Program-made: the position numbers and the translations under genes
In this document: piece by piece, positions 1 through 64,000 of the stretch
Numbering within the stretch: position 1 is the first letter of the stretch
How the letters are laid out: every line of letters starts with the position of its first letter
Assembly: GCA_000004695.1 (NCBI GenBank)
Contig: CM000155.2
Coordinates: 2,208,001-2,272,000, forward strand
Reading direction: 5' to 3'
DNA from: Dictyostelium discoideum
Taxonomy: Eukaryota
DNA length: 64,000 bases
The notes under the pieces: model-generated
The model's database searches: none
Told to the model about the DNA's origin: nothing
Seen by the model: the letters and a program-made list of their open reading frames with translations, nothing else

Positions 1-2
1 CG

Positions 3-464
3 TGTTCAGATAAAGAATTTGGTAATACTGTTATTGATAATTCAAATTACATTAAATTAAAAGTTGATAAAAATAGTTTCTACGGTAGATACATTAAAAG
101 AGGTATAATTGATGATAGAGTAGTATCAATAACAAATGAAGTTTTAGATTCAAATTTTAATATAAAAGATAATGAAAATAGTGTACAATCATTCATTGGT
201 ATTTCAATTGGTAATTTTAAAAAATCAGTCATTATCGATCCAGATTTCTCAATATTATTAGAACAAAATTCAGCAACTTCAATTTGTAAACAACAATCAT
301 CAAATAAAAGTTTAACAAAATCTCAATTAATTGGCATTATCATTGGTTCAGTTGCAATGTTTATTGTAATTTTAATAATAATTGGAAAATTAATTTATTC
401 ATCTTCAAAATGTTTACCAATTAAAATTTTAGTTTATAAAATATTTAGAAATAAAAAACATTAA
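3..464 (+). CDS. C-terminal fragment of a type I membrane protein; the 5' part of the gene lies outside the window
   Basis: The reading frame is stop-free from the first in-frame codon at position 3 to a TAA at 462-464. It encodes about 153 aa, including one hydrophobic transmembrane helix (LIGIIIGSVAMFIVILIIIGKLIY) followed by a short basic tail. Composition is coding-like and unlike the flanking poly-A/T. The ORF track does not list it because no start codon lies inside the window. Confidence 0.45.
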   Translation, partial: CSDKEFGNTVIDNSNYIKLKVDKNSFYGRYIKRGIIDDRVVSITNEVLDSNFNIKDNENSVQSFIGISIGNFKKSVIIDPDFSILLEQNSATSICKQQSSNKSLTKSQLIGIIIGSVAMFIVILIIIGKLIYSSSKCLPIKILVYKIFRNKKH

Positions 465-836
465 TAATTTACGGAAAAAAAAAAAAAAAATTTATTATAA
501 ATTAAAATTCCTTATTTTTTAATTAACTATTAATTAAAAAATCATCCAAGTTTGCACACTTTTTAGAAATTTAAAAATTATTACTATATAATAATATCCT
601 ATATTAAAAAAAGTGATTACAATAATCAATTCTTAAAATATTAAAAAATAAGAAATTGCCTAATTTATAATATTTATTTTTTAATTTATTATTTTTTAAT
701 TTTTTTTATTTTTTTATTTTTTTTTATTAATTCATTGATTGGTATTTTTTTTTTATTTTTTTTTTTTTTATTTATTTATTTATTTATTTTTATTTTTAAA
801 TTAAATAATAAATAAAATAATAATAATAATAATATT

Positions 837-1856
837 TTAACGTTTGACCAATGGGAATCTCTTTCTTGCTTTGAGTAAACCTGGTTTCTTTCTTTCAACT
901 TTACGAATATCATTCTTGAGAAGACCAGCGATTTTAAGTGCTGGTCTATAACCGAGATCATAATTTACTAAAGAGAAACCTAGTGCACGACGAGCAGCTT
1001 CAGATTGACCTTTGAGACCACCACCGAAAGCTCTAATTGAGACATCCCATTTTGTGAGAGTTTCAGTGATAACCAATGGTTGAACTACATTATCTCTGTA
1101 GGAAATCGATGGGAAATAATCTAAAAGGGTACGACCATTTATGAGTATTGAACCATTACCAGGTTGAATTGAAACAACTGCACGACTTCTCTTTCTCTTG
1201 GAGTAACCGGACGAAGCGCCATCGATAACCGAAGTCTTTTGAATTTTTGGACGAACTGGTCTGAATGGAGAGAAACGAGTATTGTCAGAGAATGGTAACT
1301 CTTCTTGCTCTCTATTAGAGTTTGGACGTATGCTATTCAAGTAACTATCTGCAAAATCGTCTGGAAGGAGTTGTTTTTCATAATGTTCATCAAATTCTGG
1401 TCTTGGTACTGAAACTCTAACTCTGAAATTATCTGCTGGATCTTGTTTATTTGGAGTTGTTTCATCTCTAAATTTCTTAAAATAATCTTGTCTAGATTTT
1501 GAACCATCATAATAATCTTCAAGTAATTTACCTCTATTTGTATCACTTGTTGCTAATCCAATTTTACTATCCTCTTCTATTTGTTTTTCATTTTCAATGT
1601 TTTGTTTTGTTGAATAATATCTTTTATTATTATTATTCATGTTATTATATATATTGGTGTTGGTGGTGGTATTGGTTTTCTTTGTACATTTACAATTGCA
1701 TACACAATTTGTGCATTTACAATTATTTATTTTTTTATTATTGTTATTTTTATATATTGATAATTTTGAGAATTCTTTTAATAATCCATTGCTTATTGAT
1801 GAGGTATTCTTTGATGCAACACTATTGATAGTGTTGTTCAATACCAATTTTAACAT
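837..1856 (-). CDS. mrps9: mitochondrial ribosomal protein S9 (uS9 family)
   Basis: 339-aa ORF. The C-terminal 120 aa carry the uS9 signature: GGGLKGQSEAARRALGFSL, then ...ERKKPGLLKARKRFPLVKR ending in KR. The long Asn-rich N-terminal extension is typical of an organellar-targeted Dictyostelium protein. Confidence 0.85.
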   Translation of the reverse strand: MLKLVLNNTINSVASKNTSSISNGLLKEFSKLSIYKNNNNKKINNCKCTNCVCNCKCTKKTNTTTNTNIYNNMNNNNKRYYSTKQNIENEKQIEEDSKIGLATSDTNRGKLLEDYYDGSKSRQDYFKKFRDETTPNKQDPADNFRVRVSVPRPEFDEHYEKQLLPDDFADSYLNSIRPNSNREQEELPFSDNTRFSPFRPVRPKIQKTSVIDGASSGYSKRKRSRAVVSIQPGNGSILINGRTLLDYFPSISYRDNVVQPLVITETLTKWDVSIRAFGGGLKGQSEAARRALGFSLVNYDLGYRPALKIAGLLKNDIRKVERKKPGLLKARKRFPLVKR

Positions 1857-2263
1857 TTTTGATTTATATATTAATATATATGAAATATATATAAAATAAT
1901 AATATTATAATAAATAATTGAAATTTATTTTAATATTATTAATAATATTTAATATATAATATCTATAAATGTGAAAATATTAAATGTTAATTTATTATGA
2001 TACTGATCAAAATTGAAAACGAAAAAAAAAAAAACTTGAAAAAAAAAAAAAAAAAAAAAATGAAAAAAAAAAATTGAATTTTTTTTTTTATTTTTTTTAT
2101 TTATTTTTATTTTTATTTTTATTTTTTTTTTTTTTGATCATTTGTTTTACAAAAAATGAAAATAACAAAATAAAAAATAAAACAGTGGAACTGAATAAAA
2201 AAATTAAATAAAATATGTGATAATAGATAAAAAATTGATTATTTTTTTTTTTTTAGTAAATTA

Positions 2264-2298
<35 letters not shown>

Positions 2299-2346
2299 GA
2301 GATTATAATCGGGTGGCAATTAATAAACGAGTTGTTCAATCTGGGA

Positions 2347-2382
<36 letters not shown>

Positions 2383-2533
2383 AAAAAAAAATAAATTAAT
2401 TTTAAAATAAAATTAATAGTTTTATCCTAAAAAATAAAAAAAAAAAATTTTAATTTTTTAAGTGTTTAAAAAAACCCACCCCCTTATTGCCATAAATGTT
2501 TTTGGGAAAAAAAACCAAATTTTTATTTTTTAT

Positions 2534-2587
<54 letters not shown>

Positions 2588-3020
2588 TCAGGCATTTATT
2601 AAACTATTTTTTTAATTTTTGTTTTTTTTTTCATTTGAATTAATAAAATTACCAATTATATTTTTAAAATTTTTTTTTTTTCAAAAATAATAAAAATAAT
2701 AAAAATAATAAAAATAATAAAATTAATAAAATTTTATAAATTTTTTTTTTAAAAAATAAAATTAATAATTTAATTCATAATAATTATAAGTGGTGGTCAT
2801 AATATAATATTTATGATCAATATTAAAAAATAACACAATAGTATCAATAAAAGCAATATTAAAAAATAGTTTTATTAAACTACCAATAATCGTAAAGGTT
2901 AAAGTAAGGAAAGGTAATAATAATTAGGTAGAAGCTGAGAGAATAAAAAAAAAAAAAAAAAATAATAATAATAATAATAATACAAATAAAAAAACAAAGA
3001 AAGAGAAAAAAAAAAAAAAG

Positions 3021-3242
3021 ATGGGGAGGTCACCAGAAAAAGATCCATTACTTGGAGAGTCAAAAGATCCATATAGTTTTATGTATCCAGGACAGGGTCA
3101 TTCATCAACATTAGATATAAGTGGAATGGTTGATGAATTTGAAAGTAATAGCGATAATAGTTACTATTCTTCTTATAACGGATTAAATGGTGGTGGTGGT
3201 GTTAATGGTAGTAATACCAGTAATCAAAGTCAACATAATCAA

Positions 3243-3333
<91 letters not shown>

Positions 3334-5648
3334 GTCCAATGATTTTTAGTCCACATAAAGGTAATAGTGGTAGTATAGGTAATGGAAGTGATGATAATAA
3401 TAGCAATAATAATAATAATAATAGTAGCAATAATAAAAAGAATAAAAATCAAAATAGTTTAGAGAATAGTCCAATACAAAGTGTTGGTAGCATTGGTAGT
3501 GGTAATAGTGATATATTGATTGGTACAACAAATGAAAAGATGGATTTATCAGGTACACCATTAACAAAGATTAAAAAAGTTGGTGGATCAGGTGAACATA
3601 AGATTGGTCAATTATTTTCAACAGCAATATGTGGTAATGATATCACTTCAAGTATATTCTATACTGCGAGTAGTTGCACATTAAGTGCGGGTAAATATGC
3701 GCCTATCTCACTTTTGATAGTTTGTATAGTTTTATATTTATTTAGAAAGGTGTATGGTGAAGTTGGATGTGCATTACCACTAAATGGAGGTGCGTATAAT
3801 GTTTTATTAAACACAACAAGTAAGCAAATCGCATCGGTGGCAGCAGCATTGACGATGATAAGTTATGTCGCTACGGCAGTGGTTAGCGCGTCAACAGCAA
3901 TGAATTATTTACAAAACCTGTGGCAGGAATTGGATGTGTTTTGGGCGACTATTGGGCTATTGGGATTTTTCGCATTGCTGTCATTGATTGGCATAACCGA
4001 GAGTGCAGTGGTTGCATTCATTATATTCTCAATTCATATGGTGACATTGTTGATATTGGTATTTGGCGGATTTGGTATTTTTTTTTATAAACATGATTGG
4101 AGTGTATTGGTTGGCAATTGGAATGACGTTAATCCACCCGACCCCGATGGGACACTACAATGTGAACAGCAATTTTATTGGGGACAGAATTTCGCATATT
4201 GTATCTACTTTGGGTTTGGCTCAGCAATGTTGGGTGTGACAGGATTTGAAACGTCATCAAACTTTATCGAACAGCAAGACAAAGGAGTGTTTCCAAAAAC
4301 TTTGAGAAACATGTGGGCAATTGTAACGTTTTTCAATCCATTAATTAGCGTGTTAAGTCTTTGTTTCCTCGATACATGCACCATAGTCAATGCAAAGGGG
4401 TACGTATTGGCAACGGTTGCAAACGAGATATTTGGCCAATGGTTTCATATTTGGATTATAGTGGATGCAGTTTTAGTTTTGTCAGGTTCGGTTTTAACGA
4501 GTTATGTCGGCTTTGTGGGATTGGTTAGAAGAATGAGTTTGGATCGTTGTTTACCCCAATTCTTAATCGATATCAATTCATGTAGGAAAACCACTCATTG
4601 GATTATAGTATTATTCTTTTTAATTTGTTCATCACTTTATGCGATTGTTCAAGGCGCTCTATCAACATTGGAGGGTGTTTACGCGGTAAGTTTCTTGGGG
4701 GTAATGCTATTGTTTGCAGTGGGTAACATGCTATTGAAATACAAGAGATCATCATTGAAGAGAGAAATTAAAGCACCCTGGTTAGGAGTTTTCTTTGCTT
4801 CCGCGTCGGTTATATTGGGACTAATTGCAAATATCTATAAGGATCATTACATTGTTTTCTACTTTGGTATTTATTTCATGGTCACAATTTTCATTATCAT
4901 GGTAATGTTTACACGTGCCCGTTTGTTAAAGATGGTTTTATTCTTTAGTCAAATTGTAATTTGGTGGTCAGCTCCATTACGTGCAAAGGCTGCAAAATCA
5001 ATAGGTAATCAAATTAAAAATATTAATTCACAACCAATAGTTTTCTTTGCTTCAAAAGATGATACTGCTTATTTAAATAAAGCGATTCTTTATATTCGTG
5101 ATAATGAACAAACTAATTGGGTTAAAATTATACATTGTTATGATGGTCAAGATGAAGAAAATATTAATGGTAATCATCAAAATAATCATCAAAATGTTCA
5201 ATCACCACCAAATGAATCATCATCATTATTACAACAACAACAACCACAACAGCAAATAATAGAACAATCAAATAATGAAATTAAGCAAAATGGTATTGAA
5301 CATAATGATCATCATAACCAAGATGGTCATCATCATAATCATCATCATCACCATAACCACCACAATCACCACCACCATCATCATCATCATCATCATAATA
5401 TAGTACGTGAAACACATGATGATGTTGATGACTCATTCTCTCAACATGTTCAATTTTTAGATGGTTGTTATCCAAAGATTAGAATTGATTATATTAGAGT
5501 TTTTGCAAACTTTTCACCCTCAACAGTTGAAAAATTATCAATTTTATTAAAGGTACCCAAAAATTTCATGTTTATTGCGTGTCTAAAAGAAAATACAATT
5601 TTAAATATTGGTGATTTGGGTGGAGTTAGAATGATTACATCTTTTTAA
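3021..5648 (+). CDS. APC-superfamily (amino acid/polyamine/organocation) transporter-like multi-pass membrane protein with an N33 tract and a His-rich C-terminus
   Basis: Single 875-aa ORF. After an Asn-rich N-terminus with 33 consecutive Asn, there are about 12 hydrophobic helices. The first two resemble the APC motifs (…GNDITSSIFY… and …EVGCALPLNGGAYNVLLN…). The C-terminal tail contains HHHNHHHHHNHHNHHHHHHHHHH. Confidence 0.75.
3239..3340 (+). repeat. (AAT)34 trinucleotide repeat encoding an uninterrupted N33-N34 tract inside the APC-transporter CDS
   Basis: Direct reading; perfect repeat without interruption. Confidence 0.95.
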
Positions 5649-6234
5649 AAATATAAATAAAAATAAAAATAAAAATAAAAATAAATAATGAAAATATGAG
5701 ATATTTTTATTATTTTTTTTATTTTATAAAATGGGAAAAAGAGTACCATAAGTTTCTCTATCCCTATTTTTTTTTAATAAAATAATAAATTAATTATTTA
5801 TTTATATTATATATTTATTAATTAATGCCTATTTTTTTTTTTTTTTTTTTTTAAATAATTTTATCTTGAATAAAAAAAATTAAAAATAATAAAAATAATA
5901 AAAATCTTTATTTATTTGATCTTTATTATTATTTTTAATGTTACTTGTTTCGAAAAAAAAAAAAAAAAAAAAAAAAAAATCAAAACAAACTTTAAAACAC
6001 AATAAAATTTATTTTGTATGTGAGTCATAATTGAATTTTATTTTATGCAAAGATTAGGTGTAAATAAAAAAAATGAAAAAAAATAAAAAAAAAAAAAAAG
6101 TTTTTTTTTTTTATATTTAATTTAATTTTGGTTTGTGAAACCTCCAAATTTAATTTAATTTTTCAAAAAAAAAAAAAAAAAAAAATATTACATAATAAAA
6201 ATATATAAATATATTTATATACATATATAAAAGA

Positions 6235-6480
6235 ATGAGTCAAAAAGTTCAATTACATGTTTATGATCTATCAAGAGGTATGGCAAAAACGTTCTCATTA
6301 CCTTTATTAGGTCGACGAATAGATGCAATTTATCATACATCAATAGTTGTTTATGGAACAGAATGGTATTTTGGTGGTGGTATTTTAAGAGATATACCTG
6401 TAAGTACACTTTCAAAATTTTATTTTATTTTATTTTATTTTATTTTATACAACGTGTATTCTAATTCGGTGTTGTTGTTT

Positions 6481-6515
<35 letters not shown>

Positions 6516-7853
6516 GTTTTTTTTTTTTAATAGTTTCAAACTCCACATGGTCAACCATTTGAAATTTTAGAATTAGGTGAAACTGAAATACCAAAAGAAT
6601 TATTTGAAGAATTTTTAAGTGGACAAACAGATAGATTTAGAATGGATAAATATCATTTACTTGAGAATAATTGTAATCATTTCACAAATGAATGTAGTAA
6701 TTTCTTATTAGGTGTCGGCATACCATCACATATTGTAGACTTACCAAATGAAGTTATGAGCACACCATTTGGTGCAATGTTACAACCAATGATTAATAAC
6801 TTTTTTAGTCAACAAGGTTGGGGTAATACAATGGGTCCTGTAAATCAACAACAACAACAACAATTACCAACTACAGCTACAACTACAAATACTACTACCA
6901 CTACAACTACAAATACTACAACTACAATAATTAATAATAATAATAAAGTTGAAAATCATCCAAAATCTAATATAACACATAGACATTATAAAAATTCAAA
7001 TAAGATACAATTAATATTAAATAGTAAATCAGTGTTATTTGAAAAGAGTGATGTTGAAGCAGTGTTTAATAAATTAAAAGAATTTGCTAATAAAGAATTT
7101 AAAGGTAAAGAAAATGAGCAATTATTAATTACCCAATATGAAAAAGAATCTAATCAATTGAAACAAATTATGAAATCGGTCGATGTGGATACACCAATTT
7201 CAATTGAAACATTGAAATATTTCGATGGCTTATTATCGACATTCTCTGACGACCACCAATTCCCATTATTAGAAATATTAAGAATGCTATTATTAAAGAA
7301 TCAAAGTAACCAATACTACACAAATCAAAGTAACCCAATTATTTCTAATATTCTATTAAAAATTCAATCTAAAAAATTATCAAAACCATCAGAATTATTA
7401 AGTTTTAGAGTTATAAATAATTGTTTTTTTTCAAAATCTGGTATAAATTATTTATTTAATGGTAATGGTAATGATAATAATAATGATAATTTAAATATTG
7501 TTATTGAATCTACTATTGATGCATTACATAGTATGGATAAAATTTTAAAGAGAGCAGTTAGTACATTGGCTTATAATTTATCAATTCATTTATCTATTGA
7601 TAATTCAAATCATCAAGAACAAGCAATTTCATTATTAGGTGCAATTGAACATATTTTATCGGAATCTGATTTTTCAAATGAAGACCCTGAAATATCATTT
7701 AGATTATTAATGGCATTAGGTACATTAATATATTGTAATGATGATCTTGTTGAAATTTTAAAAACTTTAGATTTTGATTTTAATAAATATTTAAATTCAA
7801 AAGAATTAAAAATTTCACAATTAATTAAAGAAATTCAATCATTATTAATTTAA
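6235..7853 (+). CDS. PPPDE/DeSI-type (DUF862) thiol peptidase domain protein with a Leu-rich C-terminal extension; join(6235..6399,6534..7853)
   Basis: Exon 1 encodes MSQKVQLHVYDLSRG…IYHTSIVVYGTEWYFGGGI…DIP, the His-containing half of the PPPDE domain. The intron has GTAAGT at 6400 and (T)n…AATAG ending at 6533. Exon 2 continues in frame with …PHGQPFEILELGETE…LENNCNHFTNECSNFLLG, the catalytic Cys-containing half. Both exon boundaries are phase 0 and the frame matches the downstream ORF. Confidence 0.8.
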
Positions 7854-8173
7854 TTTATATAAAAAAAAAAAAAAATAAAATAAAATAAAAAAAAAAAAGA
7901 TTTTTTTAGATTTCTAAAAATAAAAAATTATGGAGTGGATATCTATACTCACAAAGAAAATTTTTATTTTTTTTTTTTTCATATTTTTTTTTTCAAAGAA
8001 CTATTTTTTTTTTTTTTTTTTTTTTTTTTTTGGTTTAAAGATTGAAAATAAAAAAGAAAAAAATAATATAAAAATGTAATTTTCTTTTTTTTTTTTTTTT
8101 GTTTTTTTTTTAAATATAATAGTATACTATACTTATATGTTAATATAAAAAAAAAAAAAAAAAAAATTTAGAA

Positions 8174-9210
8174 ATGATTCAAAATAAATCAACCCCACTA
8201 ACTGAATTTAAATTTACAAATAATAATTTCGAATCGACATCTTTAGAAGTAGAACCTATAAATGGAATTGAAAATGGTTTACTAATTAAGAATCTATTAT
8301 CTCATGAAGAATGTAGTTTAATACAAAACTCAATTTTTAACAGTTTGGACAATAACGAATTTGTCAAACATGTAAGTGTAGTTTGTAGTTAATAATTAGT
8401 AGTTACATTTAATAATATATTAATAAAATAAAATTAAAATTTATTTTTATTTTCTTTATTTTTTATTTTTATTTTTATATTTTTAACACAAACACAAACA
8501 TACATTCACTACTATATATATAATAGGGGTTGAGAATTCATAAAAATTCTGAAGATTTTGCAAATATTATTTATGGTAGAATTGAAAATTGTTGTGTCAA
8601 AAAATTAAAAAGAAAAAACCCTTCAAATTCAAATGAACAATTGGAGTGGAATATTGACTCTGGTATGTTTTATTTTCTTTCCCTAATTTATAATTATTAT
8701 TATTATTATTATAATTATAATTATTATTATTATTATTATAATTATAATTATTATAATTATTATTATTATAATTATTGTAATTATTATAATTATTGTAATT
8801 ATTATTATAATTTTTTTTTTATATGCTTTTTAATATTAATTATTAATAATTCTATTTTTCTAAAAAAAAAAAAAAAAAAATTTATAGTTTCACCAAAATT
8901 TAGATTTATTAGATATAATGAAGGGGAATTGTTTCCAAACCATACCGATGGTGAGGTGAAAAATGAAAATAAAATGTCATTTTTTTCAATTTTAATATTT
9001 ACAAATGATTGTGGTGTTGACTTTAAAGGAGGTGAATTTAGATTCTTTAAAAAAGATAATAACTTACAATTAGAGGAAATTACAAGAGTTGAACCCAAAC
9101 GAGGAATGGCATTGATATTTGATCACACAATTATTCATGACTCTAATATAATTACATTTGGCCAAAAACAAACTATCAGATCAGATTTAATATATAGATT
9201 ATCTAATTAA
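8174..9210 (+). CDS. 2OG-Fe(II) oxygenase superfamily protein; join(8174..8371,8527..8662,8888..9210)
   Basis: Three exons. Exon 1 ends …EFVKH before a GTAAGT donor. Exon 2 runs from AATAG| to a G|GTATGT donor in phase 1. Exon 3 follows TTTATAG| and gives VSPKFRFIRYNEGELFPNHTDGEV… KRGMALIFDHTIIHDS…TIRSDLIYR. This is the H-x-D…H iron triad plus the R-x-S 2-oxoglutarate site. Intron 2 (8663-8887) is an in-frame, stop-free (TAT)n tract, so the six-frame track fuses it as poly-Tyr. Confidence 0.7.
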
Positions 9211-9483
9211 ATTATCTTAAGATTTTATAATAGTAATAAATTTCGATTATGTTGAAATAGTTTAAACTATAAGCCTGTTTTGTCTAAAAAAAAAAAAAAA
9301 TAATATGAGAATGTAAATTTATATATATACTTTATATATTTGTTTATATATATATATATATTACACATAATCATACATACATATAATATAATATAATATA
9401 TGATATAAAATATATATATAATATAAAATATATATATAATATATAATATATTAATATAATATATATTAAAAAAAAAGAAAAAA

Positions 9484-9726
9484 AAAATTTTAGTGATTAT
9501 CCCAAATAAATTAACCCACCAACTGAATTTAAATTACAAATAATAATTTTGAATCGACTCTAAAAGTAGAACCTATAAATGGAATTGAAAATGGTTTACT
9601 AATTAAAAATCTATTATCAAATAAAGAATGTTGTTTTAATAAAAAATCAATTTTTAACAGTTTGGACAATAACGAATTTGTCAAAAAAGTAAGTGTTGTT
9701 TGTGGTTATATAATATATTAACATAA

Positions 9727-9784
<58 letters not shown>

Positions 9785-10480
9785 CGCATATCTTACACAC
9801 ACTATATATAATAGGGGTTTTAATAAATATTCTGATGAATTTGTAAATATTATTTATGGTAGAATTGAAAATTATTGTGTCAAAACGTTAAAAAGAAAAA
9901 AACCCTTCAAATTCAAATGAACAATTGGAGTGGAATAGTGACTCTGGTATGTTAATTTCTTTCCATATTTTAAAATAATAATTATAATAATTTATTTATT
10001 ATTATTTTTTTTTTTTAAAAAATGGTTATATTAATTATTAATAATACTTTTTTTTTATTTTTTTTTAAAAAAAAAAAAAAAAAAAAATTTATGGTTTCAC
10101 CAAAAATTTGAATTTATTTAATACACTGAGGGAGAATTATTTCCAAACCATACCGATGGTGAGGTGAAAAATGAATATAAATATTTTTTTTTCAATTTTA
10201 ATATTTACAAATGATTGTTGTGTTAGCTTTAAGGGAGGTCTCATCTGAGTTAGATTCTTTATAAAAGTTAATAACTTACAACTAGTGAAAATTACAATAG
10301 TAAATCCAGAACCTGGAATGGCATTAATATCACACACTTTTTCATGTATATTTAATAATTACATTTGGCCAAAAACAAACAATCAGATCAGATTATCTAA
10401 ACAAACTATCTCAAGATTTTATAATTATGTTGAACAGTTTTTTTTGGGGGTAAATTAGCCTATTTAGACAAAAAAAAAAA
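9484..10480 (+). pseudogene. decayed tandem duplicate of the 8174..9210 2OG oxygenase gene
   Basis: All three exons, both introns and the 3' UTR of the upstream gene are recognisable in the same order at about 80-90% identity. The ATG is destroyed (gtgattatccc versus gaaatgattc). Exon 1 has several indels. Exon 2 has a frameshifting extra A in aaaaaaaccc. Exon 3 is scrambled after GGEV. Confidence 0.7.
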
Positions 10481-10812
10481 AAAATAAAAAAAAAAAAAAT
10501 AAAAAAAAAAAAATAAAAAAAAAAATAAAATAAAAACATCGCAACAAAAATAAAAAAAATGGATGACCAATATAAATAAAAAGGAGTTAACTTTGGCTCC
10601 CTCTTACAACTTATTTTAACACAGAAAAAAAAAAAAAAATTAAAAAATAAAAAATAAAAATAAAAAACAAAAAAAAAAAAAATTATAATAAAAATTATAA
10701 TAATAATAAAAACAATAAAAATAATAATAATAATAAAAATAAGGTAACTTTTTTTTTTTTTTTTTTTTATTATTTTATTAAAACTACAATAAATTTAAAA
10801 AATTTAAAAAAA

Positions 10813-10991
10813 ATGGAGGAATCATCAAATAAATCATTAGAACACATTGTATTTTTTATGTTGAAACCATTTGAAAATGATGAAATGGAAACAATAAAAA
10901 AAATAATTTATGAAATATCATTAATTAATGGTGTCGTATATTGTTTTTTCGAAAAGAATTTAAGTGAAAGAAGTAAAGGTAATATATTAAT

Positions 10992-11038
<47 letters not shown>

Positions 11039-11284
11039 TAAAAACTTACTAAAAAAAAAAAAAAAAAAATAATAATAATATTAGGTTATAATTATTTTTT
11101 AAGGATTGGGTTGGAAAGTGAAAATGATCTTTTGGTTTACCAAACACACAACTCACACACCAAATTAAAAAAATTTTTAAAAAATTATGAAATAGATATA
11201 TTAATTTTAGATTTTTACATCCCAAAAATTTACAAACATCATCCTTCCACCCAAAATTCAAAAATCAACAAACTTGTTTTATAA
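10813..11284 (+). CDS. stress-responsive dimeric alpha/beta-barrel (Dabb, PF07876-like) protein, paralog 1; join(10813..10978,11085..11284)
   Basis: Exon 1 encodes MEESSNKSLEHIVFFMLKPFEN…SERSK and ends at a G|GTAAT donor in phase 1. Exon 2 follows TTAG| and gives GYNYFLRIGLESENDLLVYQTHNSHTKLKKFL… That matches the Dabb pattern: LEHIV…LKxK, then G(Y/F)…F.SxEDL..Y..H..H. Total 121 aa. Confidence 0.7.
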
Positions 11285-11415
11285 AATCAATTAAATAAAA
11301 AAAATTATTAACTAATCTCAAAATAGCTAAAATAGGAAAAAAATAGAAAAAATAAAAAAAAGTACTTGAAATTTTATTGATTATTATAAAAATAAAAAAA
11401 TACTTTATTTGTTTA

Positions 11416-11446
<31 letters not shown>

Positions 11447-11565
11447 TTTTATTTTTTTATTTTTTCATTTTCATTTTTTTTTTTTTTTTTTTATTTTATT
11501 TTATTTCATAATCTTGTGGACAACATTCCCCTGTTTTAATAAATAAATAAATTAATAAAATAAAA

Positions 11566-11780
11566 ATGTCAGAACAATCATTAGAACATATTCTCTTTAT
11601 GCAAATAAAAGAAGATACAAGTGATACAGATATTAAAAGACTAACTGATTGTATGGAAGAACTTAAACAATTACCAGGTGTTTTAAACATTTCATTTGGT
11701 AGAAATTTTAGTGATAGAAGTGGTGGTATGTAGATATATTGATAGATAGATAAATATATATAGATATTTATTATCCACAT

Positions 11781-11831
<51 letters not shown>

Positions 11832-12068
11832 TGGTTACACCTCACTGCATTTTCGTATCATTTCAACTGGTTATTCTTACTTTTCATTTTATTTAAAATA
11901 GGTTATAACTGGGGTTATCGTGTATTATTCGAGAAAAAATCAGATCTTGATTTCTATGGACCACACCCAATTCATGAAAAATTAAAGGCAATTCTTAATG
12001 AAGTTAAATCTGGTCCACCACTTGTTTGTGACTATTTGGTTCCAAAATTCCCATTCAACAAATATTAA
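11566..12068 (+). CDS. stress-responsive dimeric alpha/beta-barrel (Dabb) protein, paralog 2; join(11566..11725,11902..12068)
   Basis: Exon 1 encodes MSEQSLEHILFMQIKEDTSDTDIKRLTDCMEELKQLPGVLNISFGRNFSDRSG and ends at a G|GTATGT donor in phase 1. Exon 2 follows AAATAG| and gives GYNWGYRVLFEKKSDLDFYGPHPIHEKLKAILNEVKSGPPLVCDYLVPKFPFNKY. The intron position and phase are identical to paralog 1. Total 108 aa. Confidence 0.75.
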
Positions 12069-12706
12069 GATAATTTATTGAAAAAAATAAAATAATAAAT
12101 AATAATAATAATTAATAATAATAATAAATATTAAATAATAAAAATAATAATAAATAAAAAACAATAAATAAAAAAAAAAAATTAAATAAAGATTATTATT
12201 ATAATTATTGATAATATAATTATTAATTTTTTATATTATCAACACAAATCATTGTCATTGTAAATGATAAAAACAAAAAAAAATAGAAATAATAATATTA
12301 AAAATAATAATAGTAATAATAATAATAATTTAATATTAATAAATAGAAAATAAATATTTAAAAAATTTAGATCAATAATTTATCAATAAAGTGACTCATA
12401 ATTTATTTTTAAATATATAAATATAAATATAAATTTAAAATGAATATTATTAATATAAATAAAATTTTTAATAATATCTGCAATCATCTTTTAATTAAAC
12501 CGATATGTTTTTTTTTTTTTTTTTTTTTAAAAAATAATTTTAATTTTATTTATTTTTATTTTCTTTTTGATGGTGATTCCATCAATAGATTATTTGTATT
12601 TTATTTAATATTATTTTTAAAAGACTTAAAATACAAATAATTGAATTTGTTATTTTTATTTAAAATTTTTTTTTTATTTTTATTTTTCTTTTATCATATT
12701 GGTATT

Positions 12707-13813
12707 TCAATCATTAATATTAATATTATAACCAATATTATTTTGTAAAGCTTTTTTGTAAATATAATTTGCTGTAGCAACATCTTGAATTGCAGTGCCT
12801 GATGATTTATAAACGGTTATAGATTTTGATGTGGTGGTGGTGGTTTGTTGTTTGTATTTACCAGAAACTACATCACTTAATTTTCCAAGTATATGAGATT
12901 TAGTGATAATATTTTCTTTGTTAATTGGAATAAATAATTCACCAGATACCATACAACTATTTACATCATCTACAATTAGATTTGAATTTGAGATGGTGAA
13001 TGAATCTAATTCACGATTGGTTGGTCTACTACTACCAACTGCACAAATTAACAATGGCTTTTTCTTGAAATCTCTTTGTTTTTCTGATAAAACCTCATGA
13101 CCATTAAAGAGTGGTTCATTTGATGATGTAGCTGTTACTATAATGTCTGCTTCTAAAAGATAACGATTTATAATATCTTTATCGTCACCAGCACCAGTAG
13201 CAGCACAATAGTTGAATTCTACAGCATCATTATTATAGTTATTTTCATTTTTAAGTTGGATAATTAGTTTATCAACATTTTCTTTTGATCTTGATGAAAT
13301 GTAAACTTTTTTAATTGTTGGTTTTAATAATAAAATCATTTCGATATGTAATTGTGCTTGAAGACTTGAACCAAATACAAAAATGGTTTCGGGTGATTCG
13401 GTTGCTAAATATTTCACAGAAATTGCACTACCAGCTGCAGTTCTCGCTCCAGTAATATAGGTTGCACCAATCACTGCATTTGCCAAACCTGTCTCTATAT
13501 CGTTCAATATAATTGTTGCTGGTACAGTTGGTAATCCTTTATTGGCATTGTTTGCAAAGGTTCCTACAATTTTAATGCCAACAGATTCATCCACTACTAA
13601 AGATGGTTTAAAATATAAATTCCCAACAAGTTGTTTTTTATTTATTGGTTCATTTGAATCTTGTTGTGGCTGTGTTTTCTCTACTGGTAAGATTATTCTT
13701 TCTGGACAAACTACTTCCTCTTTTGATTCTTTAATAAAAACCTGTTCATTTATATCAATTACCTCTTTCAAAGATATCAATTTTTTAACATCAGATTCTT
13801 TAATAATTAACAT
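12707..13813 (-). CDS. ornithine cyclodeaminase / mu-crystallin (ketimine reductase) family protein
   Basis: 368-aa ORF containing …GIKIVGTFANNA…ATYITGARTAAGSAISVKYLA…ETIFVFGSSLQAQLHIE…AVGSSRP… This is the Rossmann/OCD-Mu-crystallin signature (ITxxRTAAxSA and GxGxQA). Confidence 0.85.
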   Translation of the reverse strand: MLIIKESDVKKLISLKEVIDINEQVFIKESKEEVVCPERIILPVEKTQPQQDSNEPINKKQLVGNLYFKPSLVVDESVGIKIVGTFANNANKGLPTVPATIILNDIETGLANAVIGATYITGARTAAGSAISVKYLATESPETIFVFGSSLQAQLHIEMILLLKPTIKKVYISSRSKENVDKLIIQLKNENNYNNDAVEFNYCAATGAGDDKDIINRYLLEADIIVTATSSNEPLFNGHEVLSEKQRDFKKKPLLICAVGSSRPTNRELDSFTISNSNLIVDDVNSCMVSGELFIPINKENIITKSHILGKLSDVVSGKYKQQTTTTTSKSITVYKSSGTAIQDVATANYIYKKALQNNIGYNININD

Positions 13814-14121
13814 CTTTTTTTTTTTTTGAGATTATGTGTGTGTATTTGTATTTGTATGTGTATATTATTATTTTTTTTTTTTTTTTGTAATTATTGAAAA
13901 TTTTTATTTTTTTTTTAACTTTATATAAAATTTAAAAAAAAAAATGAAAAAAAAAAAAATTATAATTACACCCTCTTTATTTTTTTGTGGAACTTTCGAT
14001 TGATTATTATTATTATTTTTTTTTTTTTTTCTTTTTTTGAAAAATGTGGGTTAAGTTGAAGAACAAAACAAATTAAAAAAAAATTGTGGTGGTTGATTCT
14101 CGAAAATAATTATTTAAAAAT

Positions 14122-14155
<34 letters not shown>

Positions 14156-14434
14156 AATTAGATTTGGTTCTAGTCGATCCAATATACAAATTTGAAAAAA
14201 AATTAAGAAAAAACATTTTATTGAATAAAGAGTTACCAAACTGGTAATAAAAATGAGGGTAAATATTTTCAAAATTAAAAACCACATATGATTTTAATTT
14301 TGATTAGTTATTTGTTGTTTTTTTTTTATATGTATTTATTATTTATAATCAATATATATATATCAATATATATATATATTAAAATTAACACACACACACT
14401 ATTATTAAATCTCTTTTTTTTTTTAAAAAACTTT

Positions 14435-14474
<40 letters not shown>

Positions 14475-15271
14475 TTAAAAGATACCATAAAAATATTACT
14501 TCATATTAAAAAAAAAAAAAAAACAAAAACAAACAATAACAATAATAAATATACTCTTTTTAATACATTAATATCATGATAATAAAAAAAATAAAAATAA
14601 AAAAAATAAATAAAAAAAAAATAATAATAATAATAATTTTGTAACACCCTTCCCATATATGATTATTATAAATTATTTAATCTTACCCCTGTTTTTTTAA
14701 TAACTACTACCCAAAATTGGTCCTTGTTAAATTTTAATTGATTTCAAAAAAAAATTAACGCCTATAATAAATATATTAATTTGATCATTTTAAAAAAATA
14801 TTAAAATGCTAAGTAAAATAAAATAACAAAAATATTTTAAAAATAAAAAATAAATAATAATAATAAAAAAACAAAAAATTAATAAATAATTAAAAAAAAA
14901 AAAAATAAATAAAAAAAAAAAACCCATTATCTATAAAATCCACGTGACTTTAGTTTTAATAAGTTAAAAAAAAATACAAATTTTATAAAAAAAAAAATTA
15001 TTTCGTGCAGGTATGTCATGTGGATCATAAATGAGTTTTTTTGTCATCTCTTTTTATAACCAATCATATAAAAAAAAACAATTAAAAAGGAATTGCAAAT
15101 AGATTTTAAAAAATGAAAAATAAAAAATAAAAAATAAAAAAATATAAAAAATAAAAAAAGTAAAAATAATAAAAAAAACAGAATAAAAAAAAAAAATGGG
15201 GAAAATTACCATTTAAAAGTGTTTAATTAAAAAATGATGATCCAAAATAATATCAATTTTTTTTTTAAAAA

Positions 15272-15307
<36 letters not shown>

Positions 15308-15465
15308 AAAAAGCTTTTATTTTTTTTTTTTTAAAGTTTTTTAAAAAGTTTAACCATTTTTTTCTATTGTTTTAATTATTATTACTATTATTATCCATTT
15401 TTACTATCTACTTTTTATCTAAACTTATTATTTATTATAAAAAATAATTATTAAAAAAGGTTTGA

Positions 15466-15535
<70 letters not shown>

Positions 15536-16090
15536 GATAAATATAAATATAAAAATAAAAATCGTGGGTCATGGAGTCCACTTGTATTTTTGCCACCATC
15601 TTTAAATTTTCTTTATTTTTAAATCAATCCAATTTATGTAGTTATAATAAATAATGAAAAAAAACTAATTTTTGACAAATTTATCATTTTTTTTATTATA
15701 ACCAAATTAATGGTATAATCTATGTATTTACAAAATTATTTCCCATTTTTTTTTCCCTTTTTTATTTTTATTTTTTTTTTTTTAAACTTTTTTTCCATAA
15801 ATTTCATTTTTTTTCACTATATATATATTAAAGTCCTTTATAATCAAATTTATTTTAAAAAAAAATTTTTAAAAAAAAAAAAAATAAAAATAAAAAAATG
15901 ATAATAACTTTTAATAATTTATAATATAATAATTTTTCATATGTTTGTATCATTTTCCCCAAAAGTTAGATTATCTTTTTGATTGTCATCAACATTCCAC
16001 CTCAAATTAAGTTCCAATAATCCTTTATGATATTATTATTATTATTATTTTTTTTTTTTTTTTTTTTTTTTTATTTTTTAAACTTGTGGT

Positions 16091-16126
<36 letters not shown>

Positions 16127-16444
16127 TTTTTTTTTTTTTCAATAATCACACTAAACAAATATAATTAATATATTAATTAAACTATTTTTTTTTTTTAAAA
16201 ATAAAAAAAATTTGGATTTTAAAATAAAAAATTTTTATATATATAATTTAGGGATTTAAAAAAAATAAAATAATAAAAATAAAATAATAAATAAAATTAA
16301 AATAAAAATAAAAATAATATTATTATAATTAATAAAAAAAAAAATAAAAAATTAAAAAAAAAAAAAATTATTAAATAAAAAAAATTAAAAATTAAATTAA
16401 AAATAAAAAATTAATAAATAAAAAAATAAATAAATAAATAAATA

Positions 16445-17209
16445 ATGCCATTGGACTACTCAATAGAAAAAGTTACTTCTATAAAGTCAGAAAGTATACT
16501 ACCATTTATTAAAAATAAAACCAATAAAATTATAAACAAATTAACCAACCATACAAACTCTACAAATAATAATAATAATTATAAATCATCAATATTTCAA
16601 ATAGGTGATATTTTATCCTGTTCTCAATTATTAAATGAAGATTATAATGATAATAACGAAAGTTCATCATCGTCATCATCATCATCATCATCAAACCCTC
16701 AAAACAAAAAAAATTCAAATAATCATAACACTTTAATTTGTGATTCGAAACAGACTCCAAATAATCAATTTTCAAACGAAAGTAATAAAACCAATACCCA
16801 ACCAATTCATAGTAATAATAATAACAATAATAATGATAATAACTCCAATTCTATCATTTTAAATAATAATTCAAACAATAATGAAAAAAAATTAAAATCA
16901 TATGAAAAATATAAAAACGACTTAAAATACTATGGTAATAATTTAAATAATATTACACCAAATAATATTAATATATTATATAATGACCTTTTAAAAACAC
17001 AAAACAATTCTCCAAATATTAAAGCTAAGTATCCATATAAAGAAAATGAAAAAAAGAGAAAACCACAATCAAGATCAAATAGTCAAAATAGTTTAAAAAA
17101 TTTATATAATAGGAATAATAATAATAATAATAATAACAATTATAATAATAATAATATTATTAATAATAGTAATAATAATAATAATGGGTGTAATAATAAT
17201 AATAGCTCC

Positions 17210-17245
<36 letters not shown>

Positions 17246-17941
17246 TATAATAATAATAATAATAATTTAAATAATTGTAATAATATAATTAGATCATATG
17301 CAATTTGTTGTAATATTTGGGCATATAGTTTATCAATGGCATCAATATTATATGGTTGTACATTAGCATATAGAGTTACAAATTATATTGATGTTTTTAA
17401 TTTTTGTTTAATTCTTTCATTCTCGATAAATATTCAAGGAATTCAATCATTATTGGCAATCGATAGGGATATTAAAAATAGAGGTGAAATTGTATTAACC
17501 TCAAGAAATCTAACGAAATCGATAGTTAAGAAATTTTTAATAGGTCATTGTATATTCACAGTATTTTGTATTGGTACTATTTTATTTAGAGTTGGTTTTG
17601 AAAGATTTATTGTTATGGGCCCCTTAATGGCAATAACTTTTCTATTATGTCTTTTTATAATCGGGTATCCTTTAGAGGTTAGAATTTATGGTACAACTGA
17701 ATTGGCAGTTCCAATTTTCTTTGTGGTCTTAGTAAAACTTTCATATTTAATGCAAACTTTTGAATATAACGATTTGTTTTTTCTTTACGTTTTACCCATA
17801 GCATTGGTAATTGAAGGTTCTCATCATTCGTTTAATATGAAAAATATAAAATATAATTTAACTGAAAAATATAAATCCTTGGCTGGGGTTATGGATAGAA
17901 ATCATTCAGAAGTTTTATTTTTATTTTATTATATATTGTAA
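16445..17941 (+). CDS. hypothetical Asn-rich multi-pass membrane protein
   Basis: 498-aa ORF. The N-terminal 280 aa are low-complexity Asn/Ser. The C-terminal about 210 aa contain 5-6 hydrophobic helices (…LYGCTLAYRV…FCLILSFSINIQ…IGHCIFTVFCIGTILF…LMAITFLLCLFIIGYPL…VPIFFVVLV…). I recognised no family. A short 3' exon at about 18089-18238 is possible but unproven. Confidence 0.5.
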
Positions 17942-18447
17942 ATATTACAAAAAAATTCTATTTTTATATATATTATTTATTTTCATAAATTAATTAATTT
18001 TATTTTTTTTTTTTATTTTTTTTTTTTTTTGTTTCTGAATTTAGATCTTATTTATTATTAATATTTATTTCAATACTTCAAAATAGGTTAATGATATCAT
18101 TACCAATATTAATTTTACCAAAGCTTAAAAAAATTATAATATCTTTAAAAAATGATAACCTCGAAGAATTAAATGAAGAAACATCTCAGTTTTCATTCTA
18201 TTTTGGTATTTTAACTTCAATTGGAATGATATATTAAAAATATCGTTTGAAATTTGGTTTTGAATTTTTAAATTCTTTTTCTTTTCTCTCTTTTATTTTT
18301 TTGTTTTCTTTTTTTTTTTTTTTTTTATATCTCTTTTTATTGTTTTTTTTATATTGTGTCTCCTTTCCTATCATATGTATTATTTTTTTAAAAAAATAAA
18401 TACTGGTGACCCAAGAGATTTAATTCTCAATTTCAATTAATCAAAAG

Positions 18448-18512
<65 letters not shown>

Positions 18513-19621
18513 AAAAAAAATACAATAACAATAATGAAATTATAAAGAATTTTTTGTAAATTTTTTTATTCTCTTTATATTTTTTATTATTATTTTAAAG
18601 CTTACTCTCCTCTTTCCAATTAAAATTAAATTTTATTTTACACTTTTCCCCAATTTTTATTTAATTTTTATTTACCTTATAAAAACGTTGGTTGACTTGG
18701 AAACTTACCTTTTGATCCTTATAATGAAATAAAAAGCTTTTTTTTGATCACCTTCCATAGCTATACAAAGATTAGAAAATATATTTCATCCTGGATCATA
18801 ACGATCCTTTTTAAACTCCCATTCAATTATTTCCTTAAAAAAAAAAAAAAAATAAAAAAAAAAAAAATTAAAAAAAAGAAATCATTTAAAAATAAATTTT
18901 TTTCAAATGGGGTTTTGTTTTAAAAAAAAAAAAAGTATAAAAAAAAAAAAAAAAATTTTAAAAATGGTTTTTTTTTTTTAATTTTCATTGTTTTTTTTTT
19001 TTTTTTTAATAAATTTTCATTTTCTGTTTTTTCTTTTGTATTTTAATTCATTTGAATCTAATATCGAAAACTAATCCAGTACCAAAAAATTTTATTTTTT
19101 AGTAACTTTTCCATCAAATAGAACACCCAAAAACGCACAAAATGATATGAAATATAAAAAAAATGAATTGTATTCATTTTTTTGAATTTTTTTTTTTTTT
19201 TTTAAATTCTATTTTTTTAAAAATATATTCCTCAAATAAAAAAACAATCACAAAAAGTGAAATTAGATTCTAAAAATTTATTTAAAAAAAAAAAAAACCA
19301 AAATTGATTTGATTTAAAATTTGAATGTTTATCAAAATTTTTTTACTAAAAAATAATAATAATAAAAATAATATTAATAATAATATTAATAATAAACTTG
19401 TTTTTTAATTGAGTGACAACTTAATATGGTTTGTTTTTTTATAAAAATTCAAAAAATTGATACACGCGCTCCCAAAATAAAAACAATTACAAAAAATGAA
19501 TGGTAAGTAATTTAATTTTAAAAAAATGATTAAAAAAAAAAAAAAAGACAATGTTTTTTTTTTTTATTTTTCTAAGTGTTAAATTTGTATGTTTCTATTA
19601 ATAAATAATTTATTTGATTTT

Positions 19622-19654
<33 letters not shown>

Positions 19655-19994
19655 GATCATAAATTCCAATTTCTTTTAACTAGTTAACAAAATAGGAAAA
19701 AAAATTTTAAAAAAAATAAAAATAAAAATCAAAAAAATAAAAATAAAATAAAAAAATAAAATAAATAAAAAAAAAAAATAATTTAAAAAAAAAAAAATAA
19801 AAATTGAAAAAAAAAAAAAATTTCGAGACTTTCATACCTGGTCTTTTACAAAAATACATATATTCAATCTATGGAGTAATAATACAAATAATACAAATAA
19901 TACAAATAATATTAATCATAATAATAAATATAATAATATTAAATAATATTAATAATATAACATTAAATAGTAATAATAAATAAATAAATAAATA

Positions 19995-20037
<43 letters not shown>

Positions 20038-20052
20038 ATATATACATACAAA

Positions 20053-20168
20053 ATGAAATTAAAACAAGTATTCCTTTGGGTTAATGTTTTTATTTTTGTT
20101 ATCTCATTACTTTTAACTGTTTTTTTCTTTGATAAAATATGGGCTTTTGATGTAAGTTTTTATAATTA

Positions 20169-20216
<48 letters not shown>

Positions 20217-20936
20217 ACTATTTATAAATTTCTTTATTAATAATAATAAAAAAAGAGAGATTTACAAAATGAATTTAAAAAAGGTCAATGTGAAATCACA
20301 TCAATATTAGTATCAGAGAAAATAACATTTTGGCCATGTAATACAGAGAATAATAATTTATGGTGGTTTTCATATTATAAGGATAACTTTATAAAGGAAG
20401 TAGTTATGAAAGGTACCGATCCAAAAATGAATTCTGATGTCGATTCAGAGACAGATGTAAACTTTCAAAAATGTTATCATGGTATCATTAGTGTCAATTT
20501 TAACTTTTCCGACCCATTAAATAATGGTCAAATGGAATTAGCACATTCGAATATCTCTGGTCTATACTCACAAAATCAAACTTGGGTAAACGGTTATCTA
20601 ACACAATTTATAGAGAAACAACAAAAAGGATCTGGTATAATAGAATGTTATTACAAGCCATTGAATCCATACCAAGTACTACCATTCCTACCTGAAATTA
20701 GTAACCTTGGTTTAATTTGGGGTTCAATCTTTTTAGCATCAACTTGTATCTCCTTTATTTTAATCATTGTTTTCTTTTTATATCGTCATAAATATAGAAA
20801 AGATAAATATCAAATTTTCTTAAATAATAGTAGTAATAGTAGTTTAAATAATAGTGGTATTAGAAAAAGTATTGGTGGTAGTATGTCAAGTAGTAGTACT
20901 GGTAAAATTAGTACCGCTGGTATTGTTTCATTATCA

Positions 20937-20972
<36 letters not shown>

Positions 20973-21335
20973 GATAGTGGTGCAAGTGGTAGTGGTAAAA
21001 ATAATTCACCAGCATTATCATCAACATCATCATCAAAAAATAAACATGTAATTGAATCAACATTAGAATTCTCTGATTTTTCATTTAATTTACAACAAGT
21101 TGCAAATCAAAAACCACAAAAATCTGCATTAAAACAACCAATAAATCCAAATTCTGTAAACTCTTCTCCCTTTTCTTCCTCTCCTTCATCCTCTTCAAAA
21201 AAGAAACATAAAATAATTGATAATGATCCTTCTGATTCATTAGATCAATTAAACTCATCAGGAAGTGGTAATAGTAGTAATAGTAGTAATAGTAGTAATA
21301 GTAGTAATAGTAGTAATAGTAATATTAATTCACCA

Positions 21336-21406
<71 letters not shown>

Positions 21407-21410
21407 CTAA
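20053..21410 (+). CDS. hypothetical type I membrane protein (signal peptide, about 150-aa ectodomain, one transmembrane helix, Ser/Asn-rich tail); join(20053..20151,20256..21410)
   Basis: Exon 1 encodes MKLKQVFLWVNVFIFVISLLLTVFFFDKIWAFD, a signal-peptide-like segment ending at a GTAAGT donor in phase 0. A 104-bp AT intron ends AAAAAG. Exon 2 is in frame with the 20406 ORF: RDLQNEFKKGQCEITS…CYHGIIS…ECYYKPLNPYQVLPF, then the helix IWGSIFLASTCISFILIIVFFLY, then YRHKYRKDK and a long S/N-rich tail. Confidence 0.5.
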
Positions 21411-21612
21411 AAAAAACAATAAAAACAAAATATGTATTTTATTTAATTGTAAAATATAAATAAATAAAAAAGGTATTTCCAAGACACCTGAAAAAGGGGG
21501 TTTTAAATATAAAAATAGAAAATTTTTATTATTTATTTATTTCTTTTTTTTCTTTTATTTAAAATTATTAATTATTAATTATTAATTATTATTTGTTATT
21601 ATTTATTATTAT

Positions 21613-21977
21613 TTAATTTGTTTTCTTTTTAATTGAAGATTTCTTCTTGTATGCTTTTACAAAGAATTGAATGAATAAACCAAGGAATGATAAAATTACG
21701 AAATCACTAAAAGCTGAAGTTGCCCAAGTACCAGAACAATAATTTGAGTTGTGATTACCTTGAGTATCATAAAAATGCCATGCTAAATGTGAACTCATAT
21801 CAACTATGAATTGTATGATTTGACAAGTTGTAATATGTTTTTTCCACCATGGATTAATTCCACGTTCAGTTTGGAAATAATAAAAGTACATAACAATATG
21901 AACGAAACAATTTGCTGAAATATCTACCCATTGACAGCCTAATATAATTAAAATTAAGGTATTAATATGCATATAAC

Positions 21978-22019
<42 letters not shown>

Positions 22020-22638
22020 GTATTGATATACTTTACCAGTATCATATTTAAGGTTTGCCCAAACAAGCCATAATGTAATGAAATGATGCCATACATGTAA
22101 AAATAATAAACTTTTCTAAAAGATTTTAAAAATAAAAAAAAAAAATGTGGGAAATATTAATATGGGTACCCATCATTTGATTTTTTTAAATTTTTAAATT
22201 TTTAAATTTTTAAATTTTTTTACTAACCTTTCTTAAAACTTGAATTATTGTATCAATAAATTCATAAACTTTACTAAGATAGAAAATGTAATAACTGAAT
22301 TGAACTAAACCACTATCAATTGGTTTACAAATTATATTGTATAAACCATGTGGGAATGAATATTTTGCCATTGGAATTACAATACCTAAAAACATTAATA
22401 ATGATAATAAACATAAGAATAAATTATGAAACATCGCAAATCCATGTAATTTAATTTCTTTTTTATTTTTCATAAAAATTTGTAATCCATAAATTAATGC
22501 CAAATAACCAAATGAACATACTATTGGGAAGAGAATATTTGAAAATGGTGTAACTTCATTCTTCCATCTAAATCTGTCAATTGTTCCAATTGGATCTTTT
22601 GAAAATTCTTGAAAATTAATATCATGAATATGTTCCAT
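21613..22638 (-). CDS. ELO-family (GNS1/SUR4) fatty-acid elongase; join(complement(22228..22638),complement(22037..22115),complement(21613..21938))
   Basis: Exon 1 ends …QVLRK before a GTTAGT donor. Exon 2, after TTTTAG|, encodes KSLLFLHVWHHFITLWLVWANLKYDT, which is the ELO His-box. Its G|GTAAAG donor is phase 1. Exon 3, after TATTAG|, encodes G CQWVDISANCFVHIVMYFYYF…TCQIIQF… and ends KKKTN, a KKxx ER-retrieval motif. These are the HVxMYxYY and TxxQxxQF motifs. The spliced CDS is 816 nt and encodes 271 aa. Confidence 0.8.
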
Positions 22639-23121
22639 TTTATTTTATTATTATTATTTTTTTATTTTTATATTTTTATTTTTATATTTTTATTTTTATA
22701 TTTTTATTTTTATATTTTTATTTTCAAATTAATTCAATTCTTTGATGATCTATTTATAAATTAAAAAAAAAAAAAAAAAAAAACAAAATTTAATTTATTA
22801 TTATTATTATTATTATATATATATATATACTACTACTATTTATTATAAAATTATTATTTTTTATTTTTTTTATTTTTATTTTAATTTTCGCAGTTTGTGT
22901 GTGTGTGTTTTGAACAACCTGAATGAAAAACGATAACAATGAAAAGGTGCCAAAAAAAAAAAAAAAAATAAAATAAAAATTTTTCGAAAACGAATAAAAT
23001 TTTTAAAAAAAGAATTTCTAGTTAATGTTGTGAAAAAAAAATAAAAAAATAAAATTAAAAAAAACCTTTGGGTTTTAATTATTTAAAATTTTTTTTTTTT
23101 TTTTAATTTAAGAAAATGAAA

Positions 23122-23156
<35 letters not shown>

Positions 23157-23841
23157 AGAGTTTAGGCCCAAAAAAAAAAAAATAAAAAAAAAAAAAAAAA
23201 AAAAAATAAAAATAAATTGAAATTAACGAAAAAAAAAAAAATCATACTGGCGTTTTTATTTCGGTTCCTTTGTGTTTGTATTAGTGAAAATAAAAAACTT
23301 TTAAAAGGGTATGCCCTCCAAACACATGTGAAAACAAAAAAAAAAAAAAAGATAAAATAATAAATAAAGATAAATCATTATAAATTTAATTATGGTTTGT
23401 GTAAACAAATCTGTGATTTCATATAAAATATTCTAAATGGCCATTCAATACTTTTTTTTTTTTTTTATGAATTCAAATTGGTTGGATTCCAGGATATGGA
23501 GTCATAAATATTATTTTATATTATTTTCTGTATTATTTTTATTATTATTATTATTATTTTATTTTTTTTTTTTCTCGATCATTTATAAATGTAAAAAAAA
23601 AAAAAAAATAAAAAAAATAATATAATAATAAAAAAAAAAAAAAAATATCTGTTAAAAGTTTTTGAAAAATCATTTATTTCATTGCCACACAAAAAATCAA
23701 AAAAAAAAAAGAGAATAATAAAAAATAAATAAAAGAGATTAAATCTTAATATTTTTATTTTCACTAATTTTTGGAAATAATATTTTTTTTTTTAAAATTT
23801 TTTTATTTTTTAATTTTTTTTTAATTATAGTTAATATATCC

Positions 23842-23925
<84 letters not shown>

Positions 23926-24139
23926 TTTTTTTTGTTTTTTGTTCTTGTTTTACTAATTAATTTTTTTTCCCGAAGAAGATGAAAATATACCATAATTTTA
24001 CAAGCAATTCTTTTAATTTATTTTTTTAATTTTTCAAATCATTATTTTTTTTATTTTTTTTTATTTTTTTTATTTTTTTATTTTTTTTATTTTTTTTTTT
24101 TATTTTTTCACCACACTAAATAAATAAATAAATAAAAAT

Positions 24140-24850
24140 ATGACTTCAAAATTAATTAATTTCATTACAATTGAAAAAGAAAGATTTGAAGATGAATGTG
24201 TTAAATTTATTAAAAATGTAATTACAGATTCAATTAATAGTAGAAATATTGCAACCATTGGTTTGTCTGGTGGATCAACACCAAAGCCAATCTATGAAAT
24301 GTTAGGTAACGATTCATCAATAGATTGGACAAAAGTGTATTTCTTTGCAGTAGATGAGAGATACATTGATAAAAGTAGCAAAGATTCAATCTATGATTTA
24401 ATTAGTAAATCTGTTTTCAAGAATAGAGAGAATTTATTAGTCGACCATTTCATTACCCCAAATACCTCACTTCCTTTGAAAGAATGTATTGAAACCTATT
24501 CAAACGATTTAAAGAAATTAATTGAAAAATCAAATGGTTCACCAGATTTAGTTACATTAGGTATGGGTGAAGACGGTCATATAGCATCCATCTTTCCAAA
24601 TTCTCCAAAATCGCCACTCGATGAAACTGATTTAGTCTATCATACAACCACTGAACGTTTTGCAATCTTTGATCGTATCACTACCAACATTAACTTTTTA
24701 GCTTCCTCAAAAAATAAAGTCTTCTTTATGAGTGGTTCTTCAAAGAAAAAAGTTTGGGATGAAATGGAATCTTCTCAAATAAATGTTTCTAGATGGCCAG
24801 CTCATAAAATAATTTCATCTGGTAATACAAATGTATTTTATAGAGAATAA
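24140..24850 (+). CDS. 6-phosphogluconolactonase (pentose-phosphate pathway)
   Basis: 236-aa single-exon ORF with IGLSGGSTP, FFAVDERY and LVTLGMGEDGHIASIFP. These are the diagnostic 6PGL/DevB motifs. Confidence 0.9.
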   Translation: MTSKLINFITIEKERFEDECVKFIKNVITDSINSRNIATIGLSGGSTPKPIYEMLGNDSSIDWTKVYFFAVDERYIDKSSKDSIYDLISKSVFKNRENLLVDHFITPNTSLPLKECIETYSNDLKKLIEKSNGSPDLVTLGMGEDGHIASIFPNSPKSPLDETDLVYHTTTERFAIFDRITTNINFLASSKNKVFFMSGSSKKKVWDEMESSQINVSRWPAHKIISSGNTNVFYRE

Positions 24851-25467
24851 TAAATTTTTTTTAAAAAAAAAAATAAAATAAAATAATTATATAATTTAAT
24901 ATAGATATGCAATAGAAATGAGTTTTTTTTTTTTTTTATTCTTTTTTTTTTTTCTTTTTTAAATTTTCTGTTTTTTCTGGCCAACCAATCAATCAAAATA
25001 AAAAAAAAAATAAAAAAACAGAAATAATTACTAAATAATGCTAATTTTTAATCCGACGAAGTGTCTTTTATTTTTTTATTTTTTATTTTTTTTTATTTTT
25101 TATTTTTTTTTTTAAATTCGAAGACTAATTTGATCGAGATTGTAAATACAACCATTTGATATTTTATTATTGTTTTTTTTTTATTTTTTTTTTTTTATTT
25201 TTTGTTTTTTTTTTATTTTTTGTTTTTTTTTTAAAAATAGGTTTTTTTTGTTTAGAAAAAAAAAAATAAAAAAAGTTGAAAATAATAAAATTTGAATTTT
25301 TTGACATTTTTTTTTACCAGTATTAGTCATTTCTCTGTTTTATCCTGTTTGATTGCAAAGTTTTGTTTGAGAATTTGGAGTATTTTCCTTTTAGTTTTTT
25401 TTTTGCACATATTATTAATTTTTTTTATAATAATCTAACCAAGACACTTAACTTTTTATTAATATTA

Positions 25468-25541
<74 letters not shown>

Positions 25542-25830
25542 CCCATCCATAGTGAAAAAATAGTAGTAGCATTATTTAGAAAATATTAATTAGTTATCGT
25601 ATTATTATAATTATCAATAGCAATAATTTTTTTTTTTTTTAAAAAATTTTATATATATATATTATTTTGCATGATAAAAAATACAATAACTCTTTTTTTT
25701 TATTTTTTTTTAAACTTTAAAATATTCTAAGTTTGGTCAAAATTAAAAAAAAAAAAAAAAAAATAAAATAAAATAAAATAAATAATAATAACAAATAAAA
25801 AATAAAAAAATAAAATTTTTTTAATAATAA

Positions 25831-25865
<35 letters not shown>

Positions 25866-25949
25866 TAAATAATAAACATATATATATATATACACACAAA
25901 TAAAATTTTATTTATTTTTTTTTTATTTATTTTTTTTTTTTCTTAAGGA

Positions 25950-27576
25950 ATGTCAGTAAAAAGTAATTCAGGTGTTAGTGTTTCAGGTAGAAGTGCAATT
26001 TCATCATCTTCAACAACAAAAGTTTTAATAAATAATGGTAAAAGAGGCAGTGATTCAAGTAGTGTTGAATCATATGGTTCAGAGAGTGATAATGATTTAT
26101 TAAGAAAGAATTTAAGATTAGAAGAGTCTATACTCTATTGTGAAAAATGTGATTTTAAAAATGGTGGTTCCTTTAAATCAAATTATAATATGTTTGGTAT
26201 TACCCAAACAGCAGTTGTATTTTTCGGTTCATTCTCTGTAAAGAAAAAAAGAAAAATAGTACCATTTAAAAATATTTCAAATGTCGAATGGTTACAAGAC
26301 GATAGTGTTAGAATTGAATTACCAATTGAAAAAGGTAAATTTAAATATTATCATATAAATTTTAAAAAATCTCATAAAGGTTCTCCATTTAGATTAATTG
26401 AATCAAGATGGAAATCTGCAAATATTGATGTAAGTTTTTATAATTAAATAATAATAAATAATAAATAATAAATAAAAAATAAAAAATAAATTATAAATTT
26501 CTAAAAGTTTATTTTTTTTTTATATTTTATTTTTTTATTTTTTTATTTTATTTAATTAGCCATCTAGAAAATTGTCAACTGGTGAAGAATTGTACAGAAA
26601 TCCATCAACATCAAATTTATTAAGACATTTTCAAACTATACCAAGGGATGAAAGATTAGAATTATCATATAGATGTAGAATAAAGGGAGTTGATCAAAAT
26701 TATGGTGTAATGTTTGTAACACAAACTCGTATATTATTCCTTTCAATTGATACTATATTCAAAAGTGAAGAGATCAAATTTGAAAGAATTTTATCAATTG
26801 ATGAACCATTACCAACAAAAGGAAAATTAAAGAAATCAATTTTAATCACTATTGGAAAAGGTTTAGTTTACTGTTTCTCTTCATTTGAATCTAAAGAGGA
26901 GTCATATGACCAAATTAAATACTCTTGGGAAACTTTTAAAAAAATTGAACAAAATGATCAATTACAAAATAAACCAACTCATAGTAGTTATAATAGTAAT
27001 CATTTACAAGAATTACAATTTAAAAAACAACAACAACAATTATTATTAGAACAACAAAAACAACAACAACATCAACATCTTATTCCAAATCCTTTATCAG
27101 GTTCACAAGGTATTCCACCACCAAATATTCAATTATCCACAGATTCAAATCCATTAGGTTATTCACAAAGTTTACAAAATAAATCAATTACATATACAAC
27201 AACATCAACAAATCAACAACCAAGCACCTCTTCATCAGCATCCTCAACATATGGTAGTAATGGTTCATTAGATAGTAATAATAATAATGAATATGAATTA
27301 TTACAAATTCAATCTCAACAATCAGATCAACAACCATCCTCTGCTTCCCCACATAAATTAAATGTCAATGATGAAATTGTTTTAAATGGTTTTAGTAGTG
27401 TTTGTTTGCCAGTTGGAGGTGGAGGAGCAGGAGCATCTCAAAATCTTTATAGAAAAGTTAATGGAAATGAATCCTATAGTGATAGAGCAAACAAAATTTT
27501 CAACAAAGAACCAGAAGGTATAATCAAACAAAAAATTATGAAAATTAAAAATCGTGGTTGTTGTTTTTTCTTTTGA
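25950..27576 (+). CDS. tandem PH/GRAM-like domain protein, paralog A; join(25950..26429,26560..27576); C-terminus …RGCCFFF
   Basis: Exon 1 ends …RWKSANID before a GTAAGT donor. Exon 2 follows TTTAATTAG| and begins PSRKLSTGEELYRNPSTSNLLRHFQTIPRDERLELSYRCRIKGVDQNYGVMFVTQTRILFLSIDTIFKSEEIKFERIL… (GRAM-like). Then comes a Q/S-rich linker, a polybasic stretch and a terminal CCFFF. Exon boundaries are phase 0. Total 499 aa. Confidence 0.7.
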
Positions 27577-27796
27577 TTCAAATCAATTAAATTTAATTTT
27601 ATTAATTATTATTTAATTATTATTATTATTGTTAAATTAAAATTATTTAAAAAAAAAAAAAAAAAAAAAAATAATAAGAAATTCTTAATAACAACAACAA
27701 CAATAATAATAATAATTGAATAATAATATTTTAAAAAATATATATATTTATAAAAAAAAAAAAAAAAAAAAAATACAATATTATGTAATTAATTAT

Positions 27797-27839
<43 letters not shown>

Positions 27840-28385
27840 TTTAAAGAATAAAGATTGTTTAGAAAAAAAAAAATTGGGTTTTCATCATTTAAAAATTTTT
27901 TATTTTAGTTTATGCTTCACCTCTTGTTAAGATACATTCAAATAATAATTTAAGGGAAATCTAGATTTCCTGAAAATTAACCCAGACATAACATCGCGAA
28001 TATATTCGAAAAAAAAAAAAAAAAAAAAACGCATGATGGCAATATTATTCATTGAAAATTATTAAACGAATTTTAATTTATTTTTTTTTTTTTTTATTTT
28101 TTATTTTTTTTTTTTAAATTAAAAGTATTTTTTTTTTTTTTTTTTTTTATTATTTTTAAACTAAAAATTACTTTCATACACATAATAATTATATTTCAAT
28201 TTTTAATAATTTTTTTTTTTTTTTTTTTCTGAACCAAAGCTGGATTTTTAATATAATAATATTTAAATAAAAATAAATAAATAAATAAATTAATAAACAA
28301 ACAAATAAATAAATATAAATAAATAAATATTTAAATATAAATAAATAAATAAATAAATAATTAAATAAATAAAATAAATAAAAAA

Positions 28386-29563
28386 ATGGGAAGAAGTAGA
28401 AGAGGTAGTGTATCATCAAGTGCTAGTGAAAGTGCAAGTAGTTCAAGATCTGATATGTCAAGTTCAGAATCTGATAATGACCAATTAAAAAGACGTATGA
28501 AAATTGATGAACCAATTATATATTGTGAAGAGTGTAAATTAAAGACAGGATCAAAGTTTAATTTACGTTATAATACATTTGGTATCACTAATAATTCAAT
28601 AGTATTTTATGGATCATTCTCTGTTAAAAAGAAGAGAAAGATTATACCATTGAAATCAATTAAAGAGGTTGAATGGTGTGAAGATGATAGTGTAAAATTA
28701 ATCGTTCCAAGAGAACATAAAGATAAACCAAAAACATATCATATTCATTTTAAAAAATCTCATAAAGGTTCACCTTTTAGATTAATCGAATCAAGATTAA
28801 ATGCTTCTAAATTTGATGTATGTAAAATTATTATTATTATTCTTTTTATTATTTTTATTTTTCTCTTTTAATTAATTTTTTATTTTTATTTATTTATTTA
28901 TTTAATTAGCCATCAAATAGATTAACATCAGGTGAAGAATTATATAAAAATCCATCAACAGCAAATTTATTAAAACATTTCCAAAAATTACCTAGAGATG
29001 AAAGATTAGAACATTCATATAGATGCCGTATCAAAGGTCAATTGGAACAAAACTATGGCGTTATGTTTATAACTCAAACTCGTATATTATTTTTATCAAT
29101 AGATACAACATTTAAAAGTGAAGAAATTAAATTAGAAAACGTTTTAGATATTAGTGAATCATTACCAAAGAAAGGTAAATTAAAGAAATCAATTCTAATT
29201 GATATGGGAAAAAATCAAATCTATTGTTTCTCTTCCTTTGATAATAAAGAAGAGACTTTAGAAAATTTAAAAAGATCTTTAGATTCATTTAAAAAACAAC
29301 AAGTTTTACAGCAACAACAACAAAGAGTTCAAAGATCAACTTCACCATCTTCACCTTCTTCAACTACAACAACTACTACTACACCAAATCAAACAACACC
29401 AACTCAAACTCCAACTACTCCAAAGGTTACATATTTGAATGAAACACCTTTACCACATGGCTCAAAAACTGCCACATGGACGAGCGTTGGTTCTCCTCAA
29501 CCAGTAACATCCTCTCCTTTAACTCCATTACCTAATACTACTAATAATAACAATAACAATAAC

Positions 29564-29605
<42 letters not shown>

Positions 29606-29803
29606 TTACAAACAAAACCAACTACTACAACAACCACTAGACCACCATCTACACCATTATTACCAGAAAAAAAAGCTGAAAACTATGGGGATAGAGCAAA
29701 TAAACTCTTTCCAAAAGAAACTCCAACTGAATTAAAACAAAATGAAGAGATTAAAAATAAAACTACAGTTGATAAATCAAGAAGGTGTTGTTCACTTTGG
29801 TAA
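28386..29803 (+). CDS. tandem PH/GRAM-like domain protein, paralog B; join(28386..28817,28910..29803); C-terminus …RRCCSLW
   Basis: Same architecture and same intron position as paralog A. Exon 1 ends …NASKFD before a GTATGT donor. Exon 2 follows TTTAATTAG| and begins PSNRLTSGEELYKNPSTANLLKHFQKLPRDERLEHSYRCRIKGQLEQNYGVMFITQTRILFLSIDTTFKSEEIKLENVL… The two proteins are about 60% identical over the structured regions. Total 442 aa. Confidence 0.7.
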
Positions 29804-30006
29804 TAGAATTTTAACATATATATTTATTTTAGCAATCGTCTCAATTAATACTATAAAAACAAATAAAGTTTTAATATATAAAAATGGTATTAAAAAAATT
29901 AAAAAAATTAAAAAAAAAAAAGTTTATTCTCTAAATAAAATTTTAAAATATATACAAATAGTTTTATTAAAGTACAAAGGTTTTCTTTTCTTTTTTTTTT
30001 CTTTTC

Positions 30007-31863
<1,857 letters not shown>

Positions 31864-31917
31864 TATTTATTTATATATTTTATAATTTCTATTTTTTTAT
31901 TTTATTTCTTACTATTT

Positions 31918-31952
<35 letters not shown>

Positions 31953-32120
31953 AAAATATTGCTATGAATCTGTTTATCTTTAAATTTATAACAGAGGATT
32001 TTGAAAAAATGTGAAAAAAAATAAAAAAAAAAATAAAAATAAAAATAAAAAAACAAAAATAAAAAGAGTAAAAACAAAAAAAAAAAAATGAAATTTTATG
32101 GGTTAAAATCTTCATTAAAG

Positions 32121-32169
<49 letters not shown>

Positions 32170-32228
32170 CTTTATAAAATATTTATTTTTAACTATTTAA
32201 TTTAATTTAATTTTTTTAATTTTTTTTT

Positions 32229-34400
32229 TTATTGTAAATATAAACCTAATTGTTGATTACCAACCATAATGATGAATTGACCAGATTCTAAAGTAATTTT
32301 ATTATCGACACCAATAAAGGAGAATTCATAGGCATTGAGGGTAAAAGAGATTTGTTGAGATTTAGCTGGCATAAGATCAACTTTTTGGAAACCTCTTAAC
32401 ATTTTAACTTCTGGAGTAACTTGAGCCCAAAGATCAGAGAGATATAAGAGAACAGAGTCTTTACCTTGAACGTTACCATTGTTTGTGACAGTGACAGTGA
32501 AAGTATAGGATTGACCTAAAACACCAGTGTAGTTACCAGATTGACCAGAGATTGGTTTACAATTGCTACAGGCGAGATTGGTATAGTTAAAAGTGGTATA
32601 AGAAAGACCATCACCAAATTGGAAGAGTGGAGTGGTGACACCATTTTCACTGTATTTGTGGTAATATGGAACACCGATATCACCAGTAGTACCTGGATAA
32701 GTTAAAGGAAGACGACCAGATGGATTTACATTACCCATGAGAATGTTGGCGATTGGTTTACCACCTTCACTACCTGGGAGATAAGCCATTAAAACTGCAG
32801 CACAACTGTAGACGAGATCTGGTGGTAAAATTCTTGGACGAGCTTCAACCAAAATTAAAACTACTGGTTTACCAGTGTCAACCAATTGTTGTAATAAGAG
32901 TACTTCATTTGGATCCATAGAGAGATCATAAATATCACCTGGAGTTTCAGCTTCTGGAAGTTCACCAATTACAACGACAACAACATCTGATGATTGAGCC
33001 AATTCAACGGCTTCATCGATTGAGGTTTGATTGGTTGGTACACCAATTTCATGACCAATGGTATATTGAATGTTAAAATCGGCGGTATCATTTGTAATTT
33101 CACGAAGACCAGTAAGAATTGAAGTACCGAATGGGAATTCAGAATCTTCATAAGCACCTTGCCAATGAACTGACCAACCACCATTTAAATTTCTAATACT
33201 GTCAGCGGATGGACCAGTTAAAAGTACATTCTTTATGGTATTGGTATTGAGTGGAAGAATATTATTCTTGTTTTGTAAGAGAGTGATTGATTCTTCAGCA
33301 GTGGCAGCGGCAGCTTCTCTATCTTGAACTTGACCAATGGTGTCAACGATGGCAGCATTTGGATTTGGGTATGGATTAGAGAAAAGACCGAGAGCATATT
33401 TAAGATTTAAGATTCTTCTAACTGAAAGATCAAGACGTGATTCTGGAACGGTACCAGCAGCAACCATTTCAGCGAGAATAATTGGGAAAGAAAGATCCAA
33501 TGGAACCATAGACATATCGATACCAGCATCTAAAGCTTGCAAGATGGCCTCTTCGGCACTACCAGCGGTATGATGGAAGTAAACGAGTTTTTCAATATCT
33601 TGCCAATCAGTTACTGCAACACCTTCAAATTGTAATTCACCTCTGAGTACTTCAGTTAGATATTTGTAGCTGGTGTGCATTGGTACACCATTTACTTCAC
33701 CAGAGTTAATCATAATTGTACCTGCACCAGCACCAGTGATAGCTTCAGCGAAACTTGGTAAGAAGTAACGTCTTAACATTCTCTCTGGAATCCATGCGGC
33801 AGTTCTATCCTTACCAGAGGTTGGGTCGGAATAACCAAAATAATGTTTAGCAGTACAAACTGCAGATGGGGCATTGATTGGACCATCGAATGAATTGTTA
33901 CCACCTTGGAAACCACGAACGGCAGCAGCACCCATCATTGATGCAACGTATGGATCTTCACCAAAAGTTTCATAGATACGAGACCATAATGGTTGAACAC
34001 CAATACCTAAAACTGGTGCAAACACCCAAGGGATACCAACGGCAACAGTATCTTTTGAAGTAATTTGTGCAGCAGTAGTAGCATGTTCAATATTGAAAGT
34101 AGCGGCTAAACCAGTATTATGTGGGAATAAAGTTGCTTTGTGAACATAATTTGCACCATGTACTGAATCTAAACCATAAATCATTGGAATCTTATTTGGA
34201 CTACCTTCGATAACAATGGTTTGAATAGTATTAATCATATCTAACCAAACACTACTATTAATATGATGAATATCACCTGCTAAACCACCTGATACTGGTG
34301 AATTTAAATATGATCCAATATAATAAGTTTTAGCATAATATGCTAATGTTGTTTCATTAATTGTAATTGTATTTGGTGATGTTAATGTTGTAATATCCAA

Positions 34401-34466
<66 letters not shown>

Positions 34467-34819
34467 TATTAATATTGGTAAAATGGATAAATGAAAATAA
34501 AGATAATAATAAAAATAAAACTTACTTGAGTCATTTGACCAATTTTTTCAGTGATTGACATTTTTGACATTAAATTATCAACAAAAGTATCTCTGGCAGA
34601 CATGAAATTAATATTTTCTTGATTTAATTGTTTCTTTGGATAAATTTGACTATACTCTAATTTGAGTTCTCTTTTATTTCCAAAAGTACGTGGTTTTTCA
34701 ATGACTTCAGCTTCTTCACCTCCAACAATGCTTACTCTAATTGAACTTCCATATGTTGAACTTATTAATAAATTCACTATCAACAATGACAGTAAAAATA
34801 AACTTTTAATAGTTTTCAT
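32229..34819 (-). CDS. glycoside hydrolase family 3 beta-glucosidase, secreted; join(complement(34526..34819),complement(32229..34400))
   Basis: Exon 1 encodes the signal peptide MKTIKSLFLLSLLIVNLLISSTYG … then LMSKMSITEKIGQMTQ, the GH3 N-terminal motif. It ends at a CAA|GTAAGT donor. Exon 2 follows (T)n AAAAAG| and continues LDITTL…IPMIYGLDSVHGANYVHKATLFPHNTGLAATFN … CTAKHYFGYSDP … GVAVTDWQDIE, which contains the catalytic nucleophile D in TDW. About 821 aa in total. Confidence 0.85.
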
Positions 34820-35366
34820 CTTTTTATATATATATATAAAATTGAATTTAATTAAATATTCTTTATATATATATATGTATATGTATATTCCAATATTTAA
34901 AAATGATTAAAAAAAAAAAAAAAAAAAAAAAAATTTAAAAAAAAATATATTTATTTATGTATTTGTATAGTATTTTTTAATATTATTATTATTGTTTTTG
35001 TTATGATATTGAAAAAAAAAAAAAAAGTTAGTTCAATATTTATATAAAATGAGAAATTGGTTTTTTTATTTTTAAAAAAAAAAAAAAAAATAAATAAAAA
35101 AAATAAATTGATAATAATAAAAAATTAAACAAAATAACAATAAAAATATAATTTAATAAAATAACCAACATACTAATAATAAGCGAATATTATTGATTAA
35201 TGGTGCAGTGTTAACCTCTTTACGATTCTTTTTCTTTTATGTTTGAAAACAAAATTAAAAATAAATAAAATAATAAAAAATAAAAAACAAAAACAAAATA
35301 AAATTAAAATAAAAAATAAAAATATTAGAAAGAATAATTGTTAATAACCCTTCATAATATTATTAT

Positions 35367-35409
<43 letters not shown>

Positions 35410-36298
35410 CTTCTTTCTAATATTTTTTTTTATTGTAATTAGAATACATGTGCTTAAAAATAAAGTAAATTTATAAAAAAAAAAAAAAAAAAAAGAAAAT
35501 CTATAAATGGGTAATTTCATTATACTGTGGGTGGTTTGGTTTGTGTGGGCGAGTGGTGATTTTGTAATTGAAAATCCATATTTTTTTTAATATTAATTAT
35601 TTTTTAAATATTTTATTTTTTTTGTTTTTTTTTTTATATTTTATTTTATTCTGTTTTCCTTTTTATTTAAAATTTTTAAAAGAAATAAAACGACAACAAT
35701 AAAAACAATAATAAATCCAATTTTGGTAAATTGTTTCGAAAGTACTAATATAAATTGTCATTTTTTTAATTTTTTGTGTTTTTTTTTTATTTTTTTTTTT
35801 TGATTGTTTCAATTAAATGGGTGGTATGATTATAAATTATAAATTTTGTATAAAGATATTTCTTTACTATTTTCAAAAAATTACCTTTTTTATCTAAATT
35901 TTTTTTTTTTCTCTAAAAAAAATTAAAATTACAATACAAATAAATAAAAAAATTAAAATAAATAAATAAAATAAATAAATAATAAATTGAATTGAGTTTT
36001 GGTTTATAGTTTTTTTTTTATTTAACTAACTTTATTAAATTTTATTTTTATATTAAAAATTTTATTGAAAAATTATTATATTAATTTAAAAAATTAAAAA
36101 AAAAAAAAAAAAAAAACTATAAACCTACAAAATATCCATAACTATCAATCAATTTATCAAATCAAAAAAAAAAAAAAAAAAATGAAAAAAAAATAAATAA
36201 ATAAATAAAAAAATAAAAAAAATTAAAATTTACTAAAGAGAGATAGGTGCCGTTATTTTATTTAATTTTATTTATTTTCACATACCATTGAAATGATG

Positions 36299-36330
<32 letters not shown>

Positions 36331-37048
36331 AACTAAAAAAAAAAAATCAAAAAAAAAAAAGAAAAAAATCAAAAAAAAAAAAAAATCAAAAAAAATCTTT
36401 ATTTTTCTAAAGGGCGCACCGACATTGCATTTTGAAACATTCTATGTGACGTTATTTTTTTTTTTTTTTTGTCCAATGTAATCAAATTTCGACCAGAGTT
36501 TTGAAGGGTTAAATTTCATATGAAATTGAATTTTTTAAATTGAAAAAAAAAAAAAAAAAAAAAAAGCAATACAAATAATAATAAATTTAAAATAAATATA
36601 ATATTAATTTCAAATAATTATTGGGGGATCATTGGTTTTAAAATCAATTAAATACTTCTGTTTTTATTCTTATTTTTATTTATTTTTTTTATTTTTTTTA
36701 TACATATATAAATTATTTATTACCCATTATTCTTTTTTTTTTTTTTTTTTGTAGTCCTTGGTTCGAAACTTTGTGTGATTGTGGACAAAATGTTTGGAAT
36801 GACCAACAATTTAATCCAATTTTTCTTTTTTTTTTTTGTAAATCTAAAAAGAAATTTTTTTTATTTTATTTTATTTGGATTTTAATTAAAAAAAACATTT
36901 CATTTTCTCATTACTTATTTTATTTTTTCAAATTTTTTTTTCTTTTATTACTTTTTTTTTTAATTAATTTCTTATTATTTATTATTATTTTATATTTTTT
37001 TAAACATTTTAATTTATTTTTTTTTTTTTAAGGACCATCTGATTTTAG

Positions 37049-37097
<49 letters not shown>

Positions 37098-37111
37098 TTT
37101 AAATAATATTA

Positions 37112-38502
37112 TTATTTCTTTTGTTGTTTTAATTTATCGAGTTCCTTTTTAGCATCTTCTCTTGCATTGCTTGAAACAGAAGTTGTTGGTGGTGATGCTA
37201 ATGAAGATTTCAAATCTTTTCTTGAAGAGGTCTTATCTTTTGAGATTAAACTTGTAAAGAAGTTTGCCAAAGCTGCTCTTTCTGCACTTGGTGAAGCTGC
37301 AACTGGATTGTTTGATGATTTAATATCCTAATATAAATTAAATGAAAAATAAAATACAGTATAAACACAAATTATTAGTTACATGCAACAACATCATTAT
37401 AATATTATTATTATTATTATTATTATTATCATCATCATCATCATCATTATTTTTTAATTATTATTATTAACATACACTAAGTGGTTTATCAGTTGGTTGT
37501 AATGGTGTATTAATTGATGGGGTTGAGGTATTATTGATATTATTATTGCTATTATTATTATTTGAAGATTGTGATAATGGTGATGGAGTAGAAGGAGAAT
37601 TAATTGAGGATTGATCGTCATTATCCAATTGTGATTTAATTTTACCCAAGAAATCTTGATCGTCATCACAAATTATACTATTGGTTTGAGTTTGTTCTCT
37701 TCTTTTAATGATTGATGGTTTCTTTACAATATTTTCATATGGTTCGTCAGTATCTTTACAAACTTTTTGATTCTCAAAATCTACTTGAATCTTTGCTAAT
37801 GTATCCCAACCTGCTGGCACAAATATTTGATCCTTTTCAATCAATTGTGTCTTTGATTTCAATTCAAATCCAAATAAAATATTCTCAATATATTCTAATG
37901 TAACACCACAATTAATTTCTTTTCTTGCTGATGTATAAATTAAACCAGCACCATCTAAATAATAATAATAGTAATAATAGTAATAATAATTAATATATTG
38001 ACTACTACAAACTAAAATAACTAAAAATCTAATAAAAAACATACATTGTAAACAAATTCTTCTTAAATATTGTTGAATATAATCAAATAATTCATCTTTA
38101 TAATCGAAATCTTTTTCAAGCATAACGACTGAATCACTTTTACAACAAGCAACTAAAATTGGTACACCTAAATTATTGATTAAAATATTTTCACTTAATG
38201 GTGGTAATACACTTGCATCCTCTGCTGATGAAATATTAACTTTCTTTTTCTTTTTTTTCTGTACATTATTAGTTTGTATTTTATCTGTTGTTGGTGATGT
38301 TTTATTTGTATTATTCTCTATATTATTTGATGTTGTTGTTGTAGTAGTTGTTGCTGCTGTTGTAGTTGGTTCTTCATATTCATGCCATTTAATTGATAAT
38401 TTATCCTGTAAATTTTTAAAACCATTCTTGTCATCTTTAAAAATTGATTTAATATGTTCTTCTAAAATACCTAACCATTTCTATTAAAAAATAAATAAAA
38501 AA

Positions 38503-38576
<74 letters not shown>

Positions 38577-39070
38577 TAGTTTTGTATGAATAAAGGTATG
38601 GTAATATTATTATTATTATCATTATTGAATTCTTATTTGTTTTTATTTATATATATATAAATATAAAATATTGATGTATGAATTACCTTTAATGATTCAA
38701 CTAAATTCCATGGTTGTGAAAAATCTAAAGTTATAATGACCATACAATTTTTTATATTTTCTTTATTGAGTGAGAATTTTAAGAGATCATTTTGGGATGC
38801 TTCACCTTCTAAAGACCAATAATTGATTCTACCAACTGGATCCTCTGATGTGTCATCCTCGTATATATCTGAAAATGTATAACTTAATGCAATACTCTTT
38901 AATGATTCTACATTTGAAACTGTATCAAATTTTGATAATAATAATGATTTACCAGATGTTGGATCACCTAAAATTGCAACATCTCTTTTTTCGAAATAAT
39001 TGTTTTTATTTGATGATTCTCTTAAAATTTGACCCCAAATATCTTCTTCTTGTTGTTGTTGTTCTACCAT
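37112..39070 (-). CDS. cytoplasmic dynein light intermediate chain (DLIC); join(complement(38687..39070),complement(38045..38480),complement(37476..37954),complement(37112..37327))
   Basis: Blocks colinear with metazoan DLIC1: DIWGQILRES; P-loop DVAILGDPTSGKSLLLSK; YWSLEGE…LLKFSL; MVIITLDFSQPWNLVESLK|KWLGILEEHI; SVLPPLSENILINNLGVPILVACCKSDSV; EKDFDYKDELFDYIQQYLRRICLQ|YGAGLIYTSARKE; IFVPAGWDT; C-terminal …ERAALANFFTSLISK. Three introns with GTAATT, GTATGT and GTATGT donors and AATAG, ATTTAG and ATATTAG acceptors. All phases are consistent. The spliced CDS is 1515 nt and encodes 504 aa. Confidence 0.85.
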
Positions 39071-39665
39071 TTTTTTATTAAACTAAAATTTCGACCTAAA
39101 AAAAAAAAAAAGAAAACAAAACAATTAGTTTGGATCCTTTTTTATATTTTTATTTTTATTTTTAATTTTATTTTATATTAATAAATATACACACTAAATA
39201 AAAATAGGTAGAGCAATATTATGATGTATGTTTGAAAGAAAAAAAAAAAGCGCTGTGAGTTCAACAAAATTAAAAAAAAAAAAAATTAAAAAAAAATTAA
39301 AAATTAAAAAAAAAATTAAAAAAAAAATTTTTTTTAAAAAAAAAAAATATTATTTTTATTTTTTTGGTTAATTCAAATAAAAAAAATCTACAAACTGATT
39401 TATTTTATTTTTTTTTTTTTTTTTTTTTTTCTTTTTTGAGATTTCTCTTTTTAGTAAAAGAATTTTTTTTAATCCCAAATGTTTTTATTTTTTATCCACA
39501 AATATAAAAATAAAAAAAAATTAACAAAAATAAAACCATTTTTTTTTAATTTTTTTTTTTTTTTGAGATTTCTTTTTTTAGCATTATTATTTTTTTTTTA
39601 TTTTTTTTTTTTTTATTAATCAAAAAAAAAAAATTTTATTTTTATTTTAATTTTAGTTTAAGAAA

Positions 39666-42600
39666 TTAATTTTTTGAAGATTTTTTATTTGGTTTTGAAG
39701 AGTCGGCAGCGGATGATGAGGTTGGATTAGTTTTAGTTGTTGATTTATTGGTGGCAGCAGAGGAAGCAGTTGCGGATGATTTTGAAGTTGTTGCTTTTGT
39801 TGTTGGATTTGGAGTTTTAGCCATTGTTATTTTTGATTTTGAGGTGGTTGCAGTGGTGGTGTTGGTGGTAGTTGTAGTATTAGTTGATTTTGATTTTTTT
39901 GATTGAGATTTCTTTGGTTTACCATTTATATAATTTAATAATTCAGAGACACTACCATTTTCAAGTGAAGGTGGCATAGCAGAGACACGTGGTTGTGATT
40001 TTTTGAATTGATCAGCTTTTTCTTTTTGTAATCTAGCCAATTCATCTTGTTCAGCTTTCAAGGCTTGATGTTGTTTGAAAAGTTTAATTTGGTTAGCAGT
40101 TTGACTGAGACCAGTGTAGAATTCCAAAGATTCTTTAGTACGTGGATGAGCTTCACCCAATTCTTTCTCCAAGATATCGGTTGATTTCTTTTGGTGAATG
40201 ATAGAGTCATCAAAGTTTGTAGCACGAGCACAAACGATAGCCATCTTATGATAGGTGGTTGAACACATGAGATGATCTGGTGTGAAGAGGAATTCTTGGT
40301 GTTTTAAGGTTTGCTTTAAGAATTCCAAAGCCAAATCGAAACGTTCAGTATCTTCGAGAATTGCAGCGATAGCAGTGTAGATTGAAGCACGTTCTGGGTT
40401 ATATTCACCACCTAAGAGATCGGTGAGGTATAAGACATGTTTCATATAACCAATGGATTCATTGTAACGACCAGAACGTTGACAGAAAACGGCCAATGTG
40501 GTGTAAGCTTGAACGGTTTCATGATGATCGAGACCAGCGGTTTTCTCTGTGATGACCAATGCATTCTTTTGATACTCGATTGCAAGATCGTATTGTTCAT
40601 TTTGGTATGCCAACATAGCCAAATGAGTGAAACAAGCACCGGCATCTGGGTGAATTGGGCCGTGAACTTGATGGTAGATAGCCAAGGCTTCACCGAGTAA
40701 TTCAGTTGCTAATTCGTATTTTCTTTGATTAAAGAATGTTTTACCAGCTTCCAAAAGGTCTAAACCATCGGTTGATCTTGGATTGACATGTTTAACAATT
40801 GGGAATAAATCAACGATATCCTCTGGTGAGAATGGAGCATCGGTGGTGAAGTTATAATCTTTAGCCAAGATTTGAATACCCATCTTGAGACAAATACAAC
40901 GTAATACGATTAAACGTGATTCCATTGGCACGGAATGAGTTGGAATTTCAAAATCGAATTTGCTGCTTACCAATTGAGCGATTTCACTCCAAAGTTTACC
41001 TTGAGTCAATTCATTGATTGCTGAGGATTTGATTTGTTTGGCTTTCTTTGATTTCTCATCAGCAGAGACTGAACCGGTTTCAGTACCAAGGAAACAATTT
41101 AAAAAGTGAGAGATGGAATGAGCCATATCGGAGGCGTTGGTGGAACGTAATAATCTATTGAAACAATGTTTGGCAGCTCTGCTGACCATTTCATTGAATA
41201 AGAGGTCTTGGATGAATGGTACGTTGGCAGATTCATTCTTTGCAATGTAACCTAAATAACGCATATTGATACCACGTACATGCATGACTTGGGTGAGAGT
41301 TTGACCATCGACTGGAGCAACATTGAAAAGCATTAAATCTTCAATGAGTCTTGGAATGAGAATACCCTTTAAGAATGCGCCAATAGCCTTCAAATCTTCG
41401 ATATCTTTTTGTTGTTCCTCTGGGGTTCCACCGAGTTTAACCTTTGAGAAAAGGTTTGGATTGAATGATACCACTGGTGATTGGGCCAAATCCTCCTCTG
41501 TCAATTGAACATCTTCATCTCTGGCGGTGGCAGTTGGTGGGTCAATACCTTCCTTCTTTTGTCTCTCTTCTTTTTCCTTTAATTTTTGTTGTCTCTTTTG
41601 ATTTAACCAAGTTACTTTAAAATATTCAGAGTAGGTAGCGATTGCTTCTGGTCTAAGAACTGACAATTGATCCTTGGTTTCTGTGTAATTTGGATCACGT
41701 GGTGTTGCTTTAATTAAATCCAAAATATAACGACGACCATCGATACCAATAATACCTTTTGATTCAAATGATGTACAAACACTAACCTCTTGATTAGTAT
41801 CTTCTGAAATTACTTTACTCTCTGATAAATGAAGTAATGATGCAGCTTGAAGTAATCTAGAATGAAATTCTGGATCAGCTTTAATTGATTTTGTATTATT
41901 ATTTTTATTTTCTTCATTTTCTTCTTTTTGTTGTTGTTCTTCTTCTTCATTTGTTGGTGTATCCATTGAACCATAATAAATTTTTGAAGTTTTTTCAGTT
42001 GTTAAAATACCAGGAATTAAAGATTGAGCAATGATTCTTTGGCCTTTATAATCTACGATGGCAGTACCTAAAGTGTAAAGACCATCAATATCGGCTAAAT
42101 TATATAAACGAATACCTTTGAGATCATTGTTTGCAGATGTACGAGCAGCATCATCACCACCACAATCGGTGAAAGAATCACGAGTGTCCAATGCATAGGA
42201 AAAGAAGATATTATTGTAGAGGAACATATGACTTCTTTGATTTTCAGCTGGATTAATTGGAAGAATTGCTTTATCGACAATGACTTGAGCACCACGAATT
42301 GCGCATTCAACAAATTCAGAATTTACCTTACTGATAGCACGATCTCTAATGATACGTTCTTGAACGGTTGATTTTGGTAACTCCTTTGGTGCTTGGATCT
42401 CTTCGTTCCAATCACGAGGATTGCCACGCAACTCAACGTCTTGTACGCTAACAAAAGTATCGGTACCTTTATTGATATCGTAACGATTGGTCTTTGATGA
42501 GGCAACCCAATTGTGTACTGGTAATACGCCTGGAAGCATATCGAATGGATGATTACGACCAATGTTTGTAAGGATTTGATTTAAACCACGACGGAATAAT

Positions 42601-43550
42601 CTTGAAACTTGGGTCAATAATTGATGTAAACTATGATTGATGGTTGCCTTTGGTGAAACTGATGGATTGAATGTTGCATTGCTTGATTGATTAATGAAAA
42701 AACCTTGAGTTGATGCTGTAACACAAATGGTTGTACCCTCTAATAATGTGATATCCAAATAGAATAAATCACCAAACAATTTTCTATATCCTGGTACTGG
42801 TGACCAACCACTGTAAATCATTGATTTAACACATTGAACTGGTGCAATTGGACTCTCTGGATAATAACTACTTAACATTGGTTTATCAATACCTTTAATC
42901 TCTGTCATCTTTTGTTTTCTCTCTTTTTGTTGTGGTGTTAACTTCTCTTCATTATTTTCATTATTCAATGATTCATCACCATTATTCTTTTTATTACCTT
43001 TTTTATTATGATGTTTATTCTTTTTATTTTGTTGTTGTTCAGTTGCTATAGTTTCTTTTTCCTCTTTATCTTCAGTTTGTTGTTGTTGTTGTTGTTGTTG
43101 TTCAAATTTTTGTTTTTGTTCTTCTAATTGTTGTTCTTCAGTTAAAATATTTGATTTCTCTGGGAATGAAAAACTTGTGAAAAGACTTGGATTATTCATA
43201 TTGGCAAATTCTGTTAAACCTGTATTCATAATATCTCTTAATCTTTTAACGTGTAATTTTGCTGATCTCTCATTGTAATCGACTGGTACCATTTCCAAGG
43301 TAGCGCCTTCAACAAGACCTTCAATAGAACTAAGTTCTGAATATTCTGGAATTTGTTTACCATATAAACGAAATTCAAAAGATGAATATAAACATGTCTC
43401 TGAGGTTTCATATAAAAAGCTTTGAATATCTATTAATGTATCTGTTGGTTGAACTTGAATATTAATAGTACCAATTTCAGCTGGTGTTTTAATTGAAATT
43501 TGGAATGATTGTGAAACTATAATAATAAAATAAATATTAATAATTTAATC

Positions 43551-43589
<39 letters not shown>

Positions 43590-43699
43590 ATAACCAATAT
43601 GTATATATGTGTGAATATACCAAATGGATATGAGATATAAAAAAAAAAAAAAAATTAATAAAAAAAAATAAAAAATATCTTTCCCCCAATGTGCAAGTG

Positions 43700-43736
<37 letters not shown>

Positions 43737-43885
43737 AAATAAAATTTGCGAATCTTATAATTAATTTATTTACCTTGTTCATTTTCTTGTTCGACTTGTT
43801 CAACTTGTTCAACTTGTTCACCACTAACAACAGTTTCCTTTTCGTTGTATTCTTCAACGGTTGGGTTATCAATAGTTTCTGACAT
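39666..43885 (-). CDS. cluA: clustered mitochondria protein CluA (CLU N domain and TPR repeats); join(complement(43773..43885),complement(39666..43516))
   Basis: Exon 2 opens with a CLU_N-type segment: VSQSFQISIKTPAEIGTINIQVQPTDTLIDIQSFLYETSETCLYSSFEFRLYGK…LEMVPVDYNERSAKLHVKRLRD. The C-terminal half carries TPR repeats (GEALAIYHQVHGPIHPDAGACFTHLAMLAYQNEQYDLAIEY…). Exon 1 (MSETIDNP…VEQVEQVEQENEQ, then G) joins through G|GTAAAT … TTATTATAG| in phase 1. The total is 1320 codons. As read in this window, the ATG at 43885 is one base out of frame with the rest of exon 1; see findings. Confidence 0.8.
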
Positions 43886-44538
43886 TTTTATAATTTATAT
43901 ATATTATTATTTTACTCTTTTATATTAAATTTCTATTGCTATTATTATTTTCTTAATTTTTATTTATTTCTTCTTTTTTTTTGTCAGTAATGTAAAAAAA
44001 AGAAATGAATGAAATTAAATTAAAGAAAAAAAAAATAAAAAATAAAAATTAACTTTTTTTTTAAAAAAAAAAATAAATAAATAAATGAATTTAAATAAAT
44101 ATATTTAAATAAACGCTCGGTTGAAGAAAAAAGAAAAAAAAAAAAAAAAAAAAAACGAAAATGATAGTTTTTTCACCAGAAAAATGAAAAAAAAAAAAAA
44201 AAAAAAATTAATTTTAAATATTTAAATTTCGTAATTATAACGATGATGTTTACTGTTACTTTGTTTTAAAAAGATGAAAACAAAAAAAAAAAAATAAAAA
44301 AAATAAAAAAAATAAAATAAAATAAAAAAATAAAAATATATATATAAATAAAATTAAATGGAGATTAACAAAAAAAAAAAAAAAAAAAAAGAAAGAAAGA
44401 AAGAAAAAATAATTAAATAAATAAATAAATTGTAACACATTCTAATTAGAAAAAAAAAAAATTATAAGAATATTTTACAAAGTTTATTTTTATTTTTATT
44501 ATTTTTCTTTACTTTCACTTTTTTTTTTTTTTTTTTGT

Positions 44539-44696
44539 TTAAAGATGTGGTTGGGATGATGGTACAGCAGTATGTATCGAATTCGTTATATCTGTTACTT
44601 TTTGATTTAAAGGTTCAATTTGTTGTAAACTATTTTCTAAGAATTTAACTTGATTCATTAATTCTTGTGATAATTGTTGCATTTGTTTTACCATCT

Positions 44697-44734
<38 letters not shown>

Positions 44735-45017
44735 TTAGTGTTTGGAAATAAAAAATTAAATTTAATTAAATTAAAAAAAAAAAAATCTAAATTTTATTTA
44801 CCTCGTCAGTTTGTGAAATGTTACCTTCATGAGCTGCAAATGATTTTGAAATTAATAACATATTGTCGTGAAGGTTTGAATTTTTGACTAATGATTTAAC
44901 TGTTTTTCCTAAATCATTTACTATATTTTCACCCAATTCCGTTAACTCCTTTTTCTTTATTGAGGCAGGATCATTTGTGTTGGATTTTGGTTTAAATGGT
45001 ATAACTAATTGACTCAT
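44539..45017 (-). CDS. hypothetical small coiled-coil protein (about 123 aa); join(complement(44802..45017),complement(44539..44694))
   Basis: Exon 1 encodes MSQLVIPFKPKSNTNDPASIKKKELTELGENIVNDLGKTVKSLVKNSNLHDNMLLISKSFAAHEGNISQTDE and ends at a GTAAAT donor in phase 0. Exon 2 follows (A)n CAG| and encodes MVKQMQQLSQELMNQVKFLENSLQQIEPLNQKVTDITNSIHTAVPSSQPHL. It has heptad-like periodicity. I could not place it in a family with confidence; it may resemble a BLOC-1/BORC-type small subunit. Confidence 0.45.
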
Positions 45018-45221
45018 ATATATATATATAAAGAAATATTAATAAAAAAAAAAAAAATATAAAAAAACTAAAAAAGGATAATTAAAATTTAAAAAAATAA
45101 AAAATTTAAAAAAATAAAAAAAAAATAAAAAAAAATTTCTAATGGGGGAATTTTTTTTTTTTTTTAATTTATTTTTTTTTTTTTTTTATTTTTTTTTTTA
45201 TTTTCCTCAACAAACGAGAGG

Positions 45222-45610
45222 ATGACAAACTCAAGTAATAATAGTAATAAATGTGAAAATAAAAACTATTATGAAATTTTAAAGGTTTCAATTGATGCAG
45301 ATATTGAAGAAATTAAGAAATCCTATAGAAAATTAGCTTTATTATATCATCCAGATAAATTAAATAAAGAAGAAAATATTGAAGAAAATATCAATAATTT
45401 TTCAAATTGTTTAGTTAATAACAATAATAATAATAATAATAGTAATACCAAAGATTTCAATGATATTCAAATTGCATGGGAAACTTTAAAAGATGATTTA
45501 TTAAGAAAGCAATATGATTCATTATTATTAGGTAAATTTTTATTATCATTACCAACCATCAGTTCACACACACACACAAAAACGTAAATTATAATAATAA
45601 ATGGATTACT

Positions 45611-45653
<43 letters not shown>

Positions 45654-45857
45654 GAGCAAAAAAGACAAAAATATTCAGTTTCTGATGAAATTGATTTAGA
45701 TGATATGGAATTTATTGAAGAAAATAGTGAATATGTATATCCATGTAGATGTGGGGACCATTATATAATAACAGAAGATCAATTATCTGAAGGAAGTGAT
45801 GTGGTATGTTGTTCTGGTTGTTCTTTATCAATTAAAGTAATTTATCAAATGGAATAG
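45222..45857 (+). CDS. dph4: diphthamide biosynthesis protein 4 (DnaJ/J-domain plus CSL-type zinc finger); join(45222..45531,45655..45857)
   Basis: Exon 1 has the J-domain: YYEILKVSIDADIEEIKKSYRKLALLYHPDK. It ends at a G|GTAAAT donor in phase 1. Exon 2 follows (T)n ATAG| and encodes EQKRQKYSVSDEIDLDDMEFIEENSEYVYPCRCGDHYIITEDQLSEGSDVVCCSGCSLSIKVIYQME, a DPH-type CSL zinc finger (C-x-C … C-x-G-C-S-L). Confidence 0.8.
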
Positions 45858-46359
45858 TAATGTAATAATAATATTTTCATTAAAGAGTTCAAAATAAAAT
45901 TTTTTTTGTATCCCTTTTTCAAATTTACCCGCCAATATTTTTTTTTTATTATTTTTTTTATTTTTATTATTTTTTTTTTTATTTTGTTTTTATTTTTAAT
46001 TATTTTTTTTTATTATTTTTTTATTTTTTTTTTTATTTTTAAAATAGTGTTCACCTTTAATTATTTTTTTTAGTTTTTTTATTTTTTTTTCATTATTCCA
46101 TACTATTATTTTTATTTTTTTTTTTCAATTTTTTATTTCAATAATTTTTAAAATTTTTTTTTTTTTTTTTTTCATTATTTGTTCTCCCTAAAAAAAAACA
46201 ACTTCACACCAACTTGTTTTTTTACAATATATTATTTCATCTTTAAAGTTTTAATAAAAATAAATATATAAATATTTTTTTTTAAAAAATTGAATAAAAT
46301 AATAATTTATTCAGAAAAAAAAAAAAAAAAAAAAGGGAATAATAAATAAAAAATCAAAT

Positions 46360-47926
46360 ATGGATTCAAAAAATAAGGGTAGGAATGAAGTAAGCACAAA
46401 TGGTAAAACTTCACCACCTCAATCAACTACTCCAACTACTACCACCACCACCACTACAACAACATCATCATCATCATCCTCAGTGGGAAATAAAAGAAAC
46501 GAAAGTCCAACAATTTCATCCAGTGGAAATCAGTCACCAAAATCAATGGAAAATGATAATGAAAATGAGGAAGATGAAGTTATGGAAGAGGAAGAAGTGG
46601 ATGATAATGAAGAGAATGGTAATGATGAGGATGCACCACACCCATTCTTTGATGATGATCAAGTGGACGACGATGAGGATCTTAACGATCCAACCATTCA
46701 AAATGGTATCAATAGAAAAGATGAAACAGAGGAAGCAAGAAATGAGAGATTAGAATCAATTAGATTGGAAAAAGAGAGATTAAAACAAATTAGAGAACAA
46801 CAACGTAAACAATTACAAGAACTTGAAAAGAATCAAAGACAACAATTACAAGAGGATAAAGAGAAATCTGCAAATGCAAGATTAAAATATTTATTGGAAA
46901 GAACTGAAATCTTTACACATTTCGTTTCAAATAGTAATAATAATAATAATACAAAAAAAACAAAAACAAAATCACCAGTTTTATCATCGTCATCAGCATC
47001 ATCATCAAATAACAATAACAATAACAATAACAATGGTTCAATAGTTTCAAGTACCCCAACAAAAAGAGGTCATATAACAGAAGAAGCGGAAGATGAAGCT
47101 ATTATGAATGAAACAATGGAAGAAGAAGAACCACATTCTTTTAACTTTTTTACATCAAGTCCACCATGTATGTTACACACACAATAATAATTCATACCAT
47201 ATAAATTTTTATTATTAATCTTTTTAAAATTTTTTTTTTTTTTTTAAATTATAGATATTAAGTCAGGTACAATGAGAGATTATCAAGTTTATGGTTTAAA
47301 TTGGCTAATTCAATTATATGAAAGAGGTATTAATGGTATTTTAGCGGATGAAATGGGTTTAGGTAAAACATTACAAACAATTTCACTTTTGGGTTATTTA
47401 TCTGAATATAAAGGTATTAGAGGTCCACATTTAATTATTGCACCAAAATCAACACTTTCAGGTTGGGCAAAAGAATTTACAAGATGGTGTCCATTTTTAC
47501 GTGTCGTTAGATTTCATGGTAGTAAAGAAGAAAGAGTAAATAGTTTAAATTATATAGATATTGTTAAATAATCAATAGAGAGATATATATACTAAATTAC
47601 TTTTATTATTATAAATATTTAAACATAAATATATATAGGAAGATATTAAAAAGAATCAATTAATTTTTAAGAAATTTGATGTTTGTATAACTACATATGA
47701 AGTTGCTATTAGAGAGAAATCAACATTTAAAAAGTTTAGTTGGAGATATATTATTATTGATGAAGCACATCGTATTAAAAATGAAAATTCAGTACTTTCA
47801 AAAGGTGTTAGAATGTTTAATAGTCAATTTAGATTATTAATTACTGGTACTCCATTACAAGTAAGTATAAATATATATATAAATATATTTATAATAAATA
47901 ATTAACTTTTATTATTATTATTATTA

Positions 47927-48020
<94 letters not shown>

Positions 48021-50387
48021 TTATTTATTAAGAATAATTTACATGAATTATGGTCATTATTAAACTTTTTATTACCAGATGTTTTTTCATCATCAGATGA
48101 TTTTGATAAATGGTTTGATTTAGCAAATAATACAGAGAATCAACAAGAGGTTATTGATAAATTACATAAAGTTTTAAGACCATTTTTATTAAGAAGAATT
48201 AAAACTGAAGTAGAGAAATCATTACCACCAAAGAAAGAGATTAAATTATTTGTTGGTTTATCAACGATGCAAAAAGAATGGTATAAAAGATTACTTTCAA
48301 AGGATTTGGATGCAGTTGTTGTTGGAGCAAAAGGTAATACAGGTCGTGTTAGATTATTGAATATTTGTATGCAATTAAGAAAGGCATGTAATCATCCTTA
48401 CCTTTTCGATGGTGCAGAGGAAGAACCATACACAACCGGTGAACATTTAATTGACAATAGTGGAAAGATGGCATTATTGGATAAACTATTGAAAAAGTTG
48501 AAAGAAAGAGGATCAAGAGTTTTAATCTTTTCACAAATGTCGCGTATGTTGGATATTTTGGAGGATTATATGTTGTATCGTGGTTATAAGTATGCAAGAA
48601 TCGATGGTTCTACCGAATCGATCGTTAGAGAGAATTCAATTGAAAATTACAATAAACCAGGTTCAGACTTATTTGCATTCCTTTTAACCACCAGAGCCGG
48701 TGGTCTTGGTATCACTTTGAATACAGCCGATATCGTTATCTTGTTTGATAGTGATTGGAACCCACAAATGGATCTTCAAGCACAAGATCGTGCCCATCGT
48801 ATTGGTCAAACTAAACCAGTGACAGTCTACCGTTTTGTGACAGAGAATTCAATGGAGGAGAAAATGGTAGAGAAAGCAGAAATGAAACTTCAATTGGATG
48901 CATTGGTAATTCAACAAGGTCGTCTCGTTGAGGCAAATAAAAATGCAAAACCTGAAGAACTCTTGGCAATGCTTAGATTTGGTGCTGATGATATCTTTAA
49001 GAGTAAATCATCAACCATCACCGACGAGGATATCGATTCCATTCTCAAGAAAGGTGAAGAGAAAACTGAACAACTCAATAGCAAAGTTAAGGATTTAGCC
49101 TCCAATCCATTGAAATTCCAATCCGATGGTAATCTATACATGTTTGATGGCGTAAACTATAAGAATTCTCATTCCAGTGCAGGCTATTGGGCAGAGACAT
49201 TGAAACGTGAGAGAAAAACAGTCGCAGGTACAGTGGCAGCCGATGAAGAAATCGCTCCTGCAAAACCAGTGGTAAAGAGAGAAAGACGTTTCAATAAACC
49301 AAAGCAGACACCAATCTATGATTTCCAATTCTATCCACCAAGATTAACTCAACTCTATGAGAAAGAGAATGAAGCCTACAATAAAAAGGTGGAATGGTAC
49401 GACCAAAAAGATAAAGGTGAACTTCCAGAGGAAGAGGAGGAACCAGACTTTGGTGATCTATCAAAGGAGGAACAAGATCTCAAAGAAAGATTAATTAAAA
49501 CCGGTGGTTTTGGTGATTGGTCAAAAACTGATTTCCGTACTTTTATTCGTGGTTGTGAATTGTATGGTCGTAAGGCTTATCAAAGTATCGCTGAAGAGGT
49601 TCAAACTAAAACTGAAAAAGAGGTTCAACAATATTCTCAAGCATTTTGGAAAAAACACTCTGAGGTTGCCGATCATGAGAAATTGGTTGCACGTATTGAA
49701 AAGGGTGAAGAGAGAATCATGAAATATAAAGAAACTCAAGACTCTTTAAATTATAAGATCAACAAATATAAAAATCCTTGGATTGAATTAAAGATTCAAT
49801 ATGGTTTGAAAAAGAATAAAAACTATAACGACGAGGAGGATATATTTTTGGTTTGTATGTGCCATCGTTTGGGTTATGGTGCCTTTGAAGAATTGAAAGA
49901 GGAAATTAGAAAATCACCACAATTCCGTTTCGATTGGTTCATTCAAACTCGTACTTGTCAAGAATTGAAAGCTCGTGTCGATCAATTACTAAAATATATA
50001 ATCAAAGAACATCAAGAGGAAGTGGAAGCTGCAAAAGAAGCAGAGAAAAGAAAGAAAGAAAAAGAGAAATTAAAATTGGCAGCCTCTGGTGTCACCGCCT
50101 CTAAAGCAAAGACTGAATCTCCAAATAAAACACTTGGTAAGAGAAAAGATGCTCCACCATCAAAACCTCCTGCTAAACCATCTAAAGCTTCTGCTAAATC
50201 AAAACCTGCTCCAAAATCAAAGACTTCCACAACTACAAAACCTACTACTACAAATGGTAGAGGTAAAAAGAAACCTGTTGAAGAAGAAGAACCAATGGAA
50301 GAGGAAGAGGAAGAAGAAGAAGAGGTTGAAGAGGAAGAGGAAGAAGAAGAAGTTAAAGTTCCACTCAAAAAGAGACAAGTTAAATAA
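46360..50387 (+). CDS. isw: ISWI-type SNF2 chromatin-remodeling ATPase (SNF2_N, helicase C, HAND-SANT-SLIDE); join(46360..47167,47255..47535,47639..47860,48033..50387)
   Basis: It is colinear with human SMARCA5/ISWI: [49 protein letters not shown]; [13 protein letters not shown]…LLITGTPLQ|[18 protein letters not shown]; [12 protein letters not shown]…SGKM; [12 protein letters not shown]; [20 protein letters not shown]; and SANT/SLIDE-like [29 protein letters not shown]. Three introns have GTATGT, GTAAAT and GTAAGT donors. Intron 3 contains a roughly 130-bp (ATT)n tract. Phases are consistent. Total 1221 aa, with an acidic E/K-rich tail. Confidence 0.9.
47905..48030 (+). repeat. (ATT)n about 40 units, intronic (ISWI intron 3)
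   Basis: Direct reading; nearly perfect with two single-base interruptions. Confidence 0.9.
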
Positions 50388-50614
50388 AAAAAAAAAAAAA
50401 AAAAATTAAATAAAAAAAAATAAATACAATCTTAAAAATTCAAACAAAACAATGTATCATTTTTCGTTTATAATTGTTTAAAGGGTTAAGTTTTGTTGTT
50501 TTTTTGTTTTTAGCAGGAATTGTTTAGTTTTTTAAGTCGGAAAGCAAAAAATTCTTTGGAGCCAAATAATTAAAAAAAGGTTAAAAATCGATATTAAAAT
50601 TTTTTTTTCAACAT

Positions 50615-50686
50615 GTTTCGATAGCTCAGTGGAAGAGCAAGCGACTGCAAATCGTTAGGTCGCCAGTTCAATCCTGGTTCGGAACT
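50615..50686 (+). tRNA. tRNA-Cys (anticodon GCA)
   Basis: The 72-nt sequence GTTTCGATAGCTCAGTGGAAGAGCAAGCGACTGCAAATCGTTAGGTCGCCAGTTCAATCCTGGTTCGGAACT folds as a cloverleaf. It has a 7-bp acceptor stem (one G-U pair), A-box TAGCTCAGTGG, anticodon loop CTGCAAA with GCA at positions 34-36, and B-box GTTCAATCC. A TTTTT Pol III terminator follows 6 nt downstream. Confidence 0.8.
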
Positions 50687-50785
50687 TTCTTTTTGGGGAA
50701 ATCAATCTTGTTATTGTTTCATATTAAAAAGTTTTCTTTTTGAAATTTTAATATGTTATTAGATTCTTTTTTAAAATTTTGGTTT

Positions 50786-51081
50786 GTTAGTTTGTTTGAA
50801 ATCTTCCCCAATCTCATAGGAATAATAGCACACCAATTATGGAAGATAATCTGTCACAAATTGTTCAACACTGATGAAAGCAAACCAGAGCCAAAATTCG
50901 AACAAAAGGTCATAGAAACAGAATTACTAAATCTCATCGAAACTGAAAAATTCATCACACTAAAGAAAATCAAACACGACGAAGCAATACTAAAAAATAC
51001 AAATCAAGATCTTCACAAATACAAATTCAACAAAGCCTGGCAAACCCCAGCAGCTCCGAACCCTCTTCCAATTTAAGTAGT

Positions 51082-51144
<63 letters not shown>

Positions 51145-51261
51145 GTTTAAAAAATTTAATACAATTGAATAATAAAAATAAAACCGTTTAACAAACACCG
51201 CCGAAAAGACACAAGGACATTCCTTGAAGGTCTGATCACAGGTAAAAAAAAAAAAAAAAAA
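50786..51261 (+). mobile_element. 5'-truncated non-LTR retrotransposon fragment (TRE3-like by position) flanked by a 14-bp target-site duplication
   Basis: The repeat-unit flank sequence …aaattttggtttgttagtttgt is interrupted at 50785 and resumes at 51262. The 14-mer GTTTGTTAGTTTGT is duplicated at 50772-50785 and 51262-51275. The insert carries an open, relatively GC-rich frame from its first base (…IFPNLIGIIAHQLWKIICHKLFNTDESKPEPKFEQKVIETELLNLIETEKF…AWQTPAAPNPLPI*) that stops 9 nt before an (A)64 tract. A further 110 bp follows, then a terminal (A)18. The insertion point lies about 100 bp downstream of the tRNA-Cys 3' end, which is the characteristic TRE3 integration distance. Confidence 0.5.
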
Positions 51262-51299
51262 GTTTGTTAGTTTGTGAGATATTTATTTTTATTAAATTT

Positions 51300-51651
51300 T
51301 TAATTTCCACCTCTTAATACAAAATGGAGTGTGGATTCTTTTTGAATGTTATAATCTGATAAAGTACTACCTTCCTCTAATTGTTTACCAGCAAAAATAA
51401 ATCTATGTTGATCTGGTGGAATACCTTCTTTATTTTAATCTTACTATTAAATGGACTGTGGATTCCATTCGAATGTTATAATATAATAAAGTATGAACAT
51501 CCTCTAATTGTTTACCTGCAAAAATTAAAATTTGTTGATCTGGTGGAATACCTTCTTTTTCTTGAATTCTAGATTTAACCTTTTCAATAGTATCTGAATT
51601 TTTAACTTGTAATTCGAAAGTTTTACCAACTAATGAAACATAAATATACAT
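51300..51651 (-). pseudogene. decayed head-to-tail di-ubiquitin-like remnant (UBL copy 1 plus a C-terminal half-copy)
   Basis: Minus-strand ORF 51430-51651 encodes [73 protein letters not shown], which is ubiquitin-like but lacks the GG end. Immediately 3' and out of frame, 51300-51429 encodes …[42 protein letters not shown]. That is a second, more canonical ubiquitin C-terminal half ending RGG-N. Confidence 0.5.
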
Positions 51652-52171
51652 GTTGCTGTTGTTATTTTTATAATAATAATAATAATAATTAAAGTGTTTT
51701 ATAAAATAATTTGTTGGTTTGGTTTAATTGAAAATAAAAAAAAAAAAAAACCTTTTAATTTTATAAATAAAAATTTATCTCCATTGTTATTACTACTCTT
51801 GCAAGAGACATTCAAAAAAAAAAAAAAAATCTTAAATTTGTAAGCATGACTCATAATTAAAAAAAAAAAACAAATTTCTCCAATTTTCCAAATTTATTGA
51901 GGGAACTCTAAAAAAAAAAAAAGGCAAAATTTAATAAATTGGGTACCTCGACAAAAAAAAAATATAAAATTAAAAGTAATCATTTATTATTTAATTAATG
52001 TAAATGACCTAATAATGATTATAATCAATCACTTTTTCTAAATAAAATTTTTTTATTATCACTTGTTGAAAAGAGATTACAAAAAAAAAAAAAAAAAAAA
52101 AAATTAAAAAAAAAAAAGAAAAATTATTTACTTAACCACGATAAAAAAAATAAAATAAAAATTAAACCAAA

Positions 52172-52252
52172 CTAAATCAAATCAAATCAAATCAAATCAA
52201 ATCAAATCAAATCAAATCAAATCAAATCAAATCAAATCAAATCGAATCTAAT
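52172..52252. repeat. (AAATC)n pentanucleotide microsatellite, about 16 units
   Basis: Direct reading of aaatcaaatcaaatc…; the last units are mutated (cgaatctaatcaaattaaatt). Confidence 0.9.
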
Positions 52253-53063
52253 CAAATTAAATTAAACAAAATCAAAAAAAAAAAAAAAAAAAAAAAATTA
52301 ATTATATAAAAAAATAAAATTGTATAAAAACAAACTATACTTACTGAACCTACAAATTTTTATTAATCATAGAAAGAAATTTTTATGTTATCAAATATCA
52401 TTATTTTTTTTTTTTTTTTTATTTTTTTTTTTTTAATATGAATTTGTAATTTTATTAAAATGTTATTTTAAAAAATGTGGTTGCTAAATTAATTGAAACT
52501 TTTTTAATATAAAAACTTATTGTGTTTTTTTGTGTTTATTTGATTTTTTTGTTTTTATTTTTTTTCTCACCTAAATAAAAAAAAAATAAAAAATAAAATA
52601 AAAAATTAATGAAAAAGGTCGAACACCGGTTGTAGGTTTTGTTGCATCTGTAAAATCAATTATTTATTCTTATAATCAATTATTCATTCACAATCACCGG
52701 CCTCATCAAATTCATTTACATGACCCCATTAGATTTCAATTTGTTTAATCAGATTATTTAGATATGTACATATCACAAAAAGGAATTCCAAAGGTGTATA
52801 ACAAATCACCAGTACATCAATTATCTACATTACTATCATTTTTATAAACATTTTACCATTTACTCCCTTATTTCTGTGATATAGAATTTAGGTTACAATC
52901 AATTACGATAATCCATCATTATGAATTATAATTCCACGTCTATATTTAAATTTTAATTTTTTAATATGAATTTGGATTCTTTTTTTTTTAAATTTTGGTT
53001 AGTTGGTTTGTAAGATTAAAAGGAAATTAATAAACTAGAAGATGTTTAGTTTTATTTAATTTT

Positions 53064-53297
53064 TTAATTTCCTCCTCTTAATCTAAGTGATAAATTGATT
53101 GTGGAACCCGGTTGAATTTTTAATTCTCCTAAAGTACGACCATTCTCTAATTTTTTACCTAAGAAAGATAATGTTTGTTGATCAATTGGAACACCTTCTC
53201 TTCCTTCAATTACAGCTTTAACCCTTTCAATAGTATCTGTTTCTTTAAATTCGTATGAGACGGCGGAATTACCAACTTTTTTAACAAAAATTTGCAT
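53064..53297 (-). CDS. divergent ubiquitin/NEDD8-like protein with a -RGG-N C-terminus (intact copy within the repeat array)
   Basis: 77-aa ORF: [77 protein letters not shown]. It has a beta-grasp ubiquitin fold (MQIFVK start, I44-equivalent context, LRLRGG) with a one-residue C-terminal extension, as in ubiquitin-like modifier precursors. It is about 45% identical to ubiquitin. Confidence 0.6.
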
Positions 53298-53856
53298 GCT
53301 GTTGTCGTTTCAATAATTATAATAAAAATAATAATTATAATTATAAAAATAAAAATTATAAAAATAATAATAATAATAAAAATAATAATAATAATAATAA
53401 CAATAATAATAAGGTTTTATTTATTATTTATTATTTATCATTACCATTGAAAATAATTATAAACCTTTTTCTATTTTTTTTTTTTTTTAAAATTTTTTAA
53501 AAAATTACTAAAAAGAGTTAATTTCATTTTTTTAATTTTTAGTCATTATTATGTGAAAAATAATTTTTATTTTTTATTTTTGTGGGATAATAATAAAATT
53601 TTTTAAATTAACTTTATCAATAGGCATGATTCATAATTTTTTGTGGTGTTGGAATTAAAAAAAAATAAAATGCGAGCGATTACTTTTTGAGGTTTTAAAA
53701 AAAAAGTTGCAAACAACTAACCATTGCCTCATAAATTACTTTTCACCGTTTTAATTCAAAAATTATAATATCTGCAAGATCAACCTAAAAATTTCTAACA
53801 AAATAAAAAATTGGAAATTTTTAAAATATTTAACTCCATTATTTCAGTGATAGAGA

Positions 53857-53940
53857 GTTTAGGTTACAATAAATATTATTCATCATGAATAATATACCGC
53901 GTTTAATAATTCTTCATCTGTATTTGATTGTAACCTAAAC
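53857..53940. repeat. perfect 14-bp inverted repeat (GTTTAGGTTACAAT / ATTGTAACCTAAAC) separated by 56 bp, inside repeat block P
   Basis: The left arm at 53857-53870 and the right arm at 53927-53940 are exact reverse complements. The loop itself contains a near-palindrome, TATTATTCATCATGAATAATA. Degraded versions occur in the other P blocks (52880-52905 and 54770-54830). Confidence 0.7.
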
Positions 53941-54451
53941 CCTCTACCCCACTTACAAGTATATCTAACTTTTAAAATAGAAATTAATTAAAAATTAAAT
54001 AATTAATTAATTGAAAAAAGAGTATCAAGTTAAAGACACTCTATCCGCTACGAATAAAATAAATTTTAAAAATAAAAAAAAAAAATATTATTTTTGAATT
54101 ATTTTTATATTTTTTTTATATAATTTTTATATTAATAGATAAATAACCTTTTCTTAAACAAAATTTCACTACAACTATATGGCCAATGATATCTGGTAAA
54201 AGAAAAATTTTTTTTTTTTTTTTTAAAAATTTTAATTCAAAAATTAATTTTCTGTATAGATTATTTTAAAATACAAGTTTTCAATTAAATAGCAACATAT
54301 CTATTAATAACTTTGGTGATGAGGTTAAATTTTAAAATTTTATTTTTTAATATGAATTTGGATCCTTTTTTTTAAAATTTTATTTTGTTTGTAAGATTAA
54401 AAGGAAAATAATAAACAAGAAGATGTTTAGTTTTATTAAATTTTTTATATA

Positions 54452-54660
54452 AAACATCTTAATTTGGATTTTAAACTGACTGTGGAATCTGGATAAATTT
54501 TATATTAGTCTAAAGTACGACCATATTTGTTGATCTGTTGGAGTACCTTCTTTTGTTGAATTTTAGCTTTAACCTTTTCAATAGTATCTGTTTCAGTAAC
54601 TTGGTATGTGCTGGTTTGTATACCAACTATCTGGACAAAAAGTTTCATGTTGCTGTTGTT
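54452..54660 (-). pseudogene. ubiquitin-like pseudogene with an internal deletion (UBL copy 3 of the array)
   Basis: The minus strand reads MKLFVQIVGIQTSTYQVTETDTIEKVKAKIQQKK|VLQQINKYGRTLD*. The N-terminal half matches UBL copy 2 and ubiquitin (TETDTIEKVKAKIQ). The frame then collapses and the GG terminus is lost. The 3' flank (block F) is conserved. Confidence 0.5.
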
Positions 54661-55233
54661 GTTTTAAAATTATAATTATAGGTTTTTATAAAAATAAAAA
54701 ATAATTTGAAAAAAAAATAAAAAATTGGAAATTTCAAAAATATAATTTAAATACCTTATTTCAGTGATTGGATGTTTAAGTTACAGGTGATGAATTAAAT
54801 ACCTCATTTAATAATTAGTCATCTGTATTTGATTATAACCCTATGAACATTGGAAAGAGTGCATTCATTAATTCAAGTTAAAGACACTCTGTTCACTATG
54901 AATAAAATAAGTATTAAAATAAAAAATAAAAAATTAAAATTAAAAAAATTATTAATTGAGCTCAATTCGAATAATAATTAAGATACTATAGTAATATTTA
55001 ATAACTTTTTTTTTTTTTTTTTTAATATTATTTGCAAACCCAAAAAAAAAAAAAAAAAAAAAAAAAAAATAAATAAATAAACTCATTTTATAAACAATAT
55101 TGACTTTTGGTGTCCATAAAATAACTGGAAAGATTTAAAAAAAATTAAAAATGTGGAATGAGATCAATCTATTACTATATTTAAAATTAAAAAATTAAAT
55201 TGGAATTGTGCGATAAAAAATACCCTCTAAAAT

Positions 55234-55278
<45 letters not shown>

Positions 55279-56368
55279 TCATTTACATTAATTAAACAAT
55301 CTTTATTTAGGTTATTTTTAAAAGTAAATTCAAACTATTAATAAAAAGATAAAATCGGATTTCGATAATTTTAATTTTATAAATATATTTTTTAGTATTG
55401 TTTTTTTTTTTTTAAGTTATTTTATATTATTTACAACTAACATTTTTTTTTTTTTTTAAGTTATTTTATATTATTTTATATTATTTTTATATTATTTTTA
55501 TATTATTTTTATATTATTTTTATATTAATAGATAAATCACCTTTTCTTAAACAAAATTTCACTACAATTATATGGCTAATGATATAAATCTAATCAAAGA
55601 AATTTTTTTTTTTTTTTTTTTTTTAAAAAATAATAGTTTTCGTTTTAAATTAAAAATTAATTTTCTGTATAGATTATTTTAAAATACAAGTTTTCAATTA
55701 AATAACAACACATCTATTACCAAGTTTGTTAAAAAATTACCAAGAAATAAATTAAAAAATATTTGTGGTTATAGTGTGTATGTAAATGCTTAAAAAAAAA
55801 AAATAAAGCTAAGGAAAAAAAAAAAAATCTACAAACCACACATATTTTAACACACTCACACACACACGCATACACACTAAAAACTATTTTTACTATTGAA
55901 ATATATAAAGACATAATCAAAAATAACAACAACTACCATTCAAGATGAATCGTAATTTTTTTTTTTTTAAAAACGTCTTCCACATTTTATATGTTAAGAC
56001 TATTTAATATATATTTTATTTAATTAATTTTAAAATTTTTAAAATAATGGATTATATTATTGTTATTTAAAGGAAAAAAATAAATAAATAAATAAAAATA
56101 ATAGTTAAAAATAAAAAACAAATAATAAAGTAATAATAAAAAAAAAAAAAAAGGTTATTTTATTTTAAACAATTCGATTGAATAAAATCAATTTTCCTTA
56201 AAAAAAAAAATAAAAATAAAAAAATAAAAAAAAGAATTAAATTTTATAGAATCCTATAAAAATTTTGTAATATTATTATTTATTTTTTAATTTATTTATT
56301 TAATTATTTATTTTTTTTCTTATTTTTAAAAAAACTAAAAAATAAATAAAAAAAAAAAAAATAATTGA

Positions 56369-56404
<36 letters not shown>

Positions 56405-56408
<4 letters not shown>

Positions 56409-58712
56409 GAAATATAAATAAAAAATTATTTTACTTTTTAATTCAATTAATAACAATTCTAATTGTTTTATCAGATGGTAAATATTTAAATTATATTTTT
56501 AATATTTTATATGATTTTTTTATTAACTATTATTTTTTAAAAAGATTCATATAATAGTTTATTACCACTTGAAAAGGATATAGCAGTTATAATTAGGGAT
56601 TTATCACCACAAACCAATCCAGATTTTGAAATTGATAATCCAAATCGTGTTATAAAAGGGTTAGTTAAGGATCAATTGAATGAAGAAGATCGTAGTCCAA
56701 TTTATTGTTGTGGAGATGATCATGCACCAAATATCGATAGAAATAGATTTGTAATACATAATCAAAGTACATTTTATAGTTGGTTTCATAATCAAAAGGA
56801 TGTTAATATTGTAATTTCCAAATCATTAGTATTCACTAGAAATGTTACATCTGATGATCCAAGAATTTACTCTTATGAAAGTGATAATTTCTTTCCAATT
56901 GATAAGATGGGTTTTGAAGCAGATTCATACAATGGACCAATAAAAAAGAATCAATGGAAGGATAGATGGGGATTTCCAAGAAATTTCCATTTCTGCTTAG
57001 AGTTACATGCTTCATTTTTCTATATTGGTGGTGAATTATTCAGTTTCAAAGGTGATGATGATGTTTGGGTATTCATTGATAATCGTTTGGTATTGGATTT
57101 GGGTGCACCACATGATGTGTCTGGTCAAAATGGTCAAGGATCTGTATATTTGGATAATTTAGGTTTAGAGAAGAGTAAGAGTTACAATTTCGATTTCTTC
57201 TATTGTGAGCGTCATACAACCGATTCTCATATTATGGTTGAGACAAGTATAGATTTCAAATGTAAATACTATGACTATTGTGGTGTTTGTGAAGGTATGG
57301 GTAAATGTTGTAATCCTTCAGAGTGTTATGGTAGTTTGCCTGCATGTGGCCATTTCGAATGTCCAGGTTTAACTGATATCGCTCCAAATGTTGATTGGCG
57401 TTATCATTGTAAAGTTGTAGTTCCAAATTGTTCCCTCTCTGATACATTCTGTGTTAAACATCAATGTGACCCTGATAGTAAACAATGTGTACCATCCACT
57501 GATTATCAACCATGTCAAGGTAAATCCAATAGTTCTTGTATCGAAGCCCGTTGTGATGATAAAATGGGTGGTTGTTACTTAAAGAGTAAACCAAAGGATC
57601 AATCTAAAAATGATACAACTTGTTATCGTGAAACTTGTAATGAAGATACTAGCACTTGGGAGTATAAAGCACTTTGTGAAGATGATTCTGATAAATGTAT
57701 TTCAAAGAAATGTATTCCAAATTCTGGTTGCTCCAGTAGCGTTGTTGATTGTAATGATAACAATCATTGTACCATCGATAGTTGTTCAAAGGATACTGGT
57801 TGCATTCATGACCCAATTGAAAATTGTGTACCATGTGTTGAAGGCAATAAATGTTCAGAATCCAGTGATAAATGTCAACAATTGGAATGTAATCCATACA
57901 ATAGTACAACGGAATGTATTGATCGTACTAAAAAGAATTGTGATGATTCAAATGCTTGTACTATTGATACTTGTAATGGTGAAAGTGGTGAATGTGAAAA
58001 TACTCCAAAACAATGTCTTGCTAAAAATAAATGCTCCACTGCACGTTGTAACTCTAAAACAGGCCAATGTGATAATATCTATCATTGTGATGATGGTATA
58101 CTTTGTACTCTCGATAAATGTTCAGAAAATGGTACTTGCTATTATGAAGCAAATCCATGTGATGATGGTGATCAATGTACAATTGACATTTGTTTGAATA
58201 CTCTAACTGAAACTGGTGGTTGCTCTCACAGTGCTCGTGTTTGTGAACCAAAAAATTCATGTTTTACAAGTCATTGTGATAAAAAGTTGGGTTGTGTTCA
58301 AACTCCAATTGAATGCCCAGTTGAAGCTTTCTGTTTAATTAGTTTCTGTGATAATTCAACAAAGAAATGTATGACCGCTGATAGACCATGTATTCCTGAT
58401 GATCCACGTTGTCAATATGGTGTTTGTGATAACGATACCAAAGCTTGTATTTTTAAAGACTATGATCCATTACCATTTAAATGTCAATCTGCTGCTGTTA
58501 AAGCTGCCGTTGGTGTTGGTGCTGGTGCTGCAGCTGGTATTGCCATTGGTGGTGCAATTGCATTAGGTCTTGCTGCTTTTGGTGGTAAACGTGGTTATGA
58601 TGCTTGGAAATCCTCAAGAGATAATCAAATCCAAACTTCTTCTGAAAATCCATTATATAATCCAAATCCAAATCAAGGTGATAATCCACTTTATGCTGCT
58701 AATAATTCTTGA
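56405..58712 (+). CDS. PA14-domain, Cys-rich-repeat type I membrane glycoprotein (psi / prespore-cell-inducing-factor-like family); join(56405..56477,56545..58712)
   Basis: Exon 1 is a signal peptide, MGNINKKLFYFLIQLITILIVLSD, ending at a G|GTAAAT donor in phase 1. Exon 2 follows AAAAAG|. It has a PA14-like region (…FHFCLELHASFFYIGGELFSFKGDDDVWVFIDNRLVLDLGAPHD…YNFDFFYCERH) and then about 20 Dictyostelium-type Cys repeats (C.IDTC…, …CDDG..CT.D.C). It ends with a Gly/Ala-rich transmembrane helix (AAVGVGAGAAAGIAIGGAIALGLAAFGG) and a short tail, KRGYDAWKSS…NPLYAANNS. Total 746 aa. Confidence 0.75.
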
Positions 58713-58717
58713 TAAAG

Positions 58718-58749
<32 letters not shown>

Positions 58750-58834
58750 TATTTGTTTTTTTTTTTTAAAAAAAAAATCATTTCATTTTAAAGATATATA
58801 TATTTATGTAAAAAAAATAAAAATAAAAATAAAA

Positions 58835-58878
<44 letters not shown>

Positions 58879-59209
58879 TTGCTCTATTTTAAAATTTAAT
58901 TTTTATTTTATTTTATTTTAATATTTATTTTAGATTTAAAACAAATTTATAAATAATATTTTTATATTTGATAATCGTTTAGGTTTAAAATAAAGTTTTA
59001 AAATAATATTTTTTTTATTTTTTTTTATTTTTTTTTGCCTCCAACTGATAATAAAATTCATACTTTTTTTTTTTCATTTTCTTTTCATTTTTTTTTTTTT
59101 TTTTTTTTTTTTTTCATTTCTCAAAAATTTGTAAAACTAAATATATTTGTATTTTGTATTTATATATGTATATTTAAAAAAAAAAAAAAGGGGAAAGATA
59201 TAAGAAAGA

Positions 59210-60332
<1,123 letters not shown>

Positions 60333-60535
60333 AGAATCTTTTTTTTTTTTTTTGTTTTTTTTTTTTTTTTTCAATAATAAAATTTATTTATTCCAAACAA
60401 AAATATTTTTAATATTATTTTAATTGTATATTCATATCTAAACTACATTAATTAAAATTTATCTTAACAAAAAAAAAAAATAAAAATAATAAAAAAAAAA
60501 AAAAACGAAAAAAATACTCTAACTTGAAAACTGAG

Positions 60536-60543
60536 TCCCATAA
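60536..60543 (+). promoter_or_regulatory. DUSE (Dictyostelium upstream sequence element, TCCCATAA) 63 bp upstream of U3 snoRNA copy 1
   Basis: An exact match to the [A/T]CCCA[C/T]AA consensus reported upstream of Dictyostelium small ncRNA genes. An identical element sits at 62739-62746, also 63 bp upstream of U3 copy 2. Confidence 0.6.
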
Positions 60544-60598
60544 TTTAATTTTAAAAAATGAACAAAATAAAAGAAAGTTTTTTTTATTTTGAAAAGTT

Positions 60599-60809
60599 AT
60601 GACCAAACTCTTAGGATCATTTCTAGAGTATCGTCTATTAAAATTATTCATCAATAATTTTTCCTCTTTCACAGCTAGGATGATGATACACACTCACTAT
60701 ACGAAAGCGTGAAACCGTTATTATCAAATGATTCGTTTATTTGTTATTAACATTGATGACCGTCTAATTCAGGGATGAATTGGTTGTATGGTGGGATTCG
60801 TACTGGCTC
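60599..60809 (+). ncRNA. U3 small nucleolar RNA, copy 1
   Basis: About 211 nt with U3 boxes in canonical order. Box A'/A is CUCUUAGGAUCAUUUCUAGAGUAUCG (human UUUCAGGGAUCAUUUCUAUAGUGUG; yeast CAUAGGAUCAUUUCUAUAGGAAUCG). Box C' is GGAUGAUGAUA. Box B is AAGCGUGAAACCG (human GAGCGUGAAGCCG). Box C is ACAUUGAUGACCGUC (human CCAUUGAUGAUCGUUC). It is followed by a T5 run. The 3' box D is a variant (UACUGG rather than GUCUGA), so the 3' end coordinate is approximate. Confidence 0.7.
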
Positions 60810-61064
60810 TTATTTTTAATTAATTTAAAGAAAAACAAATATGTAGTTATTAATAATTTTTATGCTTTAAATGAAATGTAGTTATTAATAATTTCATAGA
60901 AAGCAAAATAATATATTTAAAAAAAAAAAAATCTATTTTATTAAAAAAAAAAAATCTATTTTATTAAAAAAAAAAAATATCATCTTTTTCTCAATTTTTA
61001 TTTTTATTTTTTTACTTTTTTTAATTTGATTCTTTTTAATTATTAATTAATTTTACACTACAAA

Positions 61065-61866
61065 ATGTCAGAAGGAGATTGTAGGTTTATTTAGTTAATA
61101 AATAAAAAAAAAAAAAAAAAAAAAAAAAAATCAAGTGTTTCTAATTTCATTTTTAAAAGTAGGTTTTGCATCTTTAGGATTAAATGAACAACTAATAAAT
61201 AATATAAAACGATATGGAATTACAAAATTAACACCTTTTCAAATGGAGGTAATAAAAGAAATTAAAGAAAACAGTAATGTTATTGTTGATTCAATTGAGG
61301 GCACAGGTAGGACAATAAGCTTAATTATTGGTACATTAGATAAGATTGATGAAACAAAACAACAACAAGAACAAGAACAACAAGAACGACAACAAACAGA
61401 TCAACAATTTTCATTTCCTCAAATTTTAATGATCTTACCAACAAAAGAGTTATCACAAACAACAAAAGTTATTTATTCATCTTTAGGAGGTGGTGAGAAT
61501 AATAATAATGACTTTAAAGTACTATCATGTATTGGTGGTGTAAAAATATCAATGGATATTGAAATTTTAAAAAAAGGTAATACTCAGATTTTATTAGGTA
61601 CACCAGGAAGAATATCTGACCTATTTTCAAGAAAAAGGTTCGATACAGATAATATTAAAATATTGGTTTTCGATGAACTTGATGAAATCCTTTCAAGAGG
61701 TTTTGAATGTCAATTGGAAGATATTATTAAACCTCTAAATAATAACAATAATTTGCAAATTATTGTTTCAACATCAGGAATTAACGAATTAACTTCAAAT
61801 TTTATAAATACTTTTATAAAGATTCCAAAGATCATTAAATCACAACAAGAACCATATAAATTTTAG
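61065..61866 (+). CDS. truncated eIF4A-like protein: DEAD-box RecA1 domain only, with the catalytic motifs substituted (likely pseudo-helicase); join(61065..61080,61163..61866) with the 5' exon tentative
   Basis: Colinear with eIF4A domain 1: GFASLGLNEQLINNIKRYGITKLTPFQMEVIKEIKENSNVIVDSIEGTGRTISLIIGTL is the Q-motif plus motif I, but GTGRT replaces GSGKT. ILMILPTKELSQ, CIGGVK and LLGTPGRISDLF follow. VFDELDEILSRGF is motif II with DELD replacing DEAD. IIVSTSG has STS replacing SAT. The ORF stops at …IPKIIKSQQEPYKF, the domain 1/2 boundary, with no downstream RecA2 exon. The main ORF lacks an ATG (GTG at 61135). A 16-nt first exon (ATGTCAGAAGGAGATT) joined via GTAGGT…AAAAGTAG in phase 1 would give MSEGDC-FASLGL…. 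Confidence 0.55.
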
Positions 61867-61985
61867 TTTACTTTTTTTTTTTTTTTAAAAAAATAAAAAA
61901 CACATTAAATATATTTTTTTTTTAATTTATTTATTGGTTTATTTGATATTAAATGTTTTCAAACTATTTATGGATATATTTTAAT

Positions 61986-62312
61986 TTATTGTTTTGTTTG
62001 GTTAATTTGATTTCGAATATTATTTAATTGATCATTGGTATTTTCCATACTCTTTATTAAAGATCTTGACAATATATCCATGATACGTGCTTTTTTATTT
62101 TCAATTTCTAATAATTCTTTCATAAATTGTGTATATTTTTGAAATTGTCTCTTATTGAAACTCAATTGTTCCTCCAAAATTTCATTCATAGTTACTAATT
62201 GTCTATTTTTATTATTAGCTTGGTTATCTAATAAATTATCTAAATTTAAAATCTTGATGTCGTTGCTATTTAAAAAATATAAAAGATAACTTTTATTTGA
62301 GTCAGATGACAT
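61986..62312 (-). CDS. hypothetical small coiled-coil protein (108 aa)
   Basis: ATG-initiated ORF: MSSDSNKSYLLYFLNSNDIKILNLDNLLDNQANNKNRQLVTMNEILEEQLSFNKRQFQKYTQFMKELLEIENKKARIMDILSRSLIKSMENTNDQLNNIRNQINQTKQ. Composition is not low-complexity and it has heptad periodicity. No recognisable family. Confidence 0.4.
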   Translation of the reverse strand: MSSDSNKSYLLYFLNSNDIKILNLDNLLDNQANNKNRQLVTMNEILEEQLSFNKRQFQKYTQFMKELLEIENKKARIMDILSRSLIKSMENTNDQLNNIRNQINQTKQ

Positions 62313-62668
62313 AAATTGTAAAATAAAATTTTAAAAAAAAAAAAAGTTCTTTCTTTTTTAAAAGAATTTCTTTTTTTTTTAATAATAGTAATTTATATCT
62401 GTAATCCATTTTTAATAAAATCTTTATATCTATATTATTTTTTATTCTTTATTTATTTTTTATTTTTTTTTATTTTTTTTTTATTTTTTTTTTAAACAAC
62501 AATTTAATTTTATTTATTTTAAAAAAAATAAAAAAAAAAAAAAAACCCAATCCTTGAGGGGGTAACCATTTTTTTATTTTCATATCATTTTGTGTATTTT
62601 TGAGTGTTCATTTTATCAACTAAATAAAAATTAAATAATTTAAAAAAATATAAAAAAAAAATTGAAAA

Positions 62669-62708
<40 letters not shown>

Positions 62709-62801
62709 CATATCCAACAATTTTAAAAAAAAACAGAGTCCCATAATTAAATATTAAAAAATGAACAAAATAAAAGAAAGTTTTTTTTATTTTGAAAAGT
62801 T

Positions 62802-63012
62802 ATGACCAAACTCTTAGGATCATTTCTAGAGTATCGTCTATTAAAATTATTCATCAATAATTTTTCCTCTTTCACAGCTAGGATGATGATACACACTCAC
62901 TATACGAAAGCGTGAAACCGTTATTATCAAATGATTCATTTATTTGTTATTAACATTGATGACCGTCTAATTCAGGGATGAATTGGTTGTATGGTGGGAT
63001 TCGTACTGGCTC
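62802..63012 (+). ncRNA. U3 small nucleolar RNA, copy 2
   Basis: Part of a roughly 295-bp direct repeat (62733-63028) that is about 98% identical to 60527-60822. The same boxes are present as in copy 1, with one substitution (A for G at the position equivalent to 60734). DUSE TCCCATAA lies at 62739-62746. Confidence 0.7.
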
Positions 63013-63199
63013 TTATTTTTAATTAAATGAAAAAAAATCAAATATTTAACCCAATTCATAAAGTCCATATATTAAATTTTCAAAATTTTTTTTTTTTAAA
63101 ATTTTTTTTTTTTTAAAATTGTTTTTTTAAAATAGAAAATGAATATATAATTAAAGAGGATGAAAATATCTATTAGATATTATTATTTTTTATTTTTTT

Positions 63200-64000
63200 T
63201 TAATCTTTATATTGAATTTCGATTGGATGAGCTTCAGTATTAAAAACATATTTATCTAATGGAACTAAAGATGATGGTTGGAAAGTTAAATAAAGGTATT
63301 TTAGTGTTTCAGCCAAAAAGAAACTTTGTTGAAAATCTTGAAATGCCCAACTATTTGACACATCGTTAAGACCAACATAACCATGTTCAGTTTTACAAAC
63401 GTCAACGATTGCTTGAAATATTTTCCAAGCCATTTCTTGATATTCTGTATTACCAGTTAAACGATATGCAACAAAGATTGATTCGATTGTTTCAGGACGT
63501 AAAATATACGAACTATCAGCTTTATAACCATTGAATCTAATATCACCAGAGTCTGGTTCAATGTAGGCTATTTCTGGTCCAAGACCAGTTGGAGTGATAT
63601 CATAGGTTTTAGCACAAGTTCTAGTTACCTTTTCACCAACCTCCATATAGAGAGCACTCTTTTCATCATCGCCAGTGATATTTGAAGCAGCGGCCAACAT
63701 AAACATACCACCAGCAAAACAAGTAAGATGTTCTTGAGTGTTTGAAACCGAGCCTCCATCTAAATTGGTAATGAAACCATCACCTTTTTTACTTACTTTG
63801 TAGAGATGTTCAATGATTGCATCGGCAGAAAGTTGGAAAAGTTCACTATATCTCTCTTCAATACCATCTTGATAGATCCACATTTTCAAGAGATATTCAT
63901 AGAACGAATCACCCATGGCACCAACGGATATTTTATTATTACAGAATCCTTTGCCATCTTGTGTGATAAAAGTTGGATATAAACCTGGAATCGAAGGTTT
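63200..64000 (-). CDS. glycoside hydrolase family 47 alpha-1,2-mannosidase (ER mannosidase I/EDEM-like), C-terminal part; the 5' end lies beyond the window
   Basis: The frame is open from the window edge: KPSIPGLYPTFITQDGKGFCNNKISVGAMGDSFYEYLLKMWIYQDG… contains the GH47 signature GDSFYEYLLK. Further on, …HLTCFAGGMF…, …RPETIESIF… and …YVGLNDV… are typical of class I mannosidases. The stop is at 63200. Confidence 0.85.
   Translation of the reverse strand, partial: KPSIPGLYPTFITQDGKGFCNNKISVGAMGDSFYEYLLKMWIYQDGIEERYSELFQLSADAIIEHLYKVSKKGDGFITNLDGGSVSNTQEHLTCFAGGMFMLAAASNITGDDEKSALYMEVGEKVTRTCAKTYDITPTGLGPEIAYIEPDSGDIRFNGYKADSSYILRPETIESIFVAYRLTGNTEYQEMAWKIFQAIVDVCKTEHGYVGLNDVSNSWAFQDFQQSFFLAETLKYLYLTFQPSSLVPLDKYVFNTEAHPIEIQYKD

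Follow-up and report, generated by a model that had tools for sequence, protein, structure and literature searches.

The locus considered here lies on chromosome 6 of Dictyostelium discoideum AX4, in an analysed stretch of 64,000 nucleotides (hereafter, the window) with a G+C content of 22%; unless stated otherwise, all features given below are on the plus strand. It is headed by a tRNA-Cys(GCA) gene (50615–50686; predicted by ARAGORN and matched by the Rfam tRNA model with 61.4 bits), which harbors an internal B box, GTTCAATCCTG, at approximately 50666–50676. The only other Rfam match was sR52 at E = 0.08, taken as a chance match. Directly 3' of the gene, sequence reading reveals a T-rich run, TTTCTTTTT (50687–50695), which, judging from general Pol III biology, is probably the Pol III terminator. 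On the far side of the locus, the minus strand at 51276–51651 carries host sequence, namely the 3' flank (“F block”) together with the first units of a ubiquitin-like (UBL) array, as recognized from ORFs and paralogy; the orthologous gene of D. cf. discoideum (L006) codes for two PF00240 ubiquitin domains. The insertion described below sits between the tRNA-Cys gene and the 3' end of the UBL array and is overlapped by an annotated gene, DDB_G0292938 (107 aa, 50753–51076; 100% match to the protein P0001). The position of the tRNA-Cys gene next to an ISWI gene is retained in D. cf. discoideum and D. firmibasis.

Clear external B boxes are found at other loci and in D. firmibasis (GGTTCGAT.. / GGGGTTCGACCCCC), as well as at several tRNA loci carrying copies of the element under study (GGTTCGATGCTC, GGTTCGATTCTAG, and CCAATCGAATCCC). 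Reading of the AX4 sequence downstream of tRNA-Cys gave no clear external B box: the motif AATCAATCT (50701–50709) matches the internal B box at 6/9 positions, too weakly to be convincing in this role.

Between the tRNA gene and the array, the 14-mer GTTTGTTAGTTTGT is present at 50782–50795 and, as an exact match, at 51262–51275. These are its two occurrences in the window, where 0.14 would be expected at no more than one mismatch, and inspection of the sequence showed that the 14-bp repeat can be extended at neither side. The distance from the end of the tRNA-Cys gene is 95 nt to the start of the first 14-mer and 109 nt to the first base of the element. The two 14-mers enclose an insert of 466 bp (50796–51261). 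Its first four nucleotides, TTGA (50796–50799), resemble neither the element consensus nor the target and are interpreted as filler or untemplated nucleotides, as the alignment to longer copies of the element places the onset of homology at 50800. From this position runs a 5'-truncated C-terminal fragment of ORF2 comprising 92 codons and a TAA stop codon (50800–51076, with the stop codon at 51074–51076), whose C-terminus is identical to that of the ORFs in the longer copies L004 and L010. The stop codon is followed by an 8-nt spacer, GTAGTAGT (51077–51084), shared with other copies, by an internal tract of 51 A residues (51085–51135), and by a 3' tail module of 108 bp ending in ...GGTCTGATCACAGGT (51136–51243), conserved across copies and species, with a stem-loop predicted by RNA folding at 51197–51243. 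A terminal poly(A) of 18 residues (51244–51261) directly abuts the right 14-mer.

This anatomy revises several measurements of the first-pass annotation, which had placed the left 14-mer at 50772–50785 (10 nt too far to the left), given the insert 476 bp, counted 9 nt from the ORF end to the internal tract, read the latter as (A)64, and allotted 110 bp to the segment behind it. Its right-hand landmarks, i.e., the 14-mer at 51262–51275 immediately preceded by (A)18, were exact, and its statement that the insert opens in the middle of an ORF agrees with the longer copies, in which the same frame runs further upstream. Apart from the 14-bp duplication, repeat searches of the insert region revealed no direct repeats at its termini, and a search of 50300–61000 yielded mainly low-complexity families. 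Self-BLAST of the insert found no second copy within the 64-kb window, the unfiltered run being swamped by noise from the A tracts.

Taken alone, the repeated 14-mer is weak evidence for a target-site duplication. The window contains 43 pairs of exact, non-simple direct repeats of at least 14 nt lying within 1 kb of each other, compared with about 7 in null sequences generated from a first-order Markov model; hence, the 14-mers might be a chance pair or belong to the host repeats. The surrounding UBL array is, moreover, dynamic between isolates, so the fragment might have arrived by recombination or gene conversion. Such an origin is nevertheless extremely improbable. In only one of the 43 pairs, that of GTTTGTTAGTTTGT, does the second copy stand right after at least 10 A residues without being A-rich itself. 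The two copies abut the element start (within 4 nt) and the terminal poly(A) exactly, the orientation and distance relative to the tRNA gene fit the rule of the family (see below), and other copies of the element bear the same signature. What lends the 14-mer its weight is that its two copies enclose, to the base, a retroelement fragment ending in poly(A), and that paralogues and an orthologue provide a context with a single copy of the motif and no element.

As to this context, two paralogous flank blocks (52910–53213 and 54306–54572), each located 3' of a ubiquitin-like unit, can be aligned with the reconstructed empty site through the junction, and each of them carries one copy of the motif. 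In the D. cf. discoideum orthologue L006, the junction reads ...GGCTGGTTGT|AAGATTAAAAG...AAGATGTTTAGTTTTATT..., likewise with one copy of the motif and no element. The original proposal of a target-site duplication, along with the remark that other F blocks do not show two 14-mers, is therefore borne out by these single-copy sites, as well as by the duplications of 12–16 bp belonging to other copies of the family (ATATTTTAAAAT, GAAAAAGGTTCTTTTA, and TTAACCTTTTTTAT). The accompanying claim that the host flank continues across the junction once the insert is removed stands in part: the paralogues and the orthologue do align through the junction, but they hold there about 27 bp, flanked by two AAGAT repeats, which are missing from the focal copy of AX4. 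The host sequence is, therefore, not seamless over the junction, and the pre-insertion sequence is imperfectly reconstructed.

The identity of the insert follows from its longer relatives. In protein searches, its 93-aa conceptual peptide matched only short “hypothetical proteins” from D. discoideum and D. citrinum, and Pfam returned no family either for the 98-aa fragment of the window or for the zinc-knuckle ORF of the longer copies. In longer protein relatives, the same frame stays open further upstream and passes through CKICGHLFRDPYSHLFTLC, a zinc knuckle of the CX2CX9HX4C type, and the ORF2 fragment of the window opens just downstream of this knuckle. Two longer copies, L004 of D. discoideum and L010 of D. 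citrinum, are 97–100% identical to the insert over the shared part. In L004, an ORF of 519 aa (5637–7196) with a Pfam RVT_1 domain (E = 5e-37) is followed by an ORF of 196 aa (7187–7777), which includes the zinc knuckle and whose C-terminus is identical to the window fragment; the arrangement in L010 is the same, with the ORF at 8272–9351 sharing the C-terminus of the window. The relatives of the RVT_1 ORF retrieved by the protein search are non-LTR reverse transcriptases (RTs) from Dictyostelium and other sources, some of them with Exo_endo_phos; PF03372 was seen only in the more distant Dictyostelium RT relatives, e.g., P0149 (39% identity). In all retrieved copies of the family, including the one reached through P0134, the 5' truncation falls within the RT or behind it. 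By homology, then, the window fragment is the 3'-terminal part of a non-LTR retrotransposon whose truncation point lies just past the zinc knuckle, in agreement with its initial description as a 5'-truncated retroelement.

The A tract inside the insert, which the first-pass annotation implied to be peculiar, turned out to be a canonical, length-variable part of the 3' UTR. The order of ORF end, short spacer, A(n), 108 bp, and A(n) recurs in all eight aligned copies, long RT-bearing copies of two species included. The spacer GTAGTAGT is found in the window copy, in both L004 copies, and in L003 and L011; it is one base shorter in L010, and other short spacers follow the stop codon in L002 and L005. 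The internal tract measures A51 in AX4 vs. A37 at the same locus in a second D. discoideum assembly (L001, GCA_054883475.1), and the tracts of other copies are shorter and of differing lengths; the terminal poly(A) is 18 residues long in the window and A10–A24 elsewhere. Stacking of fragments does occur in this family (at L002, L004, and L005), and such tandems are known from the literature (PMC5006619), so one could imagine that the 108 bp and A18 represent a later fragment inserted into the poly(A) of an earlier one with an invisible, all-A duplication. Since all eight copies, from two species, share the same bipartite order, the internal tract gives no sign of two events; furthermore, one 14-bp duplication brackets the whole unit, making a two-step origin very improbable.

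The stem-loop predicted in the tail (51197–51243) has an MFE of −15.7 kcal/mol (z = −2.58), with an inner hairpin, CAAGGA-CAT-TCCTTG, at 51212–51226; its stability is modest, and covariation is essentially lacking, with a single compensated pair in an alignment of seven sequences. The 108-bp tail is presumed to be a cis element for RT recognition and the initiation of reverse transcription because of the analogy with the C-module of TRE5-A and with other LINEs. TRE5-A (DRE), a member of the same superfamily with a similar domain logic of ORF2, possesses a modular 3' UTR in which B and C modules precede the oligo(A) (PMC5911963), which makes it a useful analogue for the tail of the insert. The combination of a variable internal A tract with a 108-bp tail is undescribed in PMC5911963 and PMC5006619, the two accounts compared here. 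From a practical standpoint, an internal A tract so hypervariable that it differs between A51 and A37 at one locus can confuse assembly and annotation.

That TRE3 elements integrate downstream of tRNA genes has been on record since the 1990s. The behavior of the present family was surveyed at the window and at six other loci with family copies. In five of these six, a same-strand tRNA gene is located 66–135 bp upstream of the first element, the distance from the tRNA end to the first element base being 103 nt at L002 (tRNA-Leu), about 135 nt at L003 (tRNA-Arg), 82 nt at L004 (tRNA-Phe), about 72 nt at L005 (tRNA-Arg), and 66 nt at L010 (tRNA-Gln); at L011, no tRNA gene was detected in the 2.5 kb upstream of the copy. 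Among the stacked or tandem fragments mentioned above, those at L002 amount to three tail modules. By definition, TRE3 elements insert downstream of a tRNA gene, at 40–150 bp, and share its orientation (PMC5911963), with ranges of 14–228, 34–188, 14–305, and 49–285 bp reported for the four subfamilies; their ORF2 has the domain order APE-RT-ZF, the element ends in oligo(A), and TRE tandems arise by sequential insertions at one tRNA gene (PMC5006619). TREs are associated with 61% of the D. discoideum tRNA genes (PMC5006619). The initial suggestion of TRE3-type targeting accords with the window and five of the six other loci on the one hand and with both published accounts on the other.

The insert is placed in the TRE3 group on the same grounds: it lies downstream of the tRNA gene at a fitting distance and in the orientation of the latter, its longer relatives have the RT followed by the zinc finger, it ends in poly(A), and it has no LTRs. 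[quoted passage not shown] Nothing contradicts its TRE3 membership, the family being seen here from truncated copies alone. Of the traits of full-length TRE3 elements, the apurinic/apyrimidinic endonuclease domain at the N-terminus of ORF2 and the pair of ORFs with a −1 frameshift leading into ORF2 were not observed in these truncated copies. The other candidates were rejected. Unlike the insert, TRE5 elements reside about 50 bp upstream of tRNA genes and in the opposite orientation. Skipper-2 (DGLT-P) is also encountered downstream of tRNA genes in dictyostelids (PMC5006619), but it is an LTR element of the chromovirus type, with an integrase and without poly(A), inserting 8–23 bp downstream in D. 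discoideum; the poly(A) end of the insert, the placement of the family's RT among non-LTR RTs, and the lack of LTRs speak against an LTR element. Beyond the dictyostelids, the structure parallels that of 5'-truncated mammalian L1 copies, which bear the same marks of target-primed reverse transcription in that they end in poly(A), lie within a duplication of about 14 bp, and have a few filler nucleotides where their shortened 5' end meets the target; at the same time, mammalian L1 displays neither tRNA-gene targeting nor a conserved tail behind an internal A tract.

Altogether, we consider it highly probable (about 0.94) that the insert represents a single insertion of a TRE3-group element by target-primed reverse transcription, the assignment to the group being made by behavior and domain order and not by a named TRE3-A/B/C/D consensus. 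Weighing against it are the missing tRNA gene at L011, the weakness of the 14-mer taken alone, the imperfectly reconstructed pre-insertion sequence, and the lack of a clear external B box in AX4. Under the favored reading, the Pol III-bound tRNA-Cys gene would have directed the non-LTR element to its downstream side and in its own orientation, with the Pol III complex recognized, as the literature suggests, via the B box. Reverse transcription would have been primed at the 3' poly(A)/tail and would have stopped, or been resolved, about 445 nt into the RNA, so that the copy comprises the entire 3' UTR (spacer, variable A tract, 108-bp tail, and poly(A)) but no more of ORF2 than its final 92 codons. 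The 14-bp duplication would stem from staggered cleavage of the target, and the four nucleotides at the 5' junction would have been added without a template. The resulting copy is inert, possessing no RT, endonuclease, or promoter of its own.

The place where copying ended deserves attention, since three independent short copies start within about 6 nt of one consensus position (50800 in the window, 6607 in L002, and about 2519 in L011). They account for three of the eight mapped 5' ends, or about three of 12 when protein-only evidence is included; the other copies extend 65, 125, 340, approximately 1760, and approximately 1870 nt further upstream. The short copies could be suspected to form a lineage of their own, but pairwise divergence rejects this: the window copy is separated by 5.8–8.1% from the other short copies and by 0.3% from a long D. 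discoideum copy, L002 and L011 stand 8.5% apart, and the short copies are not one another's closest relatives. The shared 5' end looks like a truncation hot spot or the product of a recurrent short RNA, not like a propagating short lineage. The idea that the unit of about 465 nt is a discrete short retrotransposition unit, arising from a strong RT stop or from a subgenomic RNA made at an internal start or processing site of full-length elements, and repeatedly mobilized in trans, finds some backing in the three insertions with different flanks and duplications and a nearly identical start. It is, however, an unlikely one, because the pairwise divergence discloses no short lineage, the other copies end at many different positions, the copies sampled are few and were retrieved with a query that itself starts at the shared position, and the 4-nt filler at the window junction fits ordinary end-joining. 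A related and doubtful suggestion, rather improbable as well, is that a preferred, sequence-defined 5' end, lying about 445 nt upstream of where the tail stops, reflects an internal transcription start, an RNA-processing site, or a strong RT stop. If true, a TRE3-type element would recurrently yield a discrete SINE-like unit composed of the ORF2 tail and the bipartite 3' UTR.

Regarding the age of the single TRE3-group insertion, divergence was computed over 388 comparable positions with the window copy as the reference. It amounts to 0.3% (1/388 nt) against the long D. discoideum copy L004a, 0.8% against L004b, 1.6–2.3% against the closest D. citrinum copies, and 5.8–11% against the older copies of this species. 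Both D. discoideum assemblies covering the site (AX4 and L001) contain the element; they differ by one substitution in 6.3 kb and are essentially one strain lineage, so the filled site in L001 is no independent strain test. The third D. discoideum assembly (L008) stops inside the ISWI gene and falls outside the comparison. The element is absent from the corresponding place in two D. cf. discoideum isolates (L006 and L009) and in D. firmibasis (L007). L009 and L007 keep the tRNA-Cys gene beside ISWI, with the UBL array much reduced or absent. Because of this absence from all three sequences and of the single difference from L004a, the insertion is considered young and specific to the D. discoideum lineage. 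The first-pass annotation, which regarded it as a clean, datable event and proposed a search for the empty site in other strains, is supported as to the datability by the filled site in the D. discoideum assemblies and by the sister taxa, where the F-block junction of L006 is empty and L009 and L007 are without the element.

The tRNA-Cys gene of L006 has not been spared by insertions either. A different poly(A)-ended insert of 170 bp, with the duplication TTTAGGGGTGGG, lies about 60 bp downstream of it, and about 900 bp of extra material, which looks TRE5-like, end 48 bp upstream.

The youth of the insert also bears on the annotated gene DDB_G0292938. Its ATG and first 14–16 codons are host flank and the remainder is the C-terminus of ORF2; among its relatives, only the element-derived part is common, the N-termini being unrelated. 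An intact ORF of 107 codons with an ATG, annotated in AX4 and in the second assembly, might be expected of a genuine host gene, e.g., one coding for a domesticated retroelement-derived peptide, yet this is exceedingly improbable. The intactness of the ORF is explained by its youth (1/388 nt from another copy), the N-terminus comes from the flank, as the homologues elsewhere gained unrelated N-termini by the same accident, Pfam finds no domain in the fragment, and the locus is absent in the sister taxa. A literature search on DDB_G0292938, the tail sequence, and Tdd-3 brought nothing relevant. DDB_G0292938 is a spurious, accidental chimeric ORF with an ATG borrowed from the flank. Together with similar short “hypothetical proteins” (P0002–P0010, from new D. 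discoideum and D. citrinum annotations), it represents retroelement debris and should be flagged accordingly.

Overall, the insert is a textbook case of already-known behavior in a genome whose tRNA genes mostly have such elements beside them. As an ordinary TRE3-type event, it is of little biological consequence, and its sole practical consequence is that the reference genome miscalls a protein-coding gene. The locus offers a clean marker of a recent, lineage-specific TRE3 insertion, and the independent strikes of other elements at the same tRNA-Cys gene in D. cf. discoideum point to the repeated use of one safe-haven site.

The internal A tract of the 5'-truncated TRE3-type copy is 51 nt long in AX4 (window 51085-51135) versus 37 nt at the same locus of another D. 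discoideum assembly, GCA_054883475.1 (L001 3333-3369), a difference due to an assembly artefact or to genuine instability of the homopolymer. Over 6.3 kb, these two sequences otherwise differ only by G>A at window 51276, the base immediately 3' of the right copy of the target-site duplication. A segment of about 27 bp (AAGATTAAAAGRAAATTAATAAAC..G), bounded by two AAGAT repeats, is absent from the focal AX4 flank block exactly at the insertion junction (window 50795/51276). This segment is present in both AX4 paralogues of the block (near 53012-53040 and 54420-54450), as well as in the orthologue from a D. cf. discoideum isolate (L006 12779-12806).

Short copies of the element that inserted independently at three loci (5' ends at window 50800, L002 6607 and L011 ~2519) agree within about 6 nt in where they begin, and each has its own flanks and its own target-site duplication. 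Stacked and inverted arrangements were also encountered. At the D. discoideum locus L004 (5620-8494), two copies, one long and RT-bearing, the other short, are arranged in tandem, separated by a 23-bp filler and an A15 run, with one 16-bp duplication, GAAAAAGGTTCTTTTA, enclosing both. In L002 (6911-7244), three tail modules differing in their divergence are stacked downstream of one tRNA-Leu, which suggests that very short fragments of related families inserted one after another. The short copy of L011 directly abuts a preceding A22 run (2479-2500), and displays the near-duplicate flank AATGTTCAACCTTTTGCAT / ATGTTTAACCTTTTTTAT. About 560 bp away, another copy lies in inverted orientation (3493-4543, minus strand); no tRNA gene was detected near these copies in the 5.5 kb of L011 analysed.

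In D. cf. discoideum, the orthologous tRNA-Cys (within the region L006 11270-12565) has been the target of other elements. About 60 bp downstream of the gene, there is a poly(A)-ended insert of 170 bp with the duplication TTTAGGGGTGGG; upstream, about 900 bp of extra DNA ends 48 bp before the gene and, with its T60 run and its duplicated AAGTCTTTTTTTTCAAAAAAAAGAAATAATG of roughly 31 bp, looks like one or more TRE5-type insertions. A canonical external B box, GGGGTTCGACCCCC, was found in D. firmibasis about 40 bp past the tRNA-Cys (L007 11432-11445); its AX4 counterpart (window 50696-50711) is only a weak B-box-like AATCAATCT.

The ubiquitin-like (UBL) array has the tRNA-Cys on one side and the PA14/Dicty_CTDC gene on the other, and its unit number varies greatly among close relatives (window 51299-54680; L006 12800-16700 and L009 9950-11300 in D. 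cf. discoideum; L007 in D. firmibasis); D. firmibasis and one of the D. cf. discoideum isolates have almost no array. In AX4, the first units (51299-51651) contain an ORF of 73 aa only and look disrupted.

The gene model over the insert, DDB_G0292938 (window 50753-51076, plus strand), annotated in AX4 as a "hypothetical protein" of 107 aa, is a chimera of the host flank and a C-terminal fragment of the retroelement ORF2. The short "hypothetical proteins" matching the insert in the new annotations of D. discoideum and D. citrinum (P0002-P0010) are equivalent retroelement debris.

Follow-up and report, generated by a model that had tools for sequence, protein, structure and literature searches.

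The ubiquitin family of Dictyostelium discoideum includes polyubiquitin, ribosomal-fusion and single-repeat genes, filed in dictyBase as ubqA to ubqP, and the presence of unfused single-repeat ubiquitin genes in this genome has been noted in a review. Among animal ubiquitin pseudogenes, human UBB pseudogene 4 (UBBP4) encodes expressed ubiquitin variants (PMC7066184). At the level of mobile DNA, the surroundings of tRNA genes are a known landing zone of Dictyostelium elements, and the behaviour of the TRE3 non-LTR retrotransposons in particular has been described (PMC5006619). The window analysed here is a 64,000-nucleotide stretch of D. discoideum AX4 chromosome 6. Self-BLASTN and block-wise alignment reveal an array at 50738-55728 that is composed of three diverged head-to-tail units in the same orientation, each with one minus-strand ubiquitin-like ORF. 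The original prediction held that such an array is not explained by ordinary gene annotation. This does not stand, since all three ORFs are exact matches to annotated AX4 genes, two of which dictyBase names ubqN and ubqO and lists in the ubiquitin paralogue group. Our verdict is that the locus is a tandem cluster of ubiquitin-family genes, already known and annotated, that evolves by birth and death, and that it is no new type of repeat.

The array was tested by self-BLASTN, by block-wise alignment against shuffled controls and by MAFFT alignment of the units. The predicted periodicity was borne out and is not the product of chance A/T matches, as the block identities lie above those of the shuffled sequences. 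The units are the following:

50738 to 52944, minus strand: unit 1, with block F1 (split by an insert), ubqN with an internal duplication, an R motif, a long AT-rich spacer with (AAATC)n and a truncated P1.
52945 to 54330, minus strand: unit 2, 1386 bp, with F2, ubqO, R, a complete P2, C2 and Q2 (BLASTN, MAFFT and block identities).
54331 to 55728, minus strand: unit 3, 1398 bp, with F3, a dead ubiquitin-like (UBL) copy, P3, C3 and Q3 (BLASTN, MAFFT and block identities).

The array is thus real, but its limits had been misplaced at 51262-55750; the true start is 50738 and not 51262, since a retroelement interrupts block F of unit 1. A unit length of roughly 1.4 kb was correct for units 2 and 3 and wrong for unit 1, which measures 2.2 kb, or about 1.74 kb minus the insert. 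The same ordered blocks had also been attributed to every unit. In fact, C and Q are confined to units 2 and 3 and the R motif to units 1 and 2, P1 stops short at the junction of units 1 and 2, and unit 1 has in common with the others only F, the CDS, the R motif and the truncated P. In unit 3, P3 directly abuts the dead UBL, about 430 bp including R being missing, and about 540 bp of additional AT-rich DNA lies between C3 and Q3. BLASTN pairs units 2 and 3 over 52945-53373 and 54331-54723, 53797-53935 and 54711-54840, 54025-54086 and 54873-54934, and 54085-54315 and 55478-55728, with a start-to-start spacing of 1386-1393 bp and identities of 92% for F, 92% for Q, 85% for C, 83% for P and 76% for the CDS (shuffled 34-62%). 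Units 1 and 2 match over 50738-50795 and 52951-53011, 51435-51689 and 53078-53338, and 52859-52919 and 53830-53886, the unit 1 block identities being 83% for F, 73% for the CDS and 83% for P (shuffled 39-65%). The two junctions are unlike, mid-P to F between units 1 and 2 and Q to F between units 2 and 3, which calls for two or more separate events or else for a later deletion. The whole array is found near base-for-base the same in the independent assembly GCA_054883475.1, so it is not an assembly artefact.

These features make it very probable that the array is a small birth-and-death cluster in which a single-repeat ubiquitin gene and its flanks were multiplied by local segmental duplication in tandem. 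Of the three readings first offered, a birth-and-death gene family is the one that fits copies lying head to tail in the same orientation, with their own flanks and with graded divergence (intact, truncated and dead). Units 2 and 3 constitute the younger pair, with flanks 83-92% identical and seven derived residues in common (L8V, T9G, L15Y, G19E, S20T, N60K and K63P). Unit 1 diverged earlier and remains the nearest to ubiquitin. Unit 3 has lost its reading frame and also the upstream DNA with the R motif, and unit 2 has retained the ubiquitin-type ORF. Later on, a TRE3-type retroelement targeted the neighbouring tRNA-Cys and inserted into the 3' flank of unit 1. The ubiquitin-like sequences carried by the units are these:

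51430 to 51651, minus strand: ubqN (DDB_G0292984), a 73-aa ubiquitin-like ORF of unit 1 that ends ...VRLK, without Gly-Gly.
51300 to 51431, minus strand: the 3' half of the unit-1 gene repeated out of frame, 43 residues, generated by an internal tandem duplication of 127 bp.
53064 to 53297, minus strand: ubqO (DDB_G0292908), the unit-2 gene, an intact 77-aa ubiquitin variant ending LRLRGG-N.
54457 to 54648, minus strand: the unit-3 UBL pseudogene remnant, in which the annotated 47-aa ORF DDB_G0292910 occupies 54505-54648.

The sole intact UBL is indeed that of unit 2, as had been predicted, and the internal deletion announced for unit 3 was likewise found: the copy bears a 1-bp deletion, a 29-bp deletion and a premature in-frame stop, and the GG is lost, the C-terminus reading RCFI in place of RGGN. 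The earlier view that the array differs from a normal polyubiquitin locus is also correct: an ATG and a stop are present in every unit, and the encoded proteins share 37-65% identity with ubiquitin.

The ubqN product belongs to Pfam PF00240 (E 3.7e-24) and is 65% identical to ubiquitin. Unit 1 had been described as a collapsed di-ubiquitin remnant, which is right about the presence of a second 3'-half copy, the single internal duplication being the more parsimonious origin. A two-repeat gene collapsed by deletion, which would derive the array from a polyubiquitin locus and not from a single-repeat gene, is an unlikely ancestor. It would account for the two partial ubiquitin reading frames lying head to tail and for a downstream frame whose translation is 85% identical to ubiquitin residues 32-72 and still reads ...RGGN and a stop, like the last repeat of a polyubiquitin. 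However, the repeat has a period of 127 bp (TRF, 1.9 copies, 86% matches; by BLASTN, 51312-51431 is 85% identical to 51439-51558) and not of 228 bp, no second MQIF start can be discerned, and the junction, where codon 74 runs straight into codon 33, is explained by one internal tandem duplication. Moreover, such an ancestor needs an extra event, because units 2 and 3 each hold a single-repeat gene within the same flanks. The 127-bp duplication shifts the frame so that the protein ends before Gly-Gly. The ubqN product would consequently not be conjugatable, and the gene may either encode a free protein of ubiquitin fold or be a decaying copy that is still transcribed.

At the level of expression, published RNA-seq answers which copies are expressed: ubqO and ubqN are silent in growth and undergo strong late induction, with expression confined almost entirely to mature stalk cells (PMC6198379). 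There, ubqO reaches about 6,224 TPM and ubqN about 196 TPM, both being near zero in vegetative cells (PMC6198379 supplementary file 5). The ubqO value corresponds to about 0.6% of stalk-cell mRNA, the TPM of a 234-nt gene being sensitive to length normalisation. The term decaying, formerly applied to the array, is therefore misleading for these two strongly and specifically stalk-expressed genes. A 15-bp motif is placed upstream of both expressed genes:

51844 to 51858, minus strand: R motif of unit 1, GCATGACTCATAATT, 193-207 bp upstream of the ubqN ATG, containing the palindrome TGACTCA.
53624 to 53638, minus strand: R motif of unit 2, GCATGATTCATAATT, 327-341 bp upstream of the ubqO ATG.

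These are exactly the two matches in the 64 kb, with none at the dead copy, and the shared motif, with its TGAC/TTCA core, is a candidate for directing transcription specifically in the stalk.

The ubqO product matches the ubiquitin domain in the profile check (PF00240, E 9e-21) and aligns with ubiquitin end to end and gap-free over 76 residues at 54-56% identity, 35 of the 76 positions differing. It keeps exactly the MQIFVK start and the LRLRGG tail in a 76+1-codon ubiquitin-type ORF, free of the indels that number several in each sister copy. By inspection of the alignment by eye, all 16 ubiquitin core positions are hydrophobic (11 identical, 5 conservative), and the AlphaFold model (pLDDT 90.3) adopts the ubiquitin fold, with a TM of 0.92-0.95 to ubiquitin structures. 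At the surface, L8V, I44S, H68N and V70S alter the Ile44 patch, and Lys11, Lys29, Lys33 and Lys63 are lost (four of seven) with Lys6, Lys27 and Lys48 kept. We infer that ubqO encodes a functional variant of ubiquitin specific to the stalk, which would be synthesised as a 77-aa precursor from which a deubiquitinase would remove the terminal Asn, as in ordinary ubiquitin precursors. The exposed LRLRGG tail would keep Arg72, the E1-selectivity residue, and so the ubiquitin machinery could activate it; the altered surface and lysine set should in turn change its readers and the chain types that it supports. Since loss of the Ile44 patch may hamper E1/E2 handling, conjugation is a candidate activity only.

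It is very unlikely that all three copies are neutrally drifting pseudogenes, the stalk RNA being incidental output of a once-functional promoter and ubqO being intact by luck. Such drift would agree with two of three copies being visibly broken and with pairwise dN/dS values among the copies of 1.25-3.0 (Nei-Gojobori), in which dS is unreliable because of the extreme AT bias; block identities show the CDS to be no better conserved than the flanks, and therefore the sequence comparison gives no positive sign of purifying selection. It would also agree with the fact that, among 1.8 billion cluster representatives, no ubqO orthologue exceeds about 56% identity, which makes conservation unusable as an argument for function and the gene, judged by its sequence, young or fast-evolving. 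Furthermore, no ubqO, ubqN or unit-3 protein identifiers appear in the possibly incomplete supplementary files of a life-cycle proteome paper. Against drift, however, stand the abundance and the tight cell-type and stage specificity of the ubqO transcript, its indel-free frame with exactly kept termini, and its hydrophobic core and confidently predicted fold. In simulations of neutral substitution, the share of cases that retain an intact ORF is 2.5-5% when divergence is 14% and below 0.5% when it is 28%.

That a non-autonomous mobile element of MITE or Pack type captured a ubiquitin gene and was then locally amplified is highly improbable. An inverted repeat in block P and the proximity of the array to a tRNA gene lend themselves to this idea. 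These two features, together with the insert near the tRNA gene and the ORF that runs into it, are:

53847 to 53950, minus strand: P2 hairpin, an inverted repeat of two 24-bp arms, 53847-53870 and 53927-53950, with 21 of 24 positions matching.
50615 to 50686, plus strand: tRNA-Cys(GCA) (ARAGORN; Rfam tRNA, 61.4 bits).
50796 to 51261, plus strand: a 5'-truncated non-LTR retroelement fragment of TRE3 type (end of ORF, A51, 108 bp, A18).
50753 to 51076, plus strand: DDB_G0292938, a 107-aa ORF that is a chimera of unit-1 flank and retroelement ORF tail and an exact match to an annotated protein.

Perfect 14-bp inverted repeats had been ascribed to the repeat blocks at large; one does exist, as the core of the hairpin (53857-53870 and 53927-53940), in unit 2 only, the repeat being decayed in unit 3 and truncated in unit 1. 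As RNA, the hairpin folds at -37.2 kcal/mol (z -9.2 for the minus strand, -6.3 for the plus strand). Nevertheless, it is internal to the unit, and the unit ends lack terminal inverted repeats (scores 7.5 and 9.5, the means of shuffled sequence being 8.6 and 9.8) and, by eye, any apparent target-site duplication. The copies are strictly adjacent and in one orientation, and their unlike junctions are predicted by segmental duplication and not by transposition. Self-BLASTN finds no other copies of the blocks in the window, and 20 kb of D. citrinum DNA (locus L002) gives a single weak AT-rich match to block Q at 70% identity. A satellite-like repeat is not supported either, there being only three copies of unequal content.

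The retroelement, correctly placed by the original prediction in the first unit, starts 109 bp downstream of tRNA-Cys, the landmark that drew it to unit 1. It is flanked by a 14-bp target-site duplication, GTTTGTTAGTTTGT, at 50782-50795 and 51262-51275, and another strain has the empty site (Logan contig L001). A D. citrinum copy, 89% identical and in common only over 50804-51261, lies 104 bp downstream of a tRNA-Leu. DDB_G0292938 is probably a spurious gene call.

When compared with known systems, the insert resembles TRE3 retrotransposons in its position about 100 bp 3' of a tRNA gene, its poly(A) tail, target-site duplication and 5' truncation and the existence of dispersed copies at the protein level. 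It differs in retaining only the last about 460 bp, because of which the diagnostic ORF2 domains are absent; the assignment is made at the level of the TRE3 type, not of a subfamily (A to D). With canonical ubiquitin and the D. discoideum ubq family, where ubqN and ubqO are already filed, the array shares PF00240 and a 76-residue gap-free alignment, and the ubqO model, with one residue after its tail, superposes on 1UBQ at 1.0 A. Identity to ubiquitin, in contrast, falls to 37% for unit 3, the ubqO patch and lysines are changed and ubqN is without Gly-Gly. Unlike polyubiquitin genes, the array consists of separate single-repeat genes 1.4 kb apart and not of one poly-protein ORF, and its expression is stalk-restricted and not general or stress-induced. 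Elsewhere in the genome, a second adjacent pair, ubqL/ubqM, has consecutive gene IDs, which hints that tandem duplication is recurrent in the family. Animal ubiquitin pseudogene loci such as UBBP4 are similar in having diverging duplicates, some dead and others transcribed as variants with altered surfaces. Human UBBP4-type copies, however, are only a few residues from ubiquitin, as against 35 of 76 for ubqO, and the array comprises tandem segmental duplicates with their own promoters and not dispersed copies, known here from genes and RNA. Finally, tandem gene-family expansion by unequal crossing-over or segmental duplication, with its head-to-tail copies and flanks, graded divergence and mixture of functional, truncated and dead members, differs from this locus in nothing essential.

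A tandem array of diverged units, each carrying a ubiquitin-like (UBL) gene on the minus strand, was borne out by self-comparison, by shuffle controls and by a second assembly. Three head-to-tail units occupy 50738-52944 (unit 1), 52945-54330 (unit 2) and 54331-55728 (unit 3), in a window whose G+C content is 14-37% per 2-kb interval. Self-BLASTN of the 50.4-56.4 kb segment against the whole window yielded clean collinear direct matches between units, as follows:

52945-53373 with 54331-54723, unit 2 with unit 3
53797-53935 with 54711-54840, unit 2 with unit 3
54025-54086 with 54873-54934, unit 2 with unit 3
54085-54315 with 55478-55728, unit 2 with unit 3
50738-50795 with 52951-53011, unit 1 with unit 2
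51435-51689 with 53078-53338, unit 1 with unit 2
52859-52919 with 53830-53886, unit 1 with unit 2

Units were compared by block-wise global alignment, since large indels caused a MAFFT global alignment of the three units to misplace the flank blocks P and C. Identity between units 2 and 3 is 92% for block F, 92% for Q, 85% for C, 83% for P and 76% for the coding sequence (CDS), and between units 1 and 2 it is 83% for F, 73% for the CDS and 83% for P, against 34-65% in a composition-matched shuffle control. The whole array region is matched nearly base for base in the independent assembly GCA_054883475.1 and is, therefore, no assembly artefact. The original prediction placed the start of the array at 51262; this moves to 50738 because a retroelement splits block F of unit 1. 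A unit length of about 1.4 kb holds for units 2 and 3 (1.39 and 1.40 kb) but not for unit 1 (2.2 kb with the insert and 1.74 kb when it is subtracted), and the notion that every unit shares the same blocks stands only in part, as C and Q are confined to units 2 and 3 and the R motif to units 1 and 2. Unit 3 lacks about 430 bp that lie between the gene and P in unit 2, and has about 540 bp additional between C and Q. Much of the surplus length of the spacer upstream of the unit-1 gene comes from an (AAATC)n microsatellite with about 25 repeats (52148-52276), which has long A and T runs on either side. Block P of unit 2 contains a strong hairpin (53847-53950) with a 24-bp stem and an inner 10-bp stem, which folds on the minus strand at -37.2 kcal/mol (z = -9.2); on that strand, the one encoding the UBL genes, each of the three mismatched stem positions forms a G-U pair. 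This inverted repeat is decayed in unit 3 and truncated in unit 1. The unit-2 hairpin matches no Rfam family, and an Rfam search of 50-57 kb at E up to 1 returned the tRNA and two sub-threshold snoRNA matches, none of them in P, Q, C or R. The hairpin may derive from an old palindromic insertion or serve as precursor of a small RNA; a Thug/MITE-type element is a further idea.

At the annotation level, exact cluster look-up identified the three UBL ORFs as annotated genes of strain AX4:

51430-51651, minus strand, ubqN (DDB_G0292984, UniProt Q54CI1), 73 aa, unit 1
53064-53297, minus strand, ubqO (DDB_G0292908, UniProt Q54CI0), 77 aa, unit 2
54505-54648, minus strand, DDB_G0292910 (UniProt Q54CH9), 47 aa, unit 3

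Since all three are already annotated, the claim that the repeated unit is not explained by ordinary gene annotation was wrong. A homology search likewise gave 100% identity between the 77-aa ORF at 53064-53297 and the hypothetical protein DDB_G0292908 of D. discoideum AX4, on chromosome 6; run with the last 425 aa encoded by the neighbouring ISWI gene, it gave three distant matches amid low-complexity word matches. The dictyBase names ubqN (DDB_G0292984) and ubqO (DDB_G0292908) appear in supplementary tables of published papers, where a ubiquitin paralogue group lists both genes with ubqH, ubqJ, ubqL, ubqM and ubqP. A review of the Dictyostelium ubiquitin system counts four single-repeat ubiquitin genes, two of them without a ribosomal-protein fusion. 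Among the published paper texts searched, none was found that carries the DDB_G identifiers of the array or discusses Dictyostelium ubqN or ubqO, and the accessible supplementary tables of further papers gave no match to either gene. In GCA_054883475.1, zero genes are called over the array (positions 10324-15616 of the matching locus, L003); ubqN and ubqO are thus missing from that annotation, which limits protein-based orthologue searches. Elsewhere in the genome, ubqL and ubqM bear consecutive dictyBase identifiers (DDB_G0280587 and DDB_G0280589), which suggests a second adjacent ubiquitin-family pair and hence recurrent tandem duplication in the family.

The three copies were translated and compared with Dictyostelium ubiquitin by TBLASTN. 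These comparisons uphold that the sole intact UBL lies in unit 2 and that the unit-3 copy is internally deleted. ubqO aligns without gaps over all 76 ubiquitin residues with 54-56% identity and ends in LRLRGG-N, keeping the C-terminal Gly-Gly that is absent from ubqN (VRLK) and from unit 3 (RCFI). Against the PF00240 profile (cut-off 25.4 bits), ubqO scores 73.9 bits and ubqN 84.7 bits, and the 47-aa ORF of unit 3 falls under the cut-off with 19.8 bits. Residues 3-74 of ubiquitin are matched by ubqN with 65% identity; ubqN has lost one codon, and its frame closes after ...VRLK. Without a Gly-Gly, it is predicted to be unable to undergo conjugation. Directly downstream of ubqN lies a second, out-of-frame copy of codons 33-77, 85% identical to ubiquitin, which arose through a 127-bp tandem repeat (TRF: period 127, 1.9 copies, 86%). 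As 127 is not divisible by three, the duplication by itself gives ubqN its frameshift and early stop. Unit 1 had been proposed to hold a collapsed di-ubiquitin, a history less parsimonious than a single internal 127-bp duplication because units 2 and 3 are single-repeat with the same flanks. Another strain carries the duplication too (L001, a Logan contig). In the unit-3 copy, one base is deleted at codon 33/34 and a further 29 bp are missing; this copy also has a stop in frame and reads RCFI instead of RGGN. Judged from its sequence, it is a pseudogene despite its annotation as a 47-aa gene.

Among the three readings initially put forward, birth-and-death evolution of a ubiquitin-like gene family is the one that fits: the locus is an annotated tandem ubiquitin-family cluster evolving in this manner, an ordinary explanation and already known. 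Units 2 and 3 have in common seven residues that are derived with respect to ubiquitin and unit 1 (L8V, T9G, L15Y, G19E, S20T, N60K and K63P), and the flanks are most similar between these two units, which are therefore the more recent pair. Block P of unit 1 stops exactly at the start of block F of unit 2, and unit 2 has a complete P followed by C and Q. In the simplest history, a segment from F to mid-P would have been duplicated to give unit 1 and a proto-unit 2, and the full F-to-Q segment (1.39 kb) would have been duplicated afterwards. An alternative, kept plausible by the match of both left breakpoints within a few bases, is unequal crossing-over with a later deletion in unit 1. The second initial reading, capture of a UBL gene by a non-autonomous mobile element (a gene-carrying MITE or Pack-type transposon), is not supported, on account of unit ends without terminal inverted repeats and of unit 1/2 and unit 2/3 junctions that are unlike each other. 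Local alignment of the unit ends with their own reverse complement found no terminal inverted repeats there (scores 7.5 and 9.5 versus shuffled means of 8.6 and 9.8). No block copies were found in the remaining 58 kb of the 64-kb window, and a 20.9-kb D. citrinum locus gave a single weak AT-rich match, to block Q (70% over 112 nt). The third reading, a satellite-like or complex tandem repeat, needs many copies and a uniform period and does not suit three copies of unequal content and length (1.74, 1.39 and 1.40 kb). A polyubiquitin gene is discarded by the separate ATG and stop of every unit and the 1.4-1.6 kb between ORFs.

A retroelement in the first unit had also been predicted, and it is real. 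The insert and its flanking repeat are:

50796-51261, plus strand, retroelement insert of 466 bp: ORF end, then A51, 108 bp and A18
50782-50795 and 51262-51275, perfect 14-bp direct repeat GTTTGTTAGTTTGT, the target-site duplication

A precise empty site is found in L001, a 1,097-bp contig from isolate SRR28564542, which is 98.7% identical to 52103-51262 and runs straight on into 50795-50704 with one copy of the 14-mer. At least nine sequences related to the ORF tail lie elsewhere in assemblies of D. citrinum and D. discoideum. One D. citrinum copy, 89% identical over 50804-51261, follows a tRNA-Leu(CAG) gene at a distance of 104 bp, and the insert itself lies 109 bp downstream of tRNA-Cys(GCA). 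TRE3 elements are defined by insertion about 100 bp downstream of tRNA genes (PMC5006619, PMC5633606), and the insert resembles them in its distance to the tRNA gene, its poly(A), its target-site duplication and its discrete insertion. TRE3 elements have an ORF2 with APE, RT and zinc-finger domains; the fragment, about 90 C-terminal codons, has no Pfam match, and the element, known here from its 3' end alone, is TRE3-type by insertion behaviour. From a start in the unit-1 3' flank, the annotated gene DDB_G0292938 (107 aa, 50753-51076) reads through the target-site duplication and terminates within the tail of the retroelement ORF. Because it spans the unit-1 flank and the retroelement fragment, it is most likely a spurious chimeric gene call. 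Near-identical "hypothetical proteins" are annotated at other copies of the retroelement in D. citrinum and D. discoideum assemblies. Positions 919-1097 of L001 hold unrelated sequence that replaces the tRNA gene, the match ending at about 50703, 17 bp short of the tRNA-Cys 3' end; either the isolate differs structurally beside the tRNA gene or L001 is a chimeric short-read unitig. As a genome feature, an annotated tandem cluster with a textbook TRE3-type insertion is of little importance. It does show, in a small space, three stages of gene birth and death side by side (a presumably functional, a truncated and a dead copy), and a polymorphic retroelement in the same genome helps to put events in order.

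The CDS is the least conserved block and Nei-Gojobori dN/dS is 1.25-3.0 for all copy pairs. Positive selection, considered from these ratios above 1 and from the lower identity of the CDS (76%) than of the flanks (92%), was dropped after stratifying alignment columns by base composition: mismatch in CDS versus flanks is 9.6% versus 4.9% in AT-only columns (p = 0.07) and 47% versus 36% in columns with G or C (p = 0.17). The lineages of units 2 and 3 account for equal shares of the changes. Sequence comparison by itself would suggest gene decay, but other evidence points the opposite way. In a simulation of neutral substitution with 14% substitutions, only 2.5-5% of runs kept the ubqO ORF intact, and with 28% fewer than 0.5% did. 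ubqO has zero indels relative to ubiquitin, and alignment inspected by eye shows that all 16 ubiquitin core positions are still hydrophobic. Its AlphaFold2 model has high confidence (pLDDT 90.3) and the strand and helix order of ubiquitin (beta-grasp), with Foldseek TM scores of 0.92-0.95 to ubiquitin structures and an rmsd of 1.0 Å to 1UBQ. By sequence, the best solved-structure match is ubiquitin, not NEDD8 or SUMO, and neither a search of 5.8 billion sequences nor one of 1.84 billion cluster representatives returned a protein nearer to ubqO than ordinary ubiquitin (about 55%). ubqO and ubqN belong to the ubiquitin family (PF00240), yet neither is canonical ubiquitin nor a polyubiquitin gene.

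Expression was taken from the accessible part of supplementary file 5 of Kin et al. 2018 (PMC6198379):

Expression of ubqO and ubqN during development (time course) and in separate cell types (TPM)
0 h: ubqO 0, ubqN 0
4 h: ubqO 0, ubqN 0
8 h: ubqO 1.3, ubqN 0
12 h: ubqO 1.4, ubqN 0.4
16 h: ubqO 1.5, ubqN 0
20 h: ubqO 39.9, ubqN 10.6
24 h: ubqO 75.6, ubqN 14.7
Vegetative cells: ubqO 0 TPM, ubqN 0 TPM
Spores: ubqO 6.2 TPM, ubqN 0 TPM
Cup cells: ubqO 13.8 TPM, ubqN 0.07 TPM
Stalk cells: ubqO 6,223.8 TPM, ubqN 195.8 TPM

The table rows surrounding the two genes are classic stalk genes; together with the expression values, this makes ubqO and ubqN late, stalk-specific genes. In the accessible rows, ubqO ranks with the most abundant stalk mRNAs, making up about 0.6% of the mRNA of stalk cells, and unit 3 was not found; the main text of PMC6198379 mentions neither ubqO nor ubqN. 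Within the reach of these data, expression is the decisive evidence that ubqO and ubqN are not simply decaying, so the description of the unit as decaying holds for the dead unit 3 and is misleading for the two stalk-expressed genes. The next gene downstream of the array, psiN (DDB_G0292912, about 56370-58712), encodes a PA14/Dicty_CTDC protein and is also stalk-enriched in the same data set (366 TPM in stalk versus 0.03 in vegetative cells), which hints at a small co-expressed neighbourhood.

At the regulatory level, the R motif is a 15-mer, GCATGAYTCATAATT, with exactly two occurrences in the window, at 51844-51858 (193-207 bp upstream of the ubqN ATG) and 53624-53638 (327-341 bp upstream of the ubqO ATG). 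It belongs to the stretch lost from unit 3 and so lies upstream of both stalk-expressed genes only, a position that makes it a candidate for a shared stalk-specific cis element. Its core, TGAC/TTCA, resembles the palindromic bZIP (AP-1/GCN4) site. Beyond this motif and 45 bp beside the ATG, no conserved promoter blocks above shuffle level were found between units 1 and 2.

With regard to its role, ubqO probably encodes a functional protein of some kind. The 77-aa precursor may be trimmed of its terminal Asn to expose Gly76 on an intact LRLRGG tail; some Dictyostelium polyubiquitin precursors end in one extra residue, as do variant ubiquitins retrieved by our search. Arg72, the residue that lets ubiquitin E1 tell ubiquitin from NEDD8, is kept. 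At the Ile44 patch (L8, I44, H68, V70) ubqO has V8, S44, N68 and S70, and these changes (L8V, I44S, H68N, V70S) would remove the patch; K11S, K29V, K33R and K63P would remove four chain-linkage sites, K6, K27 and K48 being kept. If conjugated, ubqO should be recognised differently from ubiquitin; alternatively, its handling by E1/E2 may be impaired, and ubqO may act as a free ubiquitin-fold protein. A genuinely conjugated, distinct modifier, young, lineage-specific and abundant only in differentiating stalk cells, is a tentative and rather doubtful proposal; such a modifier would be processed at LRLRGG-N and conjugated, and might, for example, cap chains or evade proteasome receptors. Terminally differentiating stalk cells vacuolise and die, and a conjugated ubqO would give a tractable model organism a cell-type-specific ubiquitin-like modifier tied to developmental cell death. 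The remaining interest of the locus resides, accordingly, in ubqO as an uncharacterised, highly diverged, extremely abundant stalk-specific ubiquitin variant, of which no discussion was found in the accessible parts of the published papers searched.

Compared with known systems, a polyubiquitin gene consists of head-to-tail 228-bp repeats in one ORF without spacers, whereas the array has separate ORFs and a sole intragenic repeat of 127 bp; the original prediction was right that this is not a normal polyubiquitin locus. From canonical ubiquitin, ubqO differs in its identity of 54-56%, in its altered Ile44 patch and in the loss of four of seven lysines, and ubqN in being only 65% identical. The closest analogy is human UBBP4, in which expressed ubiquitin variants derive from duplicated ubiquitin copies (PMC7066184).

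Follow-up and report, generated by a model that had tools for sequence, protein, structure and literature searches.

Genes and repeats at the locus

The window analysed here, 64,000 nt of Dictyostelium discoideum contig CM000155.2 (positions 2,208,001–2,272,000) with a G+C content of 22.4%, contains four ubiquitin-like segments, all detected by tblastn on the minus strand. They belong to three head-to-tail units that have their 5′ and 3′ flanks in common, as seen by stringent self-BLAST and MAFFT alignment; in a permissive self-BLAST of the window AT-rich low-complexity matches dominated, and stringent scoring was used for the unit limits. The features are as follows.

53064–53297, minus strand: coding sequence of ubqO (DDB_G0292908), 77 codons plus TAA, from the open reading frame list and translation
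52945–54315, minus strand: repeat unit B, homologous to unit C and made up of ubqO with the flanking DNA on its 3′ side and roughly 1 kb on its 5′ side
54331–55728, minus strand: repeat unit C, a pseudogene with its flanks
54457–54648, minus strand: the unit C pseudogene, sister of ubqO, from tblastn and sequence and codon alignment
about 50728–52940, minus strand: repeat unit A, ubqN and a frame-shifted C-terminal fragment, split by a 466-nt retroelement
51430–51651, minus strand: ubqN (DDB_G0292984), copy A1 in unit A, a 73-aa open reading frame
51303–51434, minus strand: copy A2, a frame-shifted C-terminal half of ubiquitin (residues 33–77) directly after ubqN
50728–50796, minus strand: distal part of the unit A 3′ flank, cut off from the rest of the unit by the 466-nt retroelement
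54085–54315, minus strand: conserved distal upstream block of unit B, 84–88% identical to 55478–55728
55478–55728, minus strand: counterpart distal upstream block of unit C, from self-BLAST

An ATG-to-TAA frame on the minus strand fills the interval 53064–53297 exactly and encodes a 77-aa product; the plus-strand frame of the same interval has many stops. By exact protein look-up this product is D. discoideum AX4 DDB_G0292908 (XP_629436.1, UniProt Q54CI0), a 'hypothetical protein', and its dictyBase name ubqO, 'ubiquitin O', was taken from a published table (Kin et al. 2018, supplementary file 5). As judged from its sequence, ubqO is a ubiquitin-family match that lies well outside chance expectation: its score on Pfam PF00240 is 73.9 bits (cut-off 25.4; E = 9e-21) over profile positions 1–72 of 72, and the protein aligns without gaps to residues 1–76 of ubiquitin. 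Identity to ubiquitin is 54–56% (41 of 76 residues, the other 35 being replaced), higher than the roughly 45% estimated in an earlier note on this DNA. Human ubiquitin served as the reference for alignment and structure identities, and a D. discoideum ubiquitin sequence as the tblastn query.

That note had described an intact MQIFVK start, an LRLRGG end and one extra residue, and all three are present, the extra residue being Asn77. It had also read the protein as having the architecture of a modifier precursor, and a ubiquitin-fold domain with a GG-X end is what we found. No disabling lesion (stop, frameshift or lost start) is present. The annotation and name of the gene, its minus-strand orientation and the loss of R42 and I44 had not been part of that description.

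ubqO is the intact member of a decaying family

The three units, with their homologous flanks and lesions in the copies other than ubqO, agree with the decaying repeat array that had been proposed from the sequence. Units B and C align over four segment pairs in self-BLAST (52945–53373 with 54331–54723, 53797–53935 with 54711–54840, 54025–54086 with 54873–54934, and 54085–54315 with 55478–55728), the last of which makes the block at 54085–54315 a candidate shared regulatory region. An Rfam search of the array returned tRNA only, with nothing in this block.

The pseudogene in unit C has a 1-nt deletion and a 29-nt deletion, is interrupted in frame by a TAA at ubiquitin position 58, and no longer has the diglycine (..KLRCFI*). 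In unit A, ubqN is 65% identical to ubiquitin, has one codon deleted and ends in ..LIVRLK* without a diglycine. Copy A2, which arose by a tandem duplication with a 127-nt offset (51312–51431 versus 51439–51558, 85% identical), is 85% identical to ubiquitin, but its tail codons 73–74 are deleted and it ends in VLRGGN*. Tail lesions are thus found in all three other copies of the window (A1, A2 and C), whereas the tail of ubqO is exact. The part of the unit A flank that lies beyond the retroelement was recognized in permissive self-BLAST by matches of 50738–50795 to 52951–53011 (79%) and of 50728–50801 to 54327–54402 (71%). The retroelement has an empty-site allele in the Logan contig L001, and its target-site duplication is visible in the window sequence.

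All three N-terminal copies have V8 and G9 in common, and Y15, E19, T20 and P63 are common to B and C. This pattern of shared residues supports the copy tree (A,(B,C)), with a founder that had already left the ubiquitin consensus. The GGN end, found in A2 and B, is ancestral. A search with ubqN revealed a second locus in the D. discoideum assembly GCA_054859355.1, adjoining kinesin and ribosomal L19e genes, where two further decayed units have flanks with homology to unit A; the end of one unit, ..VLR*RGRN, is a decayed form of GGN. ubqO is thus part of a dispersed birth-and-death family, and all other copies seen are dead or truncated.

ubqO is among the strongest stalk-specific transcripts

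ubqO is listed in the stalk-specific sheet of supplementary file 5 of Kin et al. 2018 (PMC6198379), a paper whose main text mentions neither ubqO nor ubqN. In these data, obtained by TopHat2 mapping and HTSeq counting, ubqO reaches 6223.8 TPM in stalk cells, against 13.8 in cup cells, 6.2 in spores and 0 in vegetative cells. The stalk value is above those of all the markers compared in the same table (ecmB 4990, staB 3961, staA 854 and ecmA 320 TPM). In an independent dataset, the time course of Parikh 2010, ubqO stands at 0, 0, 1.3, 1.4, 1.5, 39.9 and 75.6 at 0, 4, 8, 12, 16, 20 and 24 h, respectively, so that its rise between 20 and 24 h (40 to 76) runs parallel to those of staA (31 to 82) and staB (61 to 73); the table also lists prespore and prestalk values of 1.8 and 0.5. 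The ubqO transcript is among the strongest of those specific to the stalk and exceeds that of ecmB.

Cross-mapping from canonical ubiquitin genes does not explain the signal, because the polyubiquitin genes ubqJ and ubqH are most abundant in cup cells (2798 and 1020 TPM, compared to 52 and 152 in stalk) and ubqJ is detected at 23 TPM in vegetative cells, where ubqO is at 0. According to the earlier note, absent transcription together with a neutral substitution pattern would mark a dead copy. Transcription at 6224 TPM in stalk cells disposes of the silent copy, and ubqO is not a silent relic; the substitutions, as described below, are indistinguishable from neutral.

ubqN has the same expression pattern at a level about 32-fold lower: it stands at 196 TPM in stalk cells and near 0 in the other samples. 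The shared pattern places a stalk-specific promoter in the founder of the array, and because such expression is ancestral it is by itself no proof that the ubqO protein matters; the fact that a copy without GG shares it likewise means that expression is not proof of function. The pattern bears on a serious, if somewhat less probable, alternative to the reading that we favour below, in which ubqO is a transcribed pseudogene that has not yet broken: a stalk-specific mono-ubiquitin gene, redundant with the canonical genes, was triplicated and entered neutral decay, with the ubqO frame still open by luck, its strong promoter inherited, and its product of no consequence to selection. ubqN, disabled as a modifier yet expressed in the same stalk-specific manner, fits this account, and in cells close to death a neutral transcript could plausibly be made at no cost. 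What does not fit is the amount of ubqO mRNA, some 32 times that of ubqN and above that of ecmB, a level unexpected under neutral decay of the promoter.

Relatives and other strains

Among about 15 billion proteins (5.8 billion clusters), none was closer than about 57% identity to ubqO. The search of representatives gave 22,668 matches, of which the best 150 were all polyubiquitins; per-unit scores add up in such proteins, and a single-domain orthologue would be masked. The exact-protein index, in which we sought other strains, held no record for ubqO or ubqN. The failure to find an orthologue, together with the finding that all other family members seen are dead (two of the three copies here and two of two at the second locus), is in keeping with a pseudogene.

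We located the syntenic locus in GCA_054883475.1 through a neighbouring 108-aa protein. This assembly resembles AX4, from which it departs by 1 mismatch in 10.4 kb, and its ubqO sequence is identical to that of AX4 and is not called as a gene. The Logan assembly SRR28564542 shows 100% identity to AX4 over a 1370-nt stretch at 61.1–62.5 kb, but differs from it by 7 mismatches and 2 indels over 843 nt of unit A, and it is without the 466-nt retroelement that AX4 carries there. Seven mismatches in 843 nt compared to none in 1370 nt some 9 kb away indicate that the array is locally hyper-polymorphic (binomial p of about 0.001), which is in keeping with a pseudogene. ubqO itself was not recovered from this sample, the coverage of such assemblies in the collection being sparse.

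Substitutions in ubqO are indistinguishable from neutral decay

The earlier note had proposed Ka/Ks against the degenerate copies as a check on function. We ran this comparison, and Nei–Gojobori dN/dS was 1.3–3.4 for every pair, pairs of dead copies included; with values of at least 1.3 throughout, the naive ratio is misleading at 22% G+C. Between dead copies dN/dS exceeds 1 because of AT bias, synonymous sites being already A or T and slow to change. In place of dN/dS we used polarised lineage counts, a simulated neutral ratio of nonsynonymous (N) to synonymous (S) changes, and a comparison with the flanks stratified by base class.

Over 64 codons polarised with unit A as outgroup, the ubqO lineage accumulated 20 changes (17 N and 3 S) and its dead sister C accumulated 19 (15 N and 4 S). 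N/(N+S) in the ubqO lineage was 0.85 compared to a neutral value of 0.76 from the observed mutation spectrum (p = 0.44, with only 20 polarised changes available). Divergence between B and C, when unstratified, was higher in the coding region than in the flanks (24.5% versus 14.9%, p = 0.003). Positive selection was considered as the source of this coding excess and rejected, as the excess was gone once sites were stratified by base class: A↔T changes at columns with A or T in both copies (W/W) were equally frequent in coding and flanking sequence (9.6% versus 9.3%, p = 1.0), and at columns with G or C the values were 47% and 39% (p = 0.30). The rate and pattern of substitution in ubqO are indistinguishable from neutral decay. 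Both the match to the dead sister in rate and N:S and the equality of coding and flanking divergence after stratification are what a pseudogene would display.

We then simulated neutral decay by placing about 30 substitutions on the inferred B/C ancestor. An open frame with its ATG was retained with a probability of 0.08–0.15, an open frame with an unchanged LRLRGG tail with a probability of 0.01–0.04, and frame, tail and unchanged MQIFVK start together with a probability of 0.003–0.009, all of these being partly post hoc statistics, as ubqO was flagged for its intactness. In addition, ubqO has no indel relative to ubiquitin, compared to 7 events per 91 mismatches in the flanks and 2–3 in copy C, and retention without indels contributes a further factor of about 0.1–0.6. 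Frame, tail and freedom from indels combined have a neutral probability of roughly 0.001–0.02 per copy, or about 0.003–0.07 for any of three copies. Such an outcome is unlikely under strict neutrality even with three copies allowed for, and it counts against a pseudogene, whose per-copy odds of 0.001–0.02 would have to be borne by luck.

Replacements in the ubqO lineage also trend conservative, which does not favour a pseudogene either: their mean BLOSUM62 score was +0.62, compared to −0.36 in the C lineage and −0.34 under neutrality (one-sided p = 0.078). Retention of the hydrophobic core was discarded as a sign of selection, since almost every core position is still hydrophobic in the dead copies A1 and C as well; a probable reason is that NTN codons under AT-biased mutation go on encoding hydrophobic residues. 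The retained open frame and tail are the sole argument for constraint on ubqO.

Relaxed selection on conditionally expressed social genes has been described as a 'Red King' result (de Oliveira et al. 2019, PMC6650454). For ubqO weak selection is to be expected, because use of the gene is confined to stalk cells, which do not reproduce, and to the social generations, which are occasional.

ubqO keeps the tail of ubiquitin and loses its recognition surface

An AlphaFold (AF2) model of ubqO has a mean pLDDT of 90.3 and superimposes on ubiquitin (1UBQ) with a Foldseek TM score of 0.94 and an rmsd of 1.0 Å; with an input alignment that was mostly ubiquitin, the model indicates compatibility with the fold and is no independent proof of a β-grasp. 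Residues K6, K27, K48, R54, L71, R72, L73, R74, G75 and G76 are kept. The changes comprise L8V, K11S, K29V, K33R, R42T, I44S, K63P, H68N and V70S, plus 26 others, so that four of ubiquitin's seven lysines (K11, K29, K33 and K63) are replaced and the Ile44 patch (L8, I44, H68 and V70) is gone, with V8, S44, N68 and S70 in its place. The earlier note had singled out L8, I44 and H68 and described G/V-type substitutions at some of them; all three are substituted, although not in that manner, and V70 and R42 have changed with them.

UBA1 contacts ubiquitin through the Ile44 patch and through tail contacts of Arg42, Arg72 and Arg74, with Arg72 as a specificity determinant; NEDD8 has Ala72 and retains the hydrophobic patch (2025 E1 review, PMC12355090). 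The Ile44 patch serves the E1, E2s, deubiquitinases (DUBs) and most receptors (PMC12355090, PMC4862753). In a deep mutational scan of yeast ubiquitin, sensitive positions in the DMSO control were R42, I44, K48, G75 and G76 (PMC4862753), and two of these five, R42 and I44, are changed in ubqO. Of the arginines that guide the tail in the E1, R72 and R74 are present and R42 is replaced by Thr. From these residues, activation of ubqO by UBA1 should be inefficient, and any conjugates should be unreadable by receptors of the I44 patch, because both that patch and R42 are lost. The loss of the essential contacts R42 and I44, along with H68, V70 and L8, is also compatible with a pseudogene. The ..RGG tail means that trypsin would leave on targets of ubqO the same diGly remnant as on those of ubiquitin.

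A different, rather improbable account is that ubqO is functional without being conjugated, acting as a free ubiquitin-fold decoy or competitor for deubiquitinases or E1, as a chain cap or as a stabilizing partner, or that the transcript itself acts. A kept tail alongside a lost I44 patch and R42, which makes efficient activation by UBA1 doubtful, would suit such a role, as would the very high mRNA level and the loss of K63, K11, K29 and K33, which leaves most chain types unsupported. It leaves unexplained why Gly75–Gly76 and Arg72/Arg74 survive in ubqO when every paralogue has lost them. An RNA-level role is further disfavoured by the lack of an Rfam match and by the open reading frame being the conserved feature.

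We also considered whether ubqO could be the Dictyostelium orthologue of a known modifier such as NEDD8, which ubqO superficially resembles in length, in its GG-X precursor format and in being about 50% identical to ubiquitin. ubqO is, however, only 38% identical to human NEDD8 compared to 54–55% to ubiquitin, has Arg72 rather than Ala72, and is without the hydrophobic patch that NEDD8 keeps; in addition, it shares derived residues and flanking DNA with the local ubiquitin-derived copies, and orthologues in other organisms were not found in the search of about 15 billion proteins. Orthology to NEDD8 was rejected on the 38% identity, Arg72, the lost patch and the local ubiquitin-derived kin, and we regard it as having a negligible chance of being correct.

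A proposed weakly constrained, stalk-specific ubiquitin variant

The reading that we favour, with a probability of about one half, is that ubqO is an expressed, weakly constrained, lineage-specific ubiquitin variant whose conjugation is putative; a pseudogene, as set out above, is ranked a close second. On the favoured reading, ubqO would be the only unit still intact in a small birth-and-death family of tandem mono-ubiquitin units that share a late, stalk-cell-specific promoter. The protein would be made as a precursor from which a ubiquitin C-terminal hydrolase clips Asn77, as in the capped last unit of polyubiquitin, and the freed tail would carry the Arg72/Arg74 determinants for the ubiquitin E1. 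Selection would be weak for two reasons: the action of ubqO would be limited to stalk cells, which are terminal and do not reproduce, and to the occasional social generation, and the gene would be redundant with its paralogues. The variant may be either neo-functionalizing towards a 'polar-patch' modifier or retained only for its fold and tail.

The most ambitious form of this idea is doubtful: UbqO could be a genuine cell-type-specific 'polar-patch' modifier, abundant only in terminally differentiating stalk cells, clipped by a DUB at Gly76 and conjugated through ubiquitin's own tail determinants. Marks of this kind would be invisible to readers of the I44 patch, such as proteasome receptors, ESCRT components and most DUBs, and might, for example, stabilize or reroute proteins during vacuolization and programmed death.

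What is already known is that ubqO is annotated and named and that its expression values are in a public supplement. The text of papers that we searched contained no mention of DDB_G0292908 or ubqO, and ubqO was not found in the searched parts of the supplements of PMC7078664, PMC9117722, PMC8808424, PMC4931340 and PMC6650454. It appears to be undescribed that ubqO is among the top stalk-specific transcripts and the sole intact member of a decaying family, and that it is without ubiquitin's E1 and receptor surface and evolves at a neutral rate.

If UbqO is made and used, it would be a ubiquitin variant reserved for a single somatic cell type that sacrifices itself, in a genetically tractable organism, and a handle on how ubiquitin-type signalling is re-tuned in developmental cell death; diGly 'ubiquitylation' sites in late development may then carry UbqO and be miscounted as ubiquitin. 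If it is unused, ubqO would be a clear case of neutral drift in a gene with very high transcription, the cause being that expression is confined to non-reproductive cells and to the occasional social generation; such a case is relevant to the 'Red King' model of relaxed selection. Either way, ubqO offers a compact stalk marker or promoter. The analysis also has a methodological side, as in a genome of 22% G+C naive dN/dS is well above 1 even for dead copies, and Ka/Ks would mislead here.

Comparison with known systems

The sequence of ubiquitin is almost invariant across eukaryotes. ubqO resembles canonical ubiquitin, either as a mono-ubiquitin or as the capped last unit of a polyubiquitin, in its PF00240 domain, its MQIFVK start, its LRLRGG end with one further residue and its predicted β-grasp, and it keeps K6, K27, K48, R54, R72 and R74. 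It departs from ubiquitin at 35 of 76 positions, with the I44 patch, R42, K11, K29, K33 and K63 lost, and in its expression, which is confined to late stalk cells, whereas the canonical genes ubqJ and ubqH peak in cup cells.

A parallel in origin is UbKEKS, a human ubiquitin variant that is conjugated although its source, UBB pseudogene 4, is annotated as a pseudogene (Dubois et al. 2020, PMC7066184). Both come from a transcribed, pseudogene-like ubiquitin copy with a diglycine tail, and in both the conjugates could differ in fate from those of ubiquitin. UbKEKS has 4 differences from ubiquitin and keeps I44 and R42, compared to 35 differences and loss of both residues in ubqO, and it is backed by protein-level and knockout evidence, whereas ubqO is known from its sequence and mRNA.

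FAT10 and ISG15 have a 'polar patch' instead of the I44 patch and use other E1s (PMC12355090). Their C-terminal domains, like ubqO, adopt the ubiquitin fold, end in GG and expose a polar surface, and they are inducible or specific to a cell state. They differ in having two domains, in relying on the dedicated or dual-specificity E1s UBA6 and UBA7, and in being conserved in vertebrates, whereas ubqO has a single domain, is restricted to D. discoideum and is under no measurable purifying selection. NEDD8, finally, resembles ubqO in consisting of one ubiquitin-fold domain, in being made as a GG-X precursor and in its moderate sequence identity to ubiquitin, but combines Ala72 with a hydrophobic patch where ubqO, at 38% identity, has Arg72 and has lost the patch.

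Stalk expression in the ubq array

In mature stalk cells, the mRNA of ubqO (DDB_G0292908), the intact divergent ubiquitin gene of repeat unit B, greatly exceeds those of two genuine ubiquitin genes, because the canonical polyubiquitin transcripts ubqJ and ubqH are low in these cells (52 and 152 TPM, respectively) and strongly enriched in cup cells (2798 and 1020 TPM, respectively; Kin et al. 2018, PMC6198379, supplementary file 5). The gene carried by unit A, ubqN, shares the expression pattern of ubqO.

51430-51651, minus strand: ubqN, diglycine end gone, one codon deletion

Its mRNA reached 196 TPM in stalk cells and was about 0 elsewhere, a late, stalk-only pattern matching that of ubqO. 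That a disabled copy is expressed like ubqO indicates that the founder of the ubq array already had the stalk-specific promoter; equally, transcription of ubqN despite the lost diglycine and codon deletion means that expression in the array is no guarantee of function.

Similarity between unit B and the unit C pseudogene extends upstream.

54085-54315: distal upstream block of unit B
55478-55728: distal upstream block of unit C

These blocks are 84-88% identical, higher than the roughly 75% raw identity of the corresponding coding regions, and neither block gave an Rfam match or contained a long ORF. The blocks may carry a common stalk-specific regulatory element; alternatively, their identity may merely reflect slow change at A/T-saturated sites.

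Two neighbours flank the array.

56676-58712, plus strand: ORF with Dicty_CTDC repeats in addition to PA14, taken as psiN from the succession of gene IDs tabulated by Kin et al. 2018
46360-50387, plus strand: exons of an ISWI-type chromatin remodeller with SNF2, Helicase_C, HAND, SANT/Myb and SLIDE domains

The psiN ORF and the array are divergently transcribed, the ORF lying about 950 nt from unit C. It appears in the stalk-specific sheet, with 366 TPM in stalk cells and a peak of 417 at 16 h (Kin et al. 2018, PMC6198379). The array may lie within a stalk-active chromatin neighbourhood. The remodeller exons close with a long acidic poly-Glu tail, directly downstream of which lie a tRNA-Cys gene and the array.

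Sequence change among copies and strains

Nei-Gojobori dN/dS was 1.3-3.4 for all copy pairs (positions 51303-54648). Dead copies give such values too: in the D. discoideum genome, with its 22% G+C, standard Ka/Ks is inflated and should not be taken as a sign of positive selection. Comparing sample SRR28564542 with AX4, unit A (Logan contig L001 against 51262-52103) showed 7 differing positions, including D38Y in ubqN, and 2 indels in 843 nt, whereas a region 9 kb away (contig L004 against 61108-62477) was identical over 1370 nt, indicating that polymorphism is locally raised in the array.

A second ubiquitin-derived locus

Two further decayed ubiquitin-derived units, both with flanks homologous to unit A, occupy a second D. 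discoideum locus that has kinesin and ribosomal L19e genes as neighbours (L002, from GCA_054859355.1, contig JBTAPG010000074.1).

10209-10391 of L002: decayed unit
11170-11389 of L002: decayed unit

One is 89% identical to ubiquitin and frameshifted, its end reading '..VLR*RGRN'. Automatic annotation placed a 128-aa gene model here, ACTFIW_001180, which joins both pseudogene pieces by splicing and is probably an annotation artefact.

An insert in unit A

The 3' flank of unit A is split by an insert.

50797-51262, plus strand: 466-nt insert with a terminal A18 tail and a target-site duplication on either side
50615-50686: tRNA-Cys(GCA) gene, ~110 nt upstream of the insert

The duplication, 14-nt GTTTGTTAGTTTGT, is present at 50783-50796 and 51263-51276, and L001 has an empty site where AX4 carries the insert. 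Its 107-aa ORF had no Pfam match. The insert resembles a 5'-truncated non-LTR retroelement of the tRNA-gene-targeted kind, polymorphic between strains, and its location relative to the tRNA gene is what we take to be a TRE3-type position.

Follow-up and report, generated by a model that had tools for sequence, protein, structure and literature searches.

U3 snoRNA is essential for 18S rRNA maturation. In the 64,000-nt stretch of Dictyostelium discoideum DNA analyzed here (the window), two nearly identical U3-like sequences lie on the same strand, on either side of an eIF4A-like gene. Are both of them U3 genes with promoters of their own, how did the pair arise, and what has kept its members alike? 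The best explanation, and one we hold to be very probably correct, is that these are two independently promoted, functional U3 genes, the right copy having arisen by duplication and episodic gene conversion having followed; we infer that each copy is active. Part of the picture is already known: D. discoideum U3, its dispersed multicopy organization, and the DUSE motif have been described, and the eIF4A-like gene has been annotated. The features of the locus, from its left to its right boundary, are as follows.

59210-60332, + strand: phlp1 (phosducin-like protein 1, Q71A39); intron, 59828-59999; left boundary
60527-60823, + strand: left repeated U3 unit: promoter (72 nt), RNA (209 nt), and 3' flank (~16 nt)
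60599-60807, + strand: left U3 snoRNA gene, 209 nt, G at nt 137; RF00012, 90.1 bits, model positions 1-219
61065-61866, + strand: eIF4A-like gene, 240 aa, single copy, Q54CH6 / XP_629440.1 (AX4); exon 1, 61065-61080; intron, 61081-61159; exon 2, 61160-61866
61986-62312, − strand: DDB_G0292916 (Q54CH5), a 108-aa ORF lacking Pfam matches and seen only in D. discoideum-type genomes
62730-63026, + strand: right repeated U3 unit, 293/297 identical to 60527-60823
62802-63010, + strand: right U3 snoRNA gene, 209 nt, A at nt 137; RF00012, 90.2 bits, model positions 1-219
63200-63916, − strand: last exon of the GH47 alpha-1,2-mannosidase gene; right boundary

Both window copies are U3 snoRNA genes

Both window copies are U3 snoRNA genes. 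The Rfam U3 model, RF00012, covers each over its full length (E 2e-18), and the covariance-model check that an earlier note on this DNA had proposed was passed by a wide margin, the gathering score of the model being 34 bits; seven further copies in related genomes also match the full model, at 85 to 89 bits. The RNA had been put at about 211 nt, which is close: the Rfam match gives 209 nt and GenBank V00190, in which D. discoideum U3 occupies nt 62-271, gives 210. [quoted passage not shown] D2 RNA/V00190 and the window genes belong to the same length class (210 vs 209 nt), and both are multicopy and dispersed.

Our comparisons drew on 14 U3 copies from five species, with subsets of nine for alignment and structure and 12 for the 5' domain. 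Boxes A'/A, C', B, and C are present in the order first proposed for them, together with GAC. In the left copy, GAC lies at nt 3-5, box A at about nt 14-31, C' (UGAUGA) at nt 83-88, B (GCGUGAA) at nt 109-115, and C (UGAUGA) at nt 156-161. The 5' domain with its GAC, A', and A boxes (AUGACCAAACUCUUAGGAUCAUUUCUAGAGUA, aligned to the RF00012 consensus aaGaccauACUUucAGGaAUCAUuUCUgUAGUa) is close to invariant, with only 2 variable sites in nt 1-70 across the 12 copies. Box B corresponds to the consensus AGCGUGAA, UGAUGACCGU spans nt 156-165, and the GCG/CGU stem that closes the B/C motif is paired in 9/9 copies. When the Rfam structure was mapped onto the nine homologous copies, 86% of cells paired vs 32 to 45% with the partners slid; helices 3, 4, 5, and 7 were 100% paired, compensatory changes on both sides were seen at four base pairs, and no helix was broken. 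The minimum-free-energy fold of the RNA alone was only modestly better than that of shuffles (z = −2.1). Judging by family membership, the near-invariant 5' 70 nt (GAC, A', A, and the hinges) would pair with the 5' ETS and 18S of pre-rRNA in the small-subunit processome, while U3 snoRNP proteins would bind the 3' domain, which consists of helices and the B/C and C'/D motifs.

The window genes share with the U3 family (RF00012) the GAC/A'/A, C', B, and C boxes in order, the terminal stem, and the B/C stem, and differ from it in having UCGUA for CUGA. This UCGUA sits at the box D position (nt 200-204), where UCUGA would be canonical, and CUGA was found in none of the 14 Dictyostelium copies examined; RF00012 still matched the window copies. 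Box C' is present; since box D reads UCGUA in every copy, the C'/D kink-turn would be noncanonical. The earlier note saw the weakest point of the U3 assignment in a variant box D, UACUGG; it was right that the box is noncanonical but set its limits wrongly, because CUGGC is the 3' strand of the terminal stem, in which nt 76-80 pair with nt 205-209 (GCUAG/CUGGC). D. dimigraforme backs this stem, as one pair in it has changed on both sides, from G-C to C-G; a reading of CUGG as box D, with the stem formed after it, fails in the same species.

Extent of the repeat and the genes between its copies

The two genes are embedded in a direct repeat of 297 bp, both copies of which lie on the + strand at an in-register offset of 2,203 bp. 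Three of the 4 mismatches are in the promoter part (60532, 60546, and 60550); the fourth, which is the sole mismatch inside the RNA, sets G at 60735 against A at 62938 (U3 nt 137) in a hairpin loop. A direct repeat of about 295 bp had thus been recognized correctly, but its second copy, placed at 62733-63028, was ~3 nt out of register, and it had been credited with one internal mismatch instead of four. Similarity begins abruptly at 60527 and fades on the right by ~60845. The idea that the duplicated unit might exceed the RNA and include the protein genes had to be abandoned: the unit consists of promoter, RNA, and ~16 nt, and the helicase gene and the 108-aa ORF each match only once per locus. 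Both protein genes between the copies are single-copy passengers outside the repeat.

That an eIF4A-like half-helicase lies between the U3 copies was borne out: the protein has RecA domain 1 only, and UniProt Q54CH6 is entered as "Putative eukaryotic initiation factor 4A-like protein." Proteins encoded in the window, this one among them, agree 100% with those of D. discoideum. Its DEAD domain (PF00270) stands alone at residues 30-210 of 240 (Pfam E 5e-26), and its closest solved relatives are eIF4A-I N-terminal domains (E 1.6e-24), which RecA domain 1 matches along its whole length; motif Ia (PTKEL), motif Ib (TPGR), and the Q-motif region can be made out. Unlike eIF4A and DEAD-box helicases, Q54CH6 has no RecA domain 2 (Helicase_C), carries a variable poly-Q insert, and has arginine in place of the motif I lysine. 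The second domain is absent in every genome in which the ORF was translated, the protein ending after domain 1, and three catalytic motifs deviate: motif I is GTGRT (vs GSGKT), motif II is DELD (vs DEAD), and motif III is STS (vs SAT). Because of this missing domain and these altered motifs, Q54CH6 would, on its sequence, be very unlikely to act as an ATPase or helicase. The reading frame is unbroken in each genome for which we translated it, and dN/dS is 0.28 to 0.32; the 108-aa ORF of DDB_G0292916 has a dN/dS of 0.56 vs D. cf. discoideum. The eIF4A-like protein also resembles CMS1 and UTP25, processome proteins of a degenerate DEAD-like type, though weakly and below the Pfam threshold.

Origin of the pair and placement of the helicase gene

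The site between phlp1 and the GH47 gene holds no U3 in D. purpureum, where the gap is 178 bp; one U3 each in D. firmibasis, D. citrinum, and D. dimigraforme; and two each in the window, D. cf. discoideum, and a second D. discoideum assembly, in which the outer flanks are orthologous. The right copy was seen only in these D. discoideum-type genomes. Wherever the eIF4A-like gene was found, it lies 170 to 260 bp downstream of a U3 gene and on the same strand: at the phlp1|GH47 U3 locus in D. discoideum, D. citrinum, and D. dimigraforme, and, in D. firmibasis, at the U3 locus between SNF2 and VMP1, where it is flanked by two U3 genes and the phlp1 site keeps a solo U3. For D. firmibasis VMP1, a constrained search of splice models left a single solution, and it turned out to be exact. 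D. discoideum has at least 5 U3 copies on two chromosomes; U3 genes upstream of VMP1 occur without the helicase gene in D. citrinum and D. discoideum, and the VMP1-locus copies of D. discoideum are duplicated within a 4.8-kb segmental unit.

These distributions suggest that the left U3 and the downstream eIF4A-like gene form the older unit, which D. citrinum and D. dimigraforme also have between phlp1 and GH47, and that the right copy is a ~300-bp duplication of promoter, RNA, and short 3' flank that would have occurred in the lineage to D. discoideum-type genomes; this order of events rests on a species tree from sequence similarity at these loci. For the right flank, a search for homologues of the 238-aa GH47 exon recovered neither the protein of D. 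discoideum itself nor a D. firmibasis orthologue, and the GH47 match in D. purpureum was a nonsyntenic paralogue with no U3 nearby; phlp1 gave synteny instead. A circular permutation of a tandem [U3-helicase-ORF] array in D. citrinum was also considered. It draws on a blastn alignment of ~100 nt upstream of the D. citrinum U3 with the region upstream of the right D. discoideum copy, and we rejected it as unreliable because the aligned stretch is a poly-T/poly-A tract and the 177-aa ORF of D. citrinum has no similarity to the 108-aa ORF.

It is conceivable, though rather improbable in our judgment, that the U3-helicase-U3 pair is ancestral and existed before the discoideum complex diversified; its right copy would then have disappeared from D. 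citrinum and D. dimigraforme, and the D. firmibasis helicase gene would have left the site by recombination between the two U3 genes, with a solo U3 staying behind, and re-integrated into the U3 upstream of VMP1. One excision followed by one integration would explain both D. firmibasis loci, that is, the solo U3 between phlp1 and GH47 and the U3-helicase-U3 arrangement between SNF2 and VMP1 on another chromosome; the VMP1-upstream U3 genes that lack a helicase in D. citrinum and D. discoideum fit as well, as does the homology that continues, in every species, without a break from DUSE across U3 and on to the stop codon of the helicase gene. This history, however, requires two independent losses of the right copy, and the segment from helicase to right U3, which contains the 108-aa ORF in D. 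discoideum, has no detectable homology between D. discoideum and D. firmibasis. Moreover, the promoters of the D. firmibasis cassette both look VMP1-type in their proximal 30 nt, though these nucleotides lie inside a local conversion tract.

The placement of the helicase gene fits excision and re-integration, or ectopic conversion, via recombination between U3 genes. In this view the dispersed U3 genes may serve as mobile stretches of homology by which linked DNA passes from one chromosome to another, a possibility that we raise tentatively and with some doubt.

Promoter, 3' flank, and polymerase

The conserved elements outside the RNA are the following.

60536-60543, + strand: DUSE TCCCATAA of the left U3 gene, first base 63 nt before U3 nt 1
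62739-62746, + strand: DUSE TCCCATAA of the right U3 gene, first base 63 nt before U3 nt 1
60808-60838, + strand: conserved 3' flank TCTTATTTTTAATTAATTTAAAGAAAAA, which includes a T run; candidate signal for 3'-end formation or termination

The earlier note placed a DUSE exactly 63 bp before each copy, and it is indeed there at both genes; sequence and spacing agree with the element [AT]CCCA[AT]AA that has been described ~63 bp ahead of many ncRNA genes in Dictyostelium (PMC3188802). The same 8-mer occurs 62 to 65 nt upstream in 14/14 U3 copies, as counted to Rfam nt 1 and not to a mapped start site, compared with ~60 to 63 nt in the published accounts (Hinas et al. 2006; Sucgang et al. 2011; Kjellin et al. 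2021), and nothing material differs. In the literature that describes DUSE for spliceosomal snRNAs and Class I/II RNAs, we found no explicit statement linking it to U3, which is probably included among "many ncRNA genes." The significance of the motif rests on its fixed position and conservation, not on its count: TCCCATAA was found 6 times in the whole window vs 9.6 expected and is not enriched, and TCCCATAAT is invariant in 9/9 aligned copies, while the remaining upstream sequence differs at 12 to 27 of 62 positions between loci and species. Each U3 unit also has a TATA-like ATAAAAG at about −30. Each is predicted to have its own promoter, composed of DUSE at −63 and the TATA-like element, and to give rise to an RNA of 209 to 210 nt. 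On the 3' side, a close variant of the flank, YCTTnTTTTAATTAATTTAA[A/T]GAAAAAAA, follows all 14 copies, in five species and at two loci.

Plant U3 genes are transcribed by RNA polymerase III. Transcription of the Dictyostelium U3 genes by this enzyme in place of polymerase II would be compatible with a run of 4 to 7 T residues that begins within a few nucleotides of the 3' end in 14/14 copies, with the TATA-like element, and with DUSE, which is reported ahead of both Pol II and Pol III genes (PMC7919456). We nevertheless think it unlikely: T runs are common in a genome of ~78% A+T, and the 14 copies are not independent samples because of gene conversion (see below). The D2 RNA of Wise and Weiner, from their work of 1980/1981, is moreover said to bear a trimethylguanosine cap, typical of Pol II snRNAs, which argues for polymerase II.

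Duplication and gene conversion

The earlier note left the choice between recent duplication and gene conversion open; the locus survey, together with lineage-specific changes shared by the two copies, indicates that both apply. A single RNA site separates left from right in the window, and none does in D. cf. discoideum. Orthologous copies are further apart, with 2 to 3 RNA sites and 5 to 7 of 62 promoter sites differing between the window and D. cf. discoideum, and the changes specific to D. cf. discoideum are common to both its copies. The second D. discoideum assembly has 5 RNA sites at which left and right differ, and its left copy alone carries the G137 that also marks the left copy of the window, a mosaic pattern. 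Paralogs within a genome are therefore closer than orthologs between genomes, the duplication is older than the split, and variants are mosaic, the combination by which we recognize gene conversion. Since the duplication, the left and right copies appear to have been kept alike by conversion acting in episodes.

With just 4 differences in 297 bp, and with the right copy absent at phlp1|GH47 in D. citrinum, D. dimigraforme, and D. firmibasis, one might instead ascribe the near-identity to a very recent duplication in this strain and dispense with gene conversion. We consider this highly improbable. The two-copy layout, with orthologous outer flanks and the 108-aa ORF, is also present in D. cf. 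discoideum and the second D. discoideum assembly, whose intergenic DNA is only 82 to 84% identical to the window, so the duplication predates these lineages; furthermore, left and right are 0 to 1 nt apart in two lineages and 5 nt apart in a third, and lineage-specific substitutions are found in both copies. That one copy is an inactive pseudogene, or the second an assembly artifact, is scarcely credible: both retain DUSE, every box, and every helix, with their sole RNA difference in a hairpin loop, and the right copy has unique flanks and is present in three independent assemblies.

The likeness of paralogs within a genome is the same as that in the concerted evolution of multicopy snRNA and snoRNA genes, such as Euglena U3 (PMC2784804) and the vertebrate U1/U2 arrays; here conversion reaches into the promoter on one side and a short 3' flank on the other. 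Unlike tandem arrays, the window pair is local, two copies 2.2 kb apart with unrelated genes between them.

Implications

As a finding, the U3 pair is sound but ordinary and brings nothing new; its comparative by-products are of modest value. Among these are a phylogenetic footprint of the U3 promoter (DUSE, the −30 element, and the conserved 3' flank) and a box D that is noncanonical in all Dictyostelium copies examined. The U3-mediated relocation of a neighboring, presumably catalytically dead eIF4A-derived gene is a hint, again of modest value. A bolder version would have the eIF4A-like gene depend on the U3 unit, through read-through or a shared promoter, or its product work with the U3 snoRNP; the resemblance to CMS1 and UTP25 hints in this direction. 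On a small scale, the window pair also illustrates cleanly how episodic gene conversion can take in the promoter of a snoRNA gene.

Two U3 genes in a short direct repeat

An Rfam scan of the whole window returned exactly two matches to U3 (RF00012), both on the plus strand and both well above the gathering score of 34; the identification in the earlier note, which had proposed this check, is correct. The locus comprises the following features, and the proteins encoded around the repeat are those of D. discoideum.

60599-60807, plus strand: U3, left copy (RF00012, 90.1 bits, model positions 1-219)
62802-63010, plus strand: U3, right copy (RF00012, 90.2 bits, model positions 1-219)
60808-60838 and 63011-63041: 3' flanks of the two copies (same position in the retrieved regions L004 and L008-L014)
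61065-61080 (exon 1), 61081-61159 (intron), 61160-61866 (exon 2): eIF4A-like gene, model confirmed by 100% protein identity
Between the U3 copies, minus strand: 108-aa ORF (DDB_G0292916, Q54CH5), D. discoideum-type genomes only
Left neighbor: phlp1 (Q71A39)
Right neighbor: GH47 mannosidase gene

Intervals 60527-60823 and 62730-63026 form a direct repeat in register by sequence, repeat finder (family D6; 300 nt, 98%, spacing 2203), and pairwise alignment, with a left edge that is sharp at 60527 and a right edge that fades by ~60845. The earlier note had recognized the repeat, although its second interval was ~3 nt out of register; its "one internal mismatch" holds for the RNA alone (60735 G versus 62938 A) but not for the whole repeat, which has four (also 60532, 60546, and 60550, upstream). 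It had further suggested that the duplication unit may extend beyond the RNA, as two small protein genes lie between the copies, but the ~300-bp unit excludes both, and locus-by-locus searches gave one match per locus for each of them.

U3 structure and the variant box D

Taken directly from the sequence and the model alignment, the U3 elements are GAC (nt 3-5), box A (UAGGAUCAUUUCUAGAGUA, about nt 14-31), box C' (UGAUGA, nt 83-88), box B (GCGUGAA, nt 109-115), box C (UGAUGA, nt 156-161), and a terminal stem (GCUAG, nt 76-80, with CUGGC, nt 205-209). Folding the RNA alone gives essentially the same 3' domain, with a modest z of -2.1. When the Rfam structure is mapped onto the columns of a nine-copy alignment, 86.4% of cells are paired, compared to 32 to 45% when the 3' partners are slid. 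Helices 3, 4, 5, and 7 are paired in all nine sequences, and four pairs show changes on both sides, including G-C to C-G in the D. dimigraforme terminal stem and C-G to U-A at nt 102/190. Such covariation across nine related sequences supports, short of proof, the view that the copies are functional. Among twelve copies, the first 70 nt of U3 vary at two sites only, as would be anticipated for a guide constrained by its match to pre-rRNA.

Box D is noncanonical in all 14 copies. The model alignment places UCUGA-GcGGu on UCGUA-CUGGC; in D. dimigraforme, GCUAG is replaced by CUCAG on the 5' strand and CUGGC by CUGGG on the 3' strand, with all five pairs kept, which argues that CUGGC is stem and that UCGUA occupies the box D position. 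The alternative, in which CUGG serves as box D and is followed by a stem, would be broken in D. dimigraforme. Thus, earlier concern over a variant box D was justified (UCGUA in all 14 copies), but its delimitation as UACUGG was wrong. Snu13 is reported to bind the C'/D motif of U3 with lower affinity than the B/C motif (PMC5499572), which would make a degenerate D box less surprising.

Promoter and 3' flank

In each window copy TCCCATAA begins 63 nt before nt 1, exactly the distance noted earlier, and it lies 62 to 65 nt upstream in 14 of 14 U3 copies. TCCCATAAT is invariant across the nine aligned copies, while the remaining upstream region shows differences at 12 to 27 of 62 positions when loci and species are compared. 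Near -30 there is a TATA-like ATAAAAG. The published DUSE motif, [AT]CCCA[AT]AA, which TCCCATAA fits, sits ~63 bp ahead of many ncRNA genes in Dictyostelium (PMC3188802); it is reported to be needed for Class I RNA expression and to precede Pol II as well as Pol III genes (PMC7919456).

A ~30-nt 3' flank, YCTTnTTTTAATTAATTTAA[A/T]GAAAAAAA, with a run of T4 to T7, is conserved in 14 of 14 U3 copies from five species and two loci. The literature examined does not describe it, and we consider it a candidate signal for 3'-end formation or termination. Both the conserved T runs and the element near -30 would fit transcription of these U3 genes by Pol III; however, D2 RNA reportedly carries a trimethylguanosine cap (Wise and Weiner, 1980/1981), which would favor Pol II.

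U3 loci, duplication, and gene conversion

Orthologous regions were fetched via the neighboring proteins and scanned with the U3 sequence and Rfam.

U3 and intervening genes between phlp1 and the GH47 gene (genome; U3; eIF4A-like gene; 108-aa ORF)
D. purpureum; none (178-bp gap); no; no
D. firmibasis; one; no; no
D. dimigraforme; one; yes, downstream of U3; no
D. citrinum; one; yes, downstream of U3; no
D. cf. discoideum; two; yes; yes
Second D. discoideum-labelled assembly; two; yes; yes
Window; two; yes; yes

Most of the phlp1 intron (59828-59999) is an extended (TAA)n microsatellite (about 59836-59944), and a gene for a large protein, rich in cysteine and bearing PA14 and Dicty_CTDC repeats (56676-58712; prestalk/extracellular-matrix type), adjoins phlp1 in all species examined. 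A tRNA-Cys (GCA) gene ~10 kb left of the U3 pair (50615-50686) looks syntenic with a D. firmibasis tRNA of equal Rfam score (L009, 5242-5313) at comparable distance from phlp1. D. citrinum has ~1.7 kb extra between phlp1 and U3 (L010, 11032-12790), in which a 177-aa minus-strand gene is called; this stretch, missing from the other species compared, may be an insertion.

U3 genes also occur upstream of VMP1, on a different chromosome. This second locus holds one U3 in D. citrinum; U3, the eIF4A-like gene, and U3 in D. firmibasis; and at least three U3 copies in D. discoideum (L012, CM142510.1, 1-10000: 4345-4553, 9122-9330, and a partial copy at 2-82). These last lie within a ~4.8-kb tandem segmental duplication of 86 to 99% identity, a large unit in contrast to the 300 bp in the window; the duplication further includes two paralogous ORFs, of 913 and 939 aa, without a Pfam match. 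The D. discoideum total thus comes to at least five U3 genes, spread over two chromosomes, in agreement with the 1980 description of U3 (D2 RNA) as a dispersed multigene family. A D. discoideum U3 sequence is GenBank V00190 nt 62-271 (cited in PMC2784804).

The right copy occurs only in D. discoideum-type genomes. The U-A pair at nt 102/190 is present in both window copies and elsewhere only in phlp1-locus copies of D. discoideum-type genomes; thus, the right copy is most simply seen as a local duplicate of the left. The window, D. cf. discoideum, and the second assembly have the order U3, eIF4A-like gene, 108-aa ORF, U3 and orthologous outer flanks, yet their intergenic DNA is only 82 to 84% identical, which places the duplication before their split. 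Left and right RNAs differ at one position in the window, none in D. cf. discoideum, and five in the second assembly, while orthologous copies of the window and D. cf. discoideum show 2 to 3 RNA differences plus 5 to 7 at 62 promoter sites. Changes specific to D. cf. discoideum are present in both its copies, and G137 is common to the left copies of two lineages. Judged from these sequences, the mosaic is a signature of episodic gene conversion; both parts of the "recent duplication or gene conversion" proposed earlier apply, the duplication itself being older than the split of these lineages.

The conversion tract in D. discoideum reaches the promoter, out to -72, whereas that of the D. firmibasis cassette spans only about -30 to +225, because its two upstream regions differ at 22 of 73 positions. 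The three D. firmibasis U3 copies, on two chromosomes, have 6 to 7 species-specific states in common, indicating that some exchange occurs between loci too.

The eIF4A-like gene and its possible relocation

The eIF4A-like protein is 100% identical to KAM9944501.1 and clusters with AX4 XP_629440.1/Q54CH6, "Putative eukaryotic initiation factor 4A-like protein." It consists of RecA domain 1 only (Pfam DEAD, E 5e-26), and its best matches among solved structures are eIF4A-I N-terminal domains, as its earlier description as a half-helicase implied. Because its motifs in the window are GTGRT (I), DELD (II), and STS (III), it should not hydrolyze ATP. Every genome in which this ORF was translated keeps a noncatalytic motif I, GTGR[T/S], with DELD, DEVD, or YRLD as motif II; the variable poly-Q insert is a few residues long in D. 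firmibasis and reaches ~45 in D. citrinum. The gene was located at L004 10001-10782 and in L008, L010, L011, and L014. An ORF intact wherever translated and a dN/dS of ~0.3 in four compared genomes mark it as a maintained gene. Weak, subthreshold Pfam matches to CMS1 and UTP25, two proteins of the U3 processome whose DEAD-like folds are degenerate, most likely reflect cross-matching between members of one fold.

Constraint on the 108-aa ORF is weak (dN/dS 0.56). Short-read Logan contigs for this ORF and the eIF4A-like gene, L002 and L003 (SRR28564542 and SRR26869258), break at homopolymer tracts (~window 61108 and 62477) rather than at the U3 repeats. Two short tandem duplications, at 60842-60895 (atgtagttattaataattt twice) and 60918-60966 (aaaaaaatctattttattaaaaaaaaaa twice), lie in the DNA that separates the left U3 from the eIF4A-like gene.

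In all five species, homology extends without a break from the DUSE across U3 to the eIF4A-like stop codon, so the gene always has a U3 gene a short distance upstream. In D. firmibasis, however, the eIF4A-like gene sits between two U3 copies at the VMP1 locus, and the phlp1 locus has a solo U3. Relocation by U3 × U3 recombination, through an excised circle that reintegrated or through ectopic conversion, would account for this arrangement. Flank comparisons gave no direction for such a move, since conversion overwrote the proximal promoter regions.

The U3/D2 genes, the DUSE promoter, and the annotated eIF4A-like gene are all known objects, and the U3 mechanism here is presumably the standard one; the comparative by-products are minor, though new to us.

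Follow-up and report, generated by a model that had tools for sequence, protein, structure and literature searches.

A complete RecA1 domain of the eIF4A clade encoded beside U3 snoRNA genes in Dictyostelium discoideum: a likely non-catalytic 'half pseudohelicase'

The 64-kb window (the whole stretch of Dictyostelium discoideum DNA that was analysed) carries, between two U3 snoRNA genes, a gene whose product is a complete RecA1 domain of the eIF4A/eIF4A3 clade and nothing else. The best explanation for the observations as a whole is a selected, RecA1-only 'half pseudohelicase' that would serve as a non-catalytic binding module and is encoded by a U3-linked gene, and we consider this explanation likely to be correct. 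The ORF is not new: it was annotated before, and its product is already listed in UniProt as Q54CH6, 'Putative eukaryotic initiation factor 4A-like protein'; a literature search found no paper mentioning Q54CH6 or IF4AX_DICDI.

To judge by its sequence, the D. discoideum gene is genuine, spliced and protein-coding (Table 1). The predicted 240-aa product is 100% identical to the NCBI protein KAM9944501.1, a short first exon followed by a GT donor is common to the orthologous genes of seven out of seven genomes, and the GC content of the coding sequence is 26% compared to 9.5% in the flanking intergenic DNA. The AX4 annotation (Q54CH6/XP_629440.1) has 248 aa, resulting from an acceptor located 24 nt upstream, with exon 2 starting at 61136; the orthologue N-termini match the 240-aa model, unlike this alternative.

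Table 1. Features of the locus, in positions of the window.
Feature	Position	Strand	Basis or remark
DUSE promoter element TCCCATAA of upstream U3	60536-60543		~60 nt upstream of U3
Upstream U3 snoRNA gene	60599-60807	+	Rfam RF00012, 90.1 bits
Whole gene, ATG at 61065 to TAG 61864-61866	61065-61866	+	2 exons, 240-aa product
Exon 1 (ATG + 13 nt, 16 nt; MSEGD + first base of codon 6)	61065-61080	+	Splice model = KAM9944501.1
Intron, 79 nt, GTAGGT...TAAAAG	61081-61159	+	Splice model; fits orthologue N-termini
Exon 2: RecA1 (DEAD) domain, stop in inter-domain linker	61160-61866	+	Pfam DEAD, eIF4A structures, AF2/Foldseek
Upstream aromatic F8 of Q-motif	61165-61167	+	Alignment
Q-motif region GITKLTPFQ (Q33)	61216-61242	+	Aligned to eIF4A GFEKPSAIQ
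Degenerate motif I / Walker A EGTGRT; Lys→Arg codon AGG 61309-61311	61297-61314	+	Read from sequence
Q/E-rich low-complexity insert, loop between motif I helix and motif Ia strand	61351-61410	+	Absent from eIF4A
Motif Ia PTKELS	61438-61455	+	P, T, E, L invariant in 7 orthologues, match family consensus
Motif Ib GTPGR	61597-61611	+	Invariant in 7 orthologues and in 69-sequence DEAD-box alignment
Motif II DELD replacing DEAD	61672-61683	+	Sequence and alignment
Motif III region VSTS replacing SAT, register ambiguous	61765-61776	+	Alignment
Convergent 108-aa ORF within U3-U3 interval	61986-62312	-	Annotated gene in GCA_054883475.1
DUSE of downstream U3	62739-62746		
Downstream U3 snoRNA gene	62802-63010	+	Rfam RF00012, 90.2 bits

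The 240-aa protein matched the Pfam DEAD family (PF00270) with E=5e-26, and its top matches among solved structures were the N-terminal domains of eIF4A, with E=1.6e-24 for the single sequence and E=1e-35 for a two-species profile, matches much too strong to be accidental. The same profile scored 119-126 bits against eIF4A-I, eIF4A-II, eIF4A-III and yeast eIF4A, while the next helicase group reached at most 99.5 bits; the protein is as similar to eIF4A-III as to eIF4A-I, and the profile scores do not separate eIF4A from eIF4A3 as candidate parents. An AF2 model built with a 69-sequence DEAD-box alignment had a pLDDT of 91.8, dropping in the Q/E-rich insert (a 2-sequence alignment gave only pLDDT 51 and was unusable), and its top Foldseek match was the human eIF4A DEAD domain (2g9n_B, TM 0.90). 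These results bear out the view, put forward in the sequence-only reading, that the protein is an eIF4A paralogue of which only RecA1 is left. The homologue search was run with low-complexity sequence removed, as the full protein gave two matches, Q/N-rich segments swamping the selection. Among the matches obtained, the top multi-stretch profile hits (P0004-P0009) were rejected as orthologues, being gene models with duplicated eIF4A domains and summed scores, and the best non-Dictyostelium match with a named source (P0168) proved to be a frameshifted bacterial CshA-type gene, which served as the positive control for RecA2 below.

The protein has only half of a helicase core, a single RecA domain for which the AF2 model is of high confidence. 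The ORF was indeed found to terminate at the RecA1/RecA2 boundary, as first read: the stop lies in the inter-domain linker, about 13 residues past the position of the eIF4A 'PIRI' sequence. No match to PF00271 (Helicase_C, motifs IV, V and VI) was obtained in the 240-aa protein, and a downstream RecA2 exon, the discovery that the sequence-only reading said would overturn its interpretation, did not emerge from a tblastn search with eIF4A RecA2 as query, which was negative in the 64-kb window and in eight dictyostelid loci (~130 kb) and recovered the bacterial control with E=7e-28. A separately encoded RecA2-only protein could be imagined to pair with this RecA1 and rebuild a two-domain protein, consistent with an ORF that ends exactly at the linker and with the retention of the RecA1 RNA-contact motifs. 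However, none of the DNA searched contains such a partner and, given the Lys to Arg change and the variable Asp-Glu described below, a reconstituted core would still be devoid of ATP hydrolysis, so that we regard a split helicase as highly improbable.

The RNA-contact motifs (Ia, GG and Ib), the Q-motif, the P-loop glycines and the fold are conserved, while the residues for hydrolysis are not. Motif Ia contacts the RNA backbone in DEAD-box proteins. Twelve of 13 family-invariant positions (in the Q-motif, P-loop-Gly, Ia, GG and Ib) are also invariant among the orthologues, as are half of the ungapped alignment columns; Q33 and F8 are invariant in the seven orthologues, and the GG motif and LSRGF are both present in the D. 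discoideum protein. By contrast, the Walker A Lys is Arg (R56) in seven of seven orthologues and Lys in none, confirming the GTGRT reading taken directly from the sequence. Motif II occurs as DELD, DEVD, DGLD and YRLD, with D177 and E178 both varying, and the Asp-Glu pair itself is replaced in two D. citrinum strains, which differ from each other (DGLD, YRLD). The local sequence at motif III is IIVSTSG, where HMMER aligns SAT to VST and MAFFT aligns it to TSG; SAT is thus absent, as claimed, but its replacement by STS in particular depends on an ambiguous register. The orthologues have VSTS, ASTS or ASVS at this place and none retains SAT.

The third position of the DExD-box varies among active helicases, and DELD by itself would not be inactivating. 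The proposal that three substitutions (Lys to Arg, DELD and loss of SAT) abolish ATP hydrolysis was accordingly kept for Lys to Arg, in conjunction with the loss of RecA2, and dropped for DELD: the argument for catalytic death is that RecA2 is missing and that the Walker A Lys is changed. Autonomous ATPase or helicase activity is predicted to be impossible, with no RecA2, Arg in Walker A, no SAT and a variable Asp-Glu, and the catalytic motifs, IV-VI being missing altogether, are predicted to be non-functional, as in pseudohelicases. Retention of the substitutions in dictyostelid orthologues, which had been named as an argument for function, was observed for Lys to Arg and for the absence of SAT, but not for motif II.

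The orthologues were located via the PhLP1 loci of the D. discoideum complex (D. discoideum, D. cf. discoideum, D. citrinum, D. dimigraforme and D. firmibasis), with the frames taken from the DNA itself. All seven genomes have an intact RecA1-only orthologue of 233-286 aa ending at the linker, and all the indels among them are in frame. The dN/dS ratio was 0.26-0.52 in all 21 pairs (~0.3), compared to 0.03-0.08 for PhLP1 in the same genomes; dN exceeded that of the neighbouring PhLP1 by a factor of 6-15, with a ratio near 7 for the deep pairs, and the constancy of this ratio argues that the relocated D. firmibasis copy (see below) is orthologous. Purifying selection is therefore real but relaxed, with an amino-acid substitution rate about seven times that of PhLP1, a gene of housekeeping type, and selection of this kind on seven intact orthologues would imply a retained function. 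The truncated form with the Lys to Arg change had arisen before the D. discoideum species complex radiated. As a separate observation, some of the protein may be evolving by drift, in view of the relaxed selection and of the difference in motif II between the two D. citrinum strains.

These data contradict the suggestion of a young pseudogene. A decaying partial eIF4A duplicate, or a chance ORF, with no selection at the protein level would fit a truncation at the domain boundary together with altered catalytic motifs, and the UniProt name contains the word 'putative', but seven related genomes keep the gene intact under selection, with the same end point. Moreover, the substitutions are coding-like (identities of 78/86/60% at codon positions 1/2/3; NG86 dN/dS 0.27), pN is well below pS between D. 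discoideum and D. firmibasis (0.192 vs 0.495; Fisher p=6e-12), 20000 neutral simulations run to the divergence observed for this pair yielded not one open frame, and the GC contrast between coding sequence and flanks given above points the same way. We find a pseudogene or chance ORF barely credible.

A marginal lineage-specific duplicate heading for loss, still under weak selection or lately freed from it and with no important role, deserves more weight. It is favoured by the high dN, by the rise of dN/dS to 0.45-0.52 in the closest pairs, by the difference in motif II between two strains of one species and by the Q/E-rich insert, whose length ranges from ~9 to 60 residues across orthologues and whose poly-Q tract is of a different length in each genome. 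In D. firmibasis and D. purpureum, moreover, the PhLP1-GH47 site lacks the gene, and no orthologue was detected outside the D. discoideum complex: no such protein was found in six other dictyostelid proteomes, in a protein collection whose searches also failed to return the orthologues of D. cf. discoideum, D. citrinum and D. dimigraforme, and the syntenic site of D. purpureum is empty, with neither U3 nor gene. The gene is probably limited to the D. discoideum complex, its absence in D. purpureum and in distant dictyostelids resting mainly on this empty site. Against a duplicate on its way out, the frame is intact in all seven genomes in AT-rich, stop-prone DNA, in which the simulations left none open, no indel breaks it, the fold and the RNA-face motifs are preserved along with half of the ungapped columns, and all pairs have a dN/dS well under 1. 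We regard this alternative as unlikely.

The position between two U3 genes, noted as curious in the sequence-only reading, turned out to be more than a peculiarity of this window. Both U3 genes are real, scoring about 90 bits against an Rfam RF00012 gathering score of 34, and the two copies differ at 1 nt; each has its own DUSE, the promoter element found ~60 nt upstream of Dictyostelium ncRNA genes (PMC7919456). In seven of seven genomes the half-helicase gene is preceded, at a distance of 168-531 bp, by a U3 gene on the same strand. The second U3 was found also in D. cf. discoideum (two genomes) and D. firmibasis and not in D. citrinum or D. dimigraforme. D. firmibasis has the U3-gene-U3 unit at another chromosomal site and a solo U3 at the original PhLP1-GH47 site, where no intergenic alignment was found beyond U3 and its promoter. 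The half-helicase gene thus travels with the U3 snoRNA gene immediately upstream of it, also across a relocation. The convergent 108-aa ORF is not part of the conserved unit, being found in D. discoideum and D. cf. discoideum alone (63% identity) and absent from the D. firmibasis cassette. The D. firmibasis locus also matched the window at 46-50 kb through an SNF2 gene, which was discarded as evidence of synteny, the match being to a paralogue at 47-55% identity; the SNF2 gene of the window is the ISWI-type orthologue of one in a related locus (L008).

The D. firmibasis relocation may have occurred by homologous recombination between U3 copies, a route reconstructed from the end states only: the solo U3 would be what a pop-out left behind at the original site, and the U3-gene-U3 arrangement would be the product of a pop-in at a different U3 copy.

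The same adjacency could instead reflect shared function or regulation, the protein being a factor linked to U3 and the SSU processome and working with the U3 snoRNP or in 18S rRNA maturation. Utp25 and Cms1 are degenerate DEAD-box-like processome proteins and Fal1 is an eIF4A-like helicase, and such a role would be in line with the conserved placement of U3, retained through the D. firmibasis site change, and with a similarity to eIF4A-III equal to that to eIF4A-I. The protein also gave matches to the Pfam families CMS1 (PF14617; 18.5 bits in D. discoideum and 26.9 bits in D. firmibasis, gathering threshold 35) and UTP25 (NTPase-like; 16.7 bits, cut-off 27), and Utp25 is accepted as a pseudohelicase of the SSU processome (PMC9539457). 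However, these matches are below threshold and generic, that to CMS1 covering only the region around GTPGR and motif II and recurring in ordinary DEAD-box, Willaertia and Stomoxys proteins, so that membership in either family was rejected. Furthermore, gene adjacency in eukaryotes seldom means shared function, U3 copies acting as recombination substrates explain the linkage equally well, each U3 has a promoter of its own, and a gene of one species complex contrasts with the universal function of U3. On balance a U3-linked factor appears unlikely, and the composite proposal of a co-inherited U3-gene unit, moved or duplicated by U3-U3 recombination and encoding a RecA1-only pseudohelicase that acts on the U3 snoRNP or early 18S rRNA processing, slightly more so. 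If true, the protein would be a non-catalytic factor that this lineage derived from eIF4A/eIF4A-III and added to its SSU processome, and the independent RecA1-only proteins of Willaertia together with tandem RecA1 arrays of Stomoxys would point to a recurrent, unrecognised 'half-helicase' class.

Regarding the activity of the protein, a regulatory or binding role in general is plausible. The isolated RecA1 domain of DEAD-box proteins binds RNA poorly alone, so a binding role would need a partner; under the non-catalytic reading that we favour, the side of RecA1 that faces RNA or the nucleotide, which is conserved, would do the binding, probably with the help of a partner protein, and the protein would not be an eIF4G decoy. 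The decoy idea assumes that a RecA1 fragment sequesters eIF4G, or PDCD4-like MA3 proteins, and so damps cap-dependent translation. It draws on the membership of the protein in the eIF4A clade, on full-length dominant-negative eIF4A mutants that reportedly act via eIF4F, and on the MA3 domains of PDCD4, which touch mainly the N-terminal domain of eIF4A. On the other hand, identity to eIF4A is only ~30%, which makes it unlikely that partner surfaces are kept, and the two ionic residues of the weak interface between RecA_N and eIF4G, yeast R35 and E43 (putative numbering, from the Tif1 N-terminus), are aligned pairwise to N and T. The earlier statement that the protein can still bind eIF4G is also at variance with published ITC data, in which isolated yeast eIF4A RecA_N showed no detectable binding to eIF4G and RecA_C, the anchoring interface, bound with a Kd of 1.3 uM (PMC3064780). 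Binding of the MIF4G/HEAT partners anchored on RecA2 (eIF4G, CWC22) is predicted to be lost with that domain. An eIF4F decoy is, in our opinion, very unlikely.

Catalytically dead helicase homologues are rare, and Utp25 was counted as only the second proposed pseudohelicase in a 2022 paper (PMC9539457). A selected single-domain derivative of eIF4A would provide a compact natural test of RecA1 without ATP hydrolysis or a partner domain, in a genetically tractable host in which knockout, tagging and AP-MS are routine. The U3-gene unit at two sites and the leftover solo U3 also look like a clean case in which a protein-coding gene was relocated through recombination between dispersed snoRNA gene copies. 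We consider the overall value as moderate, since the ORF was annotated before and no long-standing question is touched.

Compared to the RecA1 domains of eIF4A and eIF4A-III (PDB 1QDE, 1QVA, 2G9N, 2HXY), the Dictyostelium protein has the same fold (Foldseek TM 0.87-0.90, rmsd ~2 A), with the Q-motif, Ia, GG, Ib, 'SRGF' and the domain boundary in register. It differs in being only ~30% identical, in the absence of RecA2 (motifs IV-VI), in the Lys to Arg change, the variable DELD, the loss of SAT and the poly-Q insert after motif I, in the non-conserved residues of the secondary eIF4G interface, and in its distribution, limited to the D. discoideum complex as opposed to a universal eukaryotic family. 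Dominant-negative eIF4A mutants, reported by Pause et al. in 1994 to interfere with translation initiation, are full-length and act via the RecA2-eIF4G anchor, which the Dictyostelium protein does not have; separation of the eIF4A domains by a protease is reportedly brought about by the FMDV 3C cleavage of eIF4AI, which takes it out of translation initiation. Cms1, a subunit of the U3-containing 90S pre-ribosome, comes into the comparison through the U3-adjacent location of the gene, but ordinary DEAD-box proteins give the same weak match, and orthology is not supported.

Utp25/Def, an SSU processome pseudohelicase with vestigial, dispensable catalytic motifs, which arose by duplication and divergence and was retained (PMC9539457), resembles the Dictyostelium protein in being DEAD-box-derived and kept in spite of degenerate catalytic motifs. 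It differs in having both RecA-like domains, in its conservation across eukaryotes and in being essential, whereas the Dictyostelium protein has one domain and is lineage-restricted. Two hypothetical proteins of Willaertia magna (KAL9649299.1 and KAL9657223.1, 235 aa) are likewise stand-alone, RecA1-only and eIF4A-like, encoded by intronless genes with no Helicase_C-coding sequence nearby and ending in '...DPIRIIL' at the same boundary. They are 37% identical to the Dictyostelium protein, compared to 31% for human eIF4A1, and have an altered motif II (DQLD) and no SAT but, unlike Dictyostelium, keep the Walker A Lys (GTGKT). Willaertia belongs to the unrelated lineage Heterolobosea, and these RecA1-only proteins probably represent an independent truncation.

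The 4A-like gene of Dictyostelium discoideum, a two-exon gene with a GT...AG intron, encodes a 240-aa protein that matches NCBI KAM9944501.1 at every residue. The AX4 reference model (XP_629440.1; UniProt Q54CH6, 'Putative eukaryotic initiation factor 4A-like protein') is 248 aa long and differs solely by an acceptor placed 24 nt upstream; comparison with the orthologues supports the 240-aa model as the more probable one. The ORF was annotated before this analysis, and a literature search found no paper on the protein. A 24-bp tandem duplication (AAAAAAAAAAAATCTATTTTATTA, two copies; window ~60918-60975) separates the upstream U3 gene from the start codon, lying within the spacer.

Coordinates of the 4A-like gene, its neighbours and related loci (window positions unless a locus is named)
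Feature	Position	Strand	Remarks
PhLP1	59210-60332; exons 59210-59827 and 60000-60332	+	
DUSE promoter element TCCCATAA	60536-60543 and 62739-62746		63 nt upstream of each U3 start
Upstream U3 gene	60599-60807		90 bits vs gathering score 34
4A-like gene, exon 1	61065-61080	+	ATG at 61065
4A-like gene, intron	61081-61159	+	
4A-like gene, exon 2	61160-61866	+	TAG at 61864-61866
orf108	61986-62312	-	annotated convergent 108-aa gene, inside U3-U3 interval
Downstream U3 gene	62802-63010		90 bits vs gathering score 34
D. firmibasis, original site, solo U3	L008 9346-9553		
D. firmibasis, second site, two U3 copies	L001 9542-9749 and 11284-11491		
D. purpureum, PhLP1-GH47 interval	L007 11008-11184		177 bp
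Willaertia magna RecA1-only gene	L011 4001-4708		GCA_041937235.1; no SAT, ends DPIRIIL

The sequence-only reading had described the product as a catalytically dead eIF4A paralog reduced to RecA1, and this description holds. Pfam gave a single DEAD (RecA1) match for the protein (E=5e-26) and none to Helicase_C, and the best solved structures were eIF4A N-terminal domains (88-90 bits). The AlphaFold model, based on a 69-sequence alignment, reached a pLDDT of 91.8 and had the human eIF4A DEAD domain as top Foldseek match (2g9n_B, TM 0.90, rmsd 1.9 Å). With a two-species profile, yeast eIF4A and human eIF4A-I, -II and -III scored 119-126 bits and all other proteins ≤99.5 bits, a gap that places the protein in the eIF4A/eIF4A-III clade, within which eIF4A and eIF4A-III are not separable. 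The chain ends ~13 residues past the equivalent of eIF4A 'PIRI', within the inter-domain linker, in agreement with the claimed stop at the RecA1/RecA2 boundary. A downstream RecA2-coding exon, named beforehand as the finding that would speak against a half-helicase, did not emerge: tblastn with eIF4A RecA2 matched neither the 64-kb window nor any of eight dictyostelid loci nor the Willaertia locus, while on a bacterial sequence used as positive control it reached E=7e-28.

The protein carries the Q-motif (F8, Q33), motif Ia (PTKELS), the GG motif, motif Ib (GTPGR) and SRGF. Motif I (Walker A) reads EGTGRT, with Lys replaced by Arg, motif II reads DELD, and the SAT of motif III is absent, the local sequence being IIVSTSG with a register that is ambiguous between aligners. 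Three inactivating substitutions had been claimed; the Lys to Arg change and the loss of SAT were seen, but DELD is not itself inactivating, since active helicases differ from one another at the third residue of the DExD box. The strong arguments for the predicted catalytic death are the absent RecA2, with motifs IV-VI, and the Walker A substitution.

The first homologue search returned one orthologue, from D. firmibasis (233 aa, ~60% identical, RecA1-only, with GTGRS and DEVD). The upstream neighbour of the gene is PhLP1 (phosducin-like protein 1, Q71A39), 93-99% identical across the D. discoideum complex, which served as rate calibrator and whose loci yielded five further orthologues, in D. 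cf. discoideum (two genomes), D. citrinum (two genomes) and D. dimigraforme. All seven 4A-like genes have an open frame of 233-286 aa, a short first exon, a common chain end point and Arg in place of the Walker A Lys, and the indels among them are in-frame only, mostly in a poly-Q tract of 9-60 residues. This poly-Q/E tract (window 61351-61410, in the loop past motif I), compared at orthologous positions in L004, L005, L006, L009 and L010, the PhLP1 loci of these three species, differs in length in every genome (~9 to 60 residues), even between the two D. citrinum strains and the two D. cf. discoideum genomes.

When D. discoideum is compared with D. firmibasis, identity at codon positions 1/2/3 of the 4A-like gene is 78/86/60%, pS is 0.495 vs a pN of 0.192 (Fisher p=6e-12), and at the observed divergence 0/20000 neutral simulations stayed open. 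The GC content is 26% in the CDS vs 9.5% in the flanks. NG86 dN/dS is 0.26-0.52 over all 21 pairs, as compared with 0.03-0.08 for PhLP1 in the same seven genomes, and dN exceeds that of PhLP1 by a ratio of 6-15, near 7 in deep pairs. A young pseudogene, the alternative raised from the sequence, is ruled out by the seven open frames, the in-frame indels, the excess of pS over pN, the simulations and the dN/dS values. By these comparisons, purifying selection on the gene is real, though relaxed, and its truncated form is older than the D. discoideum complex.

Half of the gap-free alignment columns do not vary between the seven orthologues. At 13 test positions that are near-invariant across DEAD-box proteins (Q-motif, P-loop glycines, Ia, GG, Ib), 12 are invariant and match the family, the exception being a GG to GS change in D. 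dimigraforme. Retention of the original substitutions had been proposed as a sign of function, and it was found in part: position Lys56 is Arg in 7/7 and motif III is lost, whereas motif II varies, reading DEVD in D. firmibasis, and the two D. citrinum strains have DG and YR, respectively, in place of its Asp-Glu. Such a pattern would be expected if what matters is the fold and the RNA- or nucleotide-facing side, and not hydrolysis. From conserved fold and RNA-face motifs together with free hydrolysis residues we infer a non-catalytic binding role, the protein being a putative binding module or 'half pseudohelicase'.

Such a module had been suggested to act as an eIF4G decoy. In our alignment the Dictyostelium equivalents of yeast eIF4A R35 and E43, located by what we take to be the numbering of the Tif1 N-terminus, are N and T. 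The weak RecA_N-eIF4G interface of yeast depends on these two residues, and by ITC no eIF4G binding was detected for isolated RecA_N, while RecA_C binds with a Kd of 1.3 uM (PMC3064780). Taken together, this makes the decoy role unlikely; a PDCD4/MA3-type protein may be a candidate partner.

The U3 genes on both sides of the 4A-like gene are genuine, as had been proposed, and each is preceded by the DUSE promoter element (PMC7919456). The element TCCCATAA also precedes all U3 copies aligned from related loci. The paired copies differ by 1 nt within D. discoideum and by 1 nt within D. firmibasis, vs ~10 nt from one species to the other, a sign of concerted evolution or gene conversion. Upstream, identity of the D. 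discoideum copies runs for ~70 bp, through the promoter; those of D. firmibasis have only the DUSE core in common.

In D. purpureum, PhLP1 and GH47 are directly adjacent, with neither U3 nor the 4A-like gene. The order is PhLP1 - U3 - 4A-like gene - GH47 in D. dimigraforme and in both D. citrinum genomes, PhLP1 - U3 - 4A-like gene - U3 - GH47 in both D. cf. discoideum genomes, and PhLP1 - U3 - 4A-like gene - (orf108) - U3 - GH47 in D. discoideum. D. firmibasis has a solo U3 between PhLP1 and GH47, and U3 - 4A-like gene - U3 at a second site, which is flanked by an HSA-type SNF2 gene and VMP1 on a different chromosome. In every case the 4A-like gene is preceded by a U3 gene at a distance of 168-531 bp, and the stretch from U3 to this gene is colinear between species (72.5% identity over 1.4 kb). 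The U3 gene, followed later by the 4A-like gene, seems to have been inserted only in the D. discoideum complex. For D. firmibasis the simplest explanation, drawn from the end states alone, is recombination between direct U3 repeats, which would cut out a circle of U3+gene, with a solo U3 remaining, the circle then integrating into another U3 copy. Large inversions between corresponding chromosomes have been reported in a published genome comparison (PMC11193728).

The orf108 product has a weak KxDL-like Pfam match (E=0.023); a homologue (63% identity) was detected in only one of the two D. cf. discoideum genomes (ACTFIZ), and none at this position in D. citrinum, D. dimigraforme or D. firmibasis. 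Upstream of PhLP1 the window contains an ISWI-type SNF2 gene (46360-50387), a tRNA gene (50615-50686) and a PA14/Dicty_CTDC gene (56676-58712), an order also present in D. firmibasis L008; in the remaining fetched PhLP1 loci only the PA14 gene was seen, directly upstream of PhLP1.

The protein collection, as judged by PhLP1 search, includes D. purpureum, P. violaceum, T. lacteum, H. album, A. subglobosum and C. fasciculata, and searches of it, which missed some true orthologues, gave no RecA1-only relative from these six dictyostelids, scores falling from 395 to 122 bits after two Dictyostelium matches. The collection did not return the 4A-like proteins annotated in D. cf. discoideum, D. citrinum and D. 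dimigraforme, even though the neighbouring PhLP1 proteins of these assemblies are indexed in it. Absence outside the complex is therefore soft, since true orthologues in newly deposited genomes were missed, with the exception of the empty syntenic site of D. purpureum. An orthologue in D. purpureum that had evolved at the measured rate would resemble the protein hardly more than eIF4A itself does.

Lacking RecA2, the Walker A Lys and the partner anchor, the protein does not belong to the active DEAD-box or eIF4A families. Pfam matches to the processome proteins CMS1/UTP25 are sub-threshold, generic DEAD-box cross-hits, and identity with Cms1 is rejected on this score. Willaertia magna has two 235-aa intronless RecA1-only eIF4A-like proteins with GTGKT, DQLD and the same end point, encoded by near-identical copies at separate places in the genome, with no Helicase_C coding sequence ≤4 kb from the gene in L011; they look like an independent parallel. 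A Stomoxys calcitrans protein matched in the profile search (P0005, A0A1I8Q043, 1675 aa, several isoforms in NCBI) has at least six tandem degenerate eIF4A-III-like DEAD (RecA1) domains without Helicase_C. What is new here is a gene conserved under selection across a species complex, with constraint on fold and RNA-face motifs and not on hydrolysis residues, and with a persistent linkage to U3 genes, with which it was apparently relocated. Its product resembles the helicase-class pseudoenzymes, of which Utp25 is the accepted example (PMC9539457); Utp25 has retained its two domains and is both universal and essential, whereas the 4A-like protein consists of RecA1 alone, which would make it a good and tractable candidate for a single-domain pseudohelicase.
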